The notes beneath the pieces are model-generated. The model searched no databases. It saw nothing but the letters and a program-made list of their open reading frames with translations, and had not been told where the DNA came from. From contig JBEKKX010000009.1 of NCBI GenBank assembly GCA_050010515.1, positions 1 through 64,000 on the forward strand: DNA of 64,000 nucleotides, in the 5' to 3' direction. Source of the DNA: Candidatus Bathyarchaeia archaeon. GTDB taxonomy: Archaea > Thermoproteota > Bathyarchaeia > Bathyarchaeales > Bathycorpusculaceae. The translations under genes and the position numbers were made by a program. Each line of letters opens with the position of its first letter. Position 1 is the first letter of the stretch. Shown here one piece after another: positions 1 through 64,000 of this stretch.

Positions 1-77
1 GTAAATTCTACCGTTCAATTGGCCAGGTCAATGCTGAAACAATCAAACGCTACATAGAACAATCTAAGCATCCATAA
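1..77 (+). mobile_element. tnpA: 3' end of IS200/IS605-family Y1 transposase (partial at window edge)
   Basis: Frame from nt 3 reads KFYRSIGQVNAETIKRYIEQSKHP*, matching the TnpA C-terminal helix with the catalytic Tyr (IxxYIxxQ); not in the ORF track. Confidence 0.8.
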
Positions 78-83
78 TTTTTC

Positions 84-119
84 TGAAGATACCGCAACCG
101 TAAGGTTGCGGTCATTCAT
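84..119 (+). mobile_element. IS200/IS605-type right end: subterminal hairpin plus probable cleavage tetranucleotide
   Basis: Perfect hairpin ACCGCAACC-GTAA-GGTTGCGGT (91-112), TGAAG just 5' of it and TTCA at 115-118, directly after the tnpA stop. Confidence 0.7.
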
Positions 120-204
120 TTTATGTACACAGAGATAGACAGAGACAGGCAGAGAGAGATGATTCTTATTATAGCGGGGGCATATCCCCCTTCAAACCCC
201 CATT

Positions 205-630
205 CTTGTGTGTCGTGTTGTGTTGCGTGTTGTGTCGCGTGTTGAGTTGTGAGGGTGTGTAATATAGGGGATAGGGGTATAGGGGGTTAGGTTAAGGATG
301 AAGGGTTTGGTTAGGAAGTGTTAGAGTAGTACGTGTTAGAGTAGTACGTGTTAGGCGTGTTAGTGTGTGGAGAAAACAACAGAGAAAAAGATTAAATTTT
401 AATAAAACCCAAACCCAAACCCAAACTTCTACACGACTAACACACTTACAACTCAAACATTAAACCAAACCTTAACCTAAACCCTAAAGCTTTACTCTCT
501 CTCCTCATACACCCACACGCACCAACACCACACCGCACAACACAACACCACACAACACCACACCAACGGAAAGCGCGCGCCCCTTACTAAACAAACAAAC
601 ACAGACACAAAAAACACAATAGCAACATAA
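205..630. repeat. Two oppositely oriented copies of a CA/GT-rich low-complexity repeat element
   Basis: GT-rich arm ~205-390 and CA-rich arm ~405-630 share CTTAACCTAA and (CACAA)n-like blocks in mirror order; 15-bp tandem GTGTTAGAGTAGTAC x2 at 318-347. Confidence 0.65.
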
Positions 631-737
631 CAAGAATAGAAACAAAGTCTTAAATCTGCATGGCAAAATTTTAAAAAGAAATCGGATGCCTATGCTATCT
701 ATCCGTAAGAGGTCTATAGAAAGGACGGCGGAGTCCT

Positions 738-2240
738 ATGAGTGAAAAGAAAGTTGTAAGCAGAAAAGTTGCCCTCGGAATCGGCGCGTTATGCATCGCG
801 CTATTAATTATCATGAGTGTAGTAGTGGCTAATTATACATCAACACTATCTACTGTATCCAGTCTTCGGAAACAAATAGCATCAGATAACTCAGAAATTA
901 ATTCATTGAAGACTGAAATAGCAAGCATACAAAATCAATTTCCTTCGCTGAAAGCGCTCGCGCTTAACGGATTTGCCGTAATTCAGATTACTGACACTCA
1001 ATATTTGACAGACCCTCATTATTCAGGTGATTCTGTCCCGAACTTATTTAATGGGTTAACCAGTTGGATAGTAGATAATAGTCGCGCTTTGAATGTTACG
1101 ATGGTTGTTCACACTGGTGACATTGTACAGGTCGCCAACTCTATGAGTGATTGGAAAAACGCCAACAACGCCATGATGCAGCTTTACGATAATGGTGTTC
1201 CTTACTGTTGGAATGCTGGAAACCACGACCAACTTAATAACGGAACAATTGGCTATGGGAATCCGAACCTCTCGTGGTTGGGAGGAAACTACCCTGCTTT
1301 TAACGTCACAGCTATGAGGCAAAAGCCTTACTGGGTAGGGGACATTAGCGACGGCAAAGACACAGCTGTACAATTTACTTATGACAATTACCACTTTATG
1401 GTTATTAACATCGAATATGATGCTAACTCAACCGTTTTAGGTTGGATGCAGACGCTTCTTAAATGTAATCCAAATGTAAACGTGATTGTGGCAACGCATA
1501 ATTTTCTCAATGGAAATGGCACGTATGGTACCGCGAGTCATAAAGACGTTACGTGGGCTACCAACTTTGAAAACCTACTAAATAATTATCCTAACGTGTT
1601 TATGACGCTAAATGGGCACGCTGCTAATATTGGAGGTTCAGCATACCACAAAAGAGTAGGGAACAGAGAAGAAATCTTCTTCAACATGCAAGAAAATGAC
1701 AACAAACAAGGTGCGGCGACCGCGAGAATTTACGCTTTCAACATGAGCGACCCCGCAAACCCAGTTGTAACTGCTTACACCTATCAGACTTTTGGAACAC
1801 CGCAATACCTAACTGACCCAGCGGATCAATTCAGTTTTTCAACGAACCTTACCTCTTATTCGCCTTCAACCGTCAGCATTGCGGCTAACACTAATTTTTG
1901 GGGAGCAAACGACCACAGCTTAAGCTTCGCCAATTCAACAACCCTGAACGGTTTCAGCCAGTACGGTACCGCACTTACCTTTAACAATTTGACTTTGAAT
2001 GGAGTTACTTCAAACTTTACAGTAACTGCAATCGGCGCAAATATAGTGATAAGCAGCTATAACTCGAACAGTAGCATAAGCTACGCAGTTAGCGGGAGCG
2101 GAAACCAAACCTTTTCTGTGAACAAGCCACCTACATCAGTAGACATTGACGGCAAACAAACTTCCAAGGGCTGGAGCTACTCGAATGGAGAAATCACAGT
2201 CACAGGCGCTACCTCTTCAGTAGTTATGAACTTCTCGTAG
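738..2240 (+). CDS. Membrane-anchored calcineurin-like metallophosphoesterase
   Basis: N-terminal TM helix and coiled coil; motifs DTQ, HTGDIV, GNHD, VATH, GH. Confidence 0.85.
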   Translation: MSEKKVVSRKVALGIGALCIALLIIMSVVVANYTSTLSTVSSLRKQIASDNSEINSLKTEIASIQNQFPSLKALALNGFAVIQITDTQYLTDPHYSGDSVPNLFNGLTSWIVDNSRALNVTMVVHTGDIVQVANSMSDWKNANNAMMQLYDNGVPYCWNAGNHDQLNNGTIGYGNPNLSWLGGNYPAFNVTAMRQKPYWVGDISDGKDTAVQFTYDNYHFMVINIEYDANSTVLGWMQTLLKCNPNVNVIVATHNFLNGNGTYGTASHKDVTWATNFENLLNNYPNVFMTLNGHAANIGGSAYHKRVGNREEIFFNMQENDNKQGAATARIYAFNMSDPANPVVTAYTYQTFGTPQYLTDPADQFSFSTNLTSYSPSTVSIAANTNFWGANDHSLSFANSTTLNGFSQYGTALTFNNLTLNGVTSNFTVTAIGANIVISSYNSNSSISYAVSGSGNQTFSVNKPPTSVDIDGKQTSKGWSYSNGEITVTGATSSVVMNFS

Positions 2241-2279
2241 GATTAGCGTGATGGTATGGGAAAGTGCTAAACGCCGAAA

Positions 2280-2522
2280 CTAAAGGCTTGGGATTCTTGG
2301 ATTCCAGTCTCGCCTTTCATTTCTCAGATACTTAGCGAATAAGAGAGCCTCTTCATTAATCAAAGTTTCAATTTCCTGTTTTGAACCTACCTTCATTCTT
2401 GGAATCTCAACTATAGACTTAAAATAATCATGTATACACTTCTTGAACTTGATATTCTGTTCTTGATTTAGATATAAACGTGGATATTTTCTGGGTTGCA
2501 TGGTGTAAACTTTCTTGAAGTC
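2280..2522 (-). pseudogene. C-terminal remnant of a Cas1-like (solo/casposase-type) endonuclease
   Basis: YLN...YFKSIVEIPRMKVGSKQEIETLINEEALLFAKYLRNERRDWNPRI resembles the C-terminus of archaeal stand-alone Cas1 proteins; in-frame stop upstream, no N-terminal part. Confidence 0.6.
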
Positions 2523-2636
2523 TCAAATTTCAAGATTATCTGAATGAATGGAAAAAAAGAAAAAGAGGGAAGGACGCGGGAGACATCGCCACCTGGGGTA
2601 TGTTCCTCCAAACAGTAGTCTTTTTGGAAATGTTTT

Positions 2637-3011
2637 TTAGTGCTTAGCAATAAGCGCTTCTTCGATCCGTCGACGCAGATCAGCATCCACAACCAACTTC
2701 AAAGCGTCAAGCAGCATCCCCTCAACAGACACATCCTCGTCTTGAACTTTCATCCAGAATTTGCCATGAGTATACCAGTCTAAGAGCACACGCGCGTAGG
2801 CATGGTAGCCGTCAACTCGAGACTTCGCTGTCTCACGCATCATAATCAACAGACTCGAAACCGAATCACTATCCACCATTAACCTGAGGAACTCTTCTAT
2901 GGGGCGGGACGGCCGCAGCTTTTCACGACTGCAAAGCTTCCGATACGCACCCCAAATTTCCGCATCAACCCGCATACCCGTCTGCAACCTCTTCATAAAC
3001 GTCACCAACAA
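2637..3011 (-). CDS. Hypothetical protein, possible N-terminal ribbon-helix-helix DNA-binding domain
   Basis: KRLQTGMRVDAEIWGAYRKLC...RPSRPIEEFLR fits an RHH strand-helix-helix pattern. Confidence 0.5.
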   Translation of the reverse strand: MLVTFMKRLQTGMRVDAEIWGAYRKLCSREKLRPSRPIEEFLRLMVDSDSVSSLLIMMRETAKSRVDGYHAYARVLLDWYTHGKFWMKVQDEDVSVEGMLLDALKLVVDADLRRRIEEALIAKH

Positions 3012-3368
3012 AATGTTACCAAAACCGTTACCTATAAGCCTAAGGGTACCCTAGAAAAACCATGGGAGAAAGAAAAAAATTTTAGAGCACAGCCTATCAA
3101 GCAGACTGGTTTTGGGAAACTCCAGCAATAATCGTGTGATGTGCAAACCCGAAGGAGGCATGGCGGAGAAGCGCGCGTTCGGCAAAAAACACGAAACCAT
3201 GAGGACTGCGCTGCAGAAAACTGGGTAAGCAAAACAAATCCTTCAGCAATCAGCGTTAACCATGCTAGAAGGCTCCAAAAAAGAAAAAGGGGAGTTTACG
3301 CGGGTGATTCGCCACTGTTTGCCAATTAAAGGTTTAAAGGCAAATTTGTCGTATGCATTAATTGGCGA

Positions 3369-5759
3369 TTGCCTGTGAAAACTACTTTTTGGCTCCTAGA
3401 CATTAACCCCAGAATCGATAATGCCAGTGACACATCTGAATTGTGGCTTTGGGGAATTGATGCGAACGGAAACCGAGTGCTCGTTATTGACAGAAACTTT
3501 ACTGCTTATTTTTATGCTGTGGTCAAAGAAGACTTTGACCCGTCGAAAACTGCACGGGAAATCATGAGGGCTTACCCGCCTTCAATAGTGAAGGCGGAAG
3601 TTGCTGAGCGCAGGTTCTTCGGCAAACCTGTGCAGGCAATAAAAGTTTACTGTAAAGTTGCAACCGAAACAGAGAAGCTTGCAAAGGCGCTTCGAGGGCT
3701 CGAAGGGGTCAAAGAATGCCTCGAAGATGATATTCGCATCTCAATGCGGTACCTAATTGACAATAACGTGGCTCCCTGCACGTGGCATGAAGTGGAGGCT
3801 GAGGAAGAAGAAAACAAATTAGGCGTAAGAGCGGACAAGCTTTATGCTGCAAAATCCATTCCAAAACAGCTCGAGAGCGTTGACAAGCCCCAGCTCAAAA
3901 CGCTCAGTTTCTCAATGATCAGTTATAGCCGCGAAGGCTCACCTAAACCAGACAGAAATCCTGTAGTAATAATATCCACTGTTGCCAGCACTGGCGAAGA
4001 AAAGCAGTTCTTGGCAGGCGACGATAGGAATGATAAACCTGTTATTCAACAGTTTGTTGCATACATCCGCCAGTTTGACCCTGACCTCATCGTTAGCTTC
4101 GGCGCTAACACTCGAGATTGGGATTACCTAATAAAAAGAAGCCACAGGCTCGAAAAAACGTTTGATGTTGACCGAGGAAGAAAGGAGCCGCATACCAGCA
4201 TTTACGGTCACGTGTCGTTTACGGGCATCGCTAACGTGGACCTTGCCGATTTTATGGATGTTTTTCCAGAAGTGAAGGTTAAGACACTTTCCAACTTGGC
4301 TTACTACTTAGGCATAATGAAAAACGCATCCGGCATTGAAATTGAGGATGTTGAATTCGCCGATTACTGGGACAACCAGCAGAAAAGAGAAGCGCTTAAA
4401 CAGTTCAGCCTAAACAACGCTCGCAAAATCCAAGGCTCGGCAATGTTGCTGTTGGATTTTTCAATGCAACTATCCAGTCTAGTTAGCTTACCGTTGGATC
4501 ATGTTATGACTGCAGCGGTGGGCTTTAGGGTTGAATGGTTTCTGATTAAGCAAACACACAAAATCGGTGAACTCATACCCAGACGGGTAGAGCAGCCCTA
4601 TCGGTCTTACGCTGGGGGGTTAGTGCTTAAACCAAAACCTGGATTGCACGATAACATAGCGGTTTTAGATTTCAAATCAATGTACCCCAACATCATGATA
4701 CGATACAACCTGTCGCCTGACACCTACATTGCACCCGATGAGCCTGAACCGCCAGCTGGAGTTTACGAAGCGCCTGAAGTAAAGCACCGATTCCGCAAAG
4801 CACCGCCCGGATTCTACAAGGAAGCATTAACCTACCTAATAGAAGTAAGAAACAAAATACGCTTAGAAATGAAGGCTTTAATCCCCAGCACGGTTGAATA
4901 CAGCATTTTAGATGCAAGGCAAAAAGCTGTAAAAATCATAACAAACGCTGCCTATGGGTACGCTGGCTGGGTTGGCGCAAGATGGTACATTAAACCAGTA
5001 GCCGAAGCAGCTTCCGCTTGGGGAAGACACACCATTTTAAGCGCTACCCGTTTAGCTGAAGACAAAAGCTTAACGATTATTTACGGTGACACTGACAGCA
5101 TCTTCTTAACCAACGACGAAAAGAAACTCCTTGAGCTCAAAGCTGAGATTAAAAAGAATTTAGGCTTAGAAGTAGAAGTCGGCGAGGTCTACAAACGCAT
5201 TTTCTTCACAGAAGCCAAAAAGCGGTATGCAGGACTAAGGCTTGACGGCACCTTAGACATAGTCGGGTTAGAAGTGATTCGCGGAGATTGGGCTGAAGTA
5301 GCTAAAAAAGTGCAAGAACACGTTCTCGAAATAATTCTGAAGGAACAGTCGCCTGCGAAGGCAATTGACTACGTGCGCACCGTAATAGAAGAGCTAAAGC
5401 AAAGGAAAGTTCCGTTCCGCGACCTTATAATTTGGAAAACCCTCACAAAACCGCCGGAACAGTACGCTATTAAGGCTCCACATGTGGAAGCGGCAAAAAT
5501 GCTGAGAGAAAAGGGCTGGCGCCTAACAGGCGGCGACAAAGTAGGCTTTGTCATACTAGTAGGTAAAGGACGATTTTACAACCGTGTGAAACCTTACGTT
5601 TTCGCCAAGTACGATGAAGTGGACGTTGACTACTATGTAACTAATCAAGTGGTTCCTGCAGCGGCGAGAATACTAGGCTTTTTCGGAGTAACGGAAAAAG
5701 AACTGATAAGCGAAAAGAAAGAAAGCGAAGAAAGCAGAAGCCTGACGGATTACCTTTAG
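3369..5759 (+). CDS. polB: Family B DNA polymerase (PolB3-like), polymerase motifs intact, exonuclease motifs degenerate
   Basis: DFKSMYPNIM, KIITNAAYGY, YGDTDS, KKRYAG. Confidence 0.95.
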   Translation: MPVKTTFWLLDINPRIDNASDTSELWLWGIDANGNRVLVIDRNFTAYFYAVVKEDFDPSKTAREIMRAYPPSIVKAEVAERRFFGKPVQAIKVYCKVATETEKLAKALRGLEGVKECLEDDIRISMRYLIDNNVAPCTWHEVEAEEEENKLGVRADKLYAAKSIPKQLESVDKPQLKTLSFSMISYSREGSPKPDRNPVVIISTVASTGEEKQFLAGDDRNDKPVIQQFVAYIRQFDPDLIVSFGANTRDWDYLIKRSHRLEKTFDVDRGRKEPHTSIYGHVSFTGIANVDLADFMDVFPEVKVKTLSNLAYYLGIMKNASGIEIEDVEFADYWDNQQKREALKQFSLNNARKIQGSAMLLLDFSMQLSSLVSLPLDHVMTAAVGFRVEWFLIKQTHKIGELIPRRVEQPYRSYAGGLVLKPKPGLHDNIAVLDFKSMYPNIMIRYNLSPDTYIAPDEPEPPAGVYEAPEVKHRFRKAPPGFYKEALTYLIEVRNKIRLEMKALIPSTVEYSILDARQKAVKIITNAAYGYAGWVGARWYIKPVAEAASAWGRHTILSATRLAEDKSLTIIYGDTDSIFLTNDEKKLLELKAEIKKNLGLEVEVGEVYKRIFFTEAKKRYAGLRLDGTLDIVGLEVIRGDWAEVAKKVQEHVLEIILKEQSPAKAIDYVRTVIEELKQRKVPFRDLIIWKTLTKPPEQYAIKAPHVEAAKMLREKGWRLTGGDKVGFVILVGKGRFYNRVKPYVFAKYDEVDVDYYVTNQVVPAAARILGFFGVTEKELISEKKESEESRSLTDYL

Positions 5760-6916
5760 GCTTGAGCGATTGCATCTTGGAAAGTTACCAATTCAACGTT
5801 TAACGCAGGCTTTACTGCTTCTGAAATTCGCGAAGCAACTATGCGTCTAATGTTTTTCTCGCCTGCGATATCAACGATTCTCTGCGTGATGATGCCGTCA
5901 AAAACCACTGTGTCAACGCCGCCTACTTGCTGGAGCTTTTCTGCTAATTGGCTTACTGGCAAACGCTCAATCAATTCGAACTTGTCATTTAGCAAGACTG
6001 CTTCAAGTGTGCCCAGCAATGCCTTTGCGGCGTGGCTTATGGGTTCTGGAACTTCAACTGTGATGTGCTGCGGCTCAGGCTTTTTAGGAGGTTTACCTGA
6101 TGCCTCGGTGATTGGAACCTTTGCTTCTAGGGCTTCAGTGATTTCTTTGCAGCTGCATTCCTCGATTTCTTTGCCCCTTGGAGCACGACCAACAAACTTG
6201 ACACTTGTAACTTGCTGTAGCTCTTTTAGTATTAGGTCGCCGCCTCGGTCGCCGTCAAGCAAGGCAGTTGCTGTTTTTTCTTTAGTTAGCTTCTTTATTG
6301 ATTCAGGAACTTTGGCGCCTTCAAGGGCAACAGTATTGAAAATTCCGCAGCGCATTAGATTGATTATGTCAGCGCGTCCTTCAACGACAATGATTTCTTT
6401 AGCGCTTTCTAATCCTGGACCAGCGGGCAATTCCTCTGTACCGTACTTTTCGACTTTGCCGATTTTCATTGTATCAGAGATTTCTTTGTAAACTTCATCT
6501 ATGCTTGGCATTGACTCAATAGTCCATTTATGCAGGATTTCTTTTGCTCGGTCAATGATTATTTTTCTACGTGCTTCGCGGATGTCTTCGATTTTATCTA
6601 AGCTAACTTTGGCTGAGCATGGGCCGACACGGTTGATGCTTTCTATGCTTGCGGCAATCAGCGCTGTTGAAACCCTATCTAAACTAGTTGGAATAGTTAT
6701 TGATCCAGTGGTTTTGTCATTTTTTGAGTGTAGGTCAATTTCGATTCTTCCGATGCGGCCTGTTTTCTGTAATTCCCTTAAGTCAAGTTCAGGTCCAAAA
6801 AGTCCTTCTGTTTGACCGAAAACTGCGCCTATCACATCGGGTTTTTCTACTACACCTTCAATTTCAAATCTGGCGGATATAACGTACTTTATCGTAAATG
6901 TTTGGGATGTTCCCGT
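5756..6916 (-). CDS. dnaG: Archaeal DnaG-like protein (TOPRIM, exosome-associated)
   Basis: VEKPDVIGAVFGQTEGL, VVEGRADIINL, DGDRGG; frame stays open upstream of the ORF-track start (6835); start placed tentatively at ACG 6916. Confidence 0.93.
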   Translation of the reverse strand, partial: TGTSQTFTIKYVISARFEIEGVVEKPDVIGAVFGQTEGLFGPELDLRELQKTGRIGRIEIDLHSKNDKTTGSITIPTSLDRVSTALIAASIESINRVGPCSAKVSLDKIEDIREARRKIIIDRAKEILHKWTIESMPSIDEVYKEISDTMKIGKVEKYGTEELPAGPGLESAKEIIVVEGRADIINLMRCGIFNTVALEGAKVPESIKKLTKEKTATALLDGDRGGDLILKELQQVTSVKFVGRAPRGKEIEECSCKEITEALEAKVPITEASGKPPKKPEPQHITVEVPEPISHAAKALLGTLEAVLLNDKFELIERLPVSQLAEKLQQVGGVDTVVFDGIITQRIVDIAGEKNIRRIVASRISEAVKPALNVELVTFQDAIAQA

Positions 6917-7325
6917 AAATATGCACTTCCTATTTGTAAATTTATTTGATTATGTAAATCACATAAAGCGAGTGTTTCCCGCAATGATGAGATTTTTTAA
7001 TTTTTTATTAGTTTGATACAATTTAGGTACAATCAGTTTAATAATACTTGTGGTTTGACAATTCAGCTAATTTTCTAAAACATGATTACCAAGAGCTCAT
7101 ACGATTGATTGGCTTATAAATTTCTGGGTACAAAGTTAGGGCTTAAAAAAATAGCGTTTTTTTAATTATGTGTTTTAGGCTTTTCAGTTATTAAAAGCAT
7201 AGTGAGGCTTTCAGTGGTTATTTTTTGAAACCATGTAAAAACCTTATCTAAATCTATTAAGTAAACCTCTTTTTAGCTCCGCAGTATATGGGCAAGACTG
7301 CGTTTTTTGGCAGGTCTATTTTTTT

Positions 7326-7631
7326 TCAGGCATGTTTGAGAGCCGCTAACTCTTTTTTAAGCTTCTTGGCGCGTTCCTCTAAGTTTTCCAAGACGATTAG
7401 GTCTTCCCATGCCGGGTTCTCATCAATAGTTCCTTTCTCAATCTTCTTTTCCAGTTCTGCAGCACTTTTAACCTCATGCCGCGTCTTTATTTCAGCGATG
7501 TCAGCAAAACAAGCCCTCAACTGCGCCTCAAGCAGCTCTTCTAATCCCTTTCTTACTAGTTCTTTCGGTGGAACACCCAAAACCTTGGAAAGTCTCTCAA
7601 CGATTGCCTCGTTTTCAACCATGCCAACCAC
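7326..7631 (-). CDS. Putative antitoxin-like small protein
   Basis: ELEKKIEKGTIDENPAWEDLIVLENLEER resembles archaeal TA-associated antitoxins; no intact toxin downstream. Confidence 0.5.
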   Translation of the reverse strand: MVGMVENEAIVERLSKVLGVPPKELVRKGLEELLEAQLRACFADIAEIKTRHEVKSAAELEKKIEKGTIDENPAWEDLIVLENLEERAKKLKKELAALKHA

Positions 7632-7695
7632 TTACGGAACAATAATATGCAGGTAACGGTATTAACTCTCTCGGCTTAAAGAGCTGTAAGTAAAG

Positions 7696-7887
7696 ATGGA
7701 AATTGCAGTTGACAATTACGTGAAGGGGAAGACATCCTTAGAGAAATCTTCCGAGATAGCTGGAGTTTCGCTTTGGAGCTTTCTGGATGAACTCAGAAAA
7801 AGAAATGTCGCCTTAAAGTATTCATTCGCCGATGCAGAGAGTGAAATACAAAAGGTAATAGAAAAATCCAGTTTAAGAAAAACATAA
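7696..7887 (+). pseudogene. UPF0175-family antitoxin fragment
   Basis: AVDNYVKGKTSLEKSSEIAGVSLWSFLDELRKRNV; N-terminus absent. Confidence 0.6.
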
Positions 7888-8331
7888 TCTGCAGGTATCG
7901 CCAATTAATAACGGAAAAGTTTGGTTTGGCGAATCGTCATCTTAACCAATGCGGCAAACTAAAAATATTCAGGAAGAGGAGAAGAGAGAACGGGTCGCAT
8001 TTTTCGGTTAACTGATGATCCGCCAAACGAACTGCGCGGGTTTTCATACGCATATACATCAAACTCAGGAGAAAATAAAAGAATATGTTGTTGCATCATG
8101 GAGCCCACATTTCAGGCGCTTAGCTTTAAGCAGAATGCCGTATAGAAGCGCTCGACCTCGTTTTGCTAACAAAAATGCCAAGCTAAAAGTATCCCCTCTC
8201 CCCTCCCTCTCCTTAAAGTTTTTAGACCCATTTTCACTAGCCAAAAACTAGCCTGCCCCTTTTAGGACTTAACCCTTCACCTTATATAATAATACCGACA
8301 AAAGGTAAATACTCAGACTAAGGCGACTGCC

Positions 8332-9129
8332 ATGAGCTTACGGTTAAACCCTGAATACCAAAAACTGCTACCAAAAATGTCTGAAGAAGAATTTGCCGAG
8401 CTCAAAGCATCCATGCAGGCAGAAGGCCAACACTACCCGATAATAGTAAACGAGGACTTAGAAATTTTAGATGGACACCACAGGTACCGCGCATGCACCG
8501 AACTGGGAGTTGAACCAGATTTTGAAGTGCGCAAGTTTGAAGATAAACTGCTTGAAAAAAAATTCGTTATCGAAGTAAACCTTAGGCGCCGTCACCTGAA
8601 CAATTTTCAGCTCATAGAGTTAGCAGTGCCGCTGCTTGAGATTGAAAAAGCACTTGCAAAGAAACGGCAGGCAAAGGGCGGTAAAAATGGGCGAAATCAG
8701 CAGTTAGGGTTAGCGTCAGATGACGCTGAGCCCGAGTTTAAAGCTAAAGCAACTGAATTAGTAGCCAAAAAAGCGGGCGTTTCAACCCGAACCTTTGAAA
8801 GAGGAAAAAAAATACTGGAAAAAGCAAGTGAAGATGATAAGCAGAGGCTGCGTGAAGGGAAGGCTAGCATAGCCAAAGTTTACCAAGAAATTGCATCAAG
8901 CGGAAACGTACAAATGAAAAAAGAAGTTGCTGAGCAACCAGTTCTAAAGCAAGAGAGCCCTCGTGAGGTGCAGAATAAAGCGGAATTGTTAGCGCTTTTG
9001 GAGCGAATGCTTAAGCAAGAATTATTTTGTCCTTCATGCGGGAACTCAATGTTCGAATGCAGCAAATGCCATAAAACGCTGCAAGCATTATTGCGGTCCA
9101 AAAATTCCGAGAACGCTTCAGATTGCTAG
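8332..9129 (+). CDS. ParB/Srx N-terminal domain protein with HTH and C-terminal Zn ribbon
   Basis: ILDGHHRYRA, EVNLRRRHL, HTH (VAKKAGVSTRTFER), CPSC...CSKC. Confidence 0.85.
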   Translation: MSLRLNPEYQKLLPKMSEEEFAELKASMQAEGQHYPIIVNEDLEILDGHHRYRACTELGVEPDFEVRKFEDKLLEKKFVIEVNLRRRHLNNFQLIELAVPLLEIEKALAKKRQAKGGKNGRNQQLGLASDDAEPEFKAKATELVAKKAGVSTRTFERGKKILEKASEDDKQRLREGKASIAKVYQEIASSGNVQMKKEVAEQPVLKQESPREVQNKAELLALLERMLKQELFCPSCGNSMFECSKCHKTLQALLRSKNSENASDC

Positions 9130-9359
9130 TGTTCCTTTACGCTTTTCTTTTGTATTTAACCGCAAACGAAAGGGTCGCTTCAGCATGCGCACAAATCCAT
9201 ATAAATTGAGTCATTCATTATCAACACGCCTTAAAGCAATGAGGGGCTTGAGGAACCATGAGTTCGAATGCGAACAAGCTCAGGTGTCAAGCAAACAAAA
9301 TTGAAACTACAAAAATGATTTGGGGGAAATGAACGAAAAATAATTCTCGATTTCTAGAA

Positions 9360-11864
9360 TTGATTATCGCTATTTCTTGTTTTCTAATTCTTGCAGGCTG
9401 CTTCTGCTCTGGGGTGCATGCACAGACAGCGGATGCATCTGGTTTTAGCCATATGCAAAGTGCCTTGTTGCCTGTCGTCTCGGGATTAACGGTGCCGTTA
9501 TCTCCGCTTCCTGCTACAACGTACGATGAACAACTTGGAACGACGTTTACCCAAAATTTTGCAAGCCTTGCTTACAACGTTACTGCAGTGCCTCAAATCG
9601 ACTCAGACGGCTATGGGCCAGCGTATCTTCTGAACGGGTTATCAAACGATGGTTACTGGTATCAAGTGGGCTTATCATATAACTGGCCATATGCGAATGG
9701 AGGGTACAATCCGGGTTTTAACTTTGACTACGAGGTTTTTGATTCGGCGGGAAAATCCATTTATCCAACTAACAGCGGTGGACTAAAACCGTTCTCAGGC
9801 GCAGTCAATTCAGGCGATTTAGTTCTTCTTAATCTTCACTTCAATAACGGCTTTGTATATATGTCCGCCAAAGACTGGAACACAGGAGCAGTTGCGCAAA
9901 CAACTTATGAGGATAACAAAACTAGCTCTTTTACTGGTTCAACTTCATCACCAAGTAACGTAAACGGATTCTTCACTGGGCTTATGACTGAATGGTGGCA
10001 CGTAAACCCGTACACTGAAGACGAAACACAAGTCACTTATTCCGATTATACTTTTGGGCTTTCATCCGCCTGGATGTGGATGGATGAATACAACCCAAGT
10101 AACCTTAGTTGGTCCGGCGAATGGAGTTACAGCACAACTGTTCCAGTAACTTACTCTTCGAATCCAACTCAGCTTCAATCTTTCTCTTCCCATGGAGCTA
10201 CTGAATATAGTAGTGCCTACCTGTTCATCACAGGCTCAATTGTCCAACAAATGACATCTGTAACGTTGCTTCCTGCTGGTGGGTCGACTCCTCTTTCGGC
10301 CACGAACGAGTTTGCGGTTTCGTTTACTTTAGATGGTCAACCGCAGGTTAGTTATGTCCAAAATGGCACGCTTACATTTACTGCTGATAACGGCACTAAC
10401 GTGGTGATATCTGGGGTCTCCACTGGCTCGTCTTCAACAGAAGAATGGGTATTGAATTCGCAACGTGCTAACGTAACTGTGCCGGCGGGGTCAACTGCAA
10501 CTTTCTATTACTATGATCTCCTCAGTCAGCAGGTGGCTTATGCAGTGTCTGGCGGTGGAACCCCTGTCAGTCCAATATTAACGTATTACACTGCTCCTTC
10601 CACTTCATCTTCTCAATTCAACCAAACAATTAATACTATTTCCTTACCCCTTATCCAACAAACAATAATGGTTCTGAGGGGGACAGCAGCCACCGTTAGT
10701 AATGATATTTTAGGTTTTTCGCAAGACCGATGGGCTACTCCAACATCATCTTGGACCATATCTCAGGCGAATCAAATTCCAAGTCTCATAATTTATTATC
10801 ACCAGTATCAAGTCATAGCGAGCTATTCAACCTCAGACGGTTCAGTACCGTCATCTAACATCATACTATCAGGAACGCAATATGGATCCAATTACCAACT
10901 GCTTCTCACCACCACAAATCAGGCAACATGGCTAGATGCAAATACGCCTTGGTCCGCCTCTACCGTTGCAACAGCTATATCAGGAACTGAACGGTGGAGT
11001 TCGTCCGCAGGCACTTCTGGAAGCATAACAGGGGCAATTACAATAAACCCAATCTACGTTCACCAATACTATTTAGCAGTAATTTCAACCTATGCTTCGC
11101 CCTCAGGCTCAGGCTGGTATGATAGTGGCTCAACGGCTTATGCTGGTCTTAACGCTGGAACTGTTTCCGGCGGAACCGGTACTCAATACGTGTTTAATAG
11201 TTGGACTGGCGACGCTTCTGGCAGCAACTATGTGCAAAGCAATGGCATAACCATGAATGCACCTATAACAGCAACAGCATCATGGATTACTCAGTATTAT
11301 TTGACCGTTAATTCTGCGCATGGTACGCCTGCAGGTCAAGGGTGGTACAATTCAGGTGCTTCTGAAAGTTTCAGTATACCTTCTCCTGTAGGCAGCGCAG
11401 GGGTTCAATACGTATTTTCCAGCTGGTCAGGTTCAGGTTCAGGTTCTTATAGCGGAAATTCAGCGTCGTCCTCTATAACAATGGATGCTCCAATTACTGA
11501 AACTGCAAGTTGGATTACTCAGTATTATTTGACGGTTAATTCCGCGCATGGTACGCCTTCTGGTAGCGGCTGGTATAATGCTGGAGCGGATATAACATTC
11601 TCTGTAAGCTCACCTGTACCAGAATCCATTATTACACAGCATGTATGCACGGGTTGGACGGGGACAGGAAGCGCCCCAGCAACTGGAACAAACGCAAATT
11701 TACATTTCACGATAAACCAACCTTCAAGCATCACTTGGAACTGGCAAAGCCAATTCATATCGTCAACGGTTTTACTAATGATGGGAGCTCCCTTGGTAAC
11801 GGCAATAATCGGATTATCAATCTATCTGCTTAGGAATAGCCAAAAGTTCAGGAAGCGGAAATGA
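9360..11864 (+). CDS. Secreted/membrane-anchored Ser/Thr-rich surface protein with tandem Ig-like repeats (possible thermopsin-like N-domain)
   Basis: Signal peptide, repeated QYYLTVNSAHGTPxGxGWY modules, C-terminal TM plus basic tail. Confidence 0.7.
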   Translation: MIIAISCFLILAGCFCSGVHAQTADASGFSHMQSALLPVVSGLTVPLSPLPATTYDEQLGTTFTQNFASLAYNVTAVPQIDSDGYGPAYLLNGLSNDGYWYQVGLSYNWPYANGGYNPGFNFDYEVFDSAGKSIYPTNSGGLKPFSGAVNSGDLVLLNLHFNNGFVYMSAKDWNTGAVAQTTYEDNKTSSFTGSTSSPSNVNGFFTGLMTEWWHVNPYTEDETQVTYSDYTFGLSSAWMWMDEYNPSNLSWSGEWSYSTTVPVTYSSNPTQLQSFSSHGATEYSSAYLFITGSIVQQMTSVTLLPAGGSTPLSATNEFAVSFTLDGQPQVSYVQNGTLTFTADNGTNVVISGVSTGSSSTEEWVLNSQRANVTVPAGSTATFYYYDLLSQQVAYAVSGGGTPVSPILTYYTAPSTSSSQFNQTINTISLPLIQQTIMVLRGTAATVSNDILGFSQDRWATPTSSWTISQANQIPSLIIYYHQYQVIASYSTSDGSVPSSNIILSGTQYGSNYQLLLTTTNQATWLDANTPWSASTVATAISGTERWSSSAGTSGSITGAITINPIYVHQYYLAVISTYASPSGSGWYDSGSTAYAGLNAGTVSGGTGTQYVFNSWTGDASGSNYVQSNGITMNAPITATASWITQYYLTVNSAHGTPAGQGWYNSGASESFSIPSPVGSAGVQYVFSSWSGSGSGSYSGNSASSSITMDAPITETASWITQYYLTVNSAHGTPSGSGWYNAGADITFSVSSPVPESIITQHVCTGWTGTGSAPATGTNANLHFTINQPSSITWNWQSQFISSTVLLMMGAPLVTAIIGLSIYLLRNSQKFRKRK

Positions 11865-12039
11865 TGCTTAGAGCCTGCCTTTTGGTTGCGCGAGCGGCTT
11901 TTCCAATGTCGCACGCTCAAGAAGAAACAACCGCACTTGATTTGATTATTATCAAGCTAAAAATCACGGCTTCTTTCACTGTTTATAAGCACAAATAATA
12001 TAGCACTACATATAGCAACAGTACTGCGTGAAGTAACAT

Positions 12040-13263
12040 ATGCAAAGGTCTTATTCACGATTACTCGGGGTCGTTGGAAAACCGAACACGGGAAAATCCA
12101 CGTTCTTCAGCGCAGCAACCTTGGTAGCGGCAGAAATAGCCAATTATCCTTTCACCACAATTAAGCCTAACAGGGGGGTCGGCTACGTACGCACGCCTTG
12201 CGTTCATGAAGAATTCAAAGTGAAAGATAACCCTAAAAACTCATTATGCCTAGATGGTGTAAGGCTTGTTCCTGTAGAATTAATCGACATTGCAGGCATT
12301 GTTCCAGGCGCTTGGGAAGGACGCGGCTTAGGAAACCAGTTCCTAGACGAAATTCGCAGAGCAGATGCGCTCATCCACATAGTTGACGCTTCAGGCGGAA
12401 CAGACTGCGAAGGGAGGGTATGCAAACTTGGCGAACATGACCCGCTTGAGGACGTCAAGTTTCTTGAACACGAGATAACCATGTGGATGGCGAGCATACT
12501 TAAAAAGGACTGGACAAAAATCGCGAGAACGGCTGAAGCAGACAAAAAAGGCATCTTTAGCTCCCTAGAAGAACGACTCAGCGGCTTAGGCATAAAACGC
12601 AGCCACATTTTTGAAGCAACAAAACGAACTGGCTTGAACGCTGATAAACCAACCGGCTGGAGTGACGATGACTTCTTAAAATTCGTCGATGTTCTAAGAC
12701 AAATTTCTAAGCCAATGCTGATAGTTGCAAACAAAATTGACTTGCCAACCGCCGAAGCAAATTTGGAGAGGATGAAGGAACTTGATTACATGGTTATTCC
12801 ATGTTCTTCTGAGGCTGAGCTTGCACTTAGGCGTGCTGCTGAAAAACAATTAATCGATTATAAGCCAGGCGACTGCAACTTTAAGATAACACAGCTGGAA
12901 AAACTATCCCAAGTTCAGATTAAGGCTTTGGAAGCTATACGTGAAAAAGTGCTCCAAAAAAAAGGCTCAACAGGCATCCAAGACGCCATAAACATGGCTT
13001 ACTTCAAACTTCTCAACATGATAACCGTTTACCCCGTGGAAGATTTAGAGCACCTCTCTGACCATAACGGCAGAGTCTTGCCAGACGCTTACCTCATTCC
13101 AAAAGGAACAACCGCGCATCAGTTCGCTTACTTAATCCACACAGAACTTGGAGAAAGCTTCATCTACGCCATCGATGCCCGAGACAAAAGAAGAATCGGC
13201 GAAGACGCCATTCTCAAAGACAGAGATGTCATAAGCATCGTAAGCGCCAAAAAACGTACCTAA
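12040..13263 (+). CDS. ychF: Obg-family GTPase/ATPase YchF with TGS domain
   Basis: GKPNTGKST, YPFTT, DIAG, NKID, C-terminal TGS. Confidence 0.92.
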   Translation: MQRSYSRLLGVVGKPNTGKSTFFSAATLVAAEIANYPFTTIKPNRGVGYVRTPCVHEEFKVKDNPKNSLCLDGVRLVPVELIDIAGIVPGAWEGRGLGNQFLDEIRRADALIHIVDASGGTDCEGRVCKLGEHDPLEDVKFLEHEITMWMASILKKDWTKIARTAEADKKGIFSSLEERLSGLGIKRSHIFEATKRTGLNADKPTGWSDDDFLKFVDVLRQISKPMLIVANKIDLPTAEANLERMKELDYMVIPCSSEAELALRRAAEKQLIDYKPGDCNFKITQLEKLSQVQIKALEAIREKVLQKKGSTGIQDAINMAYFKLLNMITVYPVEDLEHLSDHNGRVLPDAYLIPKGTTAHQFAYLIHTELGESFIYAIDARDKRRIGEDAILKDRDVISIVSAKKRT

Positions 13264-13485
13264 CACTCCATTTTCGCCCCTTATTTGTTTGGTTAGCACC
13301 ACTTTACATCCACCTGAAATGCGTTTCAAAAAAGCTAGAGTTTAACTGTGCTTTATTGCCCTGAAACAAAAAAGCAACCCAAAAAAAGCTTTCCACAAAC
13401 AAGCACGCCAACAGGGATAGGTACAATTTGTTGATAGATTTCAACAACAAAAATGGCACCACAATACCATAAAAAGGTAAAAATT

Positions 13486-14283
13486 CTATGCGCCGAAACG
13501 CCGTTTTCTGTACTGGAAAGTTCTAATTGCCCTAAGCAGGTCGATTAGGCGGAAGTCGGGCCAGTAAACATCTAAGAAGAGCAGTTCGCTGTACGCGGCT
13601 TGCCAAAGCAAGAATCCGCTTAAGCGTTCTTCGCCTGAAGTGCGTATAATCATGTCAGGATCCTGCTTATCCATATGTGCAGTGTATAGGTACTTTTCAA
13701 AGGTGCTTTCGGTCACATCAGTTAACTCTAACTCGCCGCTTTTAACTTTCTCAGCAATAGTCTTAGTAGCATCGACGATTTCGGCTCTGCCCCCATACGC
13801 GAACGCAAAGTTCCAGAAATATCTATCATAGCTTGCCGTTGCTTTCTCCACATCTTCAATGCTTTCCTGTAAACTTTTAGGCAGAAGGTTAACTCTGCCG
13901 ATGACTTTCACATGGACCTTGTCTCGATGTATACGCTCATCTTTTAGCAGCTTGCGGAATCTTTCCTCAGCAATCTGCATAATCTTTTGCACTTCATCTG
14001 ATTTCCTAGAAAAGTTCTCTGTTGAAAAAGTGTAGAGCGTTACGTATTTGACATCAAGCATATGGCACCAGTCTAAGAGCAGCTCAACTGTATCAGCACC
14101 ATTCTTGTGACCCCACTTATCCTGTAGCAGCCAAGGGTCTTTTTCCTGCTCGTTTGCCCACCGCCTGTTGCCGTCTAAAATTATGGCGATATGCTCAGGT
14201 TTTACTCCGTTTTTAACTTGCTGCCATAGCCATTTTTCATACATCTTGTATGCGCCAATGACAGAAAGCGTTTTTTTAAGCAC
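13486..14283 (-). CDS. uppS: Polyprenyl (cis) diphosphate synthase
   Basis: HIAIILDGNRRWA, FSTENF, YGGRAEI, IRTSGEERLSGFLLWQ. Confidence 0.95.
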   Translation of the reverse strand: MLKKTLSVIGAYKMYEKWLWQQVKNGVKPEHIAIILDGNRRWANEQEKDPWLLQDKWGHKNGADTVELLLDWCHMLDVKYVTLYTFSTENFSRKSDEVQKIMQIAEERFRKLLKDERIHRDKVHVKVIGRVNLLPKSLQESIEDVEKATASYDRYFWNFAFAYGGRAEIVDATKTIAEKVKSGELELTDVTESTFEKYLYTAHMDKQDPDMIIRTSGEERLSGFLLWQAAYSELLFLDVYWPDFRLIDLLRAIRTFQYRKRRFGA

Positions 14284-14409
14284 TAAATGTGACCTCGCAT
14301 GTTAAAGTTCTTCAAGGGATTTTTCTCTTAAACTTTGCTTCATAGTTAGAACCTTAACTGTTTCAATTAAATCTTGCCCTAATTCAAGATTAAAATACTT
14401 GGAAAAATT

Positions 14410-15645
14410 TTATTCTGAGGCTTGGTTCTTATCGGGTTTTTGGAAGAAGCCTTTAGTTGACCTACTAACTATGAAAATTAGTAGCACAGAAGCAATGCCA
14501 ATTAGAATACCTACCACTATTGTAAAAATGAACATTGAAAAATCCTGGCTATTTAAACCAACTATTGGTTGCCCTCCTGAGTGGTATGTGTCGTAAATTA
14601 CGTTTGCTGTTGCTTCAAGAATCCAACGGAACCATGCAACTGTAACTATCAAAGCAACATTCCGAAGTAATCTTGAGTCTCTTTCAAAGTATAAACGTAC
14701 GCTTCGTCCGAAAAGAACGATGATTATGCCTACCACCAGAAGGTCTTCGACACCCTTAATAAAGAAAGTGACTATCTTCGGAGAGATAGCTAGCCACCCA
14801 GCGAAGGCAGTGGGGTATGGTACCACGTTAATATTGACGTTTGCTATTCCAAGATAAACGCTGACGACGACGCACAAAATTCCGGCTAAAACCGTGTAAT
14901 TTGAGATTTGCATCGGCATAGGCGGCGGAGAATATTCTTTTACCCACTTATAGAAGTCTTTAGTTGACCTGTCAACGCCAAAGCCCTTGACAAGCAAGAA
15001 ACCGCCTAGAACAATCACAATGGCAATTCCGTAAAAGTCAATGGCGCCTGGGTAAACGAAATTGTTGATAGCCCAAAGAACGCCGAAGATTAAAACTAGT
15101 AATCCGGGCAAACCTAACGCCATTCGCGCGTACCTTGGATTATTTACTAGTAATCGAATGTATTTTGTGAATACTGCAGCAGTCTCTTCGATTGATTCAC
15201 TATGCTTTATTACTACCCGTCTTACTGACGAAACAGGGACTCTGGATTCAACAAGAGGCAAAATTGCCTCGTCAGAATAACCATCACTAACCAAAATCAC
15301 TTCGTTTGCACTAAAAGTATCAAGTAAATTATTTAATTCAGCAACCAATTTTCTGTCAGCGCTAACGCCGCCCAACTCAGAACCCGATATCGTAGCGACT
15401 TCAAAAATTTCCTGCGGTTGCTTTTCGTTTTGTAACTTGTCATGAAGCCGGATGGCTTCAAACATGGCGTTTGCGTCTGGTTCTTCAGGGTCTTTTAGGG
15501 CTAAGGAGACTGCGCCGTCTAAGTTTGCGGTTCTTCCAAGAAGAGGCGTTTTTATTCCTGTCTTTGCTTCTATATCGCCATCTCTATCGACGCATAGGAT
15601 TAAAATACGCTTTTGCGTTTGTTCTTGCGTTTCCTTTTTAGCCAT
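14410..15645 (-). CDS. DUF373 family membrane protein
   Basis: LCVDRDGD...DPEEPDANAMF, VSDGYSDE, multiple TM helices; conserved neighbour of uppS. Confidence 0.85.
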   Translation of the reverse strand: MAKKETQEQTQKRILILCVDRDGDIEAKTGIKTPLLGRTANLDGAVSLALKDPEEPDANAMFEAIRLHDKLQNEKQPQEIFEVATISGSELGGVSADRKLVAELNNLLDTFSANEVILVSDGYSDEAILPLVESRVPVSSVRRVVIKHSESIEETAAVFTKYIRLLVNNPRYARMALGLPGLLVLIFGVLWAINNFVYPGAIDFYGIAIVIVLGGFLLVKGFGVDRSTKDFYKWVKEYSPPPMPMQISNYTVLAGILCVVVSVYLGIANVNINVVPYPTAFAGWLAISPKIVTFFIKGVEDLLVVGIIIVLFGRSVRLYFERDSRLLRNVALIVTVAWFRWILEATANVIYDTYHSGGQPIVGLNSQDFSMFIFTIVVGILIGIASVLLIFIVSRSTKGFFQKPDKNQASE

Positions 15646-15680
15646 CTACATCTCTATTCCCATAATACTGCCACTTAACT

Positions 15681-16631
15681 TTAATCTTGTGTTTGTTTAT
15701 CATCTTCAGTATCGTCGCCCATGACAAGTTGAAACTCATTCCAACTTAATTTTTCGCCCTTCTGCAGCTTATCCCTCGCCTCAGCTCCAAGCTTATCTTT
15801 AATAGCCTGCTGTTTTTCTTTAGTTGCTTGCTGCGTTTCTTTAATTGCCTGTTGCTTTTCTTTGATAGCTTGCTGAGTCGCTATTTGCCTTGCTTTATCT
15901 TCCTCTCTCATGGCAGCTCTCAGCCCCCGTAATTGCCCAGTCAATTCCGCGATTTTCACTTGAAAGAGAACAATTTCCTCCTTTGTTTTAATGTAAGCTT
16001 GATGTAGGCTATCAGCTTGAGCTTTGCTTACTTTCGCGGCATTTACTTTTTCAATCATTTGTGAATGTAAATCTTGGCTTTTCTTAGCTAAATCAGTTAA
16101 TTCCTTATGAAACGTGTCAGCTTGCGCTTCAAGGGTTTGGCGTTGAGTCAGTAAATCCTTGATTTTTTTGTATTTAAGGTCTATTTTTTTGTAACTGCTA
16201 AGTAGAATTTCAAGCTGCTTGACGTTCTCAATTAGCCCTTTTTCCTCTTGCAAATCAAGAGAAGTTGTCTGAATCTTCCATTCAATTGCGTCAAGCTCTT
16301 CTTGCAAGTCCTGCTGCCTCTCACGCGGTACTTTCTTTTTGAGTTCAGAGATTTTTTCTTTTATGGCGTTTATTTCCTCGGTGATTGGTGTAGTTTTAGC
16401 TCTGATGTCATCTCTTTGCTGTTTTAGCAGCTTCACTTTTTCATTTATACTGTCGCGCTCGGTTTTCAACTCGTCAATTTCTTGGTGGGTTTTCTTTACT
16501 TGGTCGTTTAGCTGGTTTCTCTGTTCGACATGCTTTTTGATTTGAGCGTCTGCTGTATTAGCTTGCTCTCTTAGTTTTCCAATTTGCTGATTAATGTCTT
16601 CTATTTTAATGGGTTTTTGTTGCTCTGACAT
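15681..16631 (-). CDS. Archaeal coiled-coil protein (COG1340-like)
   Basis: Long heptad pattern, IEWKIQT, C-terminal GEKLSWNEF. Confidence 0.75.
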   Translation of the reverse strand: MSEQQKPIKIEDINQQIGKLREQANTADAQIKKHVEQRNQLNDQVKKTHQEIDELKTERDSINEKVKLLKQQRDDIRAKTTPITEEINAIKEKISELKKKVPRERQQDLQEELDAIEWKIQTTSLDLQEEKGLIENVKQLEILLSSYKKIDLKYKKIKDLLTQRQTLEAQADTFHKELTDLAKKSQDLHSQMIEKVNAAKVSKAQADSLHQAYIKTKEEIVLFQVKIAELTGQLRGLRAAMREEDKARQIATQQAIKEKQQAIKETQQATKEKQQAIKDKLGAEARDKLQKGEKLSWNEFQLVMGDDTEDDKQTQD

Positions 16632-16794
16632 CTATGCTAGCCTCTAGTACTGTTGACGCATATGAGCATTGGTGCGTAAGCATTTATAATGATTTTCTGT
16701 ACAAAATATGTAGTTTAACATGGTAAACAGGTGCCTTTAGATTATAATTTTTAAATATAGGGTGGCACAATGGGTTTGGTTAGATGGTAGAGTT

Positions 16795-17205
16795 ATGACG
16801 TTTAACTATGAGGACCTACTGAAAAAGGCGTGCGCTCAAATGCCCGAAGTTTCTTTAAAGCATGAGCGCTTGGAACTGCCGAAACTGATGGTTAATACAG
16901 TTGGTATGCGAACGATTATTTCTAATTTCAAGGAAGTGGCTGATGCTTTGGACCGTGATCCTCAGCATATTTTAAAGTTCTTGACTCGGGAAATGGCTAC
17001 TGCAGCGACCTTTCAAGATTCAAGAGCGATCTTTCAAGGAAAATTTCGCCGCGAAAGTTTTGAACGCTTATTGCAGCGGTATTTAGATAATTATGTAGTT
17101 TGCCCCATTTGCAAGCGTCCTGATACCAGAATTATTAAGGAAAAACGATTATCTTTTCTAGTATGCAACGCTTGTGGTGCAAAATCATCTATTAAACAGT
17201 TGTAG
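16795..17205 (+). CDS. eif2b: Translation initiation factor aIF2 beta subunit
   Basis: YEDLL, NFKEVADALDRDPQH, CPICKRPDT...CNACGA. Confidence 0.93.
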   Translation: MTFNYEDLLKKACAQMPEVSLKHERLELPKLMVNTVGMRTIISNFKEVADALDRDPQHILKFLTREMATAATFQDSRAIFQGKFRRESFERLLQRYLDNYVVCPICKRPDTRIIKEKRLSFLVCNACGAKSSIKQL

Positions 17206-17217
17206 GCGAACTCAAAA

Positions 17218-17514
17218 TTGGAAGTCTACGTAAACCTCAAGCAAGCGGGCAGAAACGTGCTATTAGCTGTTTGCGACTGTGAATTGCTCGGCAGGACGCT
17301 TCGGGAAGGCAAAATTGTCTTTCATATTAAAGAAGAGTTTTATAATGGTCGAAAAGCAAGTGTTGAAGAAGCCATTGGAATGATTGATAATTCAACCATA
17401 GTGAACCTTGTAGGCAAGTGCTGTGTTGAAAAAGCCATAGCAGAAGGCTATGTGCATCCCGAAGCGGTTCTGAAAATAGAAGGCATACCCCACGCCCAAA
17501 TCGTAAAGTTTTGA
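17218..17514 (+). CDS. DUF424 family protein
   Basis: LAVCDCELLG...EEFYNG...VNLVG...IPHAQ. Confidence 0.85.
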   Translation: MEVYVNLKQAGRNVLLAVCDCELLGRTLREGKIVFHIKEEFYNGRKASVEEAIGMIDNSTIVNLVGKCCVEKAIAEGYVHPEAVLKIEGIPHAQIVKF

Positions 17515-17788
17515 CCATGCTTCTGGACAAATGGTAAAACTTCCGATGCAGGTTTTTCGTTTTGTTGTTGCTGGGCTACTTGGGTTCTCTTTCATAATGG
17601 AGATTGAGGAACGGCTAAAATATCTCTAAACGAAGAAAAACCTCGCAGATTACGGGAGTCCAGCTCCGATAACTAATACATTTATGGTAGTCTACATGCA
17701 TCCCTTATCGTTTAGCATCGTTCTTGCTCAAAGGAGGCAGATTATCAATAAATTTAATTAACATTGGTTCTTTACATGTACCTTAAAA

Positions 17789-19159
17789 TTGCATGAGCTC
17801 TTGAAGATGAAAGCTAACTTAAAGATAACTATCTCTAAACGTGTTATCGTTCTTCTCCTTGTAGCTTTGCTTGCGCTGTCTGCATTTAACACTTACATGA
17901 TTTTTGAGCGACCCAGCAGCCCTGCTAATTCTGGTGCTTTAAGTTACGATTTTGTTGTTTCCCAAAACGGTCATAATTACCAATTAAAAAGCATGTTAAC
18001 TGGTTCTACAACAAGCGTATCGGGGAGTGCTTCGTCTGCTATTAATTCGGCGTTCGCTCAGGGAAACTCAGTTTACCTTAACCCTGGAACTTACACTTTA
18101 AGCGGGGACGTTTTGGTTTCCAATAAAATTAACGCTAAAATCGTCGGTAACGGAGCAACCATAATTGGCAATGGATACAAAATAATCATTTACGGCGACA
18201 ACTACACCACTTCACAGTACGCGACCATTTCGGGCTTAACAGTAATAAATGGAACCGTTAGAATTGAAAACTCGTTTGGAACAACGATTTCCAACATGAT
18301 TTTCGAGAATACTTCAACGGGCATCGAATTGGCTAATACGAGGTCTTGGAGTGAAGACACAAAAATTGAAGATTGCAGTTTTATAAATGCCACTGAAGGC
18401 ATTGCTTTCCGGACGCCTGTTGGAAATGCTACTGGTTCCTATGCCAGTTCAGAAATTGACAGTTGCTTCTTCAACATTAGAGACAATTCCGTCGGCATCA
18501 ACGTCGAACCGTTAGCTGAGTTTTCAGATAGTCAAATGCAAGATGTCCGAATGTGGATGGGCCAAGATGGAGTAACTAATCAAACTGGACTTTTAGATGA
18601 CGGCTCAATGGACCAAACCTTGCTAATTGGCGTAGTGTTCGAGTCCTTCACCGATGTACCGAATGACATGTTCGCGATAGATCTTGGACAAACATGTAAT
18701 CCTGCCCCAACTCTCGACGGCGGCGTCAGCTTTTTAGGCAATTGGACAGCCAGCATTCATAACCCCTATAGCAAATGGATTTCTGGAGTCGGCAGCGCTT
18801 TTGAAAGAGAAAACGTCAATGTTCCAGTAGGCGTAAATGGCCAGTATAGCGCTAACGTGACTATCCAAGCGCTTCCGCTTCAAATTTTCACTTTCGAACC
18901 TAAAATTCAAGTTGACGGCAGCTTCACAAATAACGAGACGGTCACTGTCAGAATCCGCTTGGAATTTGCTGACAACGTAATATCAAACGGCGTAACTCAA
19001 ACCTTTACCAGCAGCGGAGCAGTCTGGTTAAGTAACGACCAAATGATGCAACTATATCCCTCGCAAGACATAATTTTAGGCGTTGTGTTTGATGCACAAT
19101 CAAGCGCCAGCTCCACAAACGCAGTTGTCACAATTAGCGGCTACGGCACAGACGGATAA
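17789..19159 (+). CDS. Secreted right-handed beta-helix (pectin-lyase-like) protein
   Basis: Signal anchor, AINSA...VYLNPGTY, Asn/Gly-rich parallel beta repeats. Confidence 0.65.
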   Translation: MHELLKMKANLKITISKRVIVLLLVALLALSAFNTYMIFERPSSPANSGALSYDFVVSQNGHNYQLKSMLTGSTTSVSGSASSAINSAFAQGNSVYLNPGTYTLSGDVLVSNKINAKIVGNGATIIGNGYKIIIYGDNYTTSQYATISGLTVINGTVRIENSFGTTISNMIFENTSTGIELANTRSWSEDTKIEDCSFINATEGIAFRTPVGNATGSYASSEIDSCFFNIRDNSVGINVEPLAEFSDSQMQDVRMWMGQDGVTNQTGLLDDGSMDQTLLIGVVFESFTDVPNDMFAIDLGQTCNPAPTLDGGVSFLGNWTASIHNPYSKWISGVGSAFERENVNVPVGVNGQYSANVTIQALPLQIFTFEPKIQVDGSFTNNETVTVRIRLEFADNVISNGVTQTFTSSGAVWLSNDQMMQLYPSQDIILGVVFDAQSSASSTNAVVTISGYGTDG

Positions 19160-19179
19160 ATCTGCTATTTCAAAAAAAG

Positions 19180-20013
19180 TTAGATTTCGAATTTTTCGAT
19201 TATTCTGTTTTCTTTTTCGCCTGTGATTTCAGCTATAACGTGGAAGAATTGTTCAAGCCCTGAGTTGACGATTCTTGGCTTAAGAAGCTCATCGATTTGG
19301 AACACGCCTGCTGAATTTGACATTTTAATTTTTATGTTGATTGGTTTTTGTCCGTTTTCAACAGTTTCAGCACATTCAACTTCCACTTTTTCGATGGATA
19401 ACGCTGAGACGGCATGGATGTCCACCTTTCCAGCTTGGAAGGGGATTCGGGCTCTTCCTGCTTCCATGTCCAATGCGTCAGCGATGCTGATTATGCCTGC
19501 TTCTTTAGTTAATATCCTGCTGTGTGGTAGTTCGTTGCTGCCCGGTTCTCCATGGGTTACGATTGCGTGGAGGATTTCCGAGGTCATTATTGCTATTTGT
19601 TCTTCATTGTATGTTGGCGGTAAACATCTCTCTAAAAATTCTAACGCTAAAAATGCACTGTATATTTCATGGTTGTACCTTTGGACAATCATGCCTAAAT
19701 CGTGGAAGATTGAGCCTAAAACAACAACAACTTCAGCATCATCATTTTGCATCCCATAATTTTCCACTATACTAGGTGTTATGAGTTTTTTCTCGACAAG
19801 AATCCGCAGAAGTTTCAACCCAAGATTCGCGACAATTTTAACGTGCGTTGGACCATGATCGGTGTAGCCCATGCGCTCTATCGCCATAACGTTGGCGCAT
19901 TTCCAGTAGGTTTGCAGTTTCTTGTCTTCTTTTATTCTTTCCATAACCTGCTTTAGTTTAACGTTGTTTCGATATGGGATGTTAAAGTGGTAGGACACTT
20001 GATGATGCTCCAT
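19180..20013 (-). CDS. HD-domain phosphohydrolase
   Basis: YTDHGPTH, FHDLG, IADALDM. Confidence 0.85.
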   Translation of the reverse strand: MEHHQVSYHFNIPYRNNVKLKQVMERIKEDKKLQTYWKCANVMAIERMGYTDHGPTHVKIVANLGLKLLRILVEKKLITPSIVENYGMQNDDAEVVVVLGSIFHDLGMIVQRYNHEIYSAFLALEFLERCLPPTYNEEQIAIMTSEILHAIVTHGEPGSNELPHSRILTKEAGIISIADALDMEAGRARIPFQAGKVDIHAVSALSIEKVEVECAETVENGQKPINIKIKMSNSAGVFQIDELLKPRIVNSGLEQFFHVIAEITGEKENRIIEKFEI

Positions 20014-20187
20014 GTAAATGATAATTCTATTTAGAGATTTAAAAACCTACATTGCATTAAACCTTCCGAGGGGTGCCCTGAGTATTTTAGGATTCAGATT
20101 TTCGTTTCAAAACTGCATAATTTAATGAACACGCTTTTAAGCACGAAAAGCAATTATTTTCAAGCATCTAAAACCGAGGTTCACTGT

Positions 20188-20493
20188 TTGGGAAAGAAAA
20201 AAGTGTTAAGCGAAGGCGCAATCGGCGAGTTAGTTTATCCTAGAGAAGGCGAAGTTTTAGGTGTAGTTGTGAAACTGCTTGGTTTTGACCGAATTATGGT
20301 TAAGTGTCAGGATGGCGCTGAACGTTTATGCCGAATCCGAGGCAAAATGAAAAGGCGAGTGTGGATTCGTGAAGGCGACATAGTTATTGTTTCACCCTGG
20401 GAGTTCCAAACTGACAAGCGCGGCGACGTTGTCTGGCGTTACACGCATTCGCAAGCTGATACGCTACGGCGCAAGGGCATTTTGACCCTTTAA
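20188..20493 (+). CDS. eif1a: Translation initiation factor aIF1A
   Basis: CQDGAERLCRIRGKMKRRVWIREGDIVIVSPW; likely TTG start at 20188. Confidence 0.95.
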   Translation: MGKKKVLSEGAIGELVYPREGEVLGVVVKLLGFDRIMVKCQDGAERLCRIRGKMKRRVWIREGDIVIVSPWEFQTDKRGDVVWRYTHSQADTLRRKGILTL

Positions 20494-20643
20494 TTTTCAA
20501 AATCTAATCATTATTATTCATTTTTAGCCTGTCAATGACGACATAACTTGTTGTTTTTTAAATTTTTTTAAGTCAACTATAAAATCCGTTTTCTTGTTTG
20601 ATTGCTTTTAAATACCCTGAAGCTGTTAGCATGACTTGATATT

Positions 20644-21426
20644 ATGTCTAGAAAAGCTCAAGAACGCCTTGCGCATACCGAAAGAAGAGTGGAGCGAAGA
20701 GACAAAATGCTAATCCATGACATGACAAAGGAGCGTGCCACAGTGGAGGAGGTTTTTGACCAAACCACGCGCATGGTCGTTTTTGACCTGCTCAACAGCG
20801 GCGTTTTCTATGAGCTCAATGGAGTTGTTAGTTCAGGCAAGGAAGCACGTGTTTACTGGGCTACAAACAAGGAAGGCAAGGATTTAGCAGTGAAAATTTA
20901 CTTAACTTCATCCGCTGAGTTCAAGAAAGGCATGCTAAAATACATCGAAGGCGACCCACGCTTCAAAAACATCAAACGTGACACGCGGTCGCTTATCGCC
21001 ATCTGGGCACAGAAAGAGTTTCGCAATTTAAAAGAAGCTACAGACGCAAAGGTTCCTGTTCCCAAACCCATCGCTGTCAAAAGCAACGTGGTAGTCATGG
21101 AGTTCATCGGGAAGGACGGCGTTAGCGCCCCATCGCTGAAAGAGCAGCCACCAGCCGACCCAGAGCGAACCTACCGCTTACTAGTTACTTACGTGAAGCG
21201 GCTCTACCAAAAAGCCAAACTCGTACACGGTGACTTAAGCGAATACAATATTATGATGTGGAAGGGCAAGATAGTGGTTTTTGACATGTCCCAGTCCGTT
21301 TCCATTGAACATCCAATGGCTGACTTTATGCTAACGCGGGATTTAACGAATTTGAATAGGTTCTTTAGTCGGTTAAATGTTAAGGTTTATCCTGTTGAAG
21401 AATTTCATAAGATGGTTGTTGGTTAA
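20644..21426 (+). CDS. rio1: RIO1 serine kinase
   Basis: SSGKEARVY, AVKIY, VHGDLSEYNI, FDMSQ. Confidence 0.93.
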   Translation: MSRKAQERLAHTERRVERRDKMLIHDMTKERATVEEVFDQTTRMVVFDLLNSGVFYELNGVVSSGKEARVYWATNKEGKDLAVKIYLTSSAEFKKGMLKYIEGDPRFKNIKRDTRSLIAIWAQKEFRNLKEATDAKVPVPKPIAVKSNVVVMEFIGKDGVSAPSLKEQPPADPERTYRLLVTYVKRLYQKAKLVHGDLSEYNIMMWKGKIVVFDMSQSVSIEHPMADFMLTRDLTNLNRFFSRLNVKVYPVEEFHKMVVG

Positions 21427-21428
21427 AA

Positions 21429-22007
21429 ATGGCTGGTTTAGACACATTTGTTAGAATCCCGAAAGAGCGCGTTGGAATACTTATTGGTCCTGAAGGTAAA
21501 GTTAAGCAGCATATTGAAGAGAAGCTTCAGGTTAAGCTTGACGTTGACAGCGAAGGAAGCATCACCCTTACGCTCTCAGAAAAAGCAACTGACCCATCCA
21601 TGCTTTTAAAAGCAAAAGATGTTGTAACAGCCATCGGCAGAGGATTCTCGCCTGAAGTAGTTTTCCGCCTCATTCGGAACGAGGATGAAATCTTTGATTT
21701 GATAGATTTACGCGTGATTTTTGGGCGTTCGGAATCTGACATTAAACGGATAAAAGGCAGAATAATCGGCGCTGACGGCAAAACAAGAAAGCTAATTGAA
21801 GAGTTAACTGAGGCTGACGTGGTTGTTTACGGTCACACGGTTGGGCTTATCGGCAGTTTTGAGCAGGTGGATGCCGCACACAACGCCGTGCAAATGATAA
21901 TTGAAGGTTGCCAACACCACACAGTGTACAATTATTTGCAGAAGAAGAGGACTGAACTTAAGAAACAGAAGCTTGAGCTATGGGAGAAGCCGCCAGAAAA
22001 AAAATAA
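21429..22007 (+). CDS. KH-domain RNA-processing protein (Dim2/Pno1-like)
   Basis: GILIGPEG, AIGRGF, KGRIIGADGK; conserved aIF1A-RIO1-KH cluster. Confidence 0.9.
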   Translation: MAGLDTFVRIPKERVGILIGPEGKVKQHIEEKLQVKLDVDSEGSITLTLSEKATDPSMLLKAKDVVTAIGRGFSPEVVFRLIRNEDEIFDLIDLRVIFGRSESDIKRIKGRIIGADGKTRKLIEELTEADVVVYGHTVGLIGSFEQVDAAHNAVQMIIEGCQHHTVYNYLQKKRTELKKQKLELWEKPPEKK

Positions 22008-22193
22008 TTTTTCTATTAATTATTAGGTGGGCTCTTACGCCATTAGCGCAATAATTTGAAACGCAAACGGCTTTTCGCACTCAAGATCCACATCATCCTT
22101 TAAGTCTTCGGGGCCAGAGTCGTCATTGCCCACCCAAACAAAAAACAACCTGATAGGTTCTTAAGGTTTGCGACCTTTTCGCTGGAACAGGAG

Positions 22194-22382
22194 TTATTTT
22201 CGTTTTGCAGAGTACATAATAAGAAGTGCAATTCCTGCAACAATTAGAATGGCGGGATACGCAACATAAAGGAAAACATGAAAAAATCCAAATGCAACAA
22301 TAAACAACAATATAAGAAGACCCGCGATTAAGAAAACAGTTCCTTCAATTAGCCAATCTATGTGCCTACCAATACGATGCAT
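22194..22382 (-). CDS. Small two-TM membrane protein
   Basis: Two hydrophobic stretches, basic C-terminus. Confidence 0.45.
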   Translation of the reverse strand: MHRIGRHIDWLIEGTVFLIAGLLILLFIVAFGFFHVFLYVAYPAILIVAGIALLIMYSAKRK

Positions 22383-22429
22383 AGCTTCCTTATGTTTTGG
22401 AGCAAATTAAAATTTTATCTTTCTCTCTC

Positions 22430-22600
22430 TGCCTACTGACGACTACAACTAAACTCAAACCCTAACCTAACCACTACCCCCCTCTCACACCTACCCACCC
22501 CTCCGCACAACACACAACACACCACAACACACAACACGCAACACCGCACCCGTGCGTGAATAATTATGTGCGCTGGAAAACACAATAGCTGAACAAATCC
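22430..22600 (+). repeat. Third copy of the CA-rich repeat element
   Basis: CTAACCTAA, CCGCACAACAC, (CACAA)n and AAAACACAATAGC shared with 405-630. Confidence 0.65.
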
Positions 22601-22656
22601 ATCGATAGTCTTCGAGAGCACTCGTGAAGTTTAACTTTCCTTCTTTGCCGCTATTA

Positions 22657-23373
22657 CTATCGTATTTCTCGCATAATCTCCTCGTAGTTTTGATATAGCA
22701 TCCTGTCAAATTCCACCCCTGTTATACCGAGTGGTTTGCAAACTTTTGTCAGAAGGTCTCTTTCTACTTCAGCATATTGGTTAGGATTTTTCTCAAAGCC
22801 TTTAGGTAGGACAAAACCCAATTTTTCCAGTATATTCTTAATTCGAGTATCAAACGCAATCGAATTCTCCAAAATCCCCAGCTCCATTAGCAAGTCTCTT
22901 GCCCCTTTGTTCTTTATGTACATAAACGATTTTGCTAAGAACCGCATTCGTTGTTCATCCCCGTTCAACTCTATCAGTTTTGCCAAAAATCCTTTGGGAC
23001 CACCATCAGTTGAGAGTAAAACTTTGAAGTTATGAAACAAAGCCTTTGTTTTCAGACATTTGCTATATTCAGTCATTGCATATCTTGACCCAACAGCTCG
23101 CAATGTTTGGTTTATTTTCTTTCTCAAATCTTCTTGTTCAACGGTTCTTGAAAGGTTTTCATAGGAAATAGTGTTTTTCAGCGTTGGGTTTTTAGAAAAT
23201 TCTTTAAATGAGTTTGAACTTCCAGCGATCATGACCTGAGTAAAAGTCCGTAACCAAATATCATTATTGGATAAATTTTTCCAGTTGTCTCTCTCAGGGA
23301 ATTTAGTCTTGCCATAATAGGAATTCTTAATTTTTCTGAACTTTTCCAATTGCTGTTGAGTAATTTCAAGCAC
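22657..23373 (-). CDS. HhH DNA glycosylase-like protein (Ogg2-like)
   Basis: YIKNKGARDLLMELG...AFDTRIKNIL and YAEVE...FDRMLY resemble the HhH Lys/Asp pattern of Ogg-type glycosylases; AT-rich. Confidence 0.6.
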   Translation of the reverse strand: MLEITQQQLEKFRKIKNSYYGKTKFPERDNWKNLSNNDIWLRTFTQVMIAGSSNSFKEFSKNPTLKNTISYENLSRTVEQEDLRKKINQTLRAVGSRYAMTEYSKCLKTKALFHNFKVLLSTDGGPKGFLAKLIELNGDEQRMRFLAKSFMYIKNKGARDLLMELGILENSIAFDTRIKNILEKLGFVLPKGFEKNPNQYAEVERDLLTKVCKPLGITGVEFDRMLYQNYEEIMREIR

Positions 23374-23542
23374 GAAAATACTCTTTGTTTAATTTGTTTT
23401 TTAAGCTATCGCAATGTTGTGTGAATAATTGTTTGTGGCTGTCATGACGCAACAACTAATCTGCGGGGTAAAACAGCGTAATCCATTTTACTTCCCAAAA
23501 CGTTAGCCAACTAGCAAGGATTTCTCAGTGTGACTGCTAAAC

Positions 23543-24547
23543 ATGGAAAAAGAAAAAGCGAATAACCTGCTAAGCAAGATTAAGGTTACTCCGTTGGCAG
23601 CAGAAAGCTTCGGCGTCCGCTCCATGTGCACATTAGTCGAAACACCCGATGTGACTGTGCTTTTGGATGCTGGAATATCACTTTGTCCATACCGTTTCAG
23701 TTTGCCGCCGCACCCCATTGAGTTTCAAACAATCGCTAGGCTGCGCAAGCGCATTGCGGAAGCCGCAGACAAGGCTGAGGTGGTAACGATTAGCCACTAC
23801 CACTTTGACCATCACACACCCTCATATGAGGACTGGGTTGTGAACTGGACAGAAGCAAACGAAACCGCACGGCAAATCTACCAAGATAAAATCGTGTTAA
23901 TGAAGAATCCAAGAGAAAAAATTAATGCAAGCCAAAGACAGCGCGCTTGGCTTTTCCAAAAAACAGGCGGAAAATACGCCAGAAAACTGGAAGCAGCCGA
24001 CGGAAAAACATTCATTTATGGGCAGACGGTGCTGCGTTTTTCTGAACCTGTTGCGCATGGCTCTGAAGATTCAATGCTGGGCTGGGTTGTAATGGCGGTT
24101 GTGGAGTATGAGGGTGAGCGGTTCATGTTTGCGCCTGACGTTCAAGGACCAATGTCCTCCCATACGCTTGAGCTAATTAAGAAGGCGGAGCCAACTGTTA
24201 TTATGTTGGGTGGACCGCCGTTTTATCTTGGAGGCTTCCGAGTTGAGGTGGCTCAGCTGGAGCAGGGGTTGAGAAATCTGGAAAGCGTTGTCCAGACGGT
24301 GCCTTTGGTTATTCTTGAGCATCACGCGTTAAGGGATGAATCATGGAAGCAAAAAATAAGGGAAGTTTACCAGCAAGCATCCAAGGCTGGGCACAGCGTT
24401 ATGACGGCTGCAGAGTACTTGGGCAACGCGGACGTGTTCTTAGAATCCAAGCGTAAGCAGCTTTATCGTGACTTTCCGCCTTCTGCAGAGTTTAAGCAGT
24501 GGATGAAGACGTTAAGCAACAAAAAAATCGCTAAGCCACCATTATAA
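23543..24547 (+). CDS. MBL-fold metallo-hydrolase (UPF0282-like)
   Basis: AAESFGVRSM, ISHYHFDHH, DVQGP, EHHALRD. Confidence 0.85.
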   Translation: MEKEKANNLLSKIKVTPLAAESFGVRSMCTLVETPDVTVLLDAGISLCPYRFSLPPHPIEFQTIARLRKRIAEAADKAEVVTISHYHFDHHTPSYEDWVVNWTEANETARQIYQDKIVLMKNPREKINASQRQRAWLFQKTGGKYARKLEAADGKTFIYGQTVLRFSEPVAHGSEDSMLGWVVMAVVEYEGERFMFAPDVQGPMSSHTLELIKKAEPTVIMLGGPPFYLGGFRVEVAQLEQGLRNLESVVQTVPLVILEHHALRDESWKQKIREVYQQASKAGHSVMTAAEYLGNADVFLESKRKQLYRDFPPSAEFKQWMKTLSNKKIAKPPL

Positions 24548-24626
24548 AATAGTGCGAAAGTGGAAAGTAACATAAGCAAGCAAACAAAATTATCACTGAG
24601 TAAAATTCAGGTAACGATGAAGAGCT

Positions 24627-25352
24627 TTGTTGGACTTCAGCTTAGCCGCCTTTGCTGCTTCCTTTGTGCTTATTGTTTTGGCGGAAATGGGCGATAAAAC
24701 TCAGTTTTTAGCCATGTCTTTTGCCACGCGGTACAACGCATACAAGGTACTTTTTGCAGTTTTCTTAGCAACAATGGCTAATTTTGCAATCACAGTAACT
24801 ATAGGCCAACTTCTAACTACAATCATACCTTTAGATGTGATTTCGCTGGCTGCTTCCCTTTCTTTCATCGGCTTTGGACTGTGGACTCTGAGAGTCGAAA
24901 AACCGAAAAGTGAAGATAAAAAAGTTTCACGGTTTGGAGTGGTTGGAACTGTATTCATAGCGTTTTTTATTGCAGAGTTTGGAGATAAAACTCAGCTTAC
25001 AACAATCAGTTTAGCAGCCCAATACCAAAATGCAGTAAGCGTTTTGATAGGAGCAACCTTGGGCATGCTGGTGGCAGATGGGATTGGAATTGTTGCTGGC
25101 GTTGTTTTAGGTAAACATATTCCGCAGAGAACGATTAAGTGGGTTTCAGCAACAATATTTCTAATATTTGGGTTAGTAGGAGTCTATGAGGTTCTTCCGT
25201 CCAAGATAGGTTTAGCTTACACAGCATTAACTTTAATCTTGCTAATTATTTTCTCCATTTTAGCAATTACATTTATAACTCGAAAACAGAGACCAACCGA
25301 AAAATTTAATGAAGATGAAACAGCAAGCGCAAACACGCCTAATCATGGTTAA
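24627..25352 (+). CDS. TMEM165/GDT1 family Mn/Ca transporter
   Basis: Two ExGDKTQ motifs. Confidence 0.92.
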   Translation: MLDFSLAAFAASFVLIVLAEMGDKTQFLAMSFATRYNAYKVLFAVFLATMANFAITVTIGQLLTTIIPLDVISLAASLSFIGFGLWTLRVEKPKSEDKKVSRFGVVGTVFIAFFIAEFGDKTQLTTISLAAQYQNAVSVLIGATLGMLVADGIGIVAGVVLGKHIPQRTIKWVSATIFLIFGLVGVYEVLPSKIGLAYTALTLILLIIFSILAITFITRKQRPTEKFNEDETASANTPNHG

Positions 25353-25399
25353 GAAACTTTAAATGCTTAATTCAAATACTTCAATCTGAGGTTTTTCTG

Positions 25400-25726
25400 T
25401 TGGATAAAAATCATGCAGTTATAGCCGAATTTAGCATAATACCCGTTGGTCAAGCAGGAAGCAGTGTAGGTCGTTATGTGGCAGCTGCGGTTAATGCTTT
25501 AAAGAATGTGAAAGGCTTAGATTTTGAAGTAACACCCATGGGAACCATCCTCGCAGCGAAAGATCTCGACACAATATTTGAAGCTGTCCGCCAAGCCCAT
25601 GAAGCCATCATCGCTAAGGGAGTCAAAAGAGTATCATCCACGCTAAGGATAGATGAGCGAAGAGATAAGCAGCGGACAATGGATGATAAGGTAAAAGCAG
25701 TCAAAGAATACATGAAACAGACTTAG
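25400..25726 (+). CDS. MTH1187 family thiamine-binding protein
   Basis: FSIIPVG...VTPMGT...RIDERRDK. Confidence 0.88.
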   Translation: MDKNHAVIAEFSIIPVGQAGSSVGRYVAAAVNALKNVKGLDFEVTPMGTILAAKDLDTIFEAVRQAHEAIIAKGVKRVSSTLRIDERRDKQRTMDDKVKAVKEYMKQT

Positions 25727-25797
25727 AAGCTAAGCCGAACACATGGACAATGCAGAATCTGGGAAAAATCAGAGAAGAAAGAAGGTTTCTTTTCCAT

Positions 25798-25983
25798 TTA
25801 AGCAATTGTTAGCTTCTTAGTTTCCTTAGGTTCTTTCTTAGGTAACATAATCTCAAGTATGCCGTTGTTTAAACTTGCTTTCGCATCGTCAGACTTGACC
25901 TTTTCAGGCAACTGAATTCTTCTGTAGAAAGTTTGGGCTGCTCCCGCGGTATTCTTTGCGCTGCCATAAACATGCATTTTCAA
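25798..25983 (-). pseudogene. Hsp20 C-terminal fragment
   Basis: FYRRIQLPEKV...ASLNNGILEIMLPK; N-terminal part missing. Confidence 0.65.
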
Positions 25984-26052
25984 GTGTCCACGCGTGGTTA
26001 AGCAGCTTAAATAAGGAGGCTACGGTTCACGCAGGACCAGAATTAAAAATTT

Positions 26053-26676
26053 CTAGTGAATTCTAGATTTTTTCATTGCAAGGGCTTTCTTTAGATCTAA
26101 TGGTGTATTAATTTTGAAGAAAGTTCGAAAATCCGGGTCTAACTGTTCAATAACTAAAGTCGAAACGTACCGTACCCCCCGCATCTTACTTACCATTGCC
26201 TCCACTTCAAGCTCCCCGCTTACTAACGCTTCTTCAGCTGCCTCCAACGCCTGCTCTGTACGGTAAACTGCATGCAAGGGCTCAATTTGGCGGCTTGGCC
26301 ATCTTGGAATAACCGCTGACTTACCAATGCATAACTCAAAAAGCAAAGACACAACCTCTTTGGAAACAAACGGTGCATCAAACGGCAGAAGCAGCGAATA
26401 TTTTCCTTGAGCAGCCTTAAAACCAGTTAAAGCGCCAGATAAAGGATCTTTCGACTCGTCAATATCGAGGGCAAATTGAACATTAGGCGAAACCATTTTA
26501 GCGTACAGGTCTGATTGTTCCTTTGAACTGGTAACCACTAATACTTCGCCGACCATGCCCTTTACAGCGTCAACCACATGGTTTAACAAGGGTTTATTGG
26601 CCAGTTTCAAAAGACCTCTGTCTTCACTGAATTTGCTTTGGGAACCCTCAGCCAGAATAATTGCAGATCTATCCAA
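26053..26676 (-). CDS. mobA: Molybdenum cofactor guanylyltransferase-like (MobA family)
   Basis: AIILA..S.KF..D.GL, DAPFV, IEPLHAVY, INTPLDL; Gly-rich motif is divergent. Confidence 0.75.
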   Translation of the reverse strand: MDRSAIILAEGSQSKFSEDRGLLKLANKPLLNHVVDAVKGMVGEVLVVTSSKEQSDLYAKMVSPNVQFALDIDESKDPLSGALTGFKAAQGKYSLLLPFDAPFVSKEVVSLLFELCIGKSAVIPRWPSRQIEPLHAVYRTEQALEAAEEALVSGELEVEAMVSKMRGVRYVSTLVIEQLDPDFRTFFKINTPLDLKKALAMKKSRIH

Positions 26677-26739
26677 ACAAGTAACCTCTTCACCCTTAAA
26701 TTACAAAACAAGTTAAAAAAACATACGGACCAACCGAAA

Positions 26740-26910
26740 CTAAAATTTCTGGGCTTCCTTCTGCTTTTCGCAGCGCAGTTTCTTGGGTTTAGAAATGAGG
26801 GTGTCTTTCCAAGATTCTTCAACAAGCTTGACGGCATCTATGTCGAGAGGCTTGCCGAAAAGGTTCCAGAGCACATCGGAAGGATTGGAAAAGCGCTTAG
26901 GGGATTCCAT
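26740..26910 (-). CDS. Small hypothetical protein (56 aa)
   Basis: ATG-started ORF MESPKRFSNPSDVLWNLFGKP... filling the gap between the cyt b5 gene and mobA. Confidence 0.35.
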   Translation of the reverse strand: MESPKRFSNPSDVLWNLFGKPLDIDAVKLVEESWKDTLISKPKKLRCEKQKEAQKF

Positions 26911-26914
26911 TACG

Positions 26915-27154
26915 TCACGACCCAGTTAAAACGCCGACTATCTTCATCATGTTCATGACGTCGTCAACATGCGGCGCAATGTCCATGTCCTCGGTCAAAT
27001 CCCGACCCGCTTCATGCCCCATGTGGTCGCCATCACCCCACTGATCTGAACCAGAAACATCATAAACCTTACCCTTATACCCAACATACGCAGGCCTACC
27101 ACCTTTCCCATCAAAACTTCTAAGCTCATTTATGCTGAATTTTTTGTTCTCCAA
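26915..27154 (-). CDS. Cytochrome b5-like heme/steroid-binding protein
   Basis: FDGKGGRPAYVGYKGKVYDVS, HEAGRDLT, APH. Confidence 0.88.
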   Translation of the reverse strand: MENKKFSINELRSFDGKGGRPAYVGYKGKVYDVSGSDQWGDGDHMGHEAGRDLTEDMDIAPHVDDVMNMMKIVGVLTGS

Positions 27155-27813
27155 GTTTCTTTGCCCTCAGTAATAATCATATTTTTCGATTAAAAGATAA
27201 TTTAAAGTTTTCTTTGGAAGCTATAACTCTTTGTGACTGTAAATTAACAGCCTCAAACTCAGCATCACGGGTCACCATAAATTCTATATGTTCTCACATC
27301 TAATCTTCTTTCAGGAGATAAAAGTGGTTAAAGAAGACTTAATCAAGATCAGACCGTTTACAAAACCTGACTTGACAGAATATTTTGACAAAATAGATGT
27401 TGATTTGAAAGTGGATCTCTCCGACTGGCATAAAGTTCGCAAGGAACTACGGAGGACTTAGCCATGTCTGTTGCATATGTGGATGCGGAGCACTCATAAC
27501 TAATACTTAATAACCTTCTTGCCTTTCCCGAGCGCAAGCGCAAATAAAAAATTATAATTATTCAGCTTTCACAGCACTATTATTAAGTTCCCTAAGAATC
27601 AATGTTTAAAAAGTTGTTGGAAATTTTCTACGTTTAAGGTTCAGATAAAATGAAGTACCTTGACTATTAAGTTAAGGTATTTCACACCTAAAACCCGTCT
27701 ATAAAGTTGGGGTATTACCCTATACTTTTCTTTTTTCATTTTAGTTCACCGAAAGTAAAGTAACTTATGCGACCATTTATGCGCTTTGTCGTTTCGTGCC
27801 TTGCAATGCTTTC

Positions 27814-28668
27814 TTAAATAACTTTTAACTGTTTCAAAGCTTCAAAAGCCATGTCTATCGCTCTTAATGCTGTATCCTCTGGAAAACGATATCTATTCAT
27901 GACAAACTCAGCAGCAGTCGAGGGATTTTGAATTAATCCAATAATCTTTTTGTCATTAAGCAATTCATCAACCATTGGTTGCAAGTATCTTCTGACATAG
28001 TCCCTTTGGAATGCTAAAGTGTCTTTTTTGGTTGCCCACTCCAAGTCTGGAAGATTAGCCCATCGAGCATCGGCATATGAAGACATTGCCGCATGAGTCT
28101 GTTTGGCTTTTTCTACATCAAATCCATCCTTCAATGATTCAGCAATTTGGACTGGCGACTTGTTAGCAGCTTTGGAAACCCATTTCTTAGCTGTCTCTTC
28201 ATCCGCAAACTGCTTACCTAATAATTTATACAAAGTAATCCAATTGCTAGGGTGAGCCGACATGTCTCTTAGATTGTTTAGCAGTTGCAACTCATTGTAA
28301 AGCGGTTCGTCTATCCATTTGCCCCTCGCCAAATTCAAGGCATACCTTAAGTCGAAACCACCTTTGTATTTTTCAGCAATAGCCATTTTGTCAGTGTCGT
28401 TAAGTTCTGAGTTTATTTTGAAAAGCAGTGAATATTCAACGGCGAAAGCAGAGTTCAAAATACTGTTTTCATAATAGCCCATCATGAATTGACGACATGC
28501 ACTAATTAACTGCCCAATTGGTAACTTGTTAGGGTTTGGTGAGGTTTCCAAAGTTTCAATCTGTGGACAAGCATCAAAAACATATTGTACTTTCCGTTGC
28601 CGTTGCAACATCTTCTTTTCTATTTCCTTGGCTTTCTTTCTATCGATGATGCGCTTACTTTTCACCAA
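27814..28668 (-). CDS. HEPN-domain protein (putative RNase)
   Basis: ACRQFMMGYYENSILNSAFAVEYSL helix and LNNLRDMSAH (R-x4-H). Confidence 0.65.
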   Translation of the reverse strand: MVKSKRIIDRKKAKEIEKKMLQRQRKVQYVFDACPQIETLETSPNPNKLPIGQLISACRQFMMGYYENSILNSAFAVEYSLLFKINSELNDTDKMAIAEKYKGGFDLRYALNLARGKWIDEPLYNELQLLNNLRDMSAHPSNWITLYKLLGKQFADEETAKKWVSKAANKSPVQIAESLKDGFDVEKAKQTHAAMSSYADARWANLPDLEWATKKDTLAFQRDYVRRYLQPMVDELLNDKKIIGLIQNPSTAAEFVMNRYRFPEDTALRAIDMAFEALKQLKVI

Positions 28669-29057
28669 AGTTTGTCGCCTTCAGTTTCTTGACTAAGTTC
28701 GTGAGCTTTCTTGTATCCAAAAAGGAAAAATTGTGCACAATCCAAATGAGTTTTAACTCTTATATTTTCTATTTCTTGCATAATTAATGCTTTTACCACA
28801 AGCTCTGTAAATTCATGAACGTAAAACTCAATGGCTTCCACTCTTTTCTCAATAGCAAATAAGTAATGTCCGCCATCTGGAGGAGAACAAATGCCATCCT
28901 GCCCATTATCCTCAAGAGTCAAGCCTTTTTCTTTAATCAGTCTTCTAAATGCTTCGCTGTCACGCATATAAAATTGAATTTCGGCTGTATCCATTGGCAT
29001 CATATTACCTGTCTTCTGAGGTTCTGTTATTGTGAGTTTGTGTTGAAAGGATAGCAA
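28662..29057 (-). CDS. Hypothetical protein in the pAgo locus
   Basis: Open frame between pAgo and HEPN genes, overlapping the HEPN start by 7 nt; start may instead be ATG near 29003. Confidence 0.55.
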   Translation of the reverse strand: MLSFQHKLTITEPQKTGNMMPMDTAEIQFYMRDSEAFRRLIKEKGLTLEDNGQDGICSPPDGGHYLFAIEKRVEAIEFYVHEFTELVVKALIMQEIENIRVKTHLDCAQFFLFGYKKAHELSQETEGDKLW

Positions 29058-29061
29058 AGTT

Positions 29062-30582
29062 TTACATGTAGAATCGATATTCTGGTCGTGGAATTACTTC
29101 TTCAGGCACGTAAGCAAGAATTCTGCCGACCTCGCTAGCATACTCAAGAGTAATTGGGCTTCGAATGCAAAAGTCAGCACTATTCCAATTCATCTTTGTT
29201 AAAGAGAAAACTTCTTCACAAATGGTTTCTAACGATGCATCTCCATGATGCTCAACTATTTCTATAGGTGTTGGAACCCTTAGTCCTGGATATGTTTCGA
29301 GATAACGTGAATAGCCCTTAGTGTAAAGAAGATAGTTAGAAGTTCCCAACTGAACAACTGTTCCTCTTAAAGGTGGATAAATGCCTTTTCTCCGCATGAA
29401 TCTAATCCCCCGAGTTTCAATTGTAATAAAATCTTTAAGTTGGACACTTTGTGCCCCTGACTGGAAACCTTGCAGTTCATCTGGTTTATACCTAGAAGTT
29501 TTGTGCACAACAATTCTTCGGGGAAGTTGATGCATTTGATTATCGTATTCTTTTAGAACATCGACTATTAACTGACGTGCGCCCTCTTCCGTTAAATGAG
29601 GCGAGCCTGTTGTATAATCAAGAACTGCACGACTACCTTTGAGAACCAAACCTTCTCCTGTATAAGTAAAAACCTGAGCTACGCTTGACCTCATATCACC
29701 TTTGGAATTTGGCGGGTCTTTGTAGAAAGATACTCCGACGTAGCAAGTTCCGTTCTCCATACTAGCTAATTTCCAAGGATATCCTTCAGCTTTGTAATAT
29801 GTAGCTACCGCAAAATTCCACGCACGTGTGGCTGCATCTTGGAGACTTGGGTCAGAATTATCTGTCTTAAAAGTCCTAGGTCTAGCAAGCTGCGTAGGGA
29901 TATTAAGCATCATTGCTCCAGCCTTTATCAAACGACGAAGATTGCTGGCTTCATAAGTTCCTTCGATATCTTCTTCCTGAAACGGAACTAAGGTTTGCTG
30001 ACCAGTCTTACGGTGATTCCGAATCATGTCAATAATGTCTTTCTCTTTCTTCGTAAGTTTAACCCTTGCAGAAGAATCTCCTTGCTGTTCGGTGGAGCAG
30101 CAGTCCAATATTTCCTTAGGCAATGCACAGACAACAACTTGGGGATGTGGCTCTCTTCCCAAGTAATTTGAGAGTTTTCTAATAAACAAGTTTGCTGCTT
30201 CTTTCACTCTCTGTTGATAGTCTGCAACATTTAATATTGCCTTGATTTCATCGCTAACAATTAGCTCTATGCATTCTTCCTTTACCCGCAACTCGCAACC
30301 AAATACTTTTGTAAATCCTGGGAATTTTTGGAAGAGTGAAGAATTCTCTTTCTTAGCTGGAATTTCTCCTTGGCATTTTTGAACCCATTCTTTACATTGG
30401 TCGATTGTTTCTTTTGTCCCAACAATGCCCAATCTTATTGAAGAGGCAATAGCTCTTCTATTTTCATATAAACAAGGACCATAAGCAACCAACCCTTTTT
30501 TTGGGTCTATGTATCGTTTTCCATCTCCAAAAGTTAACGAAGGTTCATTTATGAAAATTGACCTGAAACATTTTGTTGGCAC
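29062..30582 (-). CDS. Short prokaryotic Argonaute (MID-PIWI, catalytically inactive)
   Basis: EPSLTFG, DPKKGLVAYGP, IPTQL, WNFAVATYYKA.GYPW, CYVGVSFY, VVHKTS, RGT, LTKMNWN, PITLEYA; no DEDX tetrad. Confidence 0.93.
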   Translation of the reverse strand: MPTKCFRSIFINEPSLTFGDGKRYIDPKKGLVAYGPCLYENRRAIASSIRLGIVGTKETIDQCKEWVQKCQGEIPAKKENSSLFQKFPGFTKVFGCELRVKEECIELIVSDEIKAILNVADYQQRVKEAANLFIRKLSNYLGREPHPQVVVCALPKEILDCCSTEQQGDSSARVKLTKKEKDIIDMIRNHRKTGQQTLVPFQEEDIEGTYEASNLRRLIKAGAMMLNIPTQLARPRTFKTDNSDPSLQDAATRAWNFAVATYYKAEGYPWKLASMENGTCYVGVSFYKDPPNSKGDMRSSVAQVFTYTGEGLVLKGSRAVLDYTTGSPHLTEEGARQLIVDVLKEYDNQMHQLPRRIVVHKTSRYKPDELQGFQSGAQSVQLKDFITIETRGIRFMRRKGIYPPLRGTVVQLGTSNYLLYTKGYSRYLETYPGLRVPTPIEIVEHHGDASLETICEEVFSLTKMNWNSADFCIRSPITLEYASEVGRILAYVPEEVIPRPEYRFYM

Positions 30583-30584
30583 TA

Positions 30585-31886
30585 TTATACAACCCCGTCC
30601 TCAGAAATCCCAACAAGCATAAGCGTTCCTGCTGGATTGGTATCAATTTCAATGGTGTTATTTCCGAAAGGAACACACAATTTAGTATCGAGTTTTGAGA
30701 GAAATTTTGCCCAAAATCTAACTGAACTTAGATATGAACTGTTATACTCTTTAGATAAATAACGGCTCATCAAGGAAGCGAGTTTTTCTTTTCGAATAGG
30801 CTTAATTCCGTCAGACGTGAATACTTTGGTTGGTTCTATTTTCAGAAAAAGTGCTTCGTTTATGTACATAAAGTTCAAGCTTGCTGCATAATGAACGCAA
30901 AAGATCACTTGTCCCTCTTTGCAAAAGGCTCTTGCAACTCTGCGTTCAACATACTTTGTTTTAGCTCGCCAACCAAAGACATAGTTTTTTCCTTCCTTAA
31001 GAAGGCAAATAAATCTATCATGGTCTCGGTCATAGCGCATGTTTCTTTTTCTGCAATACTTCTCCATAGCGAGATTAAGCAAGTAAATGATGTCGTTTCT
31101 GCTATCTTCATTTTTCAACAATTCAGAAGTGTTTTCTTCAGTAACCTCTCTTTTGTCTATTATTGGCGCAAAAATTGAAGAAGGGTCAGTTAAGTTATCA
31201 AACGTATAGAGTTTTCTGTTCTTAGGAAGAAAAGGGTGCTCCTCTACATCTGAGCCTAACTTCTGAAAAACTTGATTAACTCTTCTCAAATAAGTGGGAC
31301 TCGAATAAAGGGTGGGTGGTAAACTAATTATTGGAAAGAGATTTGACACCAAGTCTTCTTCTTTTTTATCTACGGGTTTAGGTTCAGCTAATACTTCTTC
31401 AGAAGCTTTTCCTATTATTTTGCCGTACTTCTGGACGTGTTCAACTAAATTTAGTACAATCTCTTTAAACTCACTTTCCACATATGAGCCGTCTGAAAGC
31501 ACCCTTTCACCATCAATTAATTCTCCATGCATGGCAACCCCAAATTTCCGCTGAGCAATTGCTCCCTTTTCAAATATTCTTTGGCATTTAGCATCTGCTA
31601 ACAGCTTGGGGTTTGCCACGACAATTTTGATATTTGCATCGGAATTTTGAACCAAAAACATATCTCTATAAAAATTCTGAAGGGATGCAGACCAAATTAC
31701 TTCGATGCATATGCTAATACCATCTTGGGTCATTGCCAAAATGTCTAGTTCATGACCTGACGACGGATATTCTTGTAATGAGGCACCTGTCCATTTTCTG
31801 AGATAATCACTAAGAATACCCTTTATTCTTTTATGCTGCTCGGATTCTGAAGAAGACAATTGCAGGTCACTTTGATTATTAATCAA
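30585..31886 (-). CDS. PD-(D/E)XK-like nuclease-APAZ fusion (short pAgo partner)
   Basis: C-terminal LVSNLFPI..LP.TLY / HYAA / LKIEPT.VFTSDG / EYNSSYL.VRFW typical of APAZ; N-terminal ESEQHKRIK...E...LDI...CIEVIWS. Confidence 0.8.
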   Translation of the reverse strand: MINNQSDLQLSSSESEQHKRIKGILSDYLRKWTGASLQEYPSSGHELDILAMTQDGISICIEVIWSASLQNFYRDMFLVQNSDANIKIVVANPKLLADAKCQRIFEKGAIAQRKFGVAMHGELIDGERVLSDGSYVESEFKEIVLNLVEHVQKYGKIIGKASEEVLAEPKPVDKKEEDLVSNLFPIISLPPTLYSSPTYLRRVNQVFQKLGSDVEEHPFLPKNRKLYTFDNLTDPSSIFAPIIDKREVTEENTSELLKNEDSRNDIIYLLNLAMEKYCRKRNMRYDRDHDRFICLLKEGKNYVFGWRAKTKYVERRVARAFCKEGQVIFCVHYAASLNFMYINEALFLKIEPTKVFTSDGIKPIRKEKLASLMSRYLSKEYNSSYLSSVRFWAKFLSKLDTKLCVPFGNNTIEIDTNPAGTLMLVGISEDGVV

Positions 31887-32083
31887 CGATATAATACAAT
31901 TTGAAATATAAAATTTGGTTAAGAAAGTCGAATTTGAACAACTTCAAACTCATGAACCCAAACTTCAGTGTTGGGTGTCAGGGTTCTGTTGTAGCACTTG
32001 ATTATCAAAAATAGCCTGATGATTTCCGATTTTCTGAAAACATTTATCTTTCAATCAGAGAACGTTATTTGTTAGTGAATTAA

Positions 32084-32398
32084 ATGGCAAAGGCCAAAAT
32101 GGATGAGAATGGCAGGGTTCAGATTTCCGTTAGAAACGATAAAGAAACTGGGGTTGAAAAGTGGCACCGAATTTGAACTTAAACAGGATGACGAGATGTT
32201 TTGGTTTTGAAACAAATTCTTCCAAAAAAATCCAAGCTTAAAAGTCCGCCTTTATCTGCTTCAGAAAAAATGGAAATAGAAGAAAGCGAAAAAGAGTTTG
32301 CTACGCAAAATACGAAAGTTTATGATAATTCCTCTGACCTTCTCAATGCATTGCACGCTGAAAGACAAAAAGCGCAAGCTGACAAAAGGGCTAAGTAG
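32084..32398 (+). pseudogene. Frameshifted AbrB/MazE-type antitoxin
   Basis: MAKAKMDENGRVQI / PLETIKKLGLKSGTEFEL / LVLKQI lie in different frames (two shifts). Confidence 0.6.
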
Positions 32399-32436
32399 GC
32401 AACCGATTTGTGGAAGGCAAAGCCGTCAAAATCGTT

Positions 32437-32838
32437 CTAAATCAATTCAAGCATGCTTTGAACTGTAATTATCCTAATTCCCTTGTAATCCTGTAAAGCT
32501 AAAAGATGTTTGTCTCCCGTCACAATTATGTCGGCGTTTCCATCGTAAGCTGTTTCAATAATCATATCGTCTTTGGGGTCTTCTTTGACTGCCTTGAGCT
32601 TTGACTTCACATTTATAACATCGGCTGATCGTTTCAGCGCATTAATAGTCTCTTTGATTTCCGCATTGGTTGTTTTGAGTTGCGGTCGACTAAGTACACT
32701 GACAAGCTCCTCCAAAATTAAGTCAGAAGTAACAATGGCAAATCGGTTCGCCAATCCTCGTTGGAAAAGCTCTCTTGATTTGCCGTTGGAAATTGTGGCG
32801 CTCACCAAAACGTTGGTGTCAAGAACGACCCTGAGCAT
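32437..32838 (-). CDS. PIN-domain (VapC-like) toxin
   Basis: VVLDTNVLVSA, DPKDDMIIETA, IVTGDKHLL. Confidence 0.92.
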   Translation of the reverse strand: MLRVVLDTNVLVSATISNGKSRELFQRGLANRFAIVTSDLILEELVSVLSRPQLKTTNAEIKETINALKRSADVINVKSKLKAVKEDPKDDMIIETAYDGNADIIVTGDKHLLALQDYKGIRIITVQSMLELI

Positions 32839-32851
32839 GTAATCATCTTAG

Positions 32852-33124
32852 TTATTTGCGGTGGCGCTCTTTTCTAACTTCTGAAACTATCTCTTGGATT
32901 TCTTCCTCTGAAATGTTTAGATGTTTTTTGTCCATCATTTCAAAGATGTGGTCCCATTCTTTTTTTATGTCAGGGAGTTCGAGCTTTTTGAGTATGATGG
33001 TATCGCCTTTGCCGTAGACGAGGAACTTGTTTTTCGGTTTTATTTTAAGCTGTTTTCTTATTGACTGCGGGATGACTACTTGCCCTTTTTCGCTGATTGT
33101 GGTTACTTGTGGTTCTTCGCTCAT
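32852..33124 (-). CDS. AbrB/MazE-family antitoxin
   Basis: TTISEKGQVVIPQSIRKQLKI; directly upstream of the PIN gene. Confidence 0.9.
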   Translation of the reverse strand: MSEEPQVTTISEKGQVVIPQSIRKQLKIKPKNKFLVYGKGDTIILKKLELPDIKKEWDHIFEMMDKKHLNISEEEIQEIVSEVRKERHRK

Positions 33125-33243
33125 ATTGCATCAGTAAGAATAGTTTACTTTCATACTATTAACAGTTGCGAAAACAAAATCACAAACATTTGCAAAAAGT
33201 TTGTGGATTAAAAGATAATCACTTTCACTCCCCCCTCCACTGA

Positions 33244-33431
33244 TTGAAAAAGTCGTTTCTGCGATTGTTTAATAGGTGAAAACAGTCGATTCTGCTATTC
33301 TTAGTATGTTGAAAAAGCATTGTTTCATGTTGAAAGTGCGGGACGTTTCGTCTATGTTGAACTATGTTGAATCATATTTGGCGTCTATTAGGAGCATCTA
33401 GTAGACTAGGAGGGTAGCTTGTGCACACACA
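33244..33431 (+). repeat. Left copy of ~190-bp imperfect inverted repeat with four ATGTTGAA boxes
   Basis: Reverse-complement match to 38686-38870, including the exact 24-mer TGAACTATGTTGAATCATATTTGG. Confidence 0.9.
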
Positions 33432-33723
33432 TAAACGGGCACCTGACCCTGACAGGTTAATCGCTATGGAATGGCGAATAATGCGTGACATGAAGAAGAT
33501 GCTCCGTGACACTAACCTTTCAGTTGCAGAGAGGACACGGTTGGCAAGTGCCTTGGGTTACCACGCAACCGTTCTAAACAAGTTGCTCAATCAGAAGGGG
33601 GAGGCGGCACACTTTAATGAAGCAACATTGGGCGATTTTATCAGCGATATTGATAAAAGCGCACGAACTCTGGTGAGAAGGGATTTTGAGGTTTGGACGA
33701 GAAAGCTTTCCTTGAAAAAATAA
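33421..33723 (+). CDS. Small helical protein upstream of TerL (possible terminase small subunit)
   Basis: 100 aa, overlaps the TerL start; assignment is positional only. Confidence 0.5.
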   Translation: MHTHKRAPDPDRLIAMEWRIMRDMKKMLRDTNLSVAERTRLASALGYHATVLNKLLNQKGEAAHFNEATLGDFISDIDKSARTLVRRDFEVWTRKLSLKK

Positions 33724-35162
33724 CCAGCAACCTATCATTCGCCGCCTCAATATGTGAAGATTTACTGCAGAGGCCAACAGCGTTAAGGCAATTGCTCGCC
33801 CACAAAGAAGTTGCCAGCAAACTTATCGCTGACCCCGTCTTTTTCGCCGTTTTAATGTGCGGGGACAAATGGCTTATCGAGGCACCTGAACATCAGAAGC
33901 TTCTTCGGGATGTAAGCCCGAGGCAAGTGGCGGTTTGCGGTCGGGGATGGGGCAAAAGCTTGGTTTTCAGCAGAAAAAACCTCTGGCTCCTATACACTAA
34001 GCCCAAAGTTGAAAGCCTCATCATAAGCAGCACCCAACGCCAATCCATGATAATGTTTGATTACTGCTACTTCACCATCCTAGCTAACCCGCTTCTAAGG
34101 CAGATGGTTCAGAGACCTGGAACAACCCGCACAACCATAAAGCTCAAGCCTCCGCTGGGTGGAAAAATCGTTGCCCTGCCATGCTCAAAAGACAAGCTCA
34201 GAGGCTACCATCCAGACTACGTCTTCATAGACGAAGCATCAATTGTCCCAGGCGAAATGATAACAAGCGAAATAATGATGATGCTCACAAAACCAGGCGC
34301 AAGCCTAGTCATGAGCGGCACACCCATGGGCCAAGACCACGTTTTCCGCAAAGCCTTCCTGGACACAAAACGCTACAGCGTACACCACTACGCAAGCTAC
34401 CAAAGCCCACTTGTCAGCCAAACGCAACTGGACGAATGGAAAGAAGTAATGACAAAAGAAGAATGGCAACGCGAAGTCGAAGGCATATGGATAGAAGCAA
34501 CCCACACATTCTTCCCCATGGACCTAATCGTAACCTGCGTAGACCCAGAGCTAGGCAACCCAGACTCGCCAAGCACCTACATCGAAGACATCGAAAAAGT
34601 CACGCCCCATCAGAAACTCAATGGACCCTATTACGCGGGATTAGACCTTGGCAAACAAGTCGACTACAGCGTGCTTGCAGTGATTCAGAAGAGCTACAGC
34701 GGCGAGCTGAGGCTGGTGCATAAACGCCAGTTTCCCTTGGGCACAAACTACCCCCAAGTCATCGGCTACATAGCCAGAGCGCAGCAGGTGTTCAACTTTG
34801 AAGGTTTATACGTGGACAAGGGCTGCATAGGCGACGCCGTTATCGATGAACTAAACAACATCTACATACCCGCCGTTGAAGGCGTTTTCTTTACAGACAC
34901 GGAAAAAGAGAATATGCTAAACAACCTTAAACTGCTCATGGAAAAGAAACTCCTCAAAATAGCAGGCGACGACAAAACCCTAATCGCTCAAATCAACGAA
35001 CAACAATACGAGTACCTGCAGCCTAAAACGGCTCAAGAACGAATCCACCTCAAATTCTGGCACCCACACGGAAGACACGACGACCAACTAATGGCTCTAG
35101 CACTAGCATGTAAAGCAGCCACAAACGCGGCACCGCCCGGCGTCGGCGCCATCATTCTCTAA
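33693..35162 (+). CDS. Terminase large subunit (ATPase plus RNase H-like nuclease)
   Basis: Walker A GRGWGKS, LRG, Walker B YVFIDEA, SGTP, nuclease GLDLG..DYS, VD, HDDQLMALALA. Confidence 0.92.
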   Translation: MDEKAFLEKITSNLSFAASICEDLLQRPTALRQLLAHKEVASKLIADPVFFAVLMCGDKWLIEAPEHQKLLRDVSPRQVAVCGRGWGKSLVFSRKNLWLLYTKPKVESLIISSTQRQSMIMFDYCYFTILANPLLRQMVQRPGTTRTTIKLKPPLGGKIVALPCSKDKLRGYHPDYVFIDEASIVPGEMITSEIMMMLTKPGASLVMSGTPMGQDHVFRKAFLDTKRYSVHHYASYQSPLVSQTQLDEWKEVMTKEEWQREVEGIWIEATHTFFPMDLIVTCVDPELGNPDSPSTYIEDIEKVTPHQKLNGPYYAGLDLGKQVDYSVLAVIQKSYSGELRLVHKRQFPLGTNYPQVIGYIARAQQVFNFEGLYVDKGCIGDAVIDELNNIYIPAVEGVFFTDTEKENMLNNLKLLMEKKLLKIAGDDKTLIAQINEQQYEYLQPKTAQERIHLKFWHPHGRHDDQLMALALACKAATNAAPPGVGAIIL

Positions 35163-35216
35163 CAGTAACCTGCATCGCAAAAACTAAAATCAAAAAATAA
35201 AGAAGAGGGAGGCTAA

Positions 35217-36005
35217 TTAGCTTACTTCGTTATTTTCGATCTTTCTAGCCATTTCAGCAATTATCTTTGTGAACGGATGGTCAGGTTTATCTGTGACAAA
35301 TATCAAGTTGCCTTCAGCTCTTAGGATTTCGCAGAAACAAGGCACGATTCCCAGCATGGGCACGTGATAAACAGTTTTTACTTTGTTGCTCATTTCGGCT
35401 TTCTTAGCTGTAGCTGATGAATCAAGCACTTTGTTTAGCACAAGTCCCGTTTTCTTCTCAAACAAGTTATACAGCTCCACTAGCATTCGTTTTGTTCCGT
35501 CCACATCGGAGCGGTCACCAGTTGTTGCCACAACCACGAAGTCAGCGGCTACAATAGCGTTTATTGAGGAATACTGCAGTCCTGGGCTTGTGTCAAAGAA
35601 CAAGTAATCAAACTTTTGATTCTTAAGCAATGTTTCCCTAAGGGCAAGCAGCCTTCCTAAAGCACGCATTTCCCATTTTCTATCCTTTCCAGACATGTCT
35701 CGGATTGCTTCAGTTGCAGGGTTTGCTAAGCCAGCGAAAAACTTGCCGTTTCCAGGAATCCTGCTGCTTAAATCTACAAGAACTTTTTCGACGTCACAGG
35801 TATTGTTTAGGTAATCGTTAAGCCAGCATTCGACGTTTTCAGCTTTCAGAATGGAGAACAAGCTTGGTGCCCGAAAATCAAGATCAAACACAGCAACTTT
35901 CTTGCCGTTTTTAGCCAAAGTAGCTGCTAAGTTTAAGGAAAGAAGCGTTTTTCCCGTTCCGCCTTTATATGAATGTACAGCGATTATTTTGCTCATAATT
36001 TTCAA
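35217..36005 (-). CDS. MinD/ParA-family ATPase
   Basis: SYKGGTGKT, DLDFRAP, FDTSPG, LNKV. Confidence 0.9.
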   Translation of the reverse strand: MKIMSKIIAVHSYKGGTGKTLLSLNLAATLAKNGKKVAVFDLDFRAPSLFSILKAENVECWLNDYLNNTCDVEKVLVDLSSRIPGNGKFFAGLANPATEAIRDMSGKDRKWEMRALGRLLALRETLLKNQKFDYLFFDTSPGLQYSSINAIVAADFVVVATTGDRSDVDGTKRMLVELYNLFEKKTGLVLNKVLDSSATAKKAEMSNKVKTVYHVPMLGIVPCFCEILRAEGNLIFVTDKPDHPFTKIIAEMARKIENNEVS

Positions 36006-36409
36006 CCCTGCGTTTCCCTATCAACAAAAAAATAGGCTTTTCTTCCCTTACGCTCCTTCTTAAGGTAACCCATAATCACCAGCTGATTAAGATACGCACT
36101 TTCCACAGCTCTAGCCCGACTTGTCTGCTCAGCAATCTCCTCAGCAGTCGCCCTTGAACACCTACAAATCGCCATAGCTGTTTTCCGCAGATGATCCGGC
36201 ATAGAAAGAAGCGTCATAACATCTAAAGAAGCATCAGGCAACGTTATAGCCGACCTCTGGCCGCCACTACCGCTCTTCTGAATCTCAATTATAACCTCCA
36301 TCTTCTGATTCAACCTCTCAAGACTCTCCTCAATTTTCTCAAGTATCGTAATCGGTTTTCTAGCCAATACTTCATCCTTAATCACAAATCCCTCCGACGT
36401 GTCTTGCAC
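36002..36409 (-). CDS. Winged-helix DNA-binding protein coupled to the ParA/MinD gene
   Basis: ATAEEIAEQTSRARAVESAYLNQLVIMGYLKKERKGRKAYF. Confidence 0.8.
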   Translation of the reverse strand: MQDTSEGFVIKDEVLARKPITILEKIEESLERLNQKMEVIIEIQKSGSGGQRSAITLPDASLDVMTLLSMPDHLRKTAMAICRCSRATAEEIAEQTSRARAVESAYLNQLVIMGYLKKERKGRKAYFFVDRETQG

Positions 36410-36584
36410 ATATACAGTTGGTAGTTTAATCCAAAAGCTATTTATTAAGTCTTACGAAACTTTACTACTTATTTGAAACAACTAAACTATAACATTAATA
36501 TTTAATGAGAGCGGAGTGCGGAATGGTAAAACGGGTAATGTGTAATATAATTTGTTTTTAGGGGAAATGTGGAAGTTGTGGGTT

Positions 36585-36878
36585 TTAGTAGGGGATTGCT
36601 GTTTGGTTTCGTGCTTCCTCTACTATGGGTAGGACTTGTTTTAGTTCTTTGAAGTATTTCAGTACTGTTATGCCTCGTTGTGTTACGGCGTAAACTACGC
36701 GTTGTTTTCCTGCTGTGCGTTCTTCGACCAGGCCTTGTTTTATGAGGAAGTCAAGGTATTCTTTTAGGACGCTGCAGTTAACGTTTGCTTTATACATGAC
36801 GTGTGTTAGTTTTAGCGGTCCTCTGTGAGCGAGAACCGAAAGGATGTCAACATACATTTCTAGTTTTGAACGGCGCAC
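36585..36878 (-). CDS. Archaeal winged-helix transcription regulator (COG3432-like)
   Basis: MRRSKLEMYVDIL...THVMYKANVN...Y.VT.RG. Confidence 0.85.
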   Translation of the reverse strand: MRRSKLEMYVDILSVLAHRGPLKLTHVMYKANVNCSVLKEYLDFLIKQGLVEERTAGKQRVVYAVTQRGITVLKYFKELKQVLPIVEEARNQTAIPY

Positions 36879-36963
36879 TTTTTACTCCTCTTTTTTATTA
36901 AACTCATTTTTTATTATAAATCTTTTATGTATTACTAATCAACATTTTTGTCCATGAATGCAG

Positions 36964-37182
36964 TTAATTATCAGCTTTTCTGCTTGCTCGGTTTAACACA
37001 TTTAACCTGTTTTCGAAGGCTGTGACCATGTCATCTAGCAATATTTCACGCAATTCTGTCGGCAATTGACCCATTTTTTCTTGGAAAACCCTCTCTAGCT
37101 TAGCTTCTAGTTCTTTCCTATCTTTTTCTGCAATTTGTTTCATACACTTTCCTCCAGATTCCAATTTCAATGGAACACACAT
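36964..37182 (-). CDS. Small hypothetical protein
   Basis: Charged helical ORF; likely start at the internal ATG after GGAGGA. Confidence 0.5.
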   Translation of the reverse strand: MCVPLKLESGGKCMKQIAEKDRKELEAKLERVFQEKMGQLPTELREILLDDMVTAFENRLNVLNRASRKADN

Positions 37183-37984
37183 TAGCGAATGCTATTTAAC
37201 TAACTTATGAAAGCAACCTATGAATCTAAAATAAATACCTAAAAACAAAACTGCTCCGTTCTTTCTGCAACCTTTATGTGACCTACGAGTTTTCTCATCT
37301 TAACTGGACTGCTTAGCTTTCAAGTAGCTATTTTTAGGCTTAGGTTCTATTGCAAAAGCTAAGGAATAAGAGAAAAATAAATTATTGTATACAATCATTG
37401 CTACATACATATTGTTTTGAACTGTTGCTTTTGTATCGCAATCACAAATTCATTTGAAGCTCAATGTGCATTTCCTAACGGCGGCAGTATTACCGCGCGT
37501 CCAAATGATTGTTTTATCGGAGTGTTTTTTTGTTGATTCCAGGCTCTTTTAAGATTAAATCTTGGAGCGTCCTACTTAGCAAAGGGTACATTTTAAATAA
37601 TCAAGTCCGGGCTGAATACTGTGAAAATTGCAATTCAACAAGTGAAGTTTTAACAACCAACTTTAACAATCCTAACTTATTGTTGTATAGCTGCAAAAAC
37701 AGCAAATGTAAACACAGGCTTTTACGCTTGAATTTTAACGATAACACATAGCGTTTGACGAAAAAAGCATGGTTTAAAATGAACCGAGAAGTGTAAGCGG
37801 CAGCAAAACGGTGACATTTTCAAATTACCAAAAACACTGTTACCGTGTGCTCCTAGTCCGTATCCTTTTTAATTCTCTAGACTCTAAAATCTGCTAATTA
37901 ATTCGGGTGATTTAACCAGAGCTTCACTGCTTTTTGGAGTGTACCCCCGCTGTTCCCTCAAGCCTTTGTTGGGAACTTTAATTT

Positions 37985-38263
37985 TTATGCGATGATTGCC
38001 ATTCCAGTTGGTTTTGTTTGAGAGCCATAAATCAGCAGAGACCATTGGTCTTCTTTTAAAATCATTCCACGTTTATTTACAATAGATTGCACGTTCATGA
38101 GACTTTTGACATCGAGAGAGACGTTTATTCGAAGATCAAATTCTTCTTTGGAACGGTTGCTTGGCGTTAGCGATATACTACTTATGAAAGCGTCTGGTAC
38201 ACACTTACATATTTCGCTCAAAAGCCGGGCTGCCTCGCGCCTTCTCATTACGCTGCCTCGCAA
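37985..38263 (-). CDS. Hypothetical protein
   Basis: 92-aa ORF with plausible composition. Confidence 0.5.
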   Translation of the reverse strand: MRGSVMRRREAARLLSEICKCVPDAFISSISLTPSNRSKEEFDLRINVSLDVKSLMNVQSIVNKRGMILKEDQWSLLIYGSQTKPTGMAIIA

Positions 38264-38685
38264 ATTGTATTGTAATATTGCTTAAGCTTATGAGAATTAC
38301 TCTCAAGCTCAAGTGAAAAATGGCAGACAAACGCTCTACAAAATGCATCATTTTTAACACATTTCCATGGCAAGATTGTTCAGAAACAAATTAACGTAGA
38401 TACCTTACAATATTATTATAAACCTGCATAACTCAAGCGATTGTATTGTAGTTATTCGACAAAAAAAAGTCCTAACTGATCTGCTGATTTTAATACAAAA
38501 AAATATTCATAATACTTTTGACAGGTAATCGTTAAGTAAAAGTTGAGCCTTTACATCAAACTTGCATGGAAGTTTAAGTCTTCCCGTTTATACAGTTTAA
38601 AATGGAGTTTGATGGGGGCGTGATCAGGTTCTATAAAATTAATATTTTGTATGTTTTTAGTTCTTGGCTTTTGTTTTAGGGTATT

Positions 38686-38870
38686 TGTGTGTGTACAACC
38701 TACCCCCGGGTCTACTATATGCTTCTAATATGCCCCAAATATGATTCAACATAGTTCATCATAGAATTAATGCGCGCACTTTCAACATGAAATGATGCTT
38801 TTTCAACATACGAGAATTGCAGAATCTACTGTTTACGCCTAATAAACCATCGCAGAAAAGCACTATTCAA
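38686..38870 (-). repeat. Right copy of the ~190-bp inverted repeat, ending in a truncated copy of the small-gene start
   Basis: Matches 33244-33431; minus-strand TTG TAC ACA CAC AAA (MYTHK) mirrors GTG CAC ACA CAT AAA (MHTHK) and stops after 13 codons. Confidence 0.9.
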
Positions 38871-39077
38871 GGTTGATATAAGCAAGCAAAAAGAAACGTG
38901 CACTAAACAGAAAGAAAAACCAAGAGCAAATATAAACAATTTTTTTTTAAAAAAAAGGACAAAGAATATTTAAGAAAAATTAGGCTTTGCCCTGGCGATT
39001 ATAATATTGAGCCTGATGCTTGGACAAACAGTATACCTTCAGGGTACCCGGCTCAGGTTCGAGTTGAATGGAACGAA

Positions 39078-39641
39078 TTGCATGAAGCGAAAGCATCTCA
39101 ACTTTATTTTCTCTCAAATCCTGCAACATTTAAGTTATCTGAAGATCAAACAAAGGCATTGACCGATATTTTGACTGCAGCTCCTCTCTTTAATGGCGAA
39201 CTTCATAAGGAGGTTCATATCGACTCAGCTGCAGAGAAGAGGTTCGCTGAGGTACTTGATGATAAGAAAATTGCCTATATCCGATTTAGCCAAACCCCTA
39301 GCGATTTTTCCAAAGTGCTTAGAGAAATGAAAGCTAAAAGACCTGATTTTTTAGTTTTTTCGGATAAGCCCTATTTTATTGAGGTAAAGCTCTGGCCACT
39401 AAAATACTACAAGCGAGAGATCGATATCTTCTTGGAAGAAATTGAGAAACTTAAGCAGCTTGAGTTTGCTACAGGGGTTACTGTTTTTATGGCTTTTCCA
39501 ATTGATATTCTTGGGCTTCAATGGAGAGCGGTACGGCCGGGACGGGCTTGGGCCACAGGACAACGAAGAACTGAGAAAGGCGATGTAATTATATCAATTT
39601 CCGTCGAGGAATTGGAAAAGCAAGAACTTCCCTTTCTCTAA
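39078..39641 (+). CDS. PD-(D/E)XK superfamily nuclease
   Basis: AEKRF...RPDFLV...YFIEVK. Confidence 0.75.
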   Translation: MHEAKASQLYFLSNPATFKLSEDQTKALTDILTAAPLFNGELHKEVHIDSAAEKRFAEVLDDKKIAYIRFSQTPSDFSKVLREMKAKRPDFLVFSDKPYFIEVKLWPLKYYKREIDIFLEEIEKLKQLEFATGVTVFMAFPIDILGLQWRAVRPGRAWATGQRRTEKGDVIISISVEELEKQELPFL

Positions 39642-39749
39642 GCGATTTCTGTCCTATCTCTTGGATATTTCAATATTTTTTGCACGCGCCGCGCACTAGT
39701 TGCTCAAAAAAGGTAATAAGCGATTAATGGGTATTATACTTGACCAAGA

Positions 39750-39947
39750 ATGAGAGAACCAGAAGAAATAAAAAAAGACTTGGAAGCCATTCGTGCTGAA
39801 ATGAAGAAACGGTCTCCTAATTCAGGAAAAGCATCGGTACAAAAAAAGTTTGATGAATTGTCAAAGAAAGACATCGAGTTAGAAAAAGAACTCGTTGAAT
39901 CTTTAGAACAAAAATATAAAATGAAAAAGAGCTCGGTATATCTTTAG
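39750..39947 (+). CDS. Small coiled-coil hypothetical protein
   Basis: ATG start, E/K-rich. Confidence 0.45.
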   Translation: MREPEEIKKDLEAIRAEMKKRSPNSGKASVQKKFDELSKKDIELEKELVESLEQKYKMKKSSVYL

Positions 39948-39967
39948 AACAAAAATATAAAATGAAA
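39899..39967 (+). repeat. 28-bp perfect direct repeat
   Basis: ATCTTTAGAACAAAAATATAAAATGAAA at 39899-39926 and 39940-39967. Confidence 0.9.
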
Positions 39968-40179
39968 CGATAGGTATGCCAAAAACGGCTCAAAAAACAG
40001 GTTAAAAAAAGAGAAGTTAGACAAAACGCCTAATGTTCTCGGCTGTCTCTTTCGTATTGTCTATTACCTTGTCTAACTTGTCGTTTTGAATTTTCAATTC
40101 CTTTAGGATTGCTCTTAATAAGTCGTTGCGTTCTTCATCAAGAGCTCTATAATCTCCGCAAGTGGGGCAGAACGTAAAC

Positions 40180-40845
40180 TTAATTGCCGGATAATGCGGC
40201 TGGAGCGGATGGCGTTTCAGACTGAGCGGGCTGAGCAGATGGAGGGGATGGCTGCGTTGCGGAAGGTGAAGGTAAATTTATTTGTTTTTGGAGTGGCGGG
40301 GAGATTTTTCGGTGGTAGATTCTGGCGGCTACGCAAAGTCCCGCGGTGACTACTGCGAACCAGTACGCCCACAGGAAAGTCGCAGAAACGGCTACGCTGA
40401 TGATCACGTTTGATGTTAACGATTGGGGTACTTGAAGGTTGGCTGAACCCATTAGGGGCATATTGAGGCCGACTGCTTTTTGCGCCACAAAAGTTAGGGC
40501 GAACACTAAAACTGTGAAAACCACTACCAGCACTAGAGGTGTTTTGTATGCGAATCCTAAGAGGCGCTTGGCGTAGGATTTTAGAGGGGATGCCGCGTAG
40601 ATTAGCATGATTATGCCGCTTGCGATCAGCGAGAGAGCGCAAGCCATGGTTATGGCCCATATCAATGGCACCGTGATGGCGCTGTAGCCGGGTAAGCTGA
40701 CGTTGATGTTTAAAGGAGAAACGTTGATTTTGACAAGTCCCTTGGCGATGCTGAGTTGCCACCAGGGTACGAATAAAGAAACTGCTGCCAAAATAAGGGC
40801 GGCGATGCCACCCGCGATTCCAAGCAAGTTGATTTTGCGTTCCAT
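40180..40845 (-). CDS. Four-TM membrane protein with Pro-rich tail
   Basis: SLFVPWW, hydrophobic helices, PSP/PAQ tail. Confidence 0.7.
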   Translation of the reverse strand: MERKINLLGIAGGIAALILAAVSLFVPWWQLSIAKGLVKINVSPLNINVSLPGYSAITVPLIWAITMACALSLIASGIIMLIYAASPLKSYAKRLLGFAYKTPLVLVVVFTVLVFALTFVAQKAVGLNMPLMGSANLQVPQSLTSNVIISVAVSATFLWAYWFAVVTAGLCVAARIYHRKISPPLQKQINLPSPSATQPSPPSAQPAQSETPSAPAALSGN

Positions 40846-40864
40846 TCATATTCACCTGTTCAAT

Positions 40865-41590
40865 TTAAGGTGCAATCTCCATTGTTGCCGAGGTAGATTG
40901 AGTCATCTGTACCGTAATGCCGCTTATATTAACAGTCAGATCTGCCAAGTTGACGTTTATACTTGTGGCTGCGGGGTTTTGAGTTTGGAAGGCGCTTTCA
41001 GCGCTCGGCGCCCAAGTAAAGACGAGGTTTACGGTAACCGTCTGCGCGGCACCCATGTTGACAGAGCCGACGAATACAATGGTCCCCAACGGGGTATTGT
41101 TGTTTCCTGAATTGTTATTGTTATTGTTGTTATTGTTGTTATTGTTGTTATTGTTGTTATTGTTGTTATTTTCTGGGCTTGGTGTCGCCGCAGTTGGGGC
41201 GTTGTTGTTGTTATTATTGTTGTTATTGTTATTATTGTAGTTATTTGAGTTGTTGTTGTTATTGTTGTTATTATTATTGTTATTGTTGTTGCTGCCGGTC
41301 GTGACGGTGGCGTTCAAAGAGTACAATGTCACACTGAAATTAAACGGATTCGTGAGTTGGATGGCAAAAGTGTTTGTGGGCGAAGCGCTGGAGACTGCTA
41401 TGTTGCTTGAGATGAAGTTGTCGTTTCCTGAACCGCTATTGCTTGAACCGAACGATCCAATTATCTGTTTTATCTGTGGAGGGACAACCATCTGGACGAG
41501 GTTGTTTCGGTAAGTTATTCCGACAACTGCAAACGGCGTCAATAATGTGAGGACGCTGACTAAAACCAATATGATCCTGACCTTCTGCAT
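40865..41590 (-). CDS. Membrane-anchored LEA2/WHy-like protein with poly-Asn insertion
   Basis: N-terminal TM, LTNPFNFSVTL motif, three Asn tracts. Confidence 0.6.
   Translation of the reverse strand: MQKVRIILVLVSVLTLLTPFAVVGITYRNNLVQMVVPPQIKQIIGSFGSSNSGSGNDNFISSNIAVSSASPTNTFAIQLTNPFNFSVTLYSLNATVTTGSNNNNNNNNNNNNNNSNNYNNNNNNNNNNNNAPTAATPSPENNNNNNNNNNNNNNNNNNNNSGNNNTPLGTIVFVGSVNMGAAQTVTVNLVFTWAPSAESAFQTQNPAATSINVNLADLTVNISGITVQMTQSTSATMEIAP
41096..41291 (-). repeat. AAC/AAT trinucleotide tracts encoding poly-Asn
   Basis: Runs of about 14, 12 and 20 Asn codons; (ATTGTTGTT)x5 on the plus strand. Confidence 0.95.
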
Positions 41591-42080
41591 GTCTACATGT
41601 GCCCCGTTTGCATATGCATAAATATTATTTAAAAGGGTTATGAATTGTCCGTAAACGTTTTCTAGAAAACTTTTTTGGTCGTTTGCAGTGTCAAATTCAA
41701 CCTTTATAAACGGTTAAATTCTTTGACGCAGGGGGAATAAAGAAGATGGCAAAAAAACGGAAGGAACCCGTTCGATTTCTTCCAGAGATAATGAAGCGTA
41801 TTCATCGAATCCCGCATAAAGTTTCTCATTACCCTTGTTTCGAAGGATTCAGAAAATAGCAGCGTCAGAATAGTGATCCTTAAAATTTTTGGGCAGAAGT
41901 TTCTCAGGGCTTTTTCTTTGTAGTTTTCCTGTAAGTTTAATCTGTTGGTAAACACTTCTTTCAAAAGTTTTAATGGAGCTGCTCCAAAATGCGGCTTTGG
42001 CTTTACGGAAAACTGTAATGACGTTACGGAATTCTGTAACGGTCAACAAAGCCCGAATCAAGCTGCTTTAAGGGAATTAA

Positions 42081-42158
42081 TGGTGCGGTCGCCGAGATTT
42101 GAACCCGGGTCGTCAGCGTGGCAGGCTGATGTCCTAGACCAAACTAGACTACGACCGC
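42081..42158 (-). tRNA. tRNA-Gly(GCC), CCA encoded, no intron
   Basis: GCGGTCG acceptor stem, anticodon arm TCAGC-CTGCCAC-GCTGA, GGTTCAAATC T-loop, ACCA end. Confidence 0.97.
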
Positions 42159-42252
42159 TCATACATGAAATCTTCTGGTCTAGCGACCAGTGGCGATAAG
42201 TTCATGTTCACGTCTTTATTTAGCTTTTCTGTAATAGCTGCCACGTTTCGCT

Positions 42253-42600
42253 TTATCCTCTAAATCTCAAGCGTCCAAGAGCCTCAGGCAAAACAGCAGA
42301 CTCAAACAATAAAGAATTAGCCTTCAACATAGTGTTCAAGGCGCCGAGCTGAGCCAACTCATTTTCAAACGTAAGCAGCCGGATGCTCGCTTGGCGATAA
42401 ATCTGCTCATAGCGATTAATTACTTTCAGCAAAACCTCACTGGGCTTAACATCGCTCTGCAGAATAGGCTGCCAAGTTGCGCGAGCTTCAAAATCATTGT
42501 ATATAGTGCGTTTAGAGCATGTATTTTTCTGGCTTAATTCCTTCACAATCTCCGCTTGAGAGAAGCCTAATCCTTCAAGCTTATCGTTAACAACCAGAAT
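42253..42600 (-). pseudogene. Truncated HTH protein, likely a mobile-element remnant
   Basis: KLEGLGFSQAEIVKELSQKNTCSKRTIYNDF HTH; no convincing start. Confidence 0.5.
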
Positions 42601-43405
42601 GCCGCAAATCTTAACCAAACCTTGACAGATCAGAAAATTGATGATTTGGAAATAGTTCTTACAGCTGTTGCGGAAATTAATCAAGAATTAATAAATGGCA
42701 ACGAATTGCCCGCAGGTCAAATTATGACAACATGTGCCATCGACTATGGTAACTTTACATATAACCGAAGAAGGCAGGGTCTTTACACAGCAAAAAGCTT
42801 CTTCTATGGACAGCCATACCTCTGGGCTTATCTTGGAAATGAAGACCTCAGTAGCACTCCAGGTTACTTGAGAATTATTGCAAAAGACTTTATGATTCCT
42901 CTAAGGCTGGCGAATCAAGCCCCATTTAAATTACTGCATAAAAACTGAGATCACTACGATTACTATTGGATGCTTAGCGACTTGACAAACTTGAATCGCT
43001 TCAAGGAGAAATATGATAATCTTTCCCAAGACGTTTATAGACAAATGGCTCTGCTTCTGCGCGATGCACGCAATTTACATTTGAACCAAATAATTTGAGA
43101 AATGATAAAAAAGAGAATTAGTTGTGGGCGACATCGCCACTTTGACCCAAAATACCTCACCTCAGCTCTTTTTGGTTATTTCGACCAAATTGCTAATTCA
43201 TTTTTTCACTGCACATAGGGGGCACTCTAAAGGTGATTTGCCTTGATTATACATTAGCTCAATCCAACATGTAAAGCAGAAGGGCCGAGAAGAGCTAAAT
43301 ACGTACAAATTATGAAGCTAAAATATTAATCATAACTGTTCATTGAGCTTAAATTCATAAGTTCTTTATAAAACGTTAACAAACCTTGAATTTGGGCAGG
43401 ATACA

Positions 43406-44014
43406 ATGTCAAAAATGAATGATTCCAAAACAATGGCTAGCTACATAAGTTGCTTGAGCATGCTAGAATATAACACGGCTCTTTTGTACAGAAGTCTTTC
43501 TGAGAAAACTGAAAATCCTCTCGCAAAATCTCTCTTCTTAAGCATAACTCAAGATAGTTCAAAACACTCAACACTCCTCAAAGGCATAGGTGACAGCATA
43601 GCAATGTCAAAGGTAAAAACCAAAGACTGCGCAAAGAACCTTGGACAAATATGGTTAACTGTAGACAATTATCTTAATGAGGTAAAAACAAAAAAAGAGG
43701 ACGAACTATTCATAGCAGATTTATATGAAAAACTCATAGCTTTGGAAAGCGACCTTGGTGAAGAATACTACATTCTTGTGCAAATGCAAACCCTGCAACA
43801 CCTAACCAAAGAAATTAATGAACGCTACAACATAAATTTGGATAATGTAAAAAGTATTTTTGAAAGCATAATAAGCGACGAAAATCATCACATAGAACTT
43901 CTAGGTACATTAAAAGAGCTTGCTAAACCAATAGAAAAAGACCTTGATAATACTCCGATAGTACGGTACCAATCTCCCGATAACTGGCGTAATTATCCGC
44001 CCAACATTCCATGA
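43406..44014 (+). CDS. Ferritin/rubrerythrin-like protein
   Basis: LEYNTALLY...DSSKH and IISDENHH helices. Confidence 0.7.
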   Translation: MSKMNDSKTMASYISCLSMLEYNTALLYRSLSEKTENPLAKSLFLSITQDSSKHSTLLKGIGDSIAMSKVKTKDCAKNLGQIWLTVDNYLNEVKTKKEDELFIADLYEKLIALESDLGEEYYILVQMQTLQHLTKEINERYNINLDNVKSIFESIISDENHHIELLGTLKELAKPIEKDLDNTPIVRYQSPDNWRNYPPNIP

Positions 44015-44278
44015 ACTTAATCTGTTAATCTCCCTTAAACGCGGCTTTCCCAGAAGGCATTGTTCCGCACACCAGTCAAACAAACGTCTCCAGCATGATT
44101 TGCTATCCGAGAACCAAGAATAAGTACTTACAGGATGTAAGTTTGGTTTGCTGCGCATATGGTAATTCAACAGCCTCAGCAAATTAAACTGGCATTTTCG
44201 CGCTTTCTTGCTGTATTTGCTTAATGTCAATCAGAAGCTTTTTATTTTTAATCTTAAAGAACTAGTTATGAACAAGTT

Positions 44279-45283
44279 ATGTCAGACATTATTAAAGTAG
44301 AGAATCTTGTTGAAGTTTATTCTGACGGCACAAAAGCCGTTGATGACATTTCCTTCAGCGTGCAGGAAGGAGAATTCTTCGGTTTTCTAGGACCAAACGG
44401 CGCAGGAAAAAGCACAACAATCAAGATTTTAACAACACTCCTCAGAAAAACATCTGGCACCGTTACTGTTGCAGGTTACGACCTTGAGAAGCAAGCAGCC
44501 GATATCCGCAAGATCATCGGGGTTCAAAGCCAAGAAACAACCGTCGACGGCGACCTGACAGGCAGGGAAAATATAGCGCTTCAAGGACATTTCCACCAGA
44601 TGAACGGAGATGAAATCAAAAAACGAGTTAACGAACTCTTGAATCTTGTGGGACTTGAAGAAGCCGCCGACAGACGCGGCAGAAACTACTCCGGCGGCAT
44701 GAAAAAACGCCTTGACCTCGCCACCGCCCTTGTCCACAAACCCAAAATCCTGTTTCTAGACGAACCAACAACTGGTTTGGACCCTCAATCGCGGGCAGCC
44801 ATTTGGACTTATCTGGAAAAACTAAACAAAGAAGAGGGCATAACAATTTTCTTAACAACCCAGTACCTAGAAGAAGCCGACAAACTATGCAAACGACTTT
44901 CAATAATCGATTCTGGAAAAATAGTTGCAAGCGGCTCACCCATTGAGCTAAAACGTGAAATTGGAGCAGACTCCATTAGAATCTCACTAGAGAGCTGCCA
45001 AAAAGACAGCCCTAATGCAAAAGACCTCATCAAAACCATGACAGGCGTCACCGAAATAATAGATTCAGAAGAATGCCTCACAGTTTACGCCAAAAACGCC
45101 GGTCTCCTAATAGCAGATATCGTGAGAGCATTAGACAGTAGCGACATTCGGATTGCGTCAGTAACGTTTTCCTCGCCTTCGCTGGATGACGTCTTCATGA
45201 AGCACACGGGCAGAAGAATAAGAGCCGAAGACTTCGTCAAGGCGCCAAGCACCATGGGTGGAAGGTTTGGTGGAAGGAGATAA
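44279..45283 (+). CDS. ABC exporter ATP-binding subunit (DrrA-like)
   Basis: GPNGAGKST, YSGGM, LFLDEPT, TTQYLEEA. Confidence 0.93.
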   Translation: MSDIIKVENLVEVYSDGTKAVDDISFSVQEGEFFGFLGPNGAGKSTTIKILTTLLRKTSGTVTVAGYDLEKQAADIRKIIGVQSQETTVDGDLTGRENIALQGHFHQMNGDEIKKRVNELLNLVGLEEAADRRGRNYSGGMKKRLDLATALVHKPKILFLDEPTTGLDPQSRAAIWTYLEKLNKEEGITIFLTTQYLEEADKLCKRLSIIDSGKIVASGSPIELKREIGADSIRISLESCQKDSPNAKDLIKTMTGVTEIIDSEECLTVYAKNAGLLIADIVRALDSSDIRIASVTFSSPSLDDVFMKHTGRRIRAEDFVKAPSTMGGRFGGRR

Positions 45284-45289
45284 ACAAAA

Positions 45290-46063
45290 ATGACCCTGCT
45301 TTCTGATACCCGCTACATATTTATAAGGTACCTCCAAAAACTTGTTCGAACCCCTATCCTGCTTTTCTTTTCCCTCTTTCAACCCATTTTATTCCTCGTA
45401 CTATTCACACAGTTGCTATCGAGGCTTTCCAATTTTCCAGGAATACTACCCACCGGAGTAAGTTATCTAGAGTTTGCAGCCGCGGGAATTGTGATGCAAA
45501 ACGCGTTTGGAAGCGCACTGCAGTCAGGAAACTCAATAGTGGCTGACATTGACTCGGGGTTTTTGCAGAAAATGCTCGTGACACCCTTGAGTCGTCCTGC
45601 GATTCTGCTGGGCAGGTTAAGCAGTGATGCTTTTAGGGTGGTTATCCAGACAGCTATAATTCTTGTGTTAGCATACGCTTTAGGTGCCCACGTCACCACC
45701 GGAGTCATCGGAATTTTGCTTATTTTCTTCACGCTTGCGTTCTTTGGGCTTGCGTGGTCAGGAATTTCTTTAGCGATAGGCATGAAGACGAGAAGTTCCG
45801 AGACGGTTTTCGCGATAGGCGGAGTCATCACCTTCCCGCTGCTGTTCTTGAGTCCGGCGTTGTTCCCGATTAGTTTCCTGCCCACATGGGTGAAAGATGT
45901 GTCAATGTTTAACCCTGTAAGCTACTGCGTTACCGCCACCCGAGCGCTGATGATCAACGGTTATATTTGGAGCACGATACTGCCTGCTTGGGGCGTAATC
46001 GGACTAGTTGCTCTCGTTACCATGAGCGCTACACTGTACCAATTCAGAAAAGTCGTCAGCTAA
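45290..46063 (+). CDS. ABC-2 permease
   Basis: Six TM, LPTWV...FNPVSY. Confidence 0.9.
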   Translation: MTLLSDTRYIFIRYLQKLVRTPILLFFSLFQPILFLVLFTQLLSRLSNFPGILPTGVSYLEFAAAGIVMQNAFGSALQSGNSIVADIDSGFLQKMLVTPLSRPAILLGRLSSDAFRVVIQTAIILVLAYALGAHVTTGVIGILLIFFTLAFFGLAWSGISLAIGMKTRSSETVFAIGGVITFPLLFLSPALFPISFLPTWVKDVSMFNPVSYCVTATRALMINGYIWSTILPAWGVIGLVALVTMSATLYQFRKVVS

Positions 46064-46189
46064 AACTTAAAGCCGCCTAAGGGGAAACGTGCGCATCCAC
46101 ATCAGCTGGCATGGCTAACCCTTTAAAGCCGTATCTGGAACTTAACGATCCTTTCTAAAAATTTAGGAAACATTTAGCTGTCCTTTTCG

Positions 46190-46531
46190 TTACCACCCAT
46201 GTTTGATTATTGATGGGGTAGTTGGGTGCTTGTTTTTCTTAGCTTTCTTTTGGTTCTTGAACCTGTTGATTTTGACCACGTTATTTTCTACAGTAACCCA
46301 ATGCGTGCTGTTTAGATTCTTGCGATAAACAAACTTGTTTACCCTTCTTGCCAATGCGTAAGTCGAAATATCTTCCATATTTAGTTCCAAGCCTTCGGGA
46401 GTTATTGATGAATTTAATCTTAATTGGCTACGCAAGAAATTCGCGAGGTTCTCTTTCTCGCCGTCCAAATCCCCCATGTCAACTTTTACAACGCTCGGCA
46501 AGTCTTTCACTCTATTTGTATAATATGGCAT
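46190..46531 (-). CDS. Basic protein, possible ribosomal eL22-like
   Basis: VKVD...LANFL...LARRVNKFVYRKNL...V pattern recalls eL22. Confidence 0.45.
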   Translation of the reverse strand: MPYYTNRVKDLPSVVKVDMGDLDGEKENLANFLRSQLRLNSSITPEGLELNMEDISTYALARRVNKFVYRKNLNSTHWVTVENNVVKINRFKNQKKAKKNKHPTTPSIIKHGW

Positions 46532-46943
46532 TATTCTATCTATTAAAAGCTACTCAGATGCGATTCAGGACTAACTTCTTGGAGAGTAGTTAAACCAAGA
46601 ATGATTGCTGCTAACGCGCTGTATACAGTGGTGATGTGGAGCGGGAGCGGGATGTGTCATTGCTATTTATCATGAATGCACTACTAATTGGACTGTAACG
46701 CCAGCGTGGACAAATTCTCCATAATCATTTCTAAGTTTCTTTCTATTCTGCAAAGTACATTAAACGGTTAGTGGTAGCATTAGAGCATAGACCTTAAGCA
46801 AGAAAAAACTATTAAGTTAGCTATCATAGTAAAGACGTTGACCTTTAAATGATTGGGTTAAGAATAAATTACAATATTTCAAATATTGTCATTCTTAAAT
46901 TCCTAATCATTATTAGGCTATGAAGAGTTAAGCTGGGAATAAT

Positions 46944-48032
46944 TTGGATTTAGAAAAAAAGATTGAGCTTATCTGCAGACCGCCAACAGAAGAAGTAATA
47001 ACGCCGGAAGATTTGCGCACCCTTTTGGAAACAGAAGAGCACCCTATAGCCTATAACGGTTGGGAGCCCTCTGGTCTGGCGCATTTGGGAACAGGCGTTA
47101 TTTGCGCTTACAAAATGAAAGACTTCGCAGAAGCAGGTGTGCACTTTAAAGCGTATTTGTCAACGTGGCACGCATGGTTAAACAACAAGTTAGGTGGCGA
47201 TTTAACTCTTATCCGTAAAGCCGCTGACCTTTTTAGGCATTCATGGCTTGCCCTCGGTGTGCCCGGAGACAAAGTCGAGTTCATTTATTCTGATGAGCTC
47301 TACAGAGACATTGATTATTGGGCTAAAACAGTCATAATCGCAAAAAATTTAACCATTGCCAGAACAACCAGAACCTTAGAGATTGCGGGAAGAAAAGAAA
47401 CTGAAGCCCACTACGTTTCAGACTACCTATATACCCCCATGCAAGTTGCGGACATTTTTCACATGAAAGTAAAAATTTGCCAGTTAGGCATGGACCAGCG
47501 AAAAGCAAACGTGGTTGCTCGAGAAATAGGAGAAAAAATCGGCTGCTGGAAACCCGTCTGCGTTCACCACCATTTACTGCAAGGTTTAGAGAAGCCTAAA
47601 ATTTGGCCGATTCTAGAGGGACAGGGAAAAGAAGCCGTAGCTTCAGCCAAGATGTCTAAGAGCAAGCCTCAAACATGCATATTCATCTACGACAGCCCAG
47701 ACGAGATAAAGCAGAAAATGGCGAAAGCTTTCTGCCCAGAAAAAACCGTCAAATTCAACCCAATAATGGATATCTGCAAATACATAATTTTCCGAGAAAA
47801 ACCAGTCTTCGCAATCGAGCGCCCAGCAAAATTCGGAGGAACCATACATTTCCAAAGTTTCCAAGAGCTTGAATCGACCTATGCAGAGGGCAAACTGCAT
47901 CCTCAAGACCTAAAAAACGGCGTTGCAACTGAACTTGCAGACATACTGGAGCCTGTTAGACGCTACTTTGCAAATAACAATGAAGCTAAAGGCTGTTTGG
48001 AAACTGTGCGGCAAGCTAATATAACAAGGTAA
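46944..48032 (+). CDS. tyrS: Tyrosine--tRNA ligase
   Basis: YNGWEPSGLAHLG, YTPMQVAD, GMDQRK, KMSKS, LHPQDLK. Confidence 0.95.
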   Translation: MDLEKKIELICRPPTEEVITPEDLRTLLETEEHPIAYNGWEPSGLAHLGTGVICAYKMKDFAEAGVHFKAYLSTWHAWLNNKLGGDLTLIRKAADLFRHSWLALGVPGDKVEFIYSDELYRDIDYWAKTVIIAKNLTIARTTRTLEIAGRKETEAHYVSDYLYTPMQVADIFHMKVKICQLGMDQRKANVVAREIGEKIGCWKPVCVHHHLLQGLEKPKIWPILEGQGKEAVASAKMSKSKPQTCIFIYDSPDEIKQKMAKAFCPEKTVKFNPIMDICKYIIFREKPVFAIERPAKFGGTIHFQSFQELESTYAEGKLHPQDLKNGVATELADILEPVRRYFANNNEAKGCLETVRQANITR

Positions 48033-48037
48033 AATGT

Positions 48038-48448
48038 TTGTCAACACATCTTAAAGAGAAAGAGGAGAAAATTCAGCGCGTCATAACCAAATTAACAGAA
48101 GAATCGGCAAAGGAAAAGCTGATAGTTGTTGAGGGCAAAAAAGATGCCCAAGCCCTTAGAATGTTAGGCGTTAACGGCACAATCTTGACAGTGAAAACTG
48201 GAGGTAAATCCTATCTTGAAGCAACAGCAGAAATAGAAAAGCTTGGTGCCCGCGAAGTTATTCTTCTCTTAGATTTTGACAGACGAGGCAGAGAAGGCAC
48301 CAAATGCGTACGAGAGACTTTGGAACGGGCAAAAATTAAAGTAAATATTAAGTTTTGGCATGAGCTGCAGGCGCTGGTTGGTCGAGAAATCCAATGTATT
48401 GAAAGCTTGACAGCCTATTTGAACACCCTTCAAGAAAAAGTCATGTAA
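48038..48448 (+). CDS. Small TOPRIM-domain protein
   Basis: VVEGKKD, LLDFDRRG. Confidence 0.88.
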   Translation: MSTHLKEKEEKIQRVITKLTEESAKEKLIVVEGKKDAQALRMLGVNGTILTVKTGGKSYLEATAEIEKLGAREVILLLDFDRRGREGTKCVRETLERAKIKVNIKFWHELQALVGREIQCIESLTAYLNTLQEKVM

Positions 48449-48825
48449 TTAGGCCGCCAAGATTACTTGTAGAGTTGGTTCTTGTAACTTACAGGTTTTC
48501 TACAGTTATCAATGAGGGAGGGGACTACTTTTTTGACCTAGTTTAACTAGCAAAAAAGTAGGTAGTAGATAGACGCACTATTGCTATGAGAATTACTCCT
48601 AAAGTGTAGTTAGGGGTATCTTTTGCTTAGTAATTTAAGTGTCAAAAAAGAGGGTTCCTTTGACTATTGGCTTCTCAAAGAATCTTTTGTGACCTTTTAT
48701 GCCGCAGAATTGTTTTTATAAACCGCTAATCTCCTGTACTGTGGCGAAGTTTTATGGCTATGAACCCTGTTAATAGAAGCAATAAAATCAAGACGACGAG
48801 CGATTCGCAGTTTTGAAGGGATTAG

Positions 48826-49569
48826 ATGGACATCAAAGGTAAAGTTGCCATTGTAACTGGAGCATCCTCAGGTATCGGACTAGCAACAGCGAAACTTCTT
48901 TCAAGCAAAGGCGCCAAGCTGGCTTTAGTCGCCCGCTCAAAAGACAAACTAGATAAACTTGCGGAGGAACTGCCCGAAGCGATTGCCATTACTGCAGATA
49001 TTTCTGAGGTTGAAGATGTTAAGAACATTGTTAAGCAGGCATATGAGCACTTTGGAAGGATAGATATTCTCGTTAATAATGCTGGTCGAGGATACGATGT
49101 GCCAGTCGAGAAGACGGACTTTGAAATTTTCCATTACCTTTTTGATTTAGATGTTGTCGGTCCAGTGGCTGCCATGAAAGAAGTCATTCCGCTTATGCGA
49201 CGGCAAGGTGGAGGAACAATCGTTAACGTAAGTTCAGGAACAGCGTTGATGTACTTGCCTGATAACGGTCCATATTCAGGATTAAAACGGGCATTAGCTC
49301 ACATCAGCTTAACTGCAAGAATAGAGCTTGCAAAAGACAAAATAGTTGTCAGCGTTGTTTACCCCTACATTACGCTTACCGACTTTGAAAAAAACACAAT
49401 CAAAGATGCCTCACTGCAAAGGCAAGAAGAAGAATCGCCAGAAGCGCGGGAAGCGTTCAAAAGAGCTGACCAGCCTGAGTACACAGCGCAACGAATAGTT
49501 GAGGGCATCGAAAGCGGGGCAGCTGAAATTTTCGGGCACGATTGGATGAAGAGTCCTCAAACAGCATGA
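48826..49569 (+). CDS. SDR family oxidoreductase
   Basis: TGASSGIG, NNAG, YSGLK. Confidence 0.92.
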   Translation: MDIKGKVAIVTGASSGIGLATAKLLSSKGAKLALVARSKDKLDKLAEELPEAIAITADISEVEDVKNIVKQAYEHFGRIDILVNNAGRGYDVPVEKTDFEIFHYLFDLDVVGPVAAMKEVIPLMRRQGGGTIVNVSSGTALMYLPDNGPYSGLKRALAHISLTARIELAKDKIVVSVVYPYITLTDFEKNTIKDASLQRQEEESPEAREAFKRADQPEYTAQRIVEGIESGAAEIFGHDWMKSPQTA

Positions 49570-49633
49570 AGCCAGCGCTAACAATATCTGGAAGGCTTAA
49601 AAAATCTAAAAGCTACATATTGTAGCGCTGACG

Positions 49634-50572
49634 TTAGACCAGGGTGAAGTGAAGCTCTCCGAGCTTCGAGATGACAGTACGCACGCGATCGCCAGCTTTG
49701 AGCCAAACGCGTCTATCCTCGGGCATTCCGAGAATTACACCGCTAGGGGTCCCCGTGAAGATGATGTCACCCGGCAGCAACGTCATGAACGAGGACGCAT
49801 ACGCAATGAGACGCGCGCAGGAAAAGATCATCCGAGACGTATTCATGTCTTGGCGCGGCGCCTTCTCATCGTTCACGAACGTTTGAACTTGCAATGTTTG
49901 CGGGTCAGGGATTTGGTCGGCGGATACTAACCATGGACCAAGTGGTGCGAACTGATCTGGAGTCTTGCCCGTCATCCACTGCGAGACGCGCATTTGCAGA
50001 TCCCTTGCCGAGAAGTCATTGCCAGCCGCGTAGCCGTAGACATAGGTAAGCGCGTCAGATTCGGGCACGTTTCGTGCGGTCTTCCCCATAATAATAACAA
50101 GCTCTGACTCGTAATCGAACTGCACCGCCGGCAATCCCGAGACGTTTACGGTTCCTTTGTGCCGGTTGAGTGAATTATTGTACTTATTGAAAAGGTCGGG
50201 GAAATCGGGAACTTGTGAACCAGACTCTGCGATATGCTCGCGGTAGTTAAGGCCGACGCAAATAATTTTCGAGGGATTTGAGATGACCGGCCCATACTCC
50301 ACTGACGACTCGCTGTGGATCGTTTCAGGAGGCGCGCTCCGCGCGAGTTCCTGGAGGATGTCGACGTTGCCCTTTCCGGCGATAACCTCTTCAACCGTAA
50401 GGGGGAATTGGGCAATGCCGAGTGCATTCGACGCGGCCGCGACATCGATGATGCCACCCGATGTGCGAATGCCGACGTGATCGACATTTCGGTTTCTCAG
50501 CGTTGTTAACGTGATACCGCGGTTATTCAAAGGTTGGCTATTCATCGCGTTCACCTTATCCAAAAAAATCAA
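49634..50572 (-). CDS. Fumarylacetoacetate hydrolase family protein
   Basis: KIICVGLNYREH, DYESEL, NDFSARDLQ, PGDIIFTGTP; visibly GC-richer than its neighbours. Confidence 0.92.
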   Translation of the reverse strand: MIFLDKVNAMNSQPLNNRGITLTTLRNRNVDHVGIRTSGGIIDVAAASNALGIAQFPLTVEEVIAGKGNVDILQELARSAPPETIHSESSVEYGPVISNPSKIICVGLNYREHIAESGSQVPDFPDLFNKYNNSLNRHKGTVNVSGLPAVQFDYESELVIIMGKTARNVPESDALTYVYGYAAGNDFSARDLQMRVSQWMTGKTPDQFAPLGPWLVSADQIPDPQTLQVQTFVNDEKAPRQDMNTSRMIFSCARLIAYASSFMTLLPGDIIFTGTPSGVILGMPEDRRVWLKAGDRVRTVISKLGELHFTLV

Positions 50573-50651
50573 CCTAAATAATTTTACTCTGAATCCTTTG
50601 TATAAAAGCTTATGGCTGTAGCAATGTAGCTACAGTCAAAGGTGCACGCAT

Positions 50652-51059
50652 TTAACTTAAATATTTTTTTCTAATATTCGTTTGAAGCAAATAAAGCACA
50701 ACTAAAAGGCTATACGCTATCTCAGTTAACGCTGCGAACTTGGGTATTCCAGGAATGCTTGGCAAATTCAAAACCGTTAAAGCATCAGCAACAATAACGA
50801 ATAAAGAAACTGCAACGGTACCAATCCATCCTGCCTTTTTGCCCTGCCAAATAAACACTGCAAAAACTAAAACTAGCAAGCCGAAAACCAAGGTGTAAAC
50901 GTCATAGGCTTCTGTCGCCTGCAAAATTGATGCCCCAAAGGCAAGAAGTAGAGCACCGAAGAAAACATGAATGACTCCAATAAACAGTTGAGCCGAGGTT
51001 AAAACAACTATGCCTAAGCGTCTGCCTTTGTAAGTAGGGAGATTACTTTTGCTAGTCAT
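50652..51059 (-). CDS. Membrane protein
   Basis: Four TM helices. Confidence 0.65.
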   Translation of the reverse strand: MTSKSNLPTYKGRRLGIVVLTSAQLFIGVIHVFFGALLLAFGASILQATEAYDVYTLVFGLLVLVFAVFIWQGKKAGWIGTVAVSLFVIVADALTVLNLPSIPGIPKFAALTEIAYSLLVVLYLLQTNIRKKYLS

Positions 51060-51131
51060 TCAATACACCGCTATGCAACAGATTAATCAGACCGAAGAAT
51101 TCAAATAACTTTCTACGCTATTTCAAGATAG

Positions 51132-51611
51132 GTGAACCATCTTTTGGTTGCCAAAATGGAGCGTGGAGCCCTATCAACATCTCTGTTGCTGCTTTTCGGA
51201 TTGTTTACAGCTCAATTTTTTGTCGGAATGGCACTTAACCTTTTAATTGTCACTCCAATGACCACTTTTCCAGCAAATGCCAGTTCATTTATGGATGCAA
51301 TAGTTTATGCCATAACAGGAGGCAACTTGCTTTTGACAAGCCACTTCATCATTGACATGGGCATAATTGCTGTTGGAGCAGTAAATTTGGCGCTTATCAT
51401 CCATAAAAGCAATGTTTACAAAGCCCTATCAATCGCCGGTTTCATATCAGTCCTTTCCGCTTTCGTAAACGGCGCACGCTTCGTCGCTTCAAATTTTACC
51501 ATTAACGGAATTTCTTACGGTATGGCTGGCGGCTTCATATTAGCGTTTGTTCTGTATTTTGTAATGGCTATGTTGATGTACCATGACATAGCCGTCCACG
51601 CCAAACCTTAG
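51132..51611 (+). CDS. Membrane protein
   Basis: Four TM helices, QFFVGMALNL. Confidence 0.65.
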   Translation: MNHLLVAKMERGALSTSLLLLFGLFTAQFFVGMALNLLIVTPMTTFPANASSFMDAIVYAITGGNLLLTSHFIIDMGIIAVGAVNLALIIHKSNVYKALSIAGFISVLSAFVNGARFVASNFTINGISYGMAGGFILAFVLYFVMAMLMYHDIAVHAKP

Positions 51612-51685
51612 ATACCCACGAAAAACAGGCAAGTCAAAGCTTATATCCAAATGCTGCTAAAACATTAAAAAGGACGCGTTTCCCT

Positions 51686-52630
51686 ATGGATTACGCTATA
51701 GAAACCACCGACCTAACTAAATGCTTCGGTTCCTTAACAGCAGTAAACAAGCTAAACCTAAAAGTCCAAAAAAACACAATCCACGGTTTTCTTGGTCCAA
51801 ACGGCGCTGGAAAAACAACCACCATAAAGATAATAGTAGGCTTACTTAGGCCGACTTCGGGTTCAGTTAAGGTGCTGGGGCAAGAGGTCCATGTGGACGA
51901 CGCGGATTCACGGTTAAACATCGGTTATATGTCTGAACTGCCCAAGTTCCCCAAGCACCTCAAAGGTGCCGAGCTTCTTGACATTTACGGTCGCATGTAT
52001 GGGATGTCGCAGCAGGAAAGGGCGGTGCAAATTCCCAAGCTAATCGAGTTAGTTGGCTTAAAAGGGAGAGAGACTGACCTTATCGGAAAATACAGCAAGG
52101 GGATGCAGCAACGCATTGGCATCGCTCAGGCATTGCTGAGTAACCCTGAACTTGTGGTTTTAGACGAGCCAAGCATTGGTTTAGACCCTGTTGGCATGGT
52201 GGAAGTTCGGGAGCTAATTAAAACTATTTCGAAGGAAGGCATGACTGTTTTCCTATCCTCGCATTTGCTTTTTGAAGTTGAGCAACTTTGCGACTATGTC
52301 ACCATCGTCAATACAGGGTCAATAGTGGCTTCTGATAGGTTGGAGAACATTTCGCATCAACTTGGGCCAGCAATGATACATATTGAATTGGTTGACCTTT
52401 CAGCCCCTGTTATTGCTGCCGTCAAGAAATTGCCGTATGTTTCAGGCACATGGAGAACAGGCAGCACGCTTATGGTTCAGGTAAATACTTACAGTGATAT
52501 TAGGGCGGAGGTTTCTCAAGCTGTAACTGGCGCTGGCGGAGTGATTGTGGGTATGAGCCAGAAAAACGCTAACTTAGAAGACATATTCATTCAACTTGTC
52601 ACTAAAGACCAAGGAGGAAAAGCGCAGTGA
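51686..52630 (+). CDS. ABC transporter ATP-binding protein
   Basis: GPNGAGKTT, YSKGM, LDEP, SSH. Confidence 0.93.
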   Translation: MDYAIETTDLTKCFGSLTAVNKLNLKVQKNTIHGFLGPNGAGKTTTIKIIVGLLRPTSGSVKVLGQEVHVDDADSRLNIGYMSELPKFPKHLKGAELLDIYGRMYGMSQQERAVQIPKLIELVGLKGRETDLIGKYSKGMQQRIGIAQALLSNPELVVLDEPSIGLDPVGMVEVRELIKTISKEGMTVFLSSHLLFEVEQLCDYVTIVNTGSIVASDRLENISHQLGPAMIHIELVDLSAPVIAAVKKLPYVSGTWRTGSTLMVQVNTYSDIRAEVSQAVTGAGGVIVGMSQKNANLEDIFIQLVTKDQGGKAQ

Positions 52631-53583
52631 CCACCATGAAAAACCCAGGTAGGCCGCGGCCAAGCTGGTTTAGCCGTTTCTGGGCAATCGTTAGATACGA
52701 AATGCTTTGGAATATAAGAAAGAAAAAGTTCATCGGTATAATCTTAGCCGTATTTGTCATCGCCACCTTGGTTTTGTTGGTGCCAGTTATCGGTAGCAGA
52801 ACATCAGGTGTCTCGATAACTAAAAACCCCGATTATGCAATGACGTTTGGCGGCAATGCCTTCGTGTTTTTGCTTTTAGCTATCGGAACCGCCATGAACA
52901 GCTTTTCAAGCGAGTTCGAAAGCGGAACCATTGTGCCTCTGGTGAGCAAGCCTGTATCGCGGACAATGATTTTCCTAGGCAAACTATTTGGAGCATTCAT
53001 ACTTCTGCTCATTTCATACGTTGTGCTGTATGGCTACATCACAATTGCGTCAGTGGCTGTTTACGGACCGCAGAACAATCTTCAATATATGCCGATGATC
53101 GTAGTAGGAAGCCTACTTAGCACTTTCATTTGGGTGGGACTGCTGTTTGCAGTGGGCTCTATATCAAAGAACACAATCGTCACAATTATAGTGGCAATAG
53201 GCTTGTTCCTTGCGCTCCTCATAGCAGGACCAATCGTTACGGTCTACTCTGGGCCTTCGCAGTCACTTAATTATCTGCCTGGCACAGGAGCCACTGGAAC
53301 ACTAATTGTTGGCCAAAACGCTACTTCGATAAACGCTGGCACAGACAACATAGGCACGAACCTAGTCAATTACGCGCTTTATCCTTCAGCAAACGTTTCC
53401 TTCTACAAAACAAACCTGACAGCTATAACAGTAAACGAAACGGCACTGCCAAACGGCGCCTTACTCTACACTGAATCAACAGGCTCGATAGCAACAACAT
53501 CTCTTGTCGTAGGCTGCGCATACACCGCTGGCTTTCTGGCAGTGGCTTGGTATGCATTTAAGCGGTCGCAAATACTTGAATAA
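52627..53583 (+). CDS. ABC-2 type permease
   Basis: EFESGT...KPVSR...GK; TM helices. Confidence 0.88.
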   Translation: MTTMKNPGRPRPSWFSRFWAIVRYEMLWNIRKKKFIGIILAVFVIATLVLLVPVIGSRTSGVSITKNPDYAMTFGGNAFVFLLLAIGTAMNSFSSEFESGTIVPLVSKPVSRTMIFLGKLFGAFILLLISYVVLYGYITIASVAVYGPQNNLQYMPMIVVGSLLSTFIWVGLLFAVGSISKNTIVTIIVAIGLFLALLIAGPIVTVYSGPSQSLNYLPGTGATGTLIVGQNATSINAGTDNIGTNLVNYALYPSANVSFYKTNLTAITVNETALPNGALLYTESTGSIATTSLVVGCAYTAGFLAVAWYAFKRSQILE

Positions 53584-53592
53584 AAAACGCCA

Positions 53593-53928
53593 TCAGCCGC
53601 TCATTAACTTGGCAAGTGTTGTTACAAACACTTCGATGCGTTCTCTTGTCCTGCCATAATCTGCCACTGACGTAATCGTGGTCACAGGAGTCTCTGCTGC
53701 AATGGACATCCGTGTCGTCTTTTCATCCACCTTTGATAAATCTATCACGAGTTTTGAGGGATAGGACAAGAAGGCGCCTTTAGTTTTAACTTTAAGATGA
53801 TGTGTCTCTTCGTTGGTTTCTTGTATTGTCCATTCAAGTTTAGCAATTGCTTTTGGAATAGCATCCCAGACAGCGTTAAGTGGATGTGAGACTTCGAGGT
53901 TTTCTTTTTCTTCTCGCAAGTAAGCCAT
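53593..53928 (-). CDS. Hypothetical protein
   Basis: 111-aa ATG ORF with alpha/beta pattern. Confidence 0.6.
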   Translation of the reverse strand: MAYLREEKENLEVSHPLNAVWDAIPKAIAKLEWTIQETNEETHHLKVKTKGAFLSYPSKLVIDLSKVDEKTTRMSIAAETPVTTITSVADYGRTRERIEVFVTTLAKLMSG

Positions 53929-54128
53929 TTTTCTTCGTTATTCTTTAGGTATTAACTTTTTATTAAAGACACCTGGTGTTACTTTGAAATTTGCATCATC
54001 CTGAAATTATTCTTGAAACATCGACACTTGCATTTGCTAAAAAAAGTGAAGAGAATGCACCCTAGAATGGTTAAGAAATCGTTGAAATCCAAGCGAAATT
54101 TCTAAATCACATGTGTTTTTTCGTTAAT

Positions 54129-54911
54129 TCAAACAGCTTTTTTTCTATATCTTAATCTGTAGATTGCTATTGCTATTGTAAGTGCTAAGGCAATCAGGAT
54201 AACGGCGATAGCTATTTCAACGGTTGTAACGATGTTTTGGCTGGCGTTTTGTTTTACTGCGATACCCCCGAGAGCCCAAACAATCACTAGGCTGTAGGCT
54301 ATGTCTCTTCGCGTAACTATAACAGCCAGAGTTATTACCAAAGCAACCATTAACGCGGTTACTGCCCATGTTTCAGGGCTTAAGCCAAAACCATTCCAAT
54401 TTATAAAAACCAGTGCTGATGCAACATTGGCGATGGCTGCTATGGTTATCCAGCCGAGATAAACGCTGAACGGCAGATGTATCAATAATTTCTCTTTCAA
54501 TGGGATCTTTGTTTTTCCAATGTTCAGGCGCAAGTAAATGGCAATTAATGTTGCCAGAAGCGCGAACATTACAATTACTGACTCGGTGATGAAGTTGTAT
54601 TGCCAGAGAAAAAGCCAGACACAGTTGAGTAGGCTGCTTAAAATGAAAAGAGCACCGATTTGTTTTTGGAACGGCTTGTCTTTTTTGCTCGGCAAGGCTT
54701 GGTAAGTAACGAATGCTAACAGTAGAATGTAGATTACGCCCCAAATGGCGAAAACGTAGCCTGCAGGTGTAACCAAGGTTGGGTATAAATCTGAAACTTG
54801 GCCGGTTGTTCTGCCATTAAGCACTGTAGTGTTTGCTAAGCCATTTATTGCAAGTGTTATAATGAAAGCGGCGATGTTCCCAAAGCGGAGTAAATTAACA
54901 TTTAATTGCGT
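54129..54911 (-). CDS. TspO/MBR-like membrane protein
   Basis: TPAGYVFAIWGVIY, PFSVYLGWITIA; frame open 5' of the ORF-track start and encodes an extra TM helix; start tentative. Confidence 0.8.
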   Translation of the reverse strand, partial: TQLNVNLLRFGNIAAFIITLAINGLANTTVLNGRTTGQVSDLYPTLVTPAGYVFAIWGVIYILLLAFVTYQALPSKKDKPFQKQIGALFILSSLLNCVWLFLWQYNFITESVIVMFALLATLIAIYLRLNIGKTKIPLKEKLLIHLPFSVYLGWITIAAIANVASALVFINWNGFGLSPETWAVTALMVALVITLAVIVTRRDIAYSLVIVWALGGIAVKQNASQNIVTTVEIAIAVILIALALTIAIAIYRLRYRKKAV

Positions 54912-55168
54912 TAAAACTACACCAAAATAAGATTAGTTGCTAAAATATTTAAAGCTTAACTTTAATTTGATGCAGTGGCTTAGCCGTCGCCAGCAAGCAA
55001 AACAAAAAAATCGAAATCTGAAAAAAAAGACCAAAATCTTTTTCTCAGAATCAAACAGGGCATAACTGATGCATAGAGGAAAATCATAGAAAACAGTTTA
55101 CAATAACTTCTTATTCCACAAGGGCTTGTTACAAAAGTGACATTGGGGGTTTTACCCAAAAGAGTCTT

Positions 55169-55939
55169 ATGGTAGCAACTCAAGATGTTATGAAACCAAG
55201 CGCCTTAAAAAAGTCGGCAAGTGCCCTAAACATGAAGCTGTCAATTGTAATTCCTGCCTATAATGAGGAAAAAAGAATTAAATACACTTTGGAAAGCTTG
55301 GTTGACCGATTCAATGGGACGTGTGAAATTTTAATTGTGTCTGAAAGCATTGATAAAACAGATGACATAGTAACTGAATTTTCTAAGAATTCAGCAGTCA
55401 TTAAGCTAATAACTTCAAACAGAAGGCTGGGAAAGGGGGGAGCTTTCAAAAAAGGCGTAAAGAATTCGCAGGGTGAAATTGTGGTGATGCTTGACTCAGA
55501 CCTTCCTGTGCCCATCTCAGATGTTGAGAAAGTAATTTCATGGTTGCGGGAGGTTGATGTTGCAGTTGCTTCAAGAGAGGTTGAAGGAACAAAAATTTTG
55601 GTTTATCCTCCGCTTGCCCGAGTATTCGCTGGTAAAGCTTTCTCTCGAATATTCAATGCTCTATTCGACCTTAACGTGAAAGATACGCAATGCGGCTGTA
55701 AAGCCTTCAAAAAGGAGGTCTTGGAAAACGTCCTCGATACCGTCGAGAGCAATGGCTTCGAGTTTGACGCAGAACTTTTATTCAAATGTAAAAGAATGGG
55801 TTACAGAATAAAAGAGATACCAGTAACGTGGAGTTATAAGCCAGATTCAAAGCTTAACCTCTTTAAGGACACGTTAAAGATGGGGAAAGGGGTTCTCAAA
55901 TTATGGGTGAAAACTTACATAGTCACGCAGAAGACTTAG
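55169..55939 (+). CDS. GT2 glycosyltransferase (dolichyl-phosphate glycosyltransferase-like)
   Basis: SIVIPAYNE, GKGGA, LDSD, DTQCGCK, FEFDAEL. Confidence 0.88.
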   Translation: MVATQDVMKPSALKKSASALNMKLSIVIPAYNEEKRIKYTLESLVDRFNGTCEILIVSESIDKTDDIVTEFSKNSAVIKLITSNRRLGKGGAFKKGVKNSQGEIVVMLDSDLPVPISDVEKVISWLREVDVAVASREVEGTKILVYPPLARVFAGKAFSRIFNALFDLNVKDTQCGCKAFKKEVLENVLDTVESNGFEFDAELLFKCKRMGYRIKEIPVTWSYKPDSKLNLFKDTLKMGKGVLKLWVKTYIVTQKT

Positions 55940-56589
55940 AGAGAATTGAAAAACGCGATTTTTGGAGCAAAGTAAAACTAAAGCTTATCTTGGATTTGGT
56001 TGAAGGCAAAAACGTTTTGGATGTTGGCTGCGGTTCAGGACGCCTATCTAAAGCACTGTTAGAGAAAGGCTACAGCGTAGTGGCAATCGACAGTGATTGG
56101 AAAGCTGTTGAAATCACAAAAAAGAAAGGAATCATGGCATTCGTATCAGATATAAATGATTGGAAAAGTGACGATAAATTTGATTGTATAATTCTCGGCG
56201 ACGTACTTGAGCACATCGAAGATGACAAGTCAGCCATGAGAAAAGTTCACGCTATGCTAAAACCAAACGGTTGCATCGTATTGAACGTGCCTTCTTACCA
56301 ATTTTTATTTGGAAAACATGACGTCGCTTTGGGGCATAAACGACGTTACTCCAATAATGAGCTTAAAAATAAACTGAAAGATTCAGGCTTTAAAATTGAA
56401 TATCTGAGACACTGGAATTTGTTAGCGATGCCAATTACTATTCTAACGAAAATTTCTAAAAAAGATTATCCGCATGAAAGAGTTTCAAATATAACCGTTC
56501 TATCAAAGCTTCTTGAAAGAATGCTTTTAGCAGAATCAAAGTTAAATTATTTGTTTGGGATTTCTATTTTGTGCAAGGCAAGAAAATAA
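55903..56589 (+). CDS. Class I SAM-dependent methyltransferase
   Basis: VLDVGCGSG, DVLEHI, GHKRRY. Confidence 0.88.
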   Translation: MGENLHSHAEDLERIEKRDFWSKVKLKLILDLVEGKNVLDVGCGSGRLSKALLEKGYSVVAIDSDWKAVEITKKKGIMAFVSDINDWKSDDKFDCIILGDVLEHIEDDKSAMRKVHAMLKPNGCIVLNVPSYQFLFGKHDVALGHKRRYSNNELKNKLKDSGFKIEYLRHWNLLAMPITILTKISKKDYPHERVSNITVLSKLLERMLLAESKLNYLFGISILCKARK

Positions 56590-56755
56590 TTCGTTTTCCC
56601 CTAAGATTCTAGTTGATTTTATAGCTGTGAAAGTTTAAAGCTGAGGAAATAGGGTAGACTTTTTGCTTAGTAGTTCTCGTAGCAAAAAGAGAAGCTCTTT
56701 GAACGGGTAATCTTCTCAAATAAGCCTTTGATGCCAAACTGATTTTGGAATCGCA

Positions 56756-57409
56756 TCAAGCGCCAAAGATTCTTCTTTTTATCAGTTTGTACTGCCGTTC
56801 TAAATTCAACGTTAACGGTACCGGTTGCCCGAAAGGCTGACATTTCCCGTTTGCAATTGCTTTAGCTATCGCGTCAACGTTGGGTTCAGAGTCAATAACT
56901 GTGTAGCCGTAACCGATTGTTGGACCGTAATGCGCGTCGGTTCCGCCTACGCATGGAAGATTCAGCTTTTGCGCTATTTCTCCTGCCTTTTTCTTGCAGT
57001 GGCTAAACGGAAACGCCGAAGCATTGAGGGTTTCCACAGCGTCAAATTGCGCATCTGTAACATGGCTATTTAAGCTGCCTTTGAACCAAGCGTAGGGATG
57101 AACTGCAATAGCTATCCCGCCCGCCTTATGGATTCGGTCAACTGTTTCCCTTGCGCTTAAGCCTCTTGGAATTAAATCTTGAATGTTAAGGGCAACTATG
57201 TGGCCGTCTGCGCTTGAAACCTCCATGCCTGGAATAACAAGAAAGTCTGCTTCTTTAGCTATTTTGCAGCTGCCTTCAATCTGGTTGTGATCTGTAACAG
57301 CAACAGCGGTCAAACCACGTTTTTTTGCATAGTAAACGAGTTCTTTTGGAGTTATTAATGAATCCTTGGAGTAGTTTGAGTGCACGTGAAGGTCGGCGTT
57401 AATTTGCAT
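56756..57409 (-). CDS. PHP-domain hydrolase
   Basis: DLHVHS, VTDHN, AVHP, GGTDAH. Confidence 0.9.
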   Translation of the reverse strand: MQINADLHVHSNYSKDSLITPKELVYYAKKRGLTAVAVTDHNQIEGSCKIAKEADFLVIPGMEVSSADGHIVALNIQDLIPRGLSARETVDRIHKAGGIAIAVHPYAWFKGSLNSHVTDAQFDAVETLNASAFPFSHCKKKAGEIAQKLNLPCVGGTDAHYGPTIGYGYTVIDSEPNVDAIAKAIANGKCQPFGQPVPLTLNLERQYKLIKRRIFGA

Positions 57410-57424
57410 TAATTAGCCCCATTT

Positions 57425-59140
57425 TTATTTGGGTTGGCTTGCCAGTTTCGCTCTAATTTGAGCCAACTGTTCATCTAGTTTTGCCTCGTCAGTTTCGATT
57501 TTGTGGAATAGTGGTTTTGGTTTAGCAATTTTATGTCCAGCCTCAAGCGGTTTTAATGCGTCGTTCCAGCTGCTTTCGTTGACGCTTCCTGAGAGGTTAA
57601 GTGTTTGCCAAAGCTGTTCCACCGTATCAGGCATGAAAGGCGCTGAAACCACCGTTATAGCTTTCACTATTTGGGCGGCAACGTAGAATATGGTTGCTGC
57701 TTTTTCCTTGTCAGTTTTCATCAGGTTCCATGGTTCCTTATCGTTGAGGTACTGGTTTCCAATGCGGCTTATTGCAATTAGCGTGTTGACGGCAGACTGA
57801 AGCCATGAGCTCTCGATTTCCTGTGCTGCAACTTGCACTTTCGCTTTGATTGCCTGCAACACGGCTTCGTCGCTGTTGTCTAGTTTAGTTGGGTTTGGAA
57901 TTTCGCCGTCAAATTTTGCAACGATAAAGGACAGGGTTCGGTGGATGAAGTTGCCGAAGGTGTCGTTTAGGTCAGCGTTGATTTTTTCGATGAAAGCGCT
58001 CCATGTGAAGTTGGTGTCTTTGCTTTCTGGTCTTGTGGCGATTAAAAAGAAGCGCCAGTAATCCACTGGAAACATCTCCAGCGCTTCGTCTATCCAGATG
58101 CCGACGCGTTGGCTTTTTGAGGCTTTCTCGCCTTTGAACTGGAGGAATTCGGTGGCGGAAACGTTCCATGGCAGGTTATAACCTTCGCCAGAAGCCAACA
58201 GCAGAGCTGGCAGAATTATTGTGTGGAATGGAATGTTGTCTTTGCCGACAAAGTAGAGGGTTTTGGCTTTCTTGTTAAACCAAAATTCCCGCCATTTTTC
58301 TGGCTGCCCCATGCGTTGGCATTGCTCGATAGTTGCTGAAACGTAGCCTAAAACGGCGTCGACCCAAACGTAGATTGTTTTGCCTTCGGCGCCCTTGAAA
58401 GGTGCGGGGATGCCCCATTCTACGTCGCGGGTGACGGCTCTTGGTTTTAAGCCTTCTTTTATCCAGTTTAAGCTGAAGTTTTTAACGTTGGCAGGAAGCT
58501 GCTGGTTATTCTGCAGATATTCGGTTAAGGGCTTAGCAAGTTTGGATAGGTCGATGTACCAGTGACGTGTTGTTTTCACTGTTGGCTTATTCTTGCAGAT
58601 TACACAGTACGGCTCGATTAGCATTGTTGGCTCCAAGAGCCTGCCGCATCGGTCGCATTGGTCTCCGCGGGCTTTTTCGCAACCGCAGTAGGGGCATTTG
58701 CCTTCCACAAACCTGTCAGGCAAGAAACGCTGGTCATGCTCACAGTAGAGCATCTGCGTATCCTGCTCGAAAATGTAACCGTTCTTCTGAATTTCCAGCA
58801 ATGTTTTTTGGACAAACTGCTTATGAACTGGGCTCTCAGTGCTGGTGTAATTGTCAAATGAAGCATTCCATTTGCGGAAAAGTTCTGCTACAAGGGCGTG
58901 GTTTCGGTCAGTTAGCTCTTCGGGTGTAATGCCTTGCTTTATCGCTTCTACCTCGATGGGTGTGCCATGCGTATCTGACCCGCTCACCATCAACACGTCG
59001 TCGCCCCGTAACCTGTAATATCGTGCTGTAACGTCGGCGGATAGGACTGAGCCGACAAGGTTTCCTAAGTGGGGCGTGACGTTGATGTATGGCCAAGCGG
59101 ATGTAACTAGAACTTTTTCAGGCAAATGTATCTCCAACAA
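57425..59140 (-). CDS. metG: Methionine--tRNA ligase
   Basis: SAWPYINVTPHLGN, Zn knuckles, YVWVDA, GKDNIPFH, KASKS. Confidence 0.96.
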   Translation of the reverse strand: MLEIHLPEKVLVTSAWPYINVTPHLGNLVGSVLSADVTARYYRLRGDDVLMVSGSDTHGTPIEVEAIKQGITPEELTDRNHALVAELFRKWNASFDNYTSTESPVHKQFVQKTLLEIQKNGYIFEQDTQMLYCEHDQRFLPDRFVEGKCPYCGCEKARGDQCDRCGRLLEPTMLIEPYCVICKNKPTVKTTRHWYIDLSKLAKPLTEYLQNNQQLPANVKNFSLNWIKEGLKPRAVTRDVEWGIPAPFKGAEGKTIYVWVDAVLGYVSATIEQCQRMGQPEKWREFWFNKKAKTLYFVGKDNIPFHTIILPALLLASGEGYNLPWNVSATEFLQFKGEKASKSQRVGIWIDEALEMFPVDYWRFFLIATRPESKDTNFTWSAFIEKINADLNDTFGNFIHRTLSFIVAKFDGEIPNPTKLDNSDEAVLQAIKAKVQVAAQEIESSWLQSAVNTLIAISRIGNQYLNDKEPWNLMKTDKEKAATIFYVAAQIVKAITVVSAPFMPDTVEQLWQTLNLSGSVNESSWNDALKPLEAGHKIAKPKPLFHKIETDEAKLDEQLAQIRAKLASQPK

Positions 59141-59276
59141 ACCGTTTAGTACCGCCCTTATTTAAAATTGCTAGGGCTTAATTATTACCAAATAAAACAT
59201 TACAAAGTAAGAGAAAATTTTGGTAAAGGCTTAAATTTTTCAAGTTGCAGTACCCGTAGCTTGAGGTTTCACACAG

Positions 59277-59666
59277 TTGCCTTACTGCCGAATATGCGGA
59301 ACAAAACTGGAAGAAAACGCACGGTTCTGCCATAAATGCGGGACACCAGTCGCCACTTTTACCCCTGCACCTCCGCCAGCAAGGCCGACGGAGAAAAACC
59401 CGTTTCTGGTACCAGTCATTATTTTAATAGCCGTAGTGACCATAGCGATAATTGTAGGAGTCGTCATTTTTTGGACGTTTTACTCTGTGAATTTTAATCA
59501 AGCAAACGGAGCAAATCAAACGAACGTTCACGAGTTAAGCTTCAATTTTCAAGGTGATATGGCAAAAGTAAACGTTATAGCCCAAAACTTGATCGGCAAA
59601 ACCGTCCTCATCACTACTTCCGCAACAGGATTACAGTATACTAATCATCAGATGGTCCCAGCATAA
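59277..59666 (+). CDS. Zinc-ribbon membrane protein (possibly truncated)
   Basis: YCRICG...FCHKCG, Pro linker, TM. Confidence 0.75.
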   Translation: MPYCRICGTKLEENARFCHKCGTPVATFTPAPPPARPTEKNPFLVPVIILIAVVTIAIIVGVVIFWTFYSVNFNQANGANQTNVHELSFNFQGDMAKVNVIAQNLIGKTVLITTSATGLQYTNHQMVPA

Positions 59667-59720
59667 GAAATTAAGCGTAAACATTTTAAATGCAAGCTCT
59701 CCAACTTTAGTGTATAAGAA

Positions 59721-59969
59721 GTGATTTCTTTGACTGAACAGAAAAAGGTAACCTTGCAAGAACTTGAAGAAAATAACGGAAAAAATGGTAAACCAGCCTA
59801 CATAGCATACAAGGGAAAAGTTTACGATGTCTCGCAAAGCAGTTTCTGGCTTGATGGAGACCACTTGGGAATGCATAACGCGGGCAAAGACTTAACTGAA
59901 GAGTTAGAGATGGCTCCGCATAGGGAGGAAACTTTTCAGAGAGTTAAGCTGGTAGGCGAACTAGTTTAG
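59721..59969 (+). CDS. Cytochrome b5-like heme/steroid-binding protein
   Basis: GKPAYIAYKGKVYDVS, HNAGKDLT, APH. Confidence 0.88.
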   Translation: MISLTEQKKVTLQELEENNGKNGKPAYIAYKGKVYDVSQSSFWLDGDHLGMHNAGKDLTEELEMAPHREETFQRVKLVGELV

Positions 59970-59979
59970 CGAGTAAGCT

Positions 59980-61215
59980 TTAAAAAATACATTGAAGTAC
60001 AGAATCAATCCGGCGCAAATCGCGCATTAATTTTTTTACATTTTTAGCGCTTAATGATCCACGCTTTTTGTGTAGTCCACTGATTGTTTCATATAGGCTA
60101 TCAAAAGCGGTTTTGGCGTCCAAATCATTATTCAGGCAACTTTCAAAGTCAGAAATAATACTACCAATAGGCGCATTCAACTCGGTATTGGCGCTATCTA
60201 CTTGTGCCTCTTGCAACTCCTCTAGCATGCTTTTTAGTGAATCCAGTTTCCGGCTGGTTTCAGCCAGCCTTACAAAAGTGAAATTTAGTTTTCCCCTGTA
60301 AGGCCCATAAATAAGAAAAAACCTCAAATGCCCACCACTAAAGCCCTTCTCTAAAATGTCACTTGGATAATACACGTTACCGGTGCTTTTAGACATCTTT
60401 TTGCGATCAACATAAAGGTGACCGCCGTGAAGCCAATATTGGGAGAGCTGTTTGCCTGAAACAGCTTCTGCAATGGCAAGCGTATAATCATGATGCCTAA
60501 CCAAATTGTCGATTCCGCCGCACGCAACATCAATTGAGAAGCCAAGATGTTTGGTTACTATGGCTGCGTCTTGAATATTCCACGCTGGTCTGCCACTGCC
60601 AATCGGCGCCACATAACAAACGGCGTTTTGTTTGCAGCCATCCCAAATAATAAAATCTCCCATGTTCCAGGGTGTGCCAGGGTACGTGTCCTTGTGGAAG
60701 CGGCGTTTCTTTTTCGGCCACCTACTCATGTCCAAGTGGGCAAGTTTTCCAAAGTCTTTGAATTTTAATGGGTCAAAATAAACGTTTTTTGCGCCCTTGT
60801 ACGTGTACCAGTACGCGTAGCCTTTTTCTAACAGCTGAGTGATTAATTTTGCCGCGTGGTCCACAGCTGAGGAAGCCCTTATGGCGTAGTCTGGCGTTTT
60901 GATTTTTAGGAGCTTGAAGTCTTGGAAGAAGACGGTTTCATTTTTTCTTGTCAGTTCCTCTATGGTGAGATTTTCTTTTTTTGCCTCTGCTATGGCTTTG
61001 TCTTCCACATCAGTTAAGGTAATTAGCCGCGTAACATTGTAGCCCAAGTATTCCATGTAACGTTGAAGTATGTCTTCAAAGAGGAAAGTGCGGTAGTTTC
61101 CAATGTGTGCTTGCTGATACGTTGATGGACCGCAAGTATACATTTTAACCTGCATGTCTTCAGCGGGTTTGAAGGGCTCAATTTTTCGTGTAATGGTATT
61201 GTATAAATTCAGCAA
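59980..61215 (-). CDS. Cysteine--tRNA ligase-like protein, divergent and C-terminally short
   Basis: MYTCGPS.Y...HIGNYR, TDVEDK, GRPAW, KMSKS, LNNDLD. Confidence 0.85.
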   Translation of the reverse strand: MLNLYNTITRKIEPFKPAEDMQVKMYTCGPSTYQQAHIGNYRTFLFEDILQRYMEYLGYNVTRLITLTDVEDKAIAEAKKENLTIEELTRKNETVFFQDFKLLKIKTPDYAIRASSAVDHAAKLITQLLEKGYAYWYTYKGAKNVYFDPLKFKDFGKLAHLDMSRWPKKKRRFHKDTYPGTPWNMGDFIIWDGCKQNAVCYVAPIGSGRPAWNIQDAAIVTKHLGFSIDVACGGIDNLVRHHDYTLAIAEAVSGKQLSQYWLHGGHLYVDRKKMSKSTGNVYYPSDILEKGFSGGHLRFFLIYGPYRGKLNFTFVRLAETSRKLDSLKSMLEELQEAQVDSANTELNAPIGSIISDFESCLNNDLDAKTAFDSLYETISGLHKKRGSLSAKNVKKLMRDLRRIDSVLQCIF

Positions 61216-61232
61216 TCAGTCGGCTTCTCCAC

Positions 61233-61709
61233 TTAAACGGTGGCTTGCTGCTCCTTTTCCAGATCCTTTAATGTGTTTTTTGCTTCTTCCACATGCCGTT
61301 GAGTTTGGGTTTGGGAAGAGAAAATGTGCCTGACAACGCCTTGCTTATCAATTATGTAGGTGACTCGTCCAGGAAGTATGCCCATACTTGAGGGAACTCC
61401 GTAAAGTTTGCGTACCTTGTTATCCTCGTCGCTTAGCAGTATGAAGGGTAAGCCATAATGCGTTGCAAAAGACTTATGTGACTCAACACTTTGCCCACTT
61501 ACGCCGAGTACTTCAGCGCCTAGATTTGTTAGTTCTTCGTAGCTATCTCTGAAACTGCAGGCTTCTCTTGTGCAGCCAGGCGTTTCATCTTTTGGATAAA
61601 AGTATAAGACTACGTTCTTTTTGCCGAAGAATTCTGAAAGAGTCACATTGTCCCCCATTTGCGAAGGAAGCGTGAAATCTGGCGCTTTATCGCCAACTTT
61701 AACAGACAT
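61233..61709 (-). CDS. bcp: Peroxiredoxin (BCP/PrxQ type)
   Basis: [20 protein letters not shown]. Confidence 0.92.
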
Positions 61710-61809
61710 AAAATCACCAATTAATTACACATTAGAGGGCTATTATTCTTTTCGCACATCCGCTAGTAGGCAGTCAAGTGTTATAAGAAACGAAAATGTA
61801 CTATTAATT

Positions 61810-62415
61810 ATGGAAAAAACATTATCTGTTGCAGGTCATAAATGTCAGGCTTTATACTTCGCTGCGACGGGTGTTCCGATTGTTTTTCTGCATGGATTAT
61901 CTTATACATTAGATATTTGGCAGCGCATTGGAGTAACAGAACTATTAATTGAGAAGCGGGTGCCGTTTTTAGCTTTAGATATGCCTTACGGTTTGAGAAG
62001 CAAGTGCCAACCTAAAACCAGAAACCCCGAAGCTAACGTGGCAGTGGCGGCTGAGGCTGTCAAGAATGTGTTCGGTTCAGCGGTGCCTGTTCTTGTCGGC
62101 GCCAGCATAGGTGGAAACATAGCATTAAGATATGCCACTCGGTTTCCAGTAAAAGGCTTACTTTTGATTGCGCCTGCCCGAGCAATGGACAGAGATTTAG
62201 TGCAGTCTTACGGGAAGTTTAATTTTCCAGTTAAGATAATTTGGGGTTCACAAGACAATTTTATATCAGGGGAAGAAATGAGAACCCTATCGGATAAACT
62301 GCCTAACGCTAAACTTTTAGTCTATAATGGCGCGTCTCATTCAGCGTATAAAGATCAGCCTGAACTGTTCAAACGAGACCTGCTGGAACTTTATGCTGCT
62401 GCTGAGCAAACATGA
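61810..62415 (+). CDS. Alpha/beta hydrolase
   Basis: FLHG, GASIGG, GSQD, HSAY; likely ATG at 61810. Confidence 0.88.
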   Translation: MEKTLSVAGHKCQALYFAATGVPIVFLHGLSYTLDIWQRIGVTELLIEKRVPFLALDMPYGLRSKCQPKTRNPEANVAVAAEAVKNVFGSAVPVLVGASIGGNIALRYATRFPVKGLLLIAPARAMDRDLVQSYGKFNFPVKIIWGSQDNFISGEEMRTLSDKLPNAKLLVYNGASHSAYKDQPELFKRDLLELYAAAEQT

Positions 62416-62417
62416 TT

Positions 62418-62981
62418 TTACTTAGGCAAAGGTTTTGCGGTAACAACGTAATGGTAGCTTCCAACATCTTTAATGCCTTCAATTTGGAAGCCTGCCTTTT
62501 TAATTAAGCTTGATGCATGCTCTTCGCTGAATCTAATTTTGATTGGTGGCCCAAAAGGTATGTCTTGTTTTTTCCAATCTAAATCAACCAGCCGCCCAGT
62601 AGGTTTTGTCATCTGTTTCGCGTTTTGTAGTACTTTAGCTGGATCAGCAAAATCGTGAAGCACCATGCTAAAGAAAACAAAATCAGCGCATTTGCTACAG
62701 AAAACCGTTTCTTCAGCCGCGCTAACCTTGGCAATAATATTTTTTAAGCCTTCTGTTTTGGCTTTGTCGTTTAGTTTTTCAATTGCTGAAGCGTCTGAGT
62801 CCACGGCGTAAACTTTCCCTTTCCAACCTACCTTTTTGGCTGCTAAAATGCTGAAGAAGCCGTCTCCGCAGCCTATGTCTATGAATGTCATGCCCAAGTG
62901 TAAGTCTTGCAGGATAGCCTCTGGAGTATACCATGAGCGTCTAGTTGCTTCGTCTAATGCGAAACCGCCGTGGCAGACCAT
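62418..62981 (-). CDS. Class I SAM-dependent methyltransferase
   Basis: IDIGCGDG, VLHD, DW....FGPP. Confidence 0.88.
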   Translation of the reverse strand: MVCHGGFALDEATRRSWYTPEAILQDLHLGMTFIDIGCGDGFFSILAAKKVGWKGKVYAVDSDASAIEKLNDKAKTEGLKNIIAKVSAAEETVFCSKCADFVFFSMVLHDFADPAKVLQNAKQMTKPTGRLVDLDWKKQDIPFGPPIKIRFSEEHASSLIKKAGFQIEGIKDVGSYHYVVTAKPLPK

Positions 62982-62998
62982 AATGGAAACCCGTTAGG

Positions 62999-63319
62999 TT
63001 ATGGCTGAAGGAGTTCTCTTATTTGTTTCTCATGTGTCTGCCTTGTTGTTAGCGGGTAGATTTCGCGTTCGCACTCAAAAAACAATGGGTCTTGACCTAT
63101 GACTTTTGAAAGTTTCTCGTCTGAATCAACGTTCACTATCAACATGCTGCCCTGCTGCCCAATAAGATGATAGTATACTTCAAGCGTCTTCTCTTTCTCC
63201 AAGTTATCAAAGTACTTGAATTGCAGTGGAAGCAGTTTAGCCCATTTCTCGATGGGAACCTCACGTTTTACTTTTTGTACGATTAAAAACTTCATGTTCA
63301 TCCTTAAAGAACAGTGCAT
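62999..63319 (-). CDS. Muconolactone isomerase/DUF3303-like dimeric alpha/beta protein
   Basis: MKFLI...IVNVDSDEKL...DPL...EIYPL. Confidence 0.6.
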   Translation of the reverse strand: MHCSLRMNMKFLIVQKVKREVPIEKWAKLLPLQFKYFDNLEKEKTLEVYYHLIGQQGSMLIVNVDSDEKLSKVIGQDPLFFECEREIYPLTTRQTHEKQIRELLQP

Positions 63320-63558
63320 GTTTGGATATAAAATCTTTCTTTAAAAGACAAAAAAAAGAGTAAAATCGTTTAAGAAAAATCGCTCATTCTTAGCGCTAAG
63401 CAAGATGGCAACGCTGGGTTGCCTGTAATTAAATGTTCTTGTAGGGCTGAAATTTTGTTATTTCCCAACGTAAGCTTATGAGCAAGCAAAACAAATATTG
63501 ATAAACAAAAATTTTTTTAAAAAATAAGAAAAGATTGTTCATTTCAAGTTCGGAGCGA

Positions 63559-63714
63559 TTACTCTTTCTTTTCTCCGCCGTGCCCCTTCCACATATCCTG
63601 CATCCTCATAGGCATCTTAGACATTGCATCTTTAGCTAAATCCATCAGCTCCTCGTTTACTTCAACCTCTAATGTTACTTTCAATTTGCCTTTCTTTTCT
63701 GCCATTTCAGTCAT
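63559..63714 (-). CDS. Small hypothetical protein (51 aa)
   Basis: MTEMAEKKGKLKVTLEVEVNEELMDL..., preceded by AGGAGGTGG, overlapping the upstream ORF stop. Confidence 0.55.
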   Translation of the reverse strand: MTEMAEKKGKLKVTLEVEVNEELMDLAKDAMSKMPMRMQDMWKGHGGEKKE

Positions 63715-63898
63715 GAAACCACCTCCTGAATCGGCTTAATTGCTTGGGGAATAAGTTAGCGAGAAGATGAATCGCCTGAGTACCAGTTAAATCTAAATCG
63801 ATTTCAATGCGGTAATGGAACTTTCCTAAGCGTTTAGTTTTAGTTTTATAATCTCCAATTGTGCCCGCTTCCTTGAACCTGTGCAGTTGTTGATTCAT
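63707..63898 (-). CDS. Hypothetical protein
   Basis: 63-aa ORF in operon-like overlap with the downstream small gene. Confidence 0.45.
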   Translation of the reverse strand: MNQQLHRFKEAGTIGDYKTKTKRLGKFHYRIEIDLDLTGTQAIHLLANLFPKQLSRFRRWFHD

Positions 63899-64000
63899 TA
63901 ATATAGTTATGGCTGTCGGCGCCAGAGGTTCAAAAACAAAAATAACTCTTAAAAGAACGCGAACAGAACTTCCGATAAGTGATTCAGATACGGACTCTTT

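What the first reader, a model, noticed from the sequence alone, without database searches (positions are those of the whole stretch)
31400..31886. Unusual effector on APAZ: CoiA-like PD-(D/E)XK domain lacking the catalytic Lys
Seen: N-terminus SESEQHKRIK...QEYP...ELDILA...ICIEVIWSAS. Known: CoiA-like nuclease domains have an ES..H...K helix and a D...IEVQxS core, unlike the Mrr (D...QxK) or DUF4365/DREN (D...QxK) heads described on APAZ. Inference: a different nuclease family has been recruited as the short-pAgo effector. The ExI (not ExK or ExQ) site suggests a variant active site, or an inactive sensor that relays to the HEPN protein.
Basis: partly seen in the sequence, partly recalled or inferred. 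Interest (0 to 1): 0.72.

Follow-up and report, generated by a model that had tools for sequence, protein, structure and literature searches.

The report
New nuclease head on Argonaute partner
An archaeal short-Argonaute defence operon carries on its partner protein a previously unannotated restriction-enzyme-like domain with an unusual active site, and the same domain also sits at the front of many other archaeal immune-type proteins.

Summary
Residues 1-160 of the 433-aa protein (window 31886..30585, minus strand) carry the quoted motifs, followed by an APAZ domain and a short pAgo gene. [quoted passage not shown] Its nearest solved structures are Cdn1, BsaWI, McrC and Can2 (Z 8.4-9.0).

Asp48 and Glu62 are essentially invariant. 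The canonical Lys position (64) is Ile or Val in 135 of 139 representatives and never Lys, Gln or Arg. Helix 1 carries an invariant E14-x3-H18-x3-K22 face.

No Pfam, PADLOC, NCBIfam or PHROG model matches the domain, including CoiA_nuc, DUF4365 and Mrr_cat. "CoiA-like" therefore rests on motif resemblance only.

The domain family is small (167 clusters), was found only in archaeal records where organisms are named, and is always N-terminal. Only 12 of 150 representatives carry APAZ. Others carry NACHT/STAND, AbiTii, AAA or unknown C-termini, and one subclade follows Cas1.

Best reading: a modular effector nuclease with a relocated catalytic base, switched on by pAgo as in SPARDA and SPARHA. 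The HEPN gene is real, but it is present in only 2 of 27 related loci, so a relay to HEPN is unlikely. This is a new variant of a known kind.

The parts
30585..31886 (-). Gene for the 433-aa N-domain-APAZ protein. The probable true start is TTG at 31857-31859, giving 424 aa.
   Evidence: ORF. About 90 full-length homologues at 43-99% identity, where named from Bathyarchaeota/Bathyarchaeia and Asgard records. Homologues start at about residue 10.
31413..31856 (-). N-terminal domain (residues 11-158): PD-(D/E)XK-fold domain with no matching family model.
   Evidence: AF2 model from 56 sequences, pLDDT 90.2, pTM 0.86, topology helix-3 strands-helix-strand. Nearest structures are Cdn1 Z 9.0, BsaWI 8.7, McrC 8.4 and Can2 7.9-8.7. 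No Pfam, PADLOC or PDB sequence hit.
31821..31847 (-). Helix-1 face E14-x3-H18-x3-K22 (codons 31845-47, 31833-35, 31821-23). Proposed to supply the metal-binding Glu and the missing basic catalytic residue.
   Evidence: E14 is E in 105 of 110, H18 in 113 of 113 and K22 in 110 of 114 representatives. E14 lies at the N-cap, and H18 and K22 lie in helix 1 of the model. The catalytic role is inferred.
31695..31745 (-). Core motif: D48 (31743-45) at the start of strand 2; E62-V63-I64 (31695-31703) in strand 3. This is a D...E-x-I variant of D...(D/E)-x-K.
   Evidence: D48 135 of 135; E62 138 of 139; position 64 I111, V24, A2, M1, T1 of 139. Strand positions.
31770..31772 (-). E39, a further near-invariant acidic residue beside strand 1.
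   Evidence: E in 131 of 132 representatives. Its role is inferred.
30639..31409 (-). APAZ domain (residues 160-416), joined to the head by a variable, charged linker.
   Evidence: PADLOC Aga_REase-PNTD1-PNTD2 PDLC02415 E 2.9e-42 over residues 160-416, and ten further APAZ-type models. Closest solved chain is HNH-APAZ 9om4_A, E 5.3e-33 (query 163-415); DREN-APAZ chains about 1e-11. Linker variability is visible.
29062..30582 (-). Short pAgo (MID-PIWI), 506 aa. Its start lies 3 nt after the stop of the APAZ gene.
   Evidence: PADLOC pAgo_I E 6.5e-155. Closest solved chain is the SPARHA Ago 9om4_B, E 5.4e-82, then SPARDA Agos. pAgo follows the N-domain-APAZ gene in 40 of 40 related loci with at least 300 nt downstream.
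28662..29057 (-). p131: a 131-aa protein of unknown family, 4 nt downstream of pAgo.
   Evidence: ORF. No Pfam, PADLOC or NCBIfam hit. The Atlas gave only weak leads. Found only in the near-identical loci L011 and L012.
27814..28668 (-). p284: HEPN-fold protein with an invariant N-L-R-D-M-x-A-H-P-S-N-W (R-x4-H) motif. It overlaps the end of p131 by 7 nt.
   Evidence: Alignment of 17 sequences: R134 invariant, H139 at least 90%. AF2 pLDDT 90.1. VIA-wide top hit is HEPN AF_0298, Z 13.8, rmsd 2.4, 111 aligned, and most of the top 14 rows are HEPN proteins. No Pfam, PADLOC or NCBIfam hit; Foldseek found nothing at E<=0.001.

Best explanation
The first 150 residues of the APAZ protein form the catalytic 'warhead' of a short-pAgo abortive-infection system of the nuclease-APAZ (clade S2B) type.

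Shown:
- The domain has the restriction-endonuclease-like fold.
- It keeps the metal-binding acids in the canonical places: E14 on helix 1, D48 at strand 2 and E62 in strand 3.
- It has Ile or Val where the canonical Lys sits.
- It carries an invariant His18 and Lys22 one and two helical turns after E14.
- It is tethered by a variable linker to an APAZ domain, and the partner gene is a short pAgo.
- The same head is fused N-terminally to STAND NTPases, AbiTii and many other C-termini.

Inferred:
- H18 and/or K22 replace the missing strand-3 Lys. Relocated catalytic residues are a known kind of variation in this superfamily.
- The enzyme cuts nucleic acid, most likely DNA, in a metal-dependent and sequence-unspecific way.
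- It stays silent in the APAZ:pAgo heterodimer. It is switched on when guide-directed target binding by pAgo drives oligomer or filament assembly that brings the heads together, as shown for SPARDA and SPARHA. The outcome would be collateral degradation and death or dormancy of the infected cell.
For: [quoted passage not shown] Weak Foldseek rows (best E 3.5e-3) are mostly PD-(D/E)XK proteins: NucS, VRR_NUC, EcoO109I, MspJI, XisH, Bax1, Can2 and Hjc. In VIA-wide, 8 of the top 10 rows are PD-(D/E)XK-fold chains, including BsaWI 8.7, Can2 8.7, McrC 8.4 and Cdn1 8.4. The second look puts Cdn1 at 9.0.

Active-site conservation over the 150 representatives: D48 135/135, E62 138/139, E14 105/110, H18 113/113, K22 110/114, E39 131/132. 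This holds across architectures that share nothing else.

System context: APAZ is closest to the HNH-APAZ and DREN-APAZ chains. pAgo is closest to the SPARHA and SPARDA Agos. pAgo is directly downstream in 40 of 40 loci with room.

Modular effector behaviour: the domain is N-terminal in 150 of 150 representatives. Their C-termini fall into 44 BLAST-unlinked groups, including APAZ, AbiTii, NACHT-pentapeptide-TFIIB, nSTAND3 and AAA. Neighbours include Cas1, SIR2, SMODS, AbiEi and a DNA methylase. Distribution is patchy: 4 of 301 genomes of the class and 0 of 13 other genomes of the genus.

Precedents read in papers. Lys or Glu migration in PD-(D/E)XK enzymes: passages of PMC3424549 and PMC1189080. 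Target-triggered filaments that activate the nuclease heads: passages of PMC12738770 and of 10.1101/2025.04.08.647717.
Against: No enzymatic data exist. The canonical Lys is absent, so loss of activity cannot be excluded from sequence alone.

Structural matches are middling: Z is at most 9.0, the tool's own note says best Z of 7-8 is common for unmatched models, and Foldseek has no row at E<=0.001.

I could not read model coordinates. Whether H18 or K22 actually reaches the D48/E62 site was not measured. K22 is two turns from E14 and may be too far. Other conserved basic residues are alternatives: K87 (130/140), K107 (127/136), R103 (118/138).

The most conserved loop (Y40-P-S-S-G-H45) is the least confident part of the model.

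Substrate (DNA or RNA) and oligomerisation are taken by analogy from bacterial systems with unrelated heads.
Confidence: 0.6

Rival explanations
1. The head is a catalytically dead PD-(D/E)XK fold that serves as a sensor, adaptor or oligomerisation module. In this operon it passes the pAgo signal to the HEPN protein p284 (perhaps through p131), which would be the real effector.
For: The strand-3 Lys is missing in every member. A HEPN-fold protein with an invariant R-x4-H motif is encoded in the same tightly packed transcription unit. Non-catalytic restriction-endonuclease-like folds exist: the RNA polymerase subunit chain 8q3b_E is among the structural matches.
Against: D48, E62, E14, H18, K22 and E39 are 95-100% conserved across unrelated architectures. 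Dead domains usually do not keep such residues. p131 and p284 are found in 2 of 27 related pAgo loci with at least 400 nt downstream, both at least 97% identical to the window. p284 relatives in another genome of the genus are not next to a pAgo, and the small gene beside one of them is unrelated to p131. An N-terminal position on STAND NTPases is the usual place of effectors.
Confidence: 0.08
2. The head is a true, specific relative of the CoiA competence nuclease family (Pfam CoiA_nuc, PF06054). It would be closer to CoiA than to other PD-(D/E)XK families, with the CoiA E-x-Q changed to E-x-I.
For: CoiA is described as a PD-ExQ variant without the strand-3 Lys (passages of PMC1189080). The order of motifs is similar: acidic residue and basic residues on helix 1, then D, then E-x-(non-Lys)-x-S/T, with S or T at position 66 in 109 of 133. 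A DUF820 chain (3ot2_A) appears among the structural matches at Z 6.2. That DUF820 belongs with COG4636, the family PMC1189080 names as CoiA's closest, is my recollection and comes from no call.
Against: PF06054 is not among the families listed for the 56 domain sequences at E<=10, nor for the window's domain alone. It finds nothing in the window's genome or in 20 relatives, while it rings in 3 control genomes. Q is never seen at position 64. R74, the nearest conserved Arg on helix 2, where CoiA might carry its conserved Arg, is R in only 63 of 137; this correspondence is my inference. The nearest solved structures are other families. The host range found here (archaea) and the defence context differ from what PMC3424549 lists for CoiA (Bacillus, Lactobacillus).
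Confidence: 0.15
3. The head is an active enzyme, but not a collateral DNase. It could be an RNA-specific or structure-specific nuclease (for instance a DNA-end processing enzyme like Cas4), or a phosphodiesterase acting on a small nucleotide.
For: One subclade of the family sits directly after a Cas1 gene in 7 loci. My recollection, from no call here, is that Cas4, a PD-(D/E)XK enzyme, often occupies that position. The unusual E/H/K/E/D/E residue set could mean another chemistry. DREN of SPARDA cuts RNA as well as DNA (passages of 10.1101/2023.06.08.544223).
Against: Nothing here speaks for a small-molecule substrate. The closest structural neighbours are DNases: Can2, Cdn1, McrC and type II restriction enzymes. 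The closest pAgo/APAZ relatives drive DNA degradation (PMC12738770).
Confidence: 0.12

Closest known systems
SPARHA (short pAgo + HNH-APAZ; PDB 9om4)
   Same: It is the closest solved relative of both proteins by sequence: APAZ E 5.3e-33 and pAgo E 5.4e-82. The gene order is the same, and a nuclease head sits N-terminal to APAZ. The SPARHA head is likewise found on STAND ATPases and other immune platforms (PMC12738770).
   Different: The head here has a PD-(D/E)XK fold and is not an HNH finger. The match to 9om4_A covers only residues 163-415 of the query. The host is archaeal. Activation by filaments is inferred for this system and not shown.
SPARDA (short pAgo + DREN/DUF4365-APAZ)
   Same: It is a PD-(D/E)XK-superfamily head on APAZ with a short pAgo of the same clade. 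It is the mechanistic model of target-triggered collateral nuclease activity.
   Different: PF14280 is not listed for any of 56 domain sequences, and hhalign gives probability 0.6% against a two-sequence DUF4365-APAZ profile. DREN has a D...Q-x-K site (D41/Q60/K62); this head has D...E-x-I plus a helix-1 E-H-K face.
CoiA_nuc (PF06054)
   Same: It is a PD-(D/E)XK domain that also lacks the strand-3 Lys (PD-ExQ; PMC1189080), with a similar order of motifs.
   Different: No HMM match. Position 64 is I or V and never Q. CoiA is a bacterial competence protein; this is a modular head in archaeal immune-type genes.
Nuclease domains of Cdn1, Can2/Card1, McrC and BsaWI-type restriction enzymes
   Same: These are the nearest solved folds: Cdn1 Z 9.0 (rmsd 3.3, 120 aligned), BsaWI 8.7, McrC 8.4, Can2 7.9-8.7. 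By their entry titles, several are effectors switched on by a separate sensor module.
   Different: Identity is 9-13% and Z values are middling. That those enzymes keep a strand-3 Lys is my recollection and comes from no call.
N-terminal nuclease effectors of antiviral STAND (Avs-type) NTPases
   Same: The same head-NTPase-repeat sensor layout is seen in 8 of 88 scanned representatives, with NACHT or nSTAND3 plus pentapeptide, TFIIB or HEAT repeats.
   Different: The head matches no Pfam PD-(D/E)XK model. These proteins are uncharacterised, and where organisms are named the family is archaeal.

Membership tests
PD-(D/E)XK (restriction endonuclease-like) superfamily | [quoted passage not shown] | tested here: met
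   DSSP of the AF2 model: H6-23, strand residues at 25-26, E39-42, E48-54, H59-71, E76-81; pLDDT 90.2.
PD-(D/E)XK (restriction endonuclease-like) superfamily | Structural similarity to solved members | tested here: met
   8 of the top 10 VIA-wide rows are members, Z 7.6-8.7. Cdn1 scores Z 9.0 in the second look. Foldseek rows are mostly members but none reaches E<=0.001. The Z values are middling.
PD-(D/E)XK (restriction endonuclease-like) superfamily | Asp at the start of strand 2 and Asp/Glu in strand 3 | tested here: met
   D48 135/135 and E62 138/139; positions relative to strands.
PD-(D/E)XK (restriction endonuclease-like) superfamily | Lys two residues after the strand-3 acid | tested here: not met
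   Position 64 is I111, V24, A2, M1, T1 of 139. Variant sites with relocated residues are accepted members of the superfamily (PMC3424549).
PD-(D/E)XK (restriction endonuclease-like) superfamily | Metal-dependent phosphodiester cleavage | not testable with these tools
   Needs biochemistry.
CoiA_nuc (PF06054) | Match to the family HMM | tested here: not met
   Not listed for any of 56 domain sequences at E<=10 (25 of 26 families shown, the one unshown has at most one member). No hit for the window's domain. 0 of 21 genomes including the window's own, while 3 control genomes ring.
CoiA_nuc (PF06054) | PD-E-x-Q active site (PMC1189080) | tested here: not met
   No Q at position 64 in 139 sequences.
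CoiA_nuc (PF06054) | Profile-profile or structural similarity to CoiA itself | not tested
   No CoiA sequence or model could be obtained. The control hits come without loci.
DUF4365 / DREN (PF14280) | Match to the family HMM or profile | tested here: not met
   Not listed for any of 56. hhalign against a DUF4365-APAZ profile gives probability 0.6%, but that profile has only 2 sequences.
Mrr_cat (PF04471) / Mrr-like SMEK head | Match to the family HMM | tested here: not met
   Not listed for any of 56. No SMEK sequence was available for a profile comparison.
Short pAgo system with effector-APAZ partner (clade S2B type) | APAZ domain in the partner protein | tested here: met
   Eleven PADLOC models match, most of them APAZ-partner (Aga) models; best E 2.9e-42. 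PDB APAZ chains match.
Short pAgo system with effector-APAZ partner (clade S2B type) | Adjacent short (MID-PIWI) pAgo | tested here: met
   PADLOC pAgo_I E 6.5e-155, 506 aa. Adjacent in 40 of 40 loci with room. Loss of the catalytic tetrad was not checked residue by residue.
Short pAgo system with effector-APAZ partner (clade S2B type) | Guide- and target-triggered activation of the effector | not testable with these tools
   Needs biochemistry.
HEPN (for p284) | R-x4-6-H motif | tested here: met
   R134 invariant and H139 at least 90% in 17 sequences.
HEPN (for p284) | HEPN helical fold | tested here: met
   AF_0298 Z 13.8, TT1696 12.6, ST0689 12.1; most of the top 14 rows are HEPN. The tool warns that helical proteins need Z of about 13. 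Foldseek found nothing and no Pfam HEPN model matched.

The most novel reading that the evidence does not exclude
The domain founds an undescribed family of immune effector nucleases, so far found in archaeal records. In it, the catalytic base of the PD-(D/E)XK site has moved from strand 3 to a His/Lys pair on helix 1 (E-x3-H-x3-K). The family is used as an interchangeable warhead by more than forty unrelated sensor or scaffold modules: APAZ/pAgo, NACHT and nSTAND3 NTPases, AbiTii, a giant AAA protein next to SIR2, and a protein that follows Cas1 where a Cas4-like nuclease might be expected. In this window it may even work beside a second, HEPN-type RNase in one operon, giving a two-effector Argonaute system.
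Probability: 0.4. Interest if true: 0.65.

Novelty: new variant of a known kind. Interest (0 to 1): 0.55.

Why it matters
Short pAgo systems are being dissected one effector at a time (SIR2, TIR, DREN, HNH). A 2025 paper still lists "additional uncharacterized effectors" in clade S2B (PMC12738770).

This finding gives one such effector a fold, a residue map for mutagenesis and a family of 167 clusters. It also shows that the head is mainly used outside Argonaute systems.

If the head is active, it would document a new active-site arrangement in a very well studied nuclease superfamily. It would also provide an archaeal (Bathyarchaeia and Asgard) counterpart of SPARDA and SPARHA. That would be of interest for the evolution of Argonaute immunity and for target-triggered nuclease tools.

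Tried and rejected
Each time it was turned back because the queue was full. It never ran, so nothing is known from it.
- Model coordinates are not readable in the script box. Distances between H18/K22 and D48/E62 could not be measured.
- A CoiA profile could not be built. PF06054 rang only in control genomes that yield no loci.
- The single-sequence and 56-member Pfam scans gave only scattered noise: Rap_GAP in 13 members, EcoRV in 3, HindIII, DUF234 and DUF790 in 1 each.
- PADLOC on the head alone: 0 families.
- PHROGs on 56 members: no family in more than 4 members.
- PDB sequence searches with the head: 0 hits by phmmer and one chance row at E 0.47 by profile.
- ESM Atlas: first hit 0.92 to an unnamed cluster. 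The nearest named clusters, PDDEXK_11 (0.86) and PDDEXK_3 (0.85), are leads only.
- IMG/VR viral contigs: no relative of the head.
- Earlier notes of this scan: none, by place or by sequence.
- Foldseek on the p284 model: no row at E<=0.001.
- p131: no family and Atlas scores below 0.8.
- Base composition: the operon is only slightly AT-richer than its flanks (0.36-0.41 against 0.40-0.45), so this does not decide whether the island is foreign.
- Literature: no paper holds Argonaute + Bathyarchaeota + APAZ. The six papers with Asgard + APAZ + Argonaute + nuclease were seen as a search listing only, and none appears to treat this head. 'PNTD1/PNTD2' gave nothing relevant. Supplements of the pAgo surveys were not opened and might list these proteins among 'APAZ only' or uncharacterised entries.
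Full report
**Observation.** On the minus strand, window 31886..30585 encodes a 433-aa protein. Its N-terminus reads ...SSSESEQHKRIKGILSDYLRKWTGASLQEYPSSGHELDILAMTQDGISICIEVIWSAS.... Homologues begin at about residue 10, where the window has a TTG codon (31857-31859), so the real protein is probably 424 aa.

**Operon.**
- Residues 160-416 match eleven PADLOC models, most of them APAZ-partner (Aga) models. The best is Aga_REase-PNTD1-PNTD2 at E 2.9e-42. That match starts at position 139 of the profile, so the profile's own nuclease head does not align with ours.
- The next gene (30582..29062) is a 506-aa short pAgo (pAgo_I, E 6.5e-155).
- Two more genes follow with 4 nt spacing and a 7 nt overlap: p131 (29057..28662) and p284 (28668..27814).
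- Against solved structures, the APAZ part is closest to the HNH-APAZ of SPARHA (9om4_A, E 5.3e-33, query 163-415), then to DREN-APAZ chains at about 1e-11.
- The pAgo is closest to the SPARHA Ago (9om4_B, E 5.4e-82), then to SPARDA Agos.
- The system therefore belongs with the nuclease-APAZ short pAgo systems of clade S2B.
- The surroundings are a PIN/MazE pair, a terminase-like gene and a ParA-like gene.

**The head as a family.**
- The whole protein has about 90 full-length relatives at 43-99% identity. All are unnamed or 'hypothetical'. Where an organism is given, they come from Bathyarchaeota/Bathyarchaeia and Asgard records.
- In one-genome-per-species contigs, 9 loci were found: 8 in Bathyarchaeia and 1 in a Heimdallarchaeota MAG.
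- A profile of the head alone (alignment A2) was scored against 1.84 billion representative proteins. It found 167 proteins at E<=0.001, of which 150 were listed.
- The head is N-terminal in 150 of these 150.
- Only 12 of the 150 carry APAZ, judged by a local HMM built from the APAZ columns of A1.
- The 95 representatives with at least 100 residues after the head fall into 44 groups that BLAST does not link: APAZ 8; an AbiTii group 8 (PF18864 in 6 of them); NACHT + pentapeptide + TFIIB-repeat 6; nSTAND3 2; a 1510-aa AAA protein group 2; TPR 1; the rest without any Pfam family.
- In the 82 loci fetched from genomes and metagenomes, 81 hold the head by phmmer and 49 of those have APAZ. In 40 of the 40 with a complete APAZ and at least 300 nt downstream, a short pAgo follows.
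- Neighbours of non-APAZ members include SMODS (L007), SIR2_2 and a DNA methylase (L069), AbiEi (L059) and Cas1 (L061).
- The head is rare and patchy: 4 of 301 genomes sampled from the class and 0 of 13 other genomes of the same genus. No relative was found in IMG/VR.
- In a quick tree of 56 heads, the APAZ-linked ones fall into two groups, with three non-APAZ heads nested in the larger one. That is 5 parsimony changes, although well-supported branches force only one. This hints at exchange of the head between platforms but does not prove it.

**Fold.**
- AlphaFold2 on 56 aligned heads (A3) gives mean pLDDT 90.2 and pTM 0.86.
- The order of elements is helix (model 6-23), a short strand region, strands 39-42 and 48-54, helix 59-71, strand 76-81, then further helices. 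[quoted passage not shown]
- Foldseek against the PDB gives no row at E<=0.001. Its weak rows are mostly PD-(D/E)XK proteins, with NucS best at E 3.5e-3.
- VIA-align against 48,161 representative chains puts BsaWI (Z 8.7, rmsd 3.3, 132 aligned), Can2 (8.7), McrC (8.4), Cdn1 (8.4), BstEII, Can2, an RNA polymerase subunit chain (8q3b_E), VC1899 and Bax1 among the first ten. Receiver domains follow at about Z 7.
- The second look over Foldseek's list puts Cdn1 first at Z 9.0.
- The Z values are middling by the tool's own yardstick. Taken together with the topology and the residue pattern, the fold assignment is sound; the nearest family is not settled.

**Active site.** Model numbering plus 10 gives protein numbering.

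| Residue | Location in the model | Conservation over the 150 representatives |
|---|---|---|
| E14 | N-cap of helix 1 | E in 105/110 |
| H18 | helix 1 | H in 113/113 |
| K22 | helix 1 | K in 110/114 |
| E39 | beside strand 1 | E in 131/132 |
| H45 | loop before strand 2 | H in 91/134 (variable) |
| D48 | just before strand 2 | D in 135/135 |
| E62 | strand 3 | E in 138/139 |
| I64 | strand 3, the canonical Lys position | I 111, V 24, A 2, M 1, T 1 of 139; never K, Q or R |
| W65 | after strand 3 | W in 134/137 |
| K87 | strand 4 | K in 130/140 |
| R103 | later helix | R in 118/138 |
| K107 | later helix | K in 127/136 |

- The three canonical acids are therefore kept under strong constraint in proteins that share nothing but this head. 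That argues for catalysis and against a dead scaffold.
- E14, H18 and K22 are spaced i, i+4, i+8, so they lie on one face of helix 1.
- My proposal that H18 and/or K22 take over the role of the strand-3 Lys is an inference. Relocation of Lys or Glu to neighbouring helices is documented for this superfamily: Pa4535 (PD-EXX-K), Cfr10I and EcoO109I in passages of PMC3424549, and COG4636 in passages of PMC1189080.
- I could not open the model's coordinates, so the geometry is untested.
- The loop Y40-P-S-S-G-H45 is highly conserved in the APAZ clade yet is the least confident part of the model. It may be a mobile substrate or partner contact.

**Which family?**
- No library model matches. Pfam, PADLOC and PDB sequences found nothing with the head alone. 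NCBIfam found nothing on the whole protein.
- Pfam over all 56 heads at E<=10 lists no CoiA_nuc, no DUF4365 and no Mrr_cat. PHROGs has no family in more than 4 of 56 members.
- PF06054 (CoiA_nuc) finds nothing in the window's genome or in 20 relatives, although it rings in 3 control genomes.
- hhalign of A3 against two DUF4365-APAZ proteins gives probability 0.6%.
- The Atlas gives only leads to PDDEXK_11 and PDDEXK_3 clusters at 0.85-0.86.
CoiA is indeed a PD-ExQ enzyme without the strand-3 Lys (PMC1189080). However, membership is not met by HMM, and Q is never seen at position 64. A profile-profile test against CoiA could not be run.

**Likely mechanism.**
- In SPARDA and SPARHA, the effector-APAZ:pAgo heterodimer binds an RNA guide. 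Pairing with target DNA remodels sensor loops (the 'beta-relay') and drives filament assembly. In the filaments the nuclease heads form tetramers that degrade DNA indiscriminately, which causes abortive infection (passages of 10.1101/2025.04.08.647717, and of PMC12738770).
- Here the APAZ and pAgo are the closest relatives of those proteins. The head is joined to APAZ by a variable charged linker, comparable to the flexible L0 linker described for SPARDA.
- I therefore expect the same logic with a different warhead. All steps after 'heterodimer' are inferred.

**The HEPN gene.**
- p284 has 17 relatives and an invariant N-L-R-D-M-x-A-H-P-S-N-W motif (R-x4-H).
- Its AF2 model (pLDDT 90.1) matches HEPN proteins first in the wide structural search: AF_0298 Z 13.8, rmsd 2.4, 111 aligned; TT1696 12.6; ST0689 12.1; sacsin HEPN 10.7; HEPN toxins and Csm6 below. 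Foldseek found nothing.
- However, p131 and p284 occur in only 2 of the 27 related pAgo loci that have at least 400 nt downstream. Both loci are at least 97% identical to the window.
- p284 was found in 2 of 301 genomes of the class. The two copies in genome G174 are not beside a pAgo. The small gene beside one of them is unrelated to p131.
- The pair is therefore a lineage-specific add-on or a neighbouring module. It is not part of the conserved system.

**Novelty.**
- Surveys describe SIR2, TIR, DUF4365/DREN, Mrr-like (SMEK), HNH, DHS-like and Schlafen heads on APAZ, many 'APAZ only' proteins, and 'additional uncharacterized effectors' in S2B (passages of PMC6299218, PMC9097488, PMC10810196, 10.1101/2023.06.08.544223 and PMC12738770).
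- I found no paper that treats this head. Supplements were not opened, and subscription papers are not searched.
- It is a new variant of a known kind: a known system type with an unannotated PD-(D/E)XK family as warhead, and that family has a wider life outside Argonaute systems.

**Limits.** There is no biochemistry. There are no coordinates, no HHpred run and no CoiA, SMEK or Mrr profile. Structural Z scores are middling. The taxonomic range rests on the few named records. The complex prediction never ran because its queue was full.

Noticed in passing
L061:4778-6903 (also L062, L063, L066, L070, L081, L082): One subclade of proteins with this head (about 300-360 aa, unknown C-terminus) lies directly after, abutting or overlapping, a Cas1 gene. 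That Cas1 matches PF01867 at E 5.6e-51 and TIGR00287 at 168.6 bits against a cut-off of 71.7. The L061 Cas1 finds a counterpart in 7 loci. No CRISPR array was seen in the four loci checked, and the partner matches no Cas2 or Cas4 model. It may be a Cas4-like partner of a solo Cas1.
   Followed up: partly
window 27814-29057 (minus strand): p131 (unknown family) and p284 (HEPN fold, R-x4-H) are packed behind the pAgo gene. The pair occurs only in this lineage (2 of 27 loci). p284 relatives elsewhere stand away from pAgo genes. It could be a toxin-antitoxin-like module or a second effector.
   Followed up: partly
window 32437-36005: Just upstream of the operon lie a PIN toxin (PF13470, E 5e-21) with a MazE/AbrB-type antitoxin, a terminase-large-subunit-like gene (PF03237, E 7.3e-6) and a ParA/MinD-type ATPase. 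This suggests a mobile or proviral remnant beside the defence genes.
   Followed up: no
P0117, P0124, P0125, P0136, P0168 and L068:891-4013: STAND proteins built as head - NACHT - pentapeptide repeats - C-terminal TFIIB (cyclin-like) repeat. A TFIIB repeat at the sensor end of an immune-type NTPase is unusual and might recognise a viral transcription factor or DNA.
   Followed up: no
L069:534-7571: A SIR2_2 gene (E 4.6e-25) directly precedes a 1513-aa protein made of the head plus an AAA-type NTPase, and a DNA methylase gene follows. This looks like an uncharacterised multi-gene defence locus.
   Followed up: no
L074:81-938; L008:5977-6267; L009:6076-6201: These are decayed copies. L074 has one frame joining the first about 80 residues of the head to the last about 215 residues of pAgo, which implies an internal deletion. 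L008 and L009 keep only fragments of the head.
   Followed up: no
window 31857-31886: The listed ORF starts at a TTG 9 codons upstream of where all homologues begin. The TTG at 31857-31859 (L10) is the more likely start.
   Followed up: partly
L007:1-2844: A head-containing 295-aa protein lies between a large helicase-like ORF with its own D...E-x-K motif near the C-terminus (no Pfam hit) and a SMODS-type nucleotidyltransferase gene.
   Followed up: no

Follow-up and report, generated by a model that had tools for sequence, protein, structure and literature searches.

Why should a viral DNA-packaging gene pair stand alone in the chromosome of a Candidatus Bathyarchaeia archaeon, enclosed by two inward-facing copies of one repeat? 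The window (the whole stretch of 64,000 nucleotides that was analysed) contains a gene for a terminase large subunit (TerL) overlapped by a small upstream gene, and the first-pass annotation read the repeats as the ends of a terminase-centred mobile element or packaging hijacker, with a domesticated terminase for chromosomal DNA transfer as the other choice. We favor a different answer, to which we assign a probability of about 60%, namely that two separate things overlap at this locus: repeats of a family of miniature inverted-repeat transposable elements (MITEs), and a virus-derived packaging pair that is retained for its action on related viruses. The features on which the argument turns are collected in Table 1.

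Table 1 Features of the locus, in positions of the window.
Feature	Position	Strand	Remarks
Short prokaryotic Argonaute and REase-APAZ-type partner, neighbouring defence genes	29062-31886	-	506 aa and 433 aa
PIN toxin and AbrB/MazE-type antitoxin pair	32437-33124	-	immediately upstream of left arm
Left arm, upstream control region of the small gene	33244-33431	+	
Distal box	33244-33300	+	conserved upstream of orthologues
Segment homologous to MITE core	33305-33431	+	no MITE terminal repeats
Small gene	33421-33723	+	100 aa, GTG start at 33421, TerS position
terL	33693-35162	+	489 aa, ATPase plus nuclease, every motif intact
ParA/MinD-like Walker ATPase	35217-36005	-	262 aa, convergent with terL
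Winged-helix protein, weak TrmB-like match	36002-36409	-	135 aa, 4-nt overlap with ParA start
HTH_45/Sso10a-family winged-helix protein	36585-36878	-	97 aa
Stretch of about 600 nt with a 92-aa ORF (37985-38263)	37905-38500	-	
Right arm, complete MITE of the long sub-family	38649-38937	-	289 bp, both terminal repeats

The description of an intact TerL overlapped by a 100-aa gene was borne out by the open reading frames (ORFs) and by Pfam and PHROG matches. The 489-aa product matches Pfam Terminase_6N above the cut-off (7e-6) and the terminase large subunit family phrog_2 (3e-36), and a profile of 22 orthologues matches the solved TerL nuclease 5m1f (1e-10, residues 310-472) and the solved ATPase domain 4zni (4e-6). 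Walker A (82-89), Walker B (178-183), GTP at 209-211 and the acidic nuclease residues D318, D375, D381, D385, D463 and D464 are invariant in 22/22 sequences. Judged by its sequence, the protein has the predicted N-terminal ATPase, with Walker A, Walker B and coupling motif, and the C-terminal RNase-H-fold nuclease of a TerL, but the portal and capsid genes that would accompany it in a virus are absent from the window. Pfam searches of the 75 window ORFs of at least 70 aa detected no portal, capsid, tail or integrase family anywhere in the 64 kb, in agreement with the earlier remark that other virion genes are missing, and no recombinase, whether integrase or transposase, was present among these ORFs.

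Of 42 orthologous loci, 40 had a called small gene, in every case on the strand of terL and upstream of it, with an overlap of ~31 nt (31 nt in the window); this is the position expected of a small terminase subunit (TerS), directly upstream of terL and co-transcribed with it. Its product has no sequence match in Pfam, NCBIfam or PDB, and its only PHROG match is to a family of unknown function (0.003). The AF2 model (pLDDT 87.8) consists of four helices, and a Foldseek search of this model against PDB and BFVD returned nothing at E<=0.001. The small protein is therefore not recognisable as a TerS by sequence or fold.

Gene calls and family matches also confirmed that a ParA/MinD gene and two winged-helix genes lie between the arms. 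The 135-aa winged-helix protein is a possible DNA-binding partner of ParA. ParA/winged-helix genes accompany terL in only 6-7 of the 42 loci, ParA being linked to it in the window's own sub-lineage only (6/42), and these genes are probably lineage-specific neighbours outside the terminase module. The stretch that follows them, at 37905-38500, is conserved at 76-95% nucleotide identity across seven genomes of the genus.

The imperfect inward-facing inverted repeat of ~190 bp is real. Positions 33244-33413 and 38703-38870 align in three collinear segments that are 81-95% complementary, and blastn between the arms gives 176 nt at 84.7% identity (E 7e-48 against the whole genome). When the repeat was searched by blastn against the whole 2.38-Mb genome (G000), 35 copies were found, which share a core of about 125 nt and all lie between genes. 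Six of these copies are 226-234 bp long and carry both terminal repeats; an 8-bp target duplication is perfect in two of them, matches at 7/8 positions in one and at 6/8 in another, and is absent in two. In the nearest relative, G042, full-length copies measure 220-231 bp, 4 of the 11 fetched have a perfect 8-bp duplication, and the terminal 23-mer has 19 matches, 9 of them perfect. Across the two genomes, some further copies have nearly perfect duplications. Three sites filled in G042 correspond to an uninterrupted empty site in G000 (L131, L136, L140), and three more have a near-empty counterpart there (L132, L133, L139). Aligned without gaps, the terminal inverted repeat matches at 23/32 positions in copy C32 and at 16/32 in the right arm. 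The full-length members are thus MITEs, non-coding elements of ~230 bp with terminal inverted repeats and 8-bp target duplications, and the family has recently been mobile in the genus, where 4 of 18 sampled congeners, and about 10 of 60 in a second sample, carry it in multiple copies.

MITEs are a known general class of prokaryotic elements, which the present family resembles in size, lack of coding capacity, terminal repeats, 8-bp duplications, dozens of copies, and filled and empty sites. It differs in that many copies lack terminal repeats and in that an autonomous partner was not found in G000: paired ends enclosing a longer element were absent from that genome, and terminal-end matches in G042 and G004 were unpaired, although draft assemblies often lose insertion-sequence copies. 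A further difference lies in the inner part of the element, whose homology is to a viral terminase operon, from the promoter through the 5' region to the first codons.

The last point explains the arms. The right arm as first delimited (38686-38870) sits inside a complete MITE, whose flanks, AAAAAATT and AAAATATT, are identical at 7 of 8 positions. The left arm is the native promoter and 5' region of the small gene and has no insertion ends. Its proximal segment carries four ATGTTGAA boxes and 11-mers arrayed at intervals of one helical turn, together with a Shine-Dalgarno-like box (GGAGG) and the GTG start codon. The first ~60 nt of this arm are conserved upstream of orthologues, including that of G013, a genome in which no repeat copy was found, and orthologues of other sub-clades, like the viral contig L035, share its proximal part, namely the 11-mer array, the ribosome-binding box and the start region. 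The MITE core directly precedes the small gene in L046, L077 and L082. The similarity of the arms reflects the presence, within the MITE family, of a copy of the terminase operon's control region, the inner part of the element being homologous to the distal box, the ATGTTGAA boxes, the 11-mer array, the ribosome-binding box and the first codons. From the wider distribution of the control region, we infer that the sequence passed from the operon into the MITE.

These observations bear directly on the proposal that the arms bound a discrete mobile element of 5.6 kb, whether a transposon centred on the terminase, a segment that can invert or a satellite of minimal size. In its favor, the arms do face inward, and the similarity between them extends ~50 nt beyond what either shares with most other copies. 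L077 has a similar inverted arrangement and G042 part of one, the genome shows a mild excess of inward-facing pairs within 7 kb (3 observed versus 0.78 expected, P 0.04), and TerL carries an RNase-H-fold nuclease. However, the arms belong to a dispersed family of which only 1 copy in 35 abuts a terL; the core of each arm is closer to copies elsewhere (88-91%) than to the partner arm (about 85%); and the "extra" 50 nt also occur in C39 and C33 as well as in several other genomes. Element-specific terminal repeats with an outer target duplication were not found, since the arms are of a genome-wide type and only the right arm has ends and a duplication of its own. Furthermore, the window lacks an integrase or transposase, homology among orthologous loci stops at the TerL stop codon and not at a repeat, ParA and winged-helix genes are inconstant companions of terL, and the other two inward-facing repeat pairs in the genome enclose unrelated, ordinary genes. 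We regard this proposal as very improbable and already largely refuted. A regulatory or recombinational role for the arm pair is possible, given the recurrent inverted layout and the mild enrichment.

The unit that is conserved is the gene pair. The homologues of TerL number more than 500, and over 120 of these share 72-100% identity with it; the contigs involved reach 1.27 Mb. Both genes were called in 39 of the 42 loci examined and form a tight clade, and in 1263 of 1476 ordered locus pairs nucleotide homology ends between -100 and +50 of the TerL stop. The neighbours of the pair vary, and virion genes are almost always absent nearby: within about 8 kb, the chromosomal loci searched contain no portal, capsid, tail or integrase gene, Pfam scans of seven orthologous loci gave no virion family, 142 flanking proteins gave no head, tail or connector match in PHROGs, and tblastn with the tail proteins of L035 found no match in any chromosomal locus. 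In dozens of other Bathyarchaeia species, too, the two genes form a cassette of their own, and the chromosomal regions that hold it are variable and rich in defence genes. Its association with defence genes (the Argonaute and PIN/AbrB genes in the window) is anecdotal. Type IIG R-M, VapBC, TIR and AbiEii genes were seen at other orthologous loci, and a paralogue on contig C6 is adjoined by Pbe/Dnd-like genes. Neither the small protein nor TerL matched any family of PADLOC-DB 2.0.

Where the pair came from is indicated by two IMG/VR viral contigs, L035 (77% identity) and L109 (70%), in which the small gene and terL follow tube, Neck1 and tail genes. The two contigs fall within the clade of 40 rows, in a quick-search tree with SH-aLRT support only. 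Since these nested orthologues close a tail-gene operon, the pair is virus-derived. A more distant TerL family in G014 has the identical gene order with an integrase nearby, and related proviruses have the pair close to their integrase end. In head-tailed viruses and proviruses of Bathyarchaeia, the place of the pair is the end of the tail-gene operon.

Such an origin would also fit a simple relic of a prophage, the few genes left over from a decayed head-tailed provirus and now without function. A single deletion could isolate a pair that lies near the integrase end, and some copies are indeed broken, with 7-8 stops in G058 and truncations in G012, G055 and L073. The first-pass annotation had named close homologues in complete proviruses together with decay of this copy as one outcome that would overturn its reading; close homologues exist, beside tail genes and at 70-77% identity, in two viral contigs, but the window copy shows no decay. 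Against the syntenic copy in G042, terL has a dN/dS of 0.079 (dS 0.66, dN 0.05). Over 31 syntenic pairs, a comparison that speaks to chromosomal selection only within sub-lineages, the median is 0.075 with a range of about 0.05-0.12 and a maximum of 0.124. For the small gene, the median dN/dS is 0.25. Because two viral rows are nested in the clade, viruses could have donated some of the chromosomal copies recently and independently, and the low dN/dS across the clade may stem partly from evolution inside viruses. Nevertheless, low values between copies sharing a chromosomal context, the presence of both genes at nearly all loci and invariant TerL catalytic residues argue against a remnant, as do the lack of intermediates with leftover head or tail genes in the chromosomal loci searched and a TerL G+C content that tracks that of the flanks (r 0.61, 39 loci), which fits long residence. 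We consider a functionless remnant improbable. The pair is intact and under strong purifying selection while standing alone, which is compatible with the suggestion of a domesticated terminase. On the sequence evidence, the best reading is that of an exapted, selectively maintained viral packaging pair, and probably not of a mobile element bounded by repeats or a prophage in decay.

Terminase matches are commoner than portal matches in this lineage. G000 encodes three TerLs versus one portal and one capsid gene, both of which lie beside another TerL on contig C29; Phage_tube_2 had no match in G000, Pfam being of limited sensitivity for archaeal virion proteins. Across the genus, TerL-like matches occur in 52 of 61 genomes and portal matches in 15 of 61. 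The cell would retain the pair for its action on related head-tailed viruses, and most likely the pair would cut or compete for viral DNA or procapsids during infection, a form of packaging interference. It is less likely that the pair would use viral capsids to move host DNA.

The latter idea can be put in a stronger form, in which the cell's terminase loads host DNA, or an element containing the pair, into the capsids of an infecting or resident virus. A complete, conserved ATPase-nuclease motor with a partner but no capsid genes of its own would suit such helper dependence, and potential helpers exist in related viruses of the same lineage and in the C29 provirus with its portal and capsid. 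The upstream ATGTTGAA boxes and 11-mers resemble protein-binding arrays, and MITE copies of them are present at 35 chromosomal sites. However, there are no integrase, replication or att features to define a satellite, the C29 provirus has a TerL of its own, and only 3 of the 13 genus genomes with the orthologue show any portal match. Co-occurrence of MITE and orthologue is not strict either, as the repeat occurs without the orthologue in G016, G003, G046, G067 and G048 and the orthologue without the repeat in G013, G059, G069, G034, G010 and G070. Helper-dependent packaging is thus an unlikely explanation. A more specific conjecture, which we hold to be a long shot, is that the arrays are a pac-like recognition site of the terminase, copied by the MITE to about 35 places, from which the host terminase packages DNA into the procapsids of a related virus. 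If this were true, the virus would be starved of capsids while host DNA was exported from many origins at once, and a packaging-site system dispersed by a transposon would combine anti-viral interference with transduction of the gene-transfer-agent kind in an uncultured archaeal class.

Known packaging systems resemble the retained pair only in part. In gene transfer agents, the genome retains head and tail genes whose particles the terminase fills. The pair resembles those of the RcGTA type in that virus-derived packaging genes are kept by the host under selection, but the only portal and capsid genes found here belong to a provirus with its own TerL; head or tail genes depending on the present terminase were not found in G000. 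The phage satellites PICIs, cf-PICIs and PICMIs encode packaging functions; each integrates as a discrete element equipped with an integrase, modules for regulation and replication, and att sites. The pair shares with them packaging genes set apart from a full virion gene set, whereas its conserved unit comprises two genes only, with no integrase, regulation, replication or att features. In pac-type phages such as P22 and SPP1, the small-terminase gene contains or adjoins the packaging site, and short repeated boxes likewise lie upstream of and overlap the start of the small gene here, although these may equally be promoter or operator elements. With the terminase (TerS-TerL) of archaeal head-tailed viruses (Caudoviricetes), including those of Bathyarchaeia, some examples of which appear in bioRxiv 10.1101/2023.08.24.554615, the pair shares the TerL family, its motifs and a small overlapping upstream gene. 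It differs in having no virion or integrase genes in 64 kb, yet being kept by selection. The locus would accordingly offer a case of a viral packaging pair retained in an archaeal chromosome, intact and under selection without capsid genes.

The terminase gene that the first-pass annotation placed inside an inverted repeat belongs to a virus-derived two-gene packaging cassette. Many Bathyarchaeia species carry this cassette in conserved form, under constraint and away from virion genes. The genome of the window, G000, comprises 2.38 Mb in 66 contigs (completeness 98.5%), and the window, on contig C9, is ordinary archaeal chromosome with genes for family-B DNA polymerase, aIF1A, aIF2-beta, RIO kinase and several aminoacyl-tRNA synthetases. 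Homologues of the large subunit, TerL, number more than 500, with more than 120 at 72–100% identity, on contigs of up to 1.27 Mb. Of 61 genus genomes, 13 carry an orthologue with an identity of 67% or more, full-length and intact in 10 of them, and 52 carry more distant TerL-like genes. We compared the neighbourhoods of 42 loci: the window, the IMG/VR viral contig L035, and 40 of 58 retrieved loci, kept at an identity of at least 64% over nearly full length; the remaining 18 comprised 7 fragments and 11 paralogues whose identity was no higher than 48%. Gene calling recovered the small gene in 40 of these loci, TerL in 40 and the two together in 39; in the called loci the small gene is always 5′ of TerL, in the same orientation, and overlaps it by ~31 nt. 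ParA and winged-helix genes accompany the pair in only 6–7 of the 42 loci, and nucleotide homology between loci stops between −100 and +50 of the TerL stop codon in 1263 of 1476 ordered pairs (39 loci). Just 3′ of terL, 21 of the 42 loci carry a gene that we call F2 (~138 aa, range ~115–160 aa; for example L023:8468-8851), convergent in 19 and absent from the window, which gives a weak RelB/ParD-like NCBIfam match (9e-4) and falls with unnamed virus clusters at 0.90 in the protein atlas.

The absence of virion genes around TerL in 64 kb, noted from sequence alone in the first-pass annotation, was borne out: a scan of the 75 window ORFs of 70 aa or longer matched no family of portal, capsid, tail or integrase proteins. 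Pfam likewise found no virion family in the flanks of seven orthologous loci, which hold housekeeping genes together with type IIG restriction-modification, VapBC, TIR, AbiEii and P-type ATPase genes. A PHROGs search of 142 of 207 listed flanking proteins returned no head, tail or connector match; the 65 proteins left out were hand-picked and comprised the 8 longest, ParA homologues, some short ORFs, all rows of L059, L064, L066, L067, L075 and L079 (five of these loci are the same records as Pfam-scanned loci), and the window's own six proteins, which other scans covered. By tblastn, the tail proteins of L035 matched viral contigs and a provirus on G000 contig C29 only. G000 encodes three TerLs against a single portal gene and a single capsid gene, which both adjoin the C29 TerL, and portal matches occur in 15 of the 61 genus genomes and in 3 of the 13 with an orthologue of the window's TerL. 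The C29 locus (G000:C29:7500-29000) is a canonical head-tailed provirus-like cluster, in which a small gene and a TerL 35% identical to the window's are followed by portal, cement-like and major capsid proteins and, further on, by gp10-like and other tail-region genes. The third TerL (40% identity; C6:65000-75315), which has its own 145-aa upstream gene, lies at the end of a contig, directly after genes for PbeA, PbeC, a Schlafen/AlbA_2 protein and a DndB/DpdB-like protein, and forms with its upstream gene a further terminase pair within a defence island.

Features of the window around the terminase pair
Feature	Position	Strand	Remarks
Short prokaryotic Argonaute and upstream REase-APAZ-type partner	29062-31886	-	506 aa, PADLOC pAgo class I 6.5e-155; 433 aa, 2.9e-42
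Left arm of the inverted repeat	33244..33431		
Small ORF	33421-33723	+	100 aa
TerL	33693-35162	+	489 aa; 31-nt overlap with the 100-aa ORF
ParA/MinD ATPase	between 33.2 and 38.9 kb		convergent with TerL
Two winged-helix genes and small ORFs	between 33.2 and 38.9 kb		
Stretch with 92-aa ORF	37905-38500		~600 nt; 76–95% nucleotide identity in 7 genus genomes
Complete miniature inverted-repeat transposable element (MITE) holding the right arm	38649-38937	-	289 bp
41-nt tandem duplicate	39882-39963		90% identical; within a 65-aa ORF 3′ of the right arm
241-aa predicted protein	40865-41590	-	two very long asparagine runs; adjoins a 221-aa membrane protein and tRNA-Gly
tRNA-Gly	42081-42158		

Upstream of the repeat-flanked segment in the window lie a PIN/AbrB pair and then the short Argonaute with its partner, in a position that is a variable defence slot, given that the nearest relative, G042, has different genes there. 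PADLOC gave no match for the small protein/TerL pair. Near the right arm, the conserved stretch with the 92-aa ORF could be a conserved small gene or RNA; genome G003 carries a homologue of it, and no terL orthologue of the window's clade was found in G003.

The possibility, raised in the first-pass annotation, that this TerL copy is decaying under relaxed selection is contradicted by its intact motifs and by a dN/dS of 0.079 (dN 0.052, dS 0.656) against the syntenic G042 copy. All 22 TerL sequences compared keep every ATPase and nuclease motif unchanged, and the median dN/dS (Nei-Gojobori) is 0.108 for TerL (76 pairs with 0.05<dS<1.5) and 0.248 for the small gene (97 pairs). In 46 locus pairs with at least two flanking gene families in common, 31 of them with usable dS, TerL dN/dS had a median of 0.075 and a maximum of 0.124, indicating that constraint acts while the pair is in a chromosomal, virion-less context. 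TerL has a G+C content of 0.494, compared with 0.39 in its flanks and 0.426 in the genome, and TerL G+C correlates with flank G+C across 39 loci (r 0.61). The small protein gave a confident model of four helices, with no recognisable relative among known small terminase subunit (TerS) families or solved folds, and fold searches of PDB and BFVD yielded no match passing E≤0.001; in the protein atlas it falls in unnamed Bathyarchaeota and virus clusters only, plus DUF8136 at 0.91. It is a TerS by position only.

The inverted repeat itself is real, aligning as three collinear segments of 81–95% identity or as 176 nt at 84.7%. In a blastn search of G000, either arm matched 35 places on 27 contigs through a common core of ~125 nt. 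All 35 copies are intergenic, mostly beside housekeeping genes; the next gene runs with the repeat in 16 cases and against it in 19, which led us to reject the reading of the repeat as just a shared promoter of the downstream gene. A conserved micro-ORF after the repeat's start codon was also rejected, as the frame varies across copies (judged by eye on the alignment). In Rfam, tRNA-Gly alone exceeded gathering cut-offs in the window, and loosening the thresholds for the right arm brought up matches at chance level only, so the repeat corresponds to no known RNA family.

The repeat family is a MITE. One sample of 18 congeners includes 4 with multiple copies, another of 60 includes ~10 in which the family is present, and one sub-family has conserved terminal inverted repeats. 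Six G000 copies measure 226–234 bp, with an 8-bp flanking duplication that is perfect in two (AAAAATGA, AATGATTG), 7/8 in one, 6/8 in one and absent from two. The terminal 23-mer occurs 19 times in G042 (9 perfect) and 5 times in G004, and was not found in G003, G016 or G046. Of 11 G042 copies fetched, 10 have both ends (220–231 bp), the 3′ end of the other (L133) was not found, and four carry perfect 8-bp duplications (ACTTCGTG, TAATTAAG, TATTTTTC, ATCGAATT). For three G042 copies (L131, L136, L140) G000 has the uninterrupted empty site, and for three more (L132, L133, L139) a near-empty one. The nine perfect 23-mers in G042 and the several insertions absent from G000 indicate that the MITE has been active since the two species split. 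No autonomous insertion sequence or longer element with these ends was found.

These observations bear on the two arms, which the first-pass annotation placed around a possible terminase-centred mobile element. The right arm lies within its own complete MITE, with both ends and flanks AAAAAATT / AAAATATT; a copy occupies the equivalent site in G042 (by genome alignment) and in G004 (by genome-search matches), so the insertion looks old. MITE ends are missing from the left arm. In orthologues at five other loci, including one from G013, where no repeat copy was found, the arm's first ~60 nt are retained 5′ of the small gene; beyond this the arm is homologous to the MITE core and carries a ATGTTGAA array and an 11-mer array. 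The part nearest the small gene, comprising the 11-mer array, ribosome-binding box, start codon and first codons, is common to orthologues of other sub-clades and to L035, and L046, L077 and L082 also have the MITE core directly 5′ of their small gene. The ~50 nt that make the arms look paired are shared with copies C39 and C33 and with several further genomes, and in the core each arm is 88–91% identical to copies elsewhere, closer than to its partner. We infer that the MITE interior derives from the 5′ region of the terminase operon, which would explain the match between arms without any element boundary; the MITE family would then have been built around the control region of the cassette. 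No terminal repeats around the cassette were found, homology stopping at the TerL stop codon.

With the 35 copies placed at random, 3.1 pairs are expected within 7 kb where 6 were counted (P 0.09), and 0.78 inward-facing pairs where 3 were counted (P 0.04). The two other inward-facing pairs in G000 enclose unrelated ordinary genes. L077 shows the inverted layout again and G042 shows part of it, a recurrence that vertical inheritance explains, because these loci and the window have flanking genes in common. The window is present, whole or in part, in 20 DNA metagenome runs (peat and wetland), with no RNA runs listed. Contigs from four runs break at both arms, where summed depth is ~5–15 times that of the flanks; these contigs, which cannot show absence, contained no arm-to-arm, inversion or excision joint. 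Taken together, the finding is real as an observation and the claim of a repeat-bounded element is wrong.

Viral orthologues of TerL occur in two IMG/VR contigs, L035 (77%) and L109 (70%), both with the order tube, Neck1, tail genes, small gene, TerL; in L109 an ABC-ATPase/GNAT gene comes next. In a quick maximum-likelihood tree (46 rows, SH-aLRT support), the two nest at different places within a 40-row orthologue clade with a long stem and short inner branches, L035 falling in a 17-row clade (SH-aLRT 95). The first-pass annotation had proposed phylogeny and neighbourhoods as a check on proviral homologues: orthologues beside tail genes do exist in these two contigs, and the chromosomal loci scanned are without virion genes. 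A distant TerL family (26–28% identity, ~482–490 aa), sampled on contig C1 of G014 (L124–L127) and in G005, G050 and G060 (L128–L130), is present in most genus genomes with up to 5–6 matches in one complete genome; no virion genes were seen beside L124, L125 or L128–L130 among the neighbours scanned. In G014 this family shows the same order through to the ABC-ATPase, with an integrase nearby, and orphan-looking copies too.

Bathyarchaeia are abundant, uncultured archaea of sediment and peat, and their viruses are barely known. An intact stand-alone cassette under strong constraint in dozens of species suggests recurrent host use, as packaging-interference defence or DNA export, and we favour a possible role in conflict with related viruses. 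A MITE around a viral operon's control region would offer a direct route for spreading a virus-derived promoter or binding array through a genome. The case also cautions that two inverted repeats flanking mobile-looking genes can match because both belong to a dispersed family whose members happen to lie close together.

We found no published description of a stand-alone Bathyarchaeia terminase cassette, and the phrase 'orphan terminase' was without match; the term 'terminase' is absent from two archaeal defence and dark-matter surveys, and the accessible portions of Bathyarchaeia virus and MAG papers hold nothing relevant to a stand-alone terminase. According to the available parts of the published accounts, which do not mention stand-alone terminases, TerL adjoins the portal gene in a Bathyarchaeia virus, and a 46.8-kb provirus carries a terminase. 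The order tube, Neck1, tail protein, small gene, TerL, ABC-ATPase was observed here in Bathyarchaeia (pro)viruses of three TerL clades (L109, L035, L039, L042, L126, L127), the ABC-ATPase often being fused to, or followed by, a GNAT acetyltransferase, with an integrase near L126. In those (pro)viruses the terminase stands at the end of the tail operon rather than ahead of the portal.
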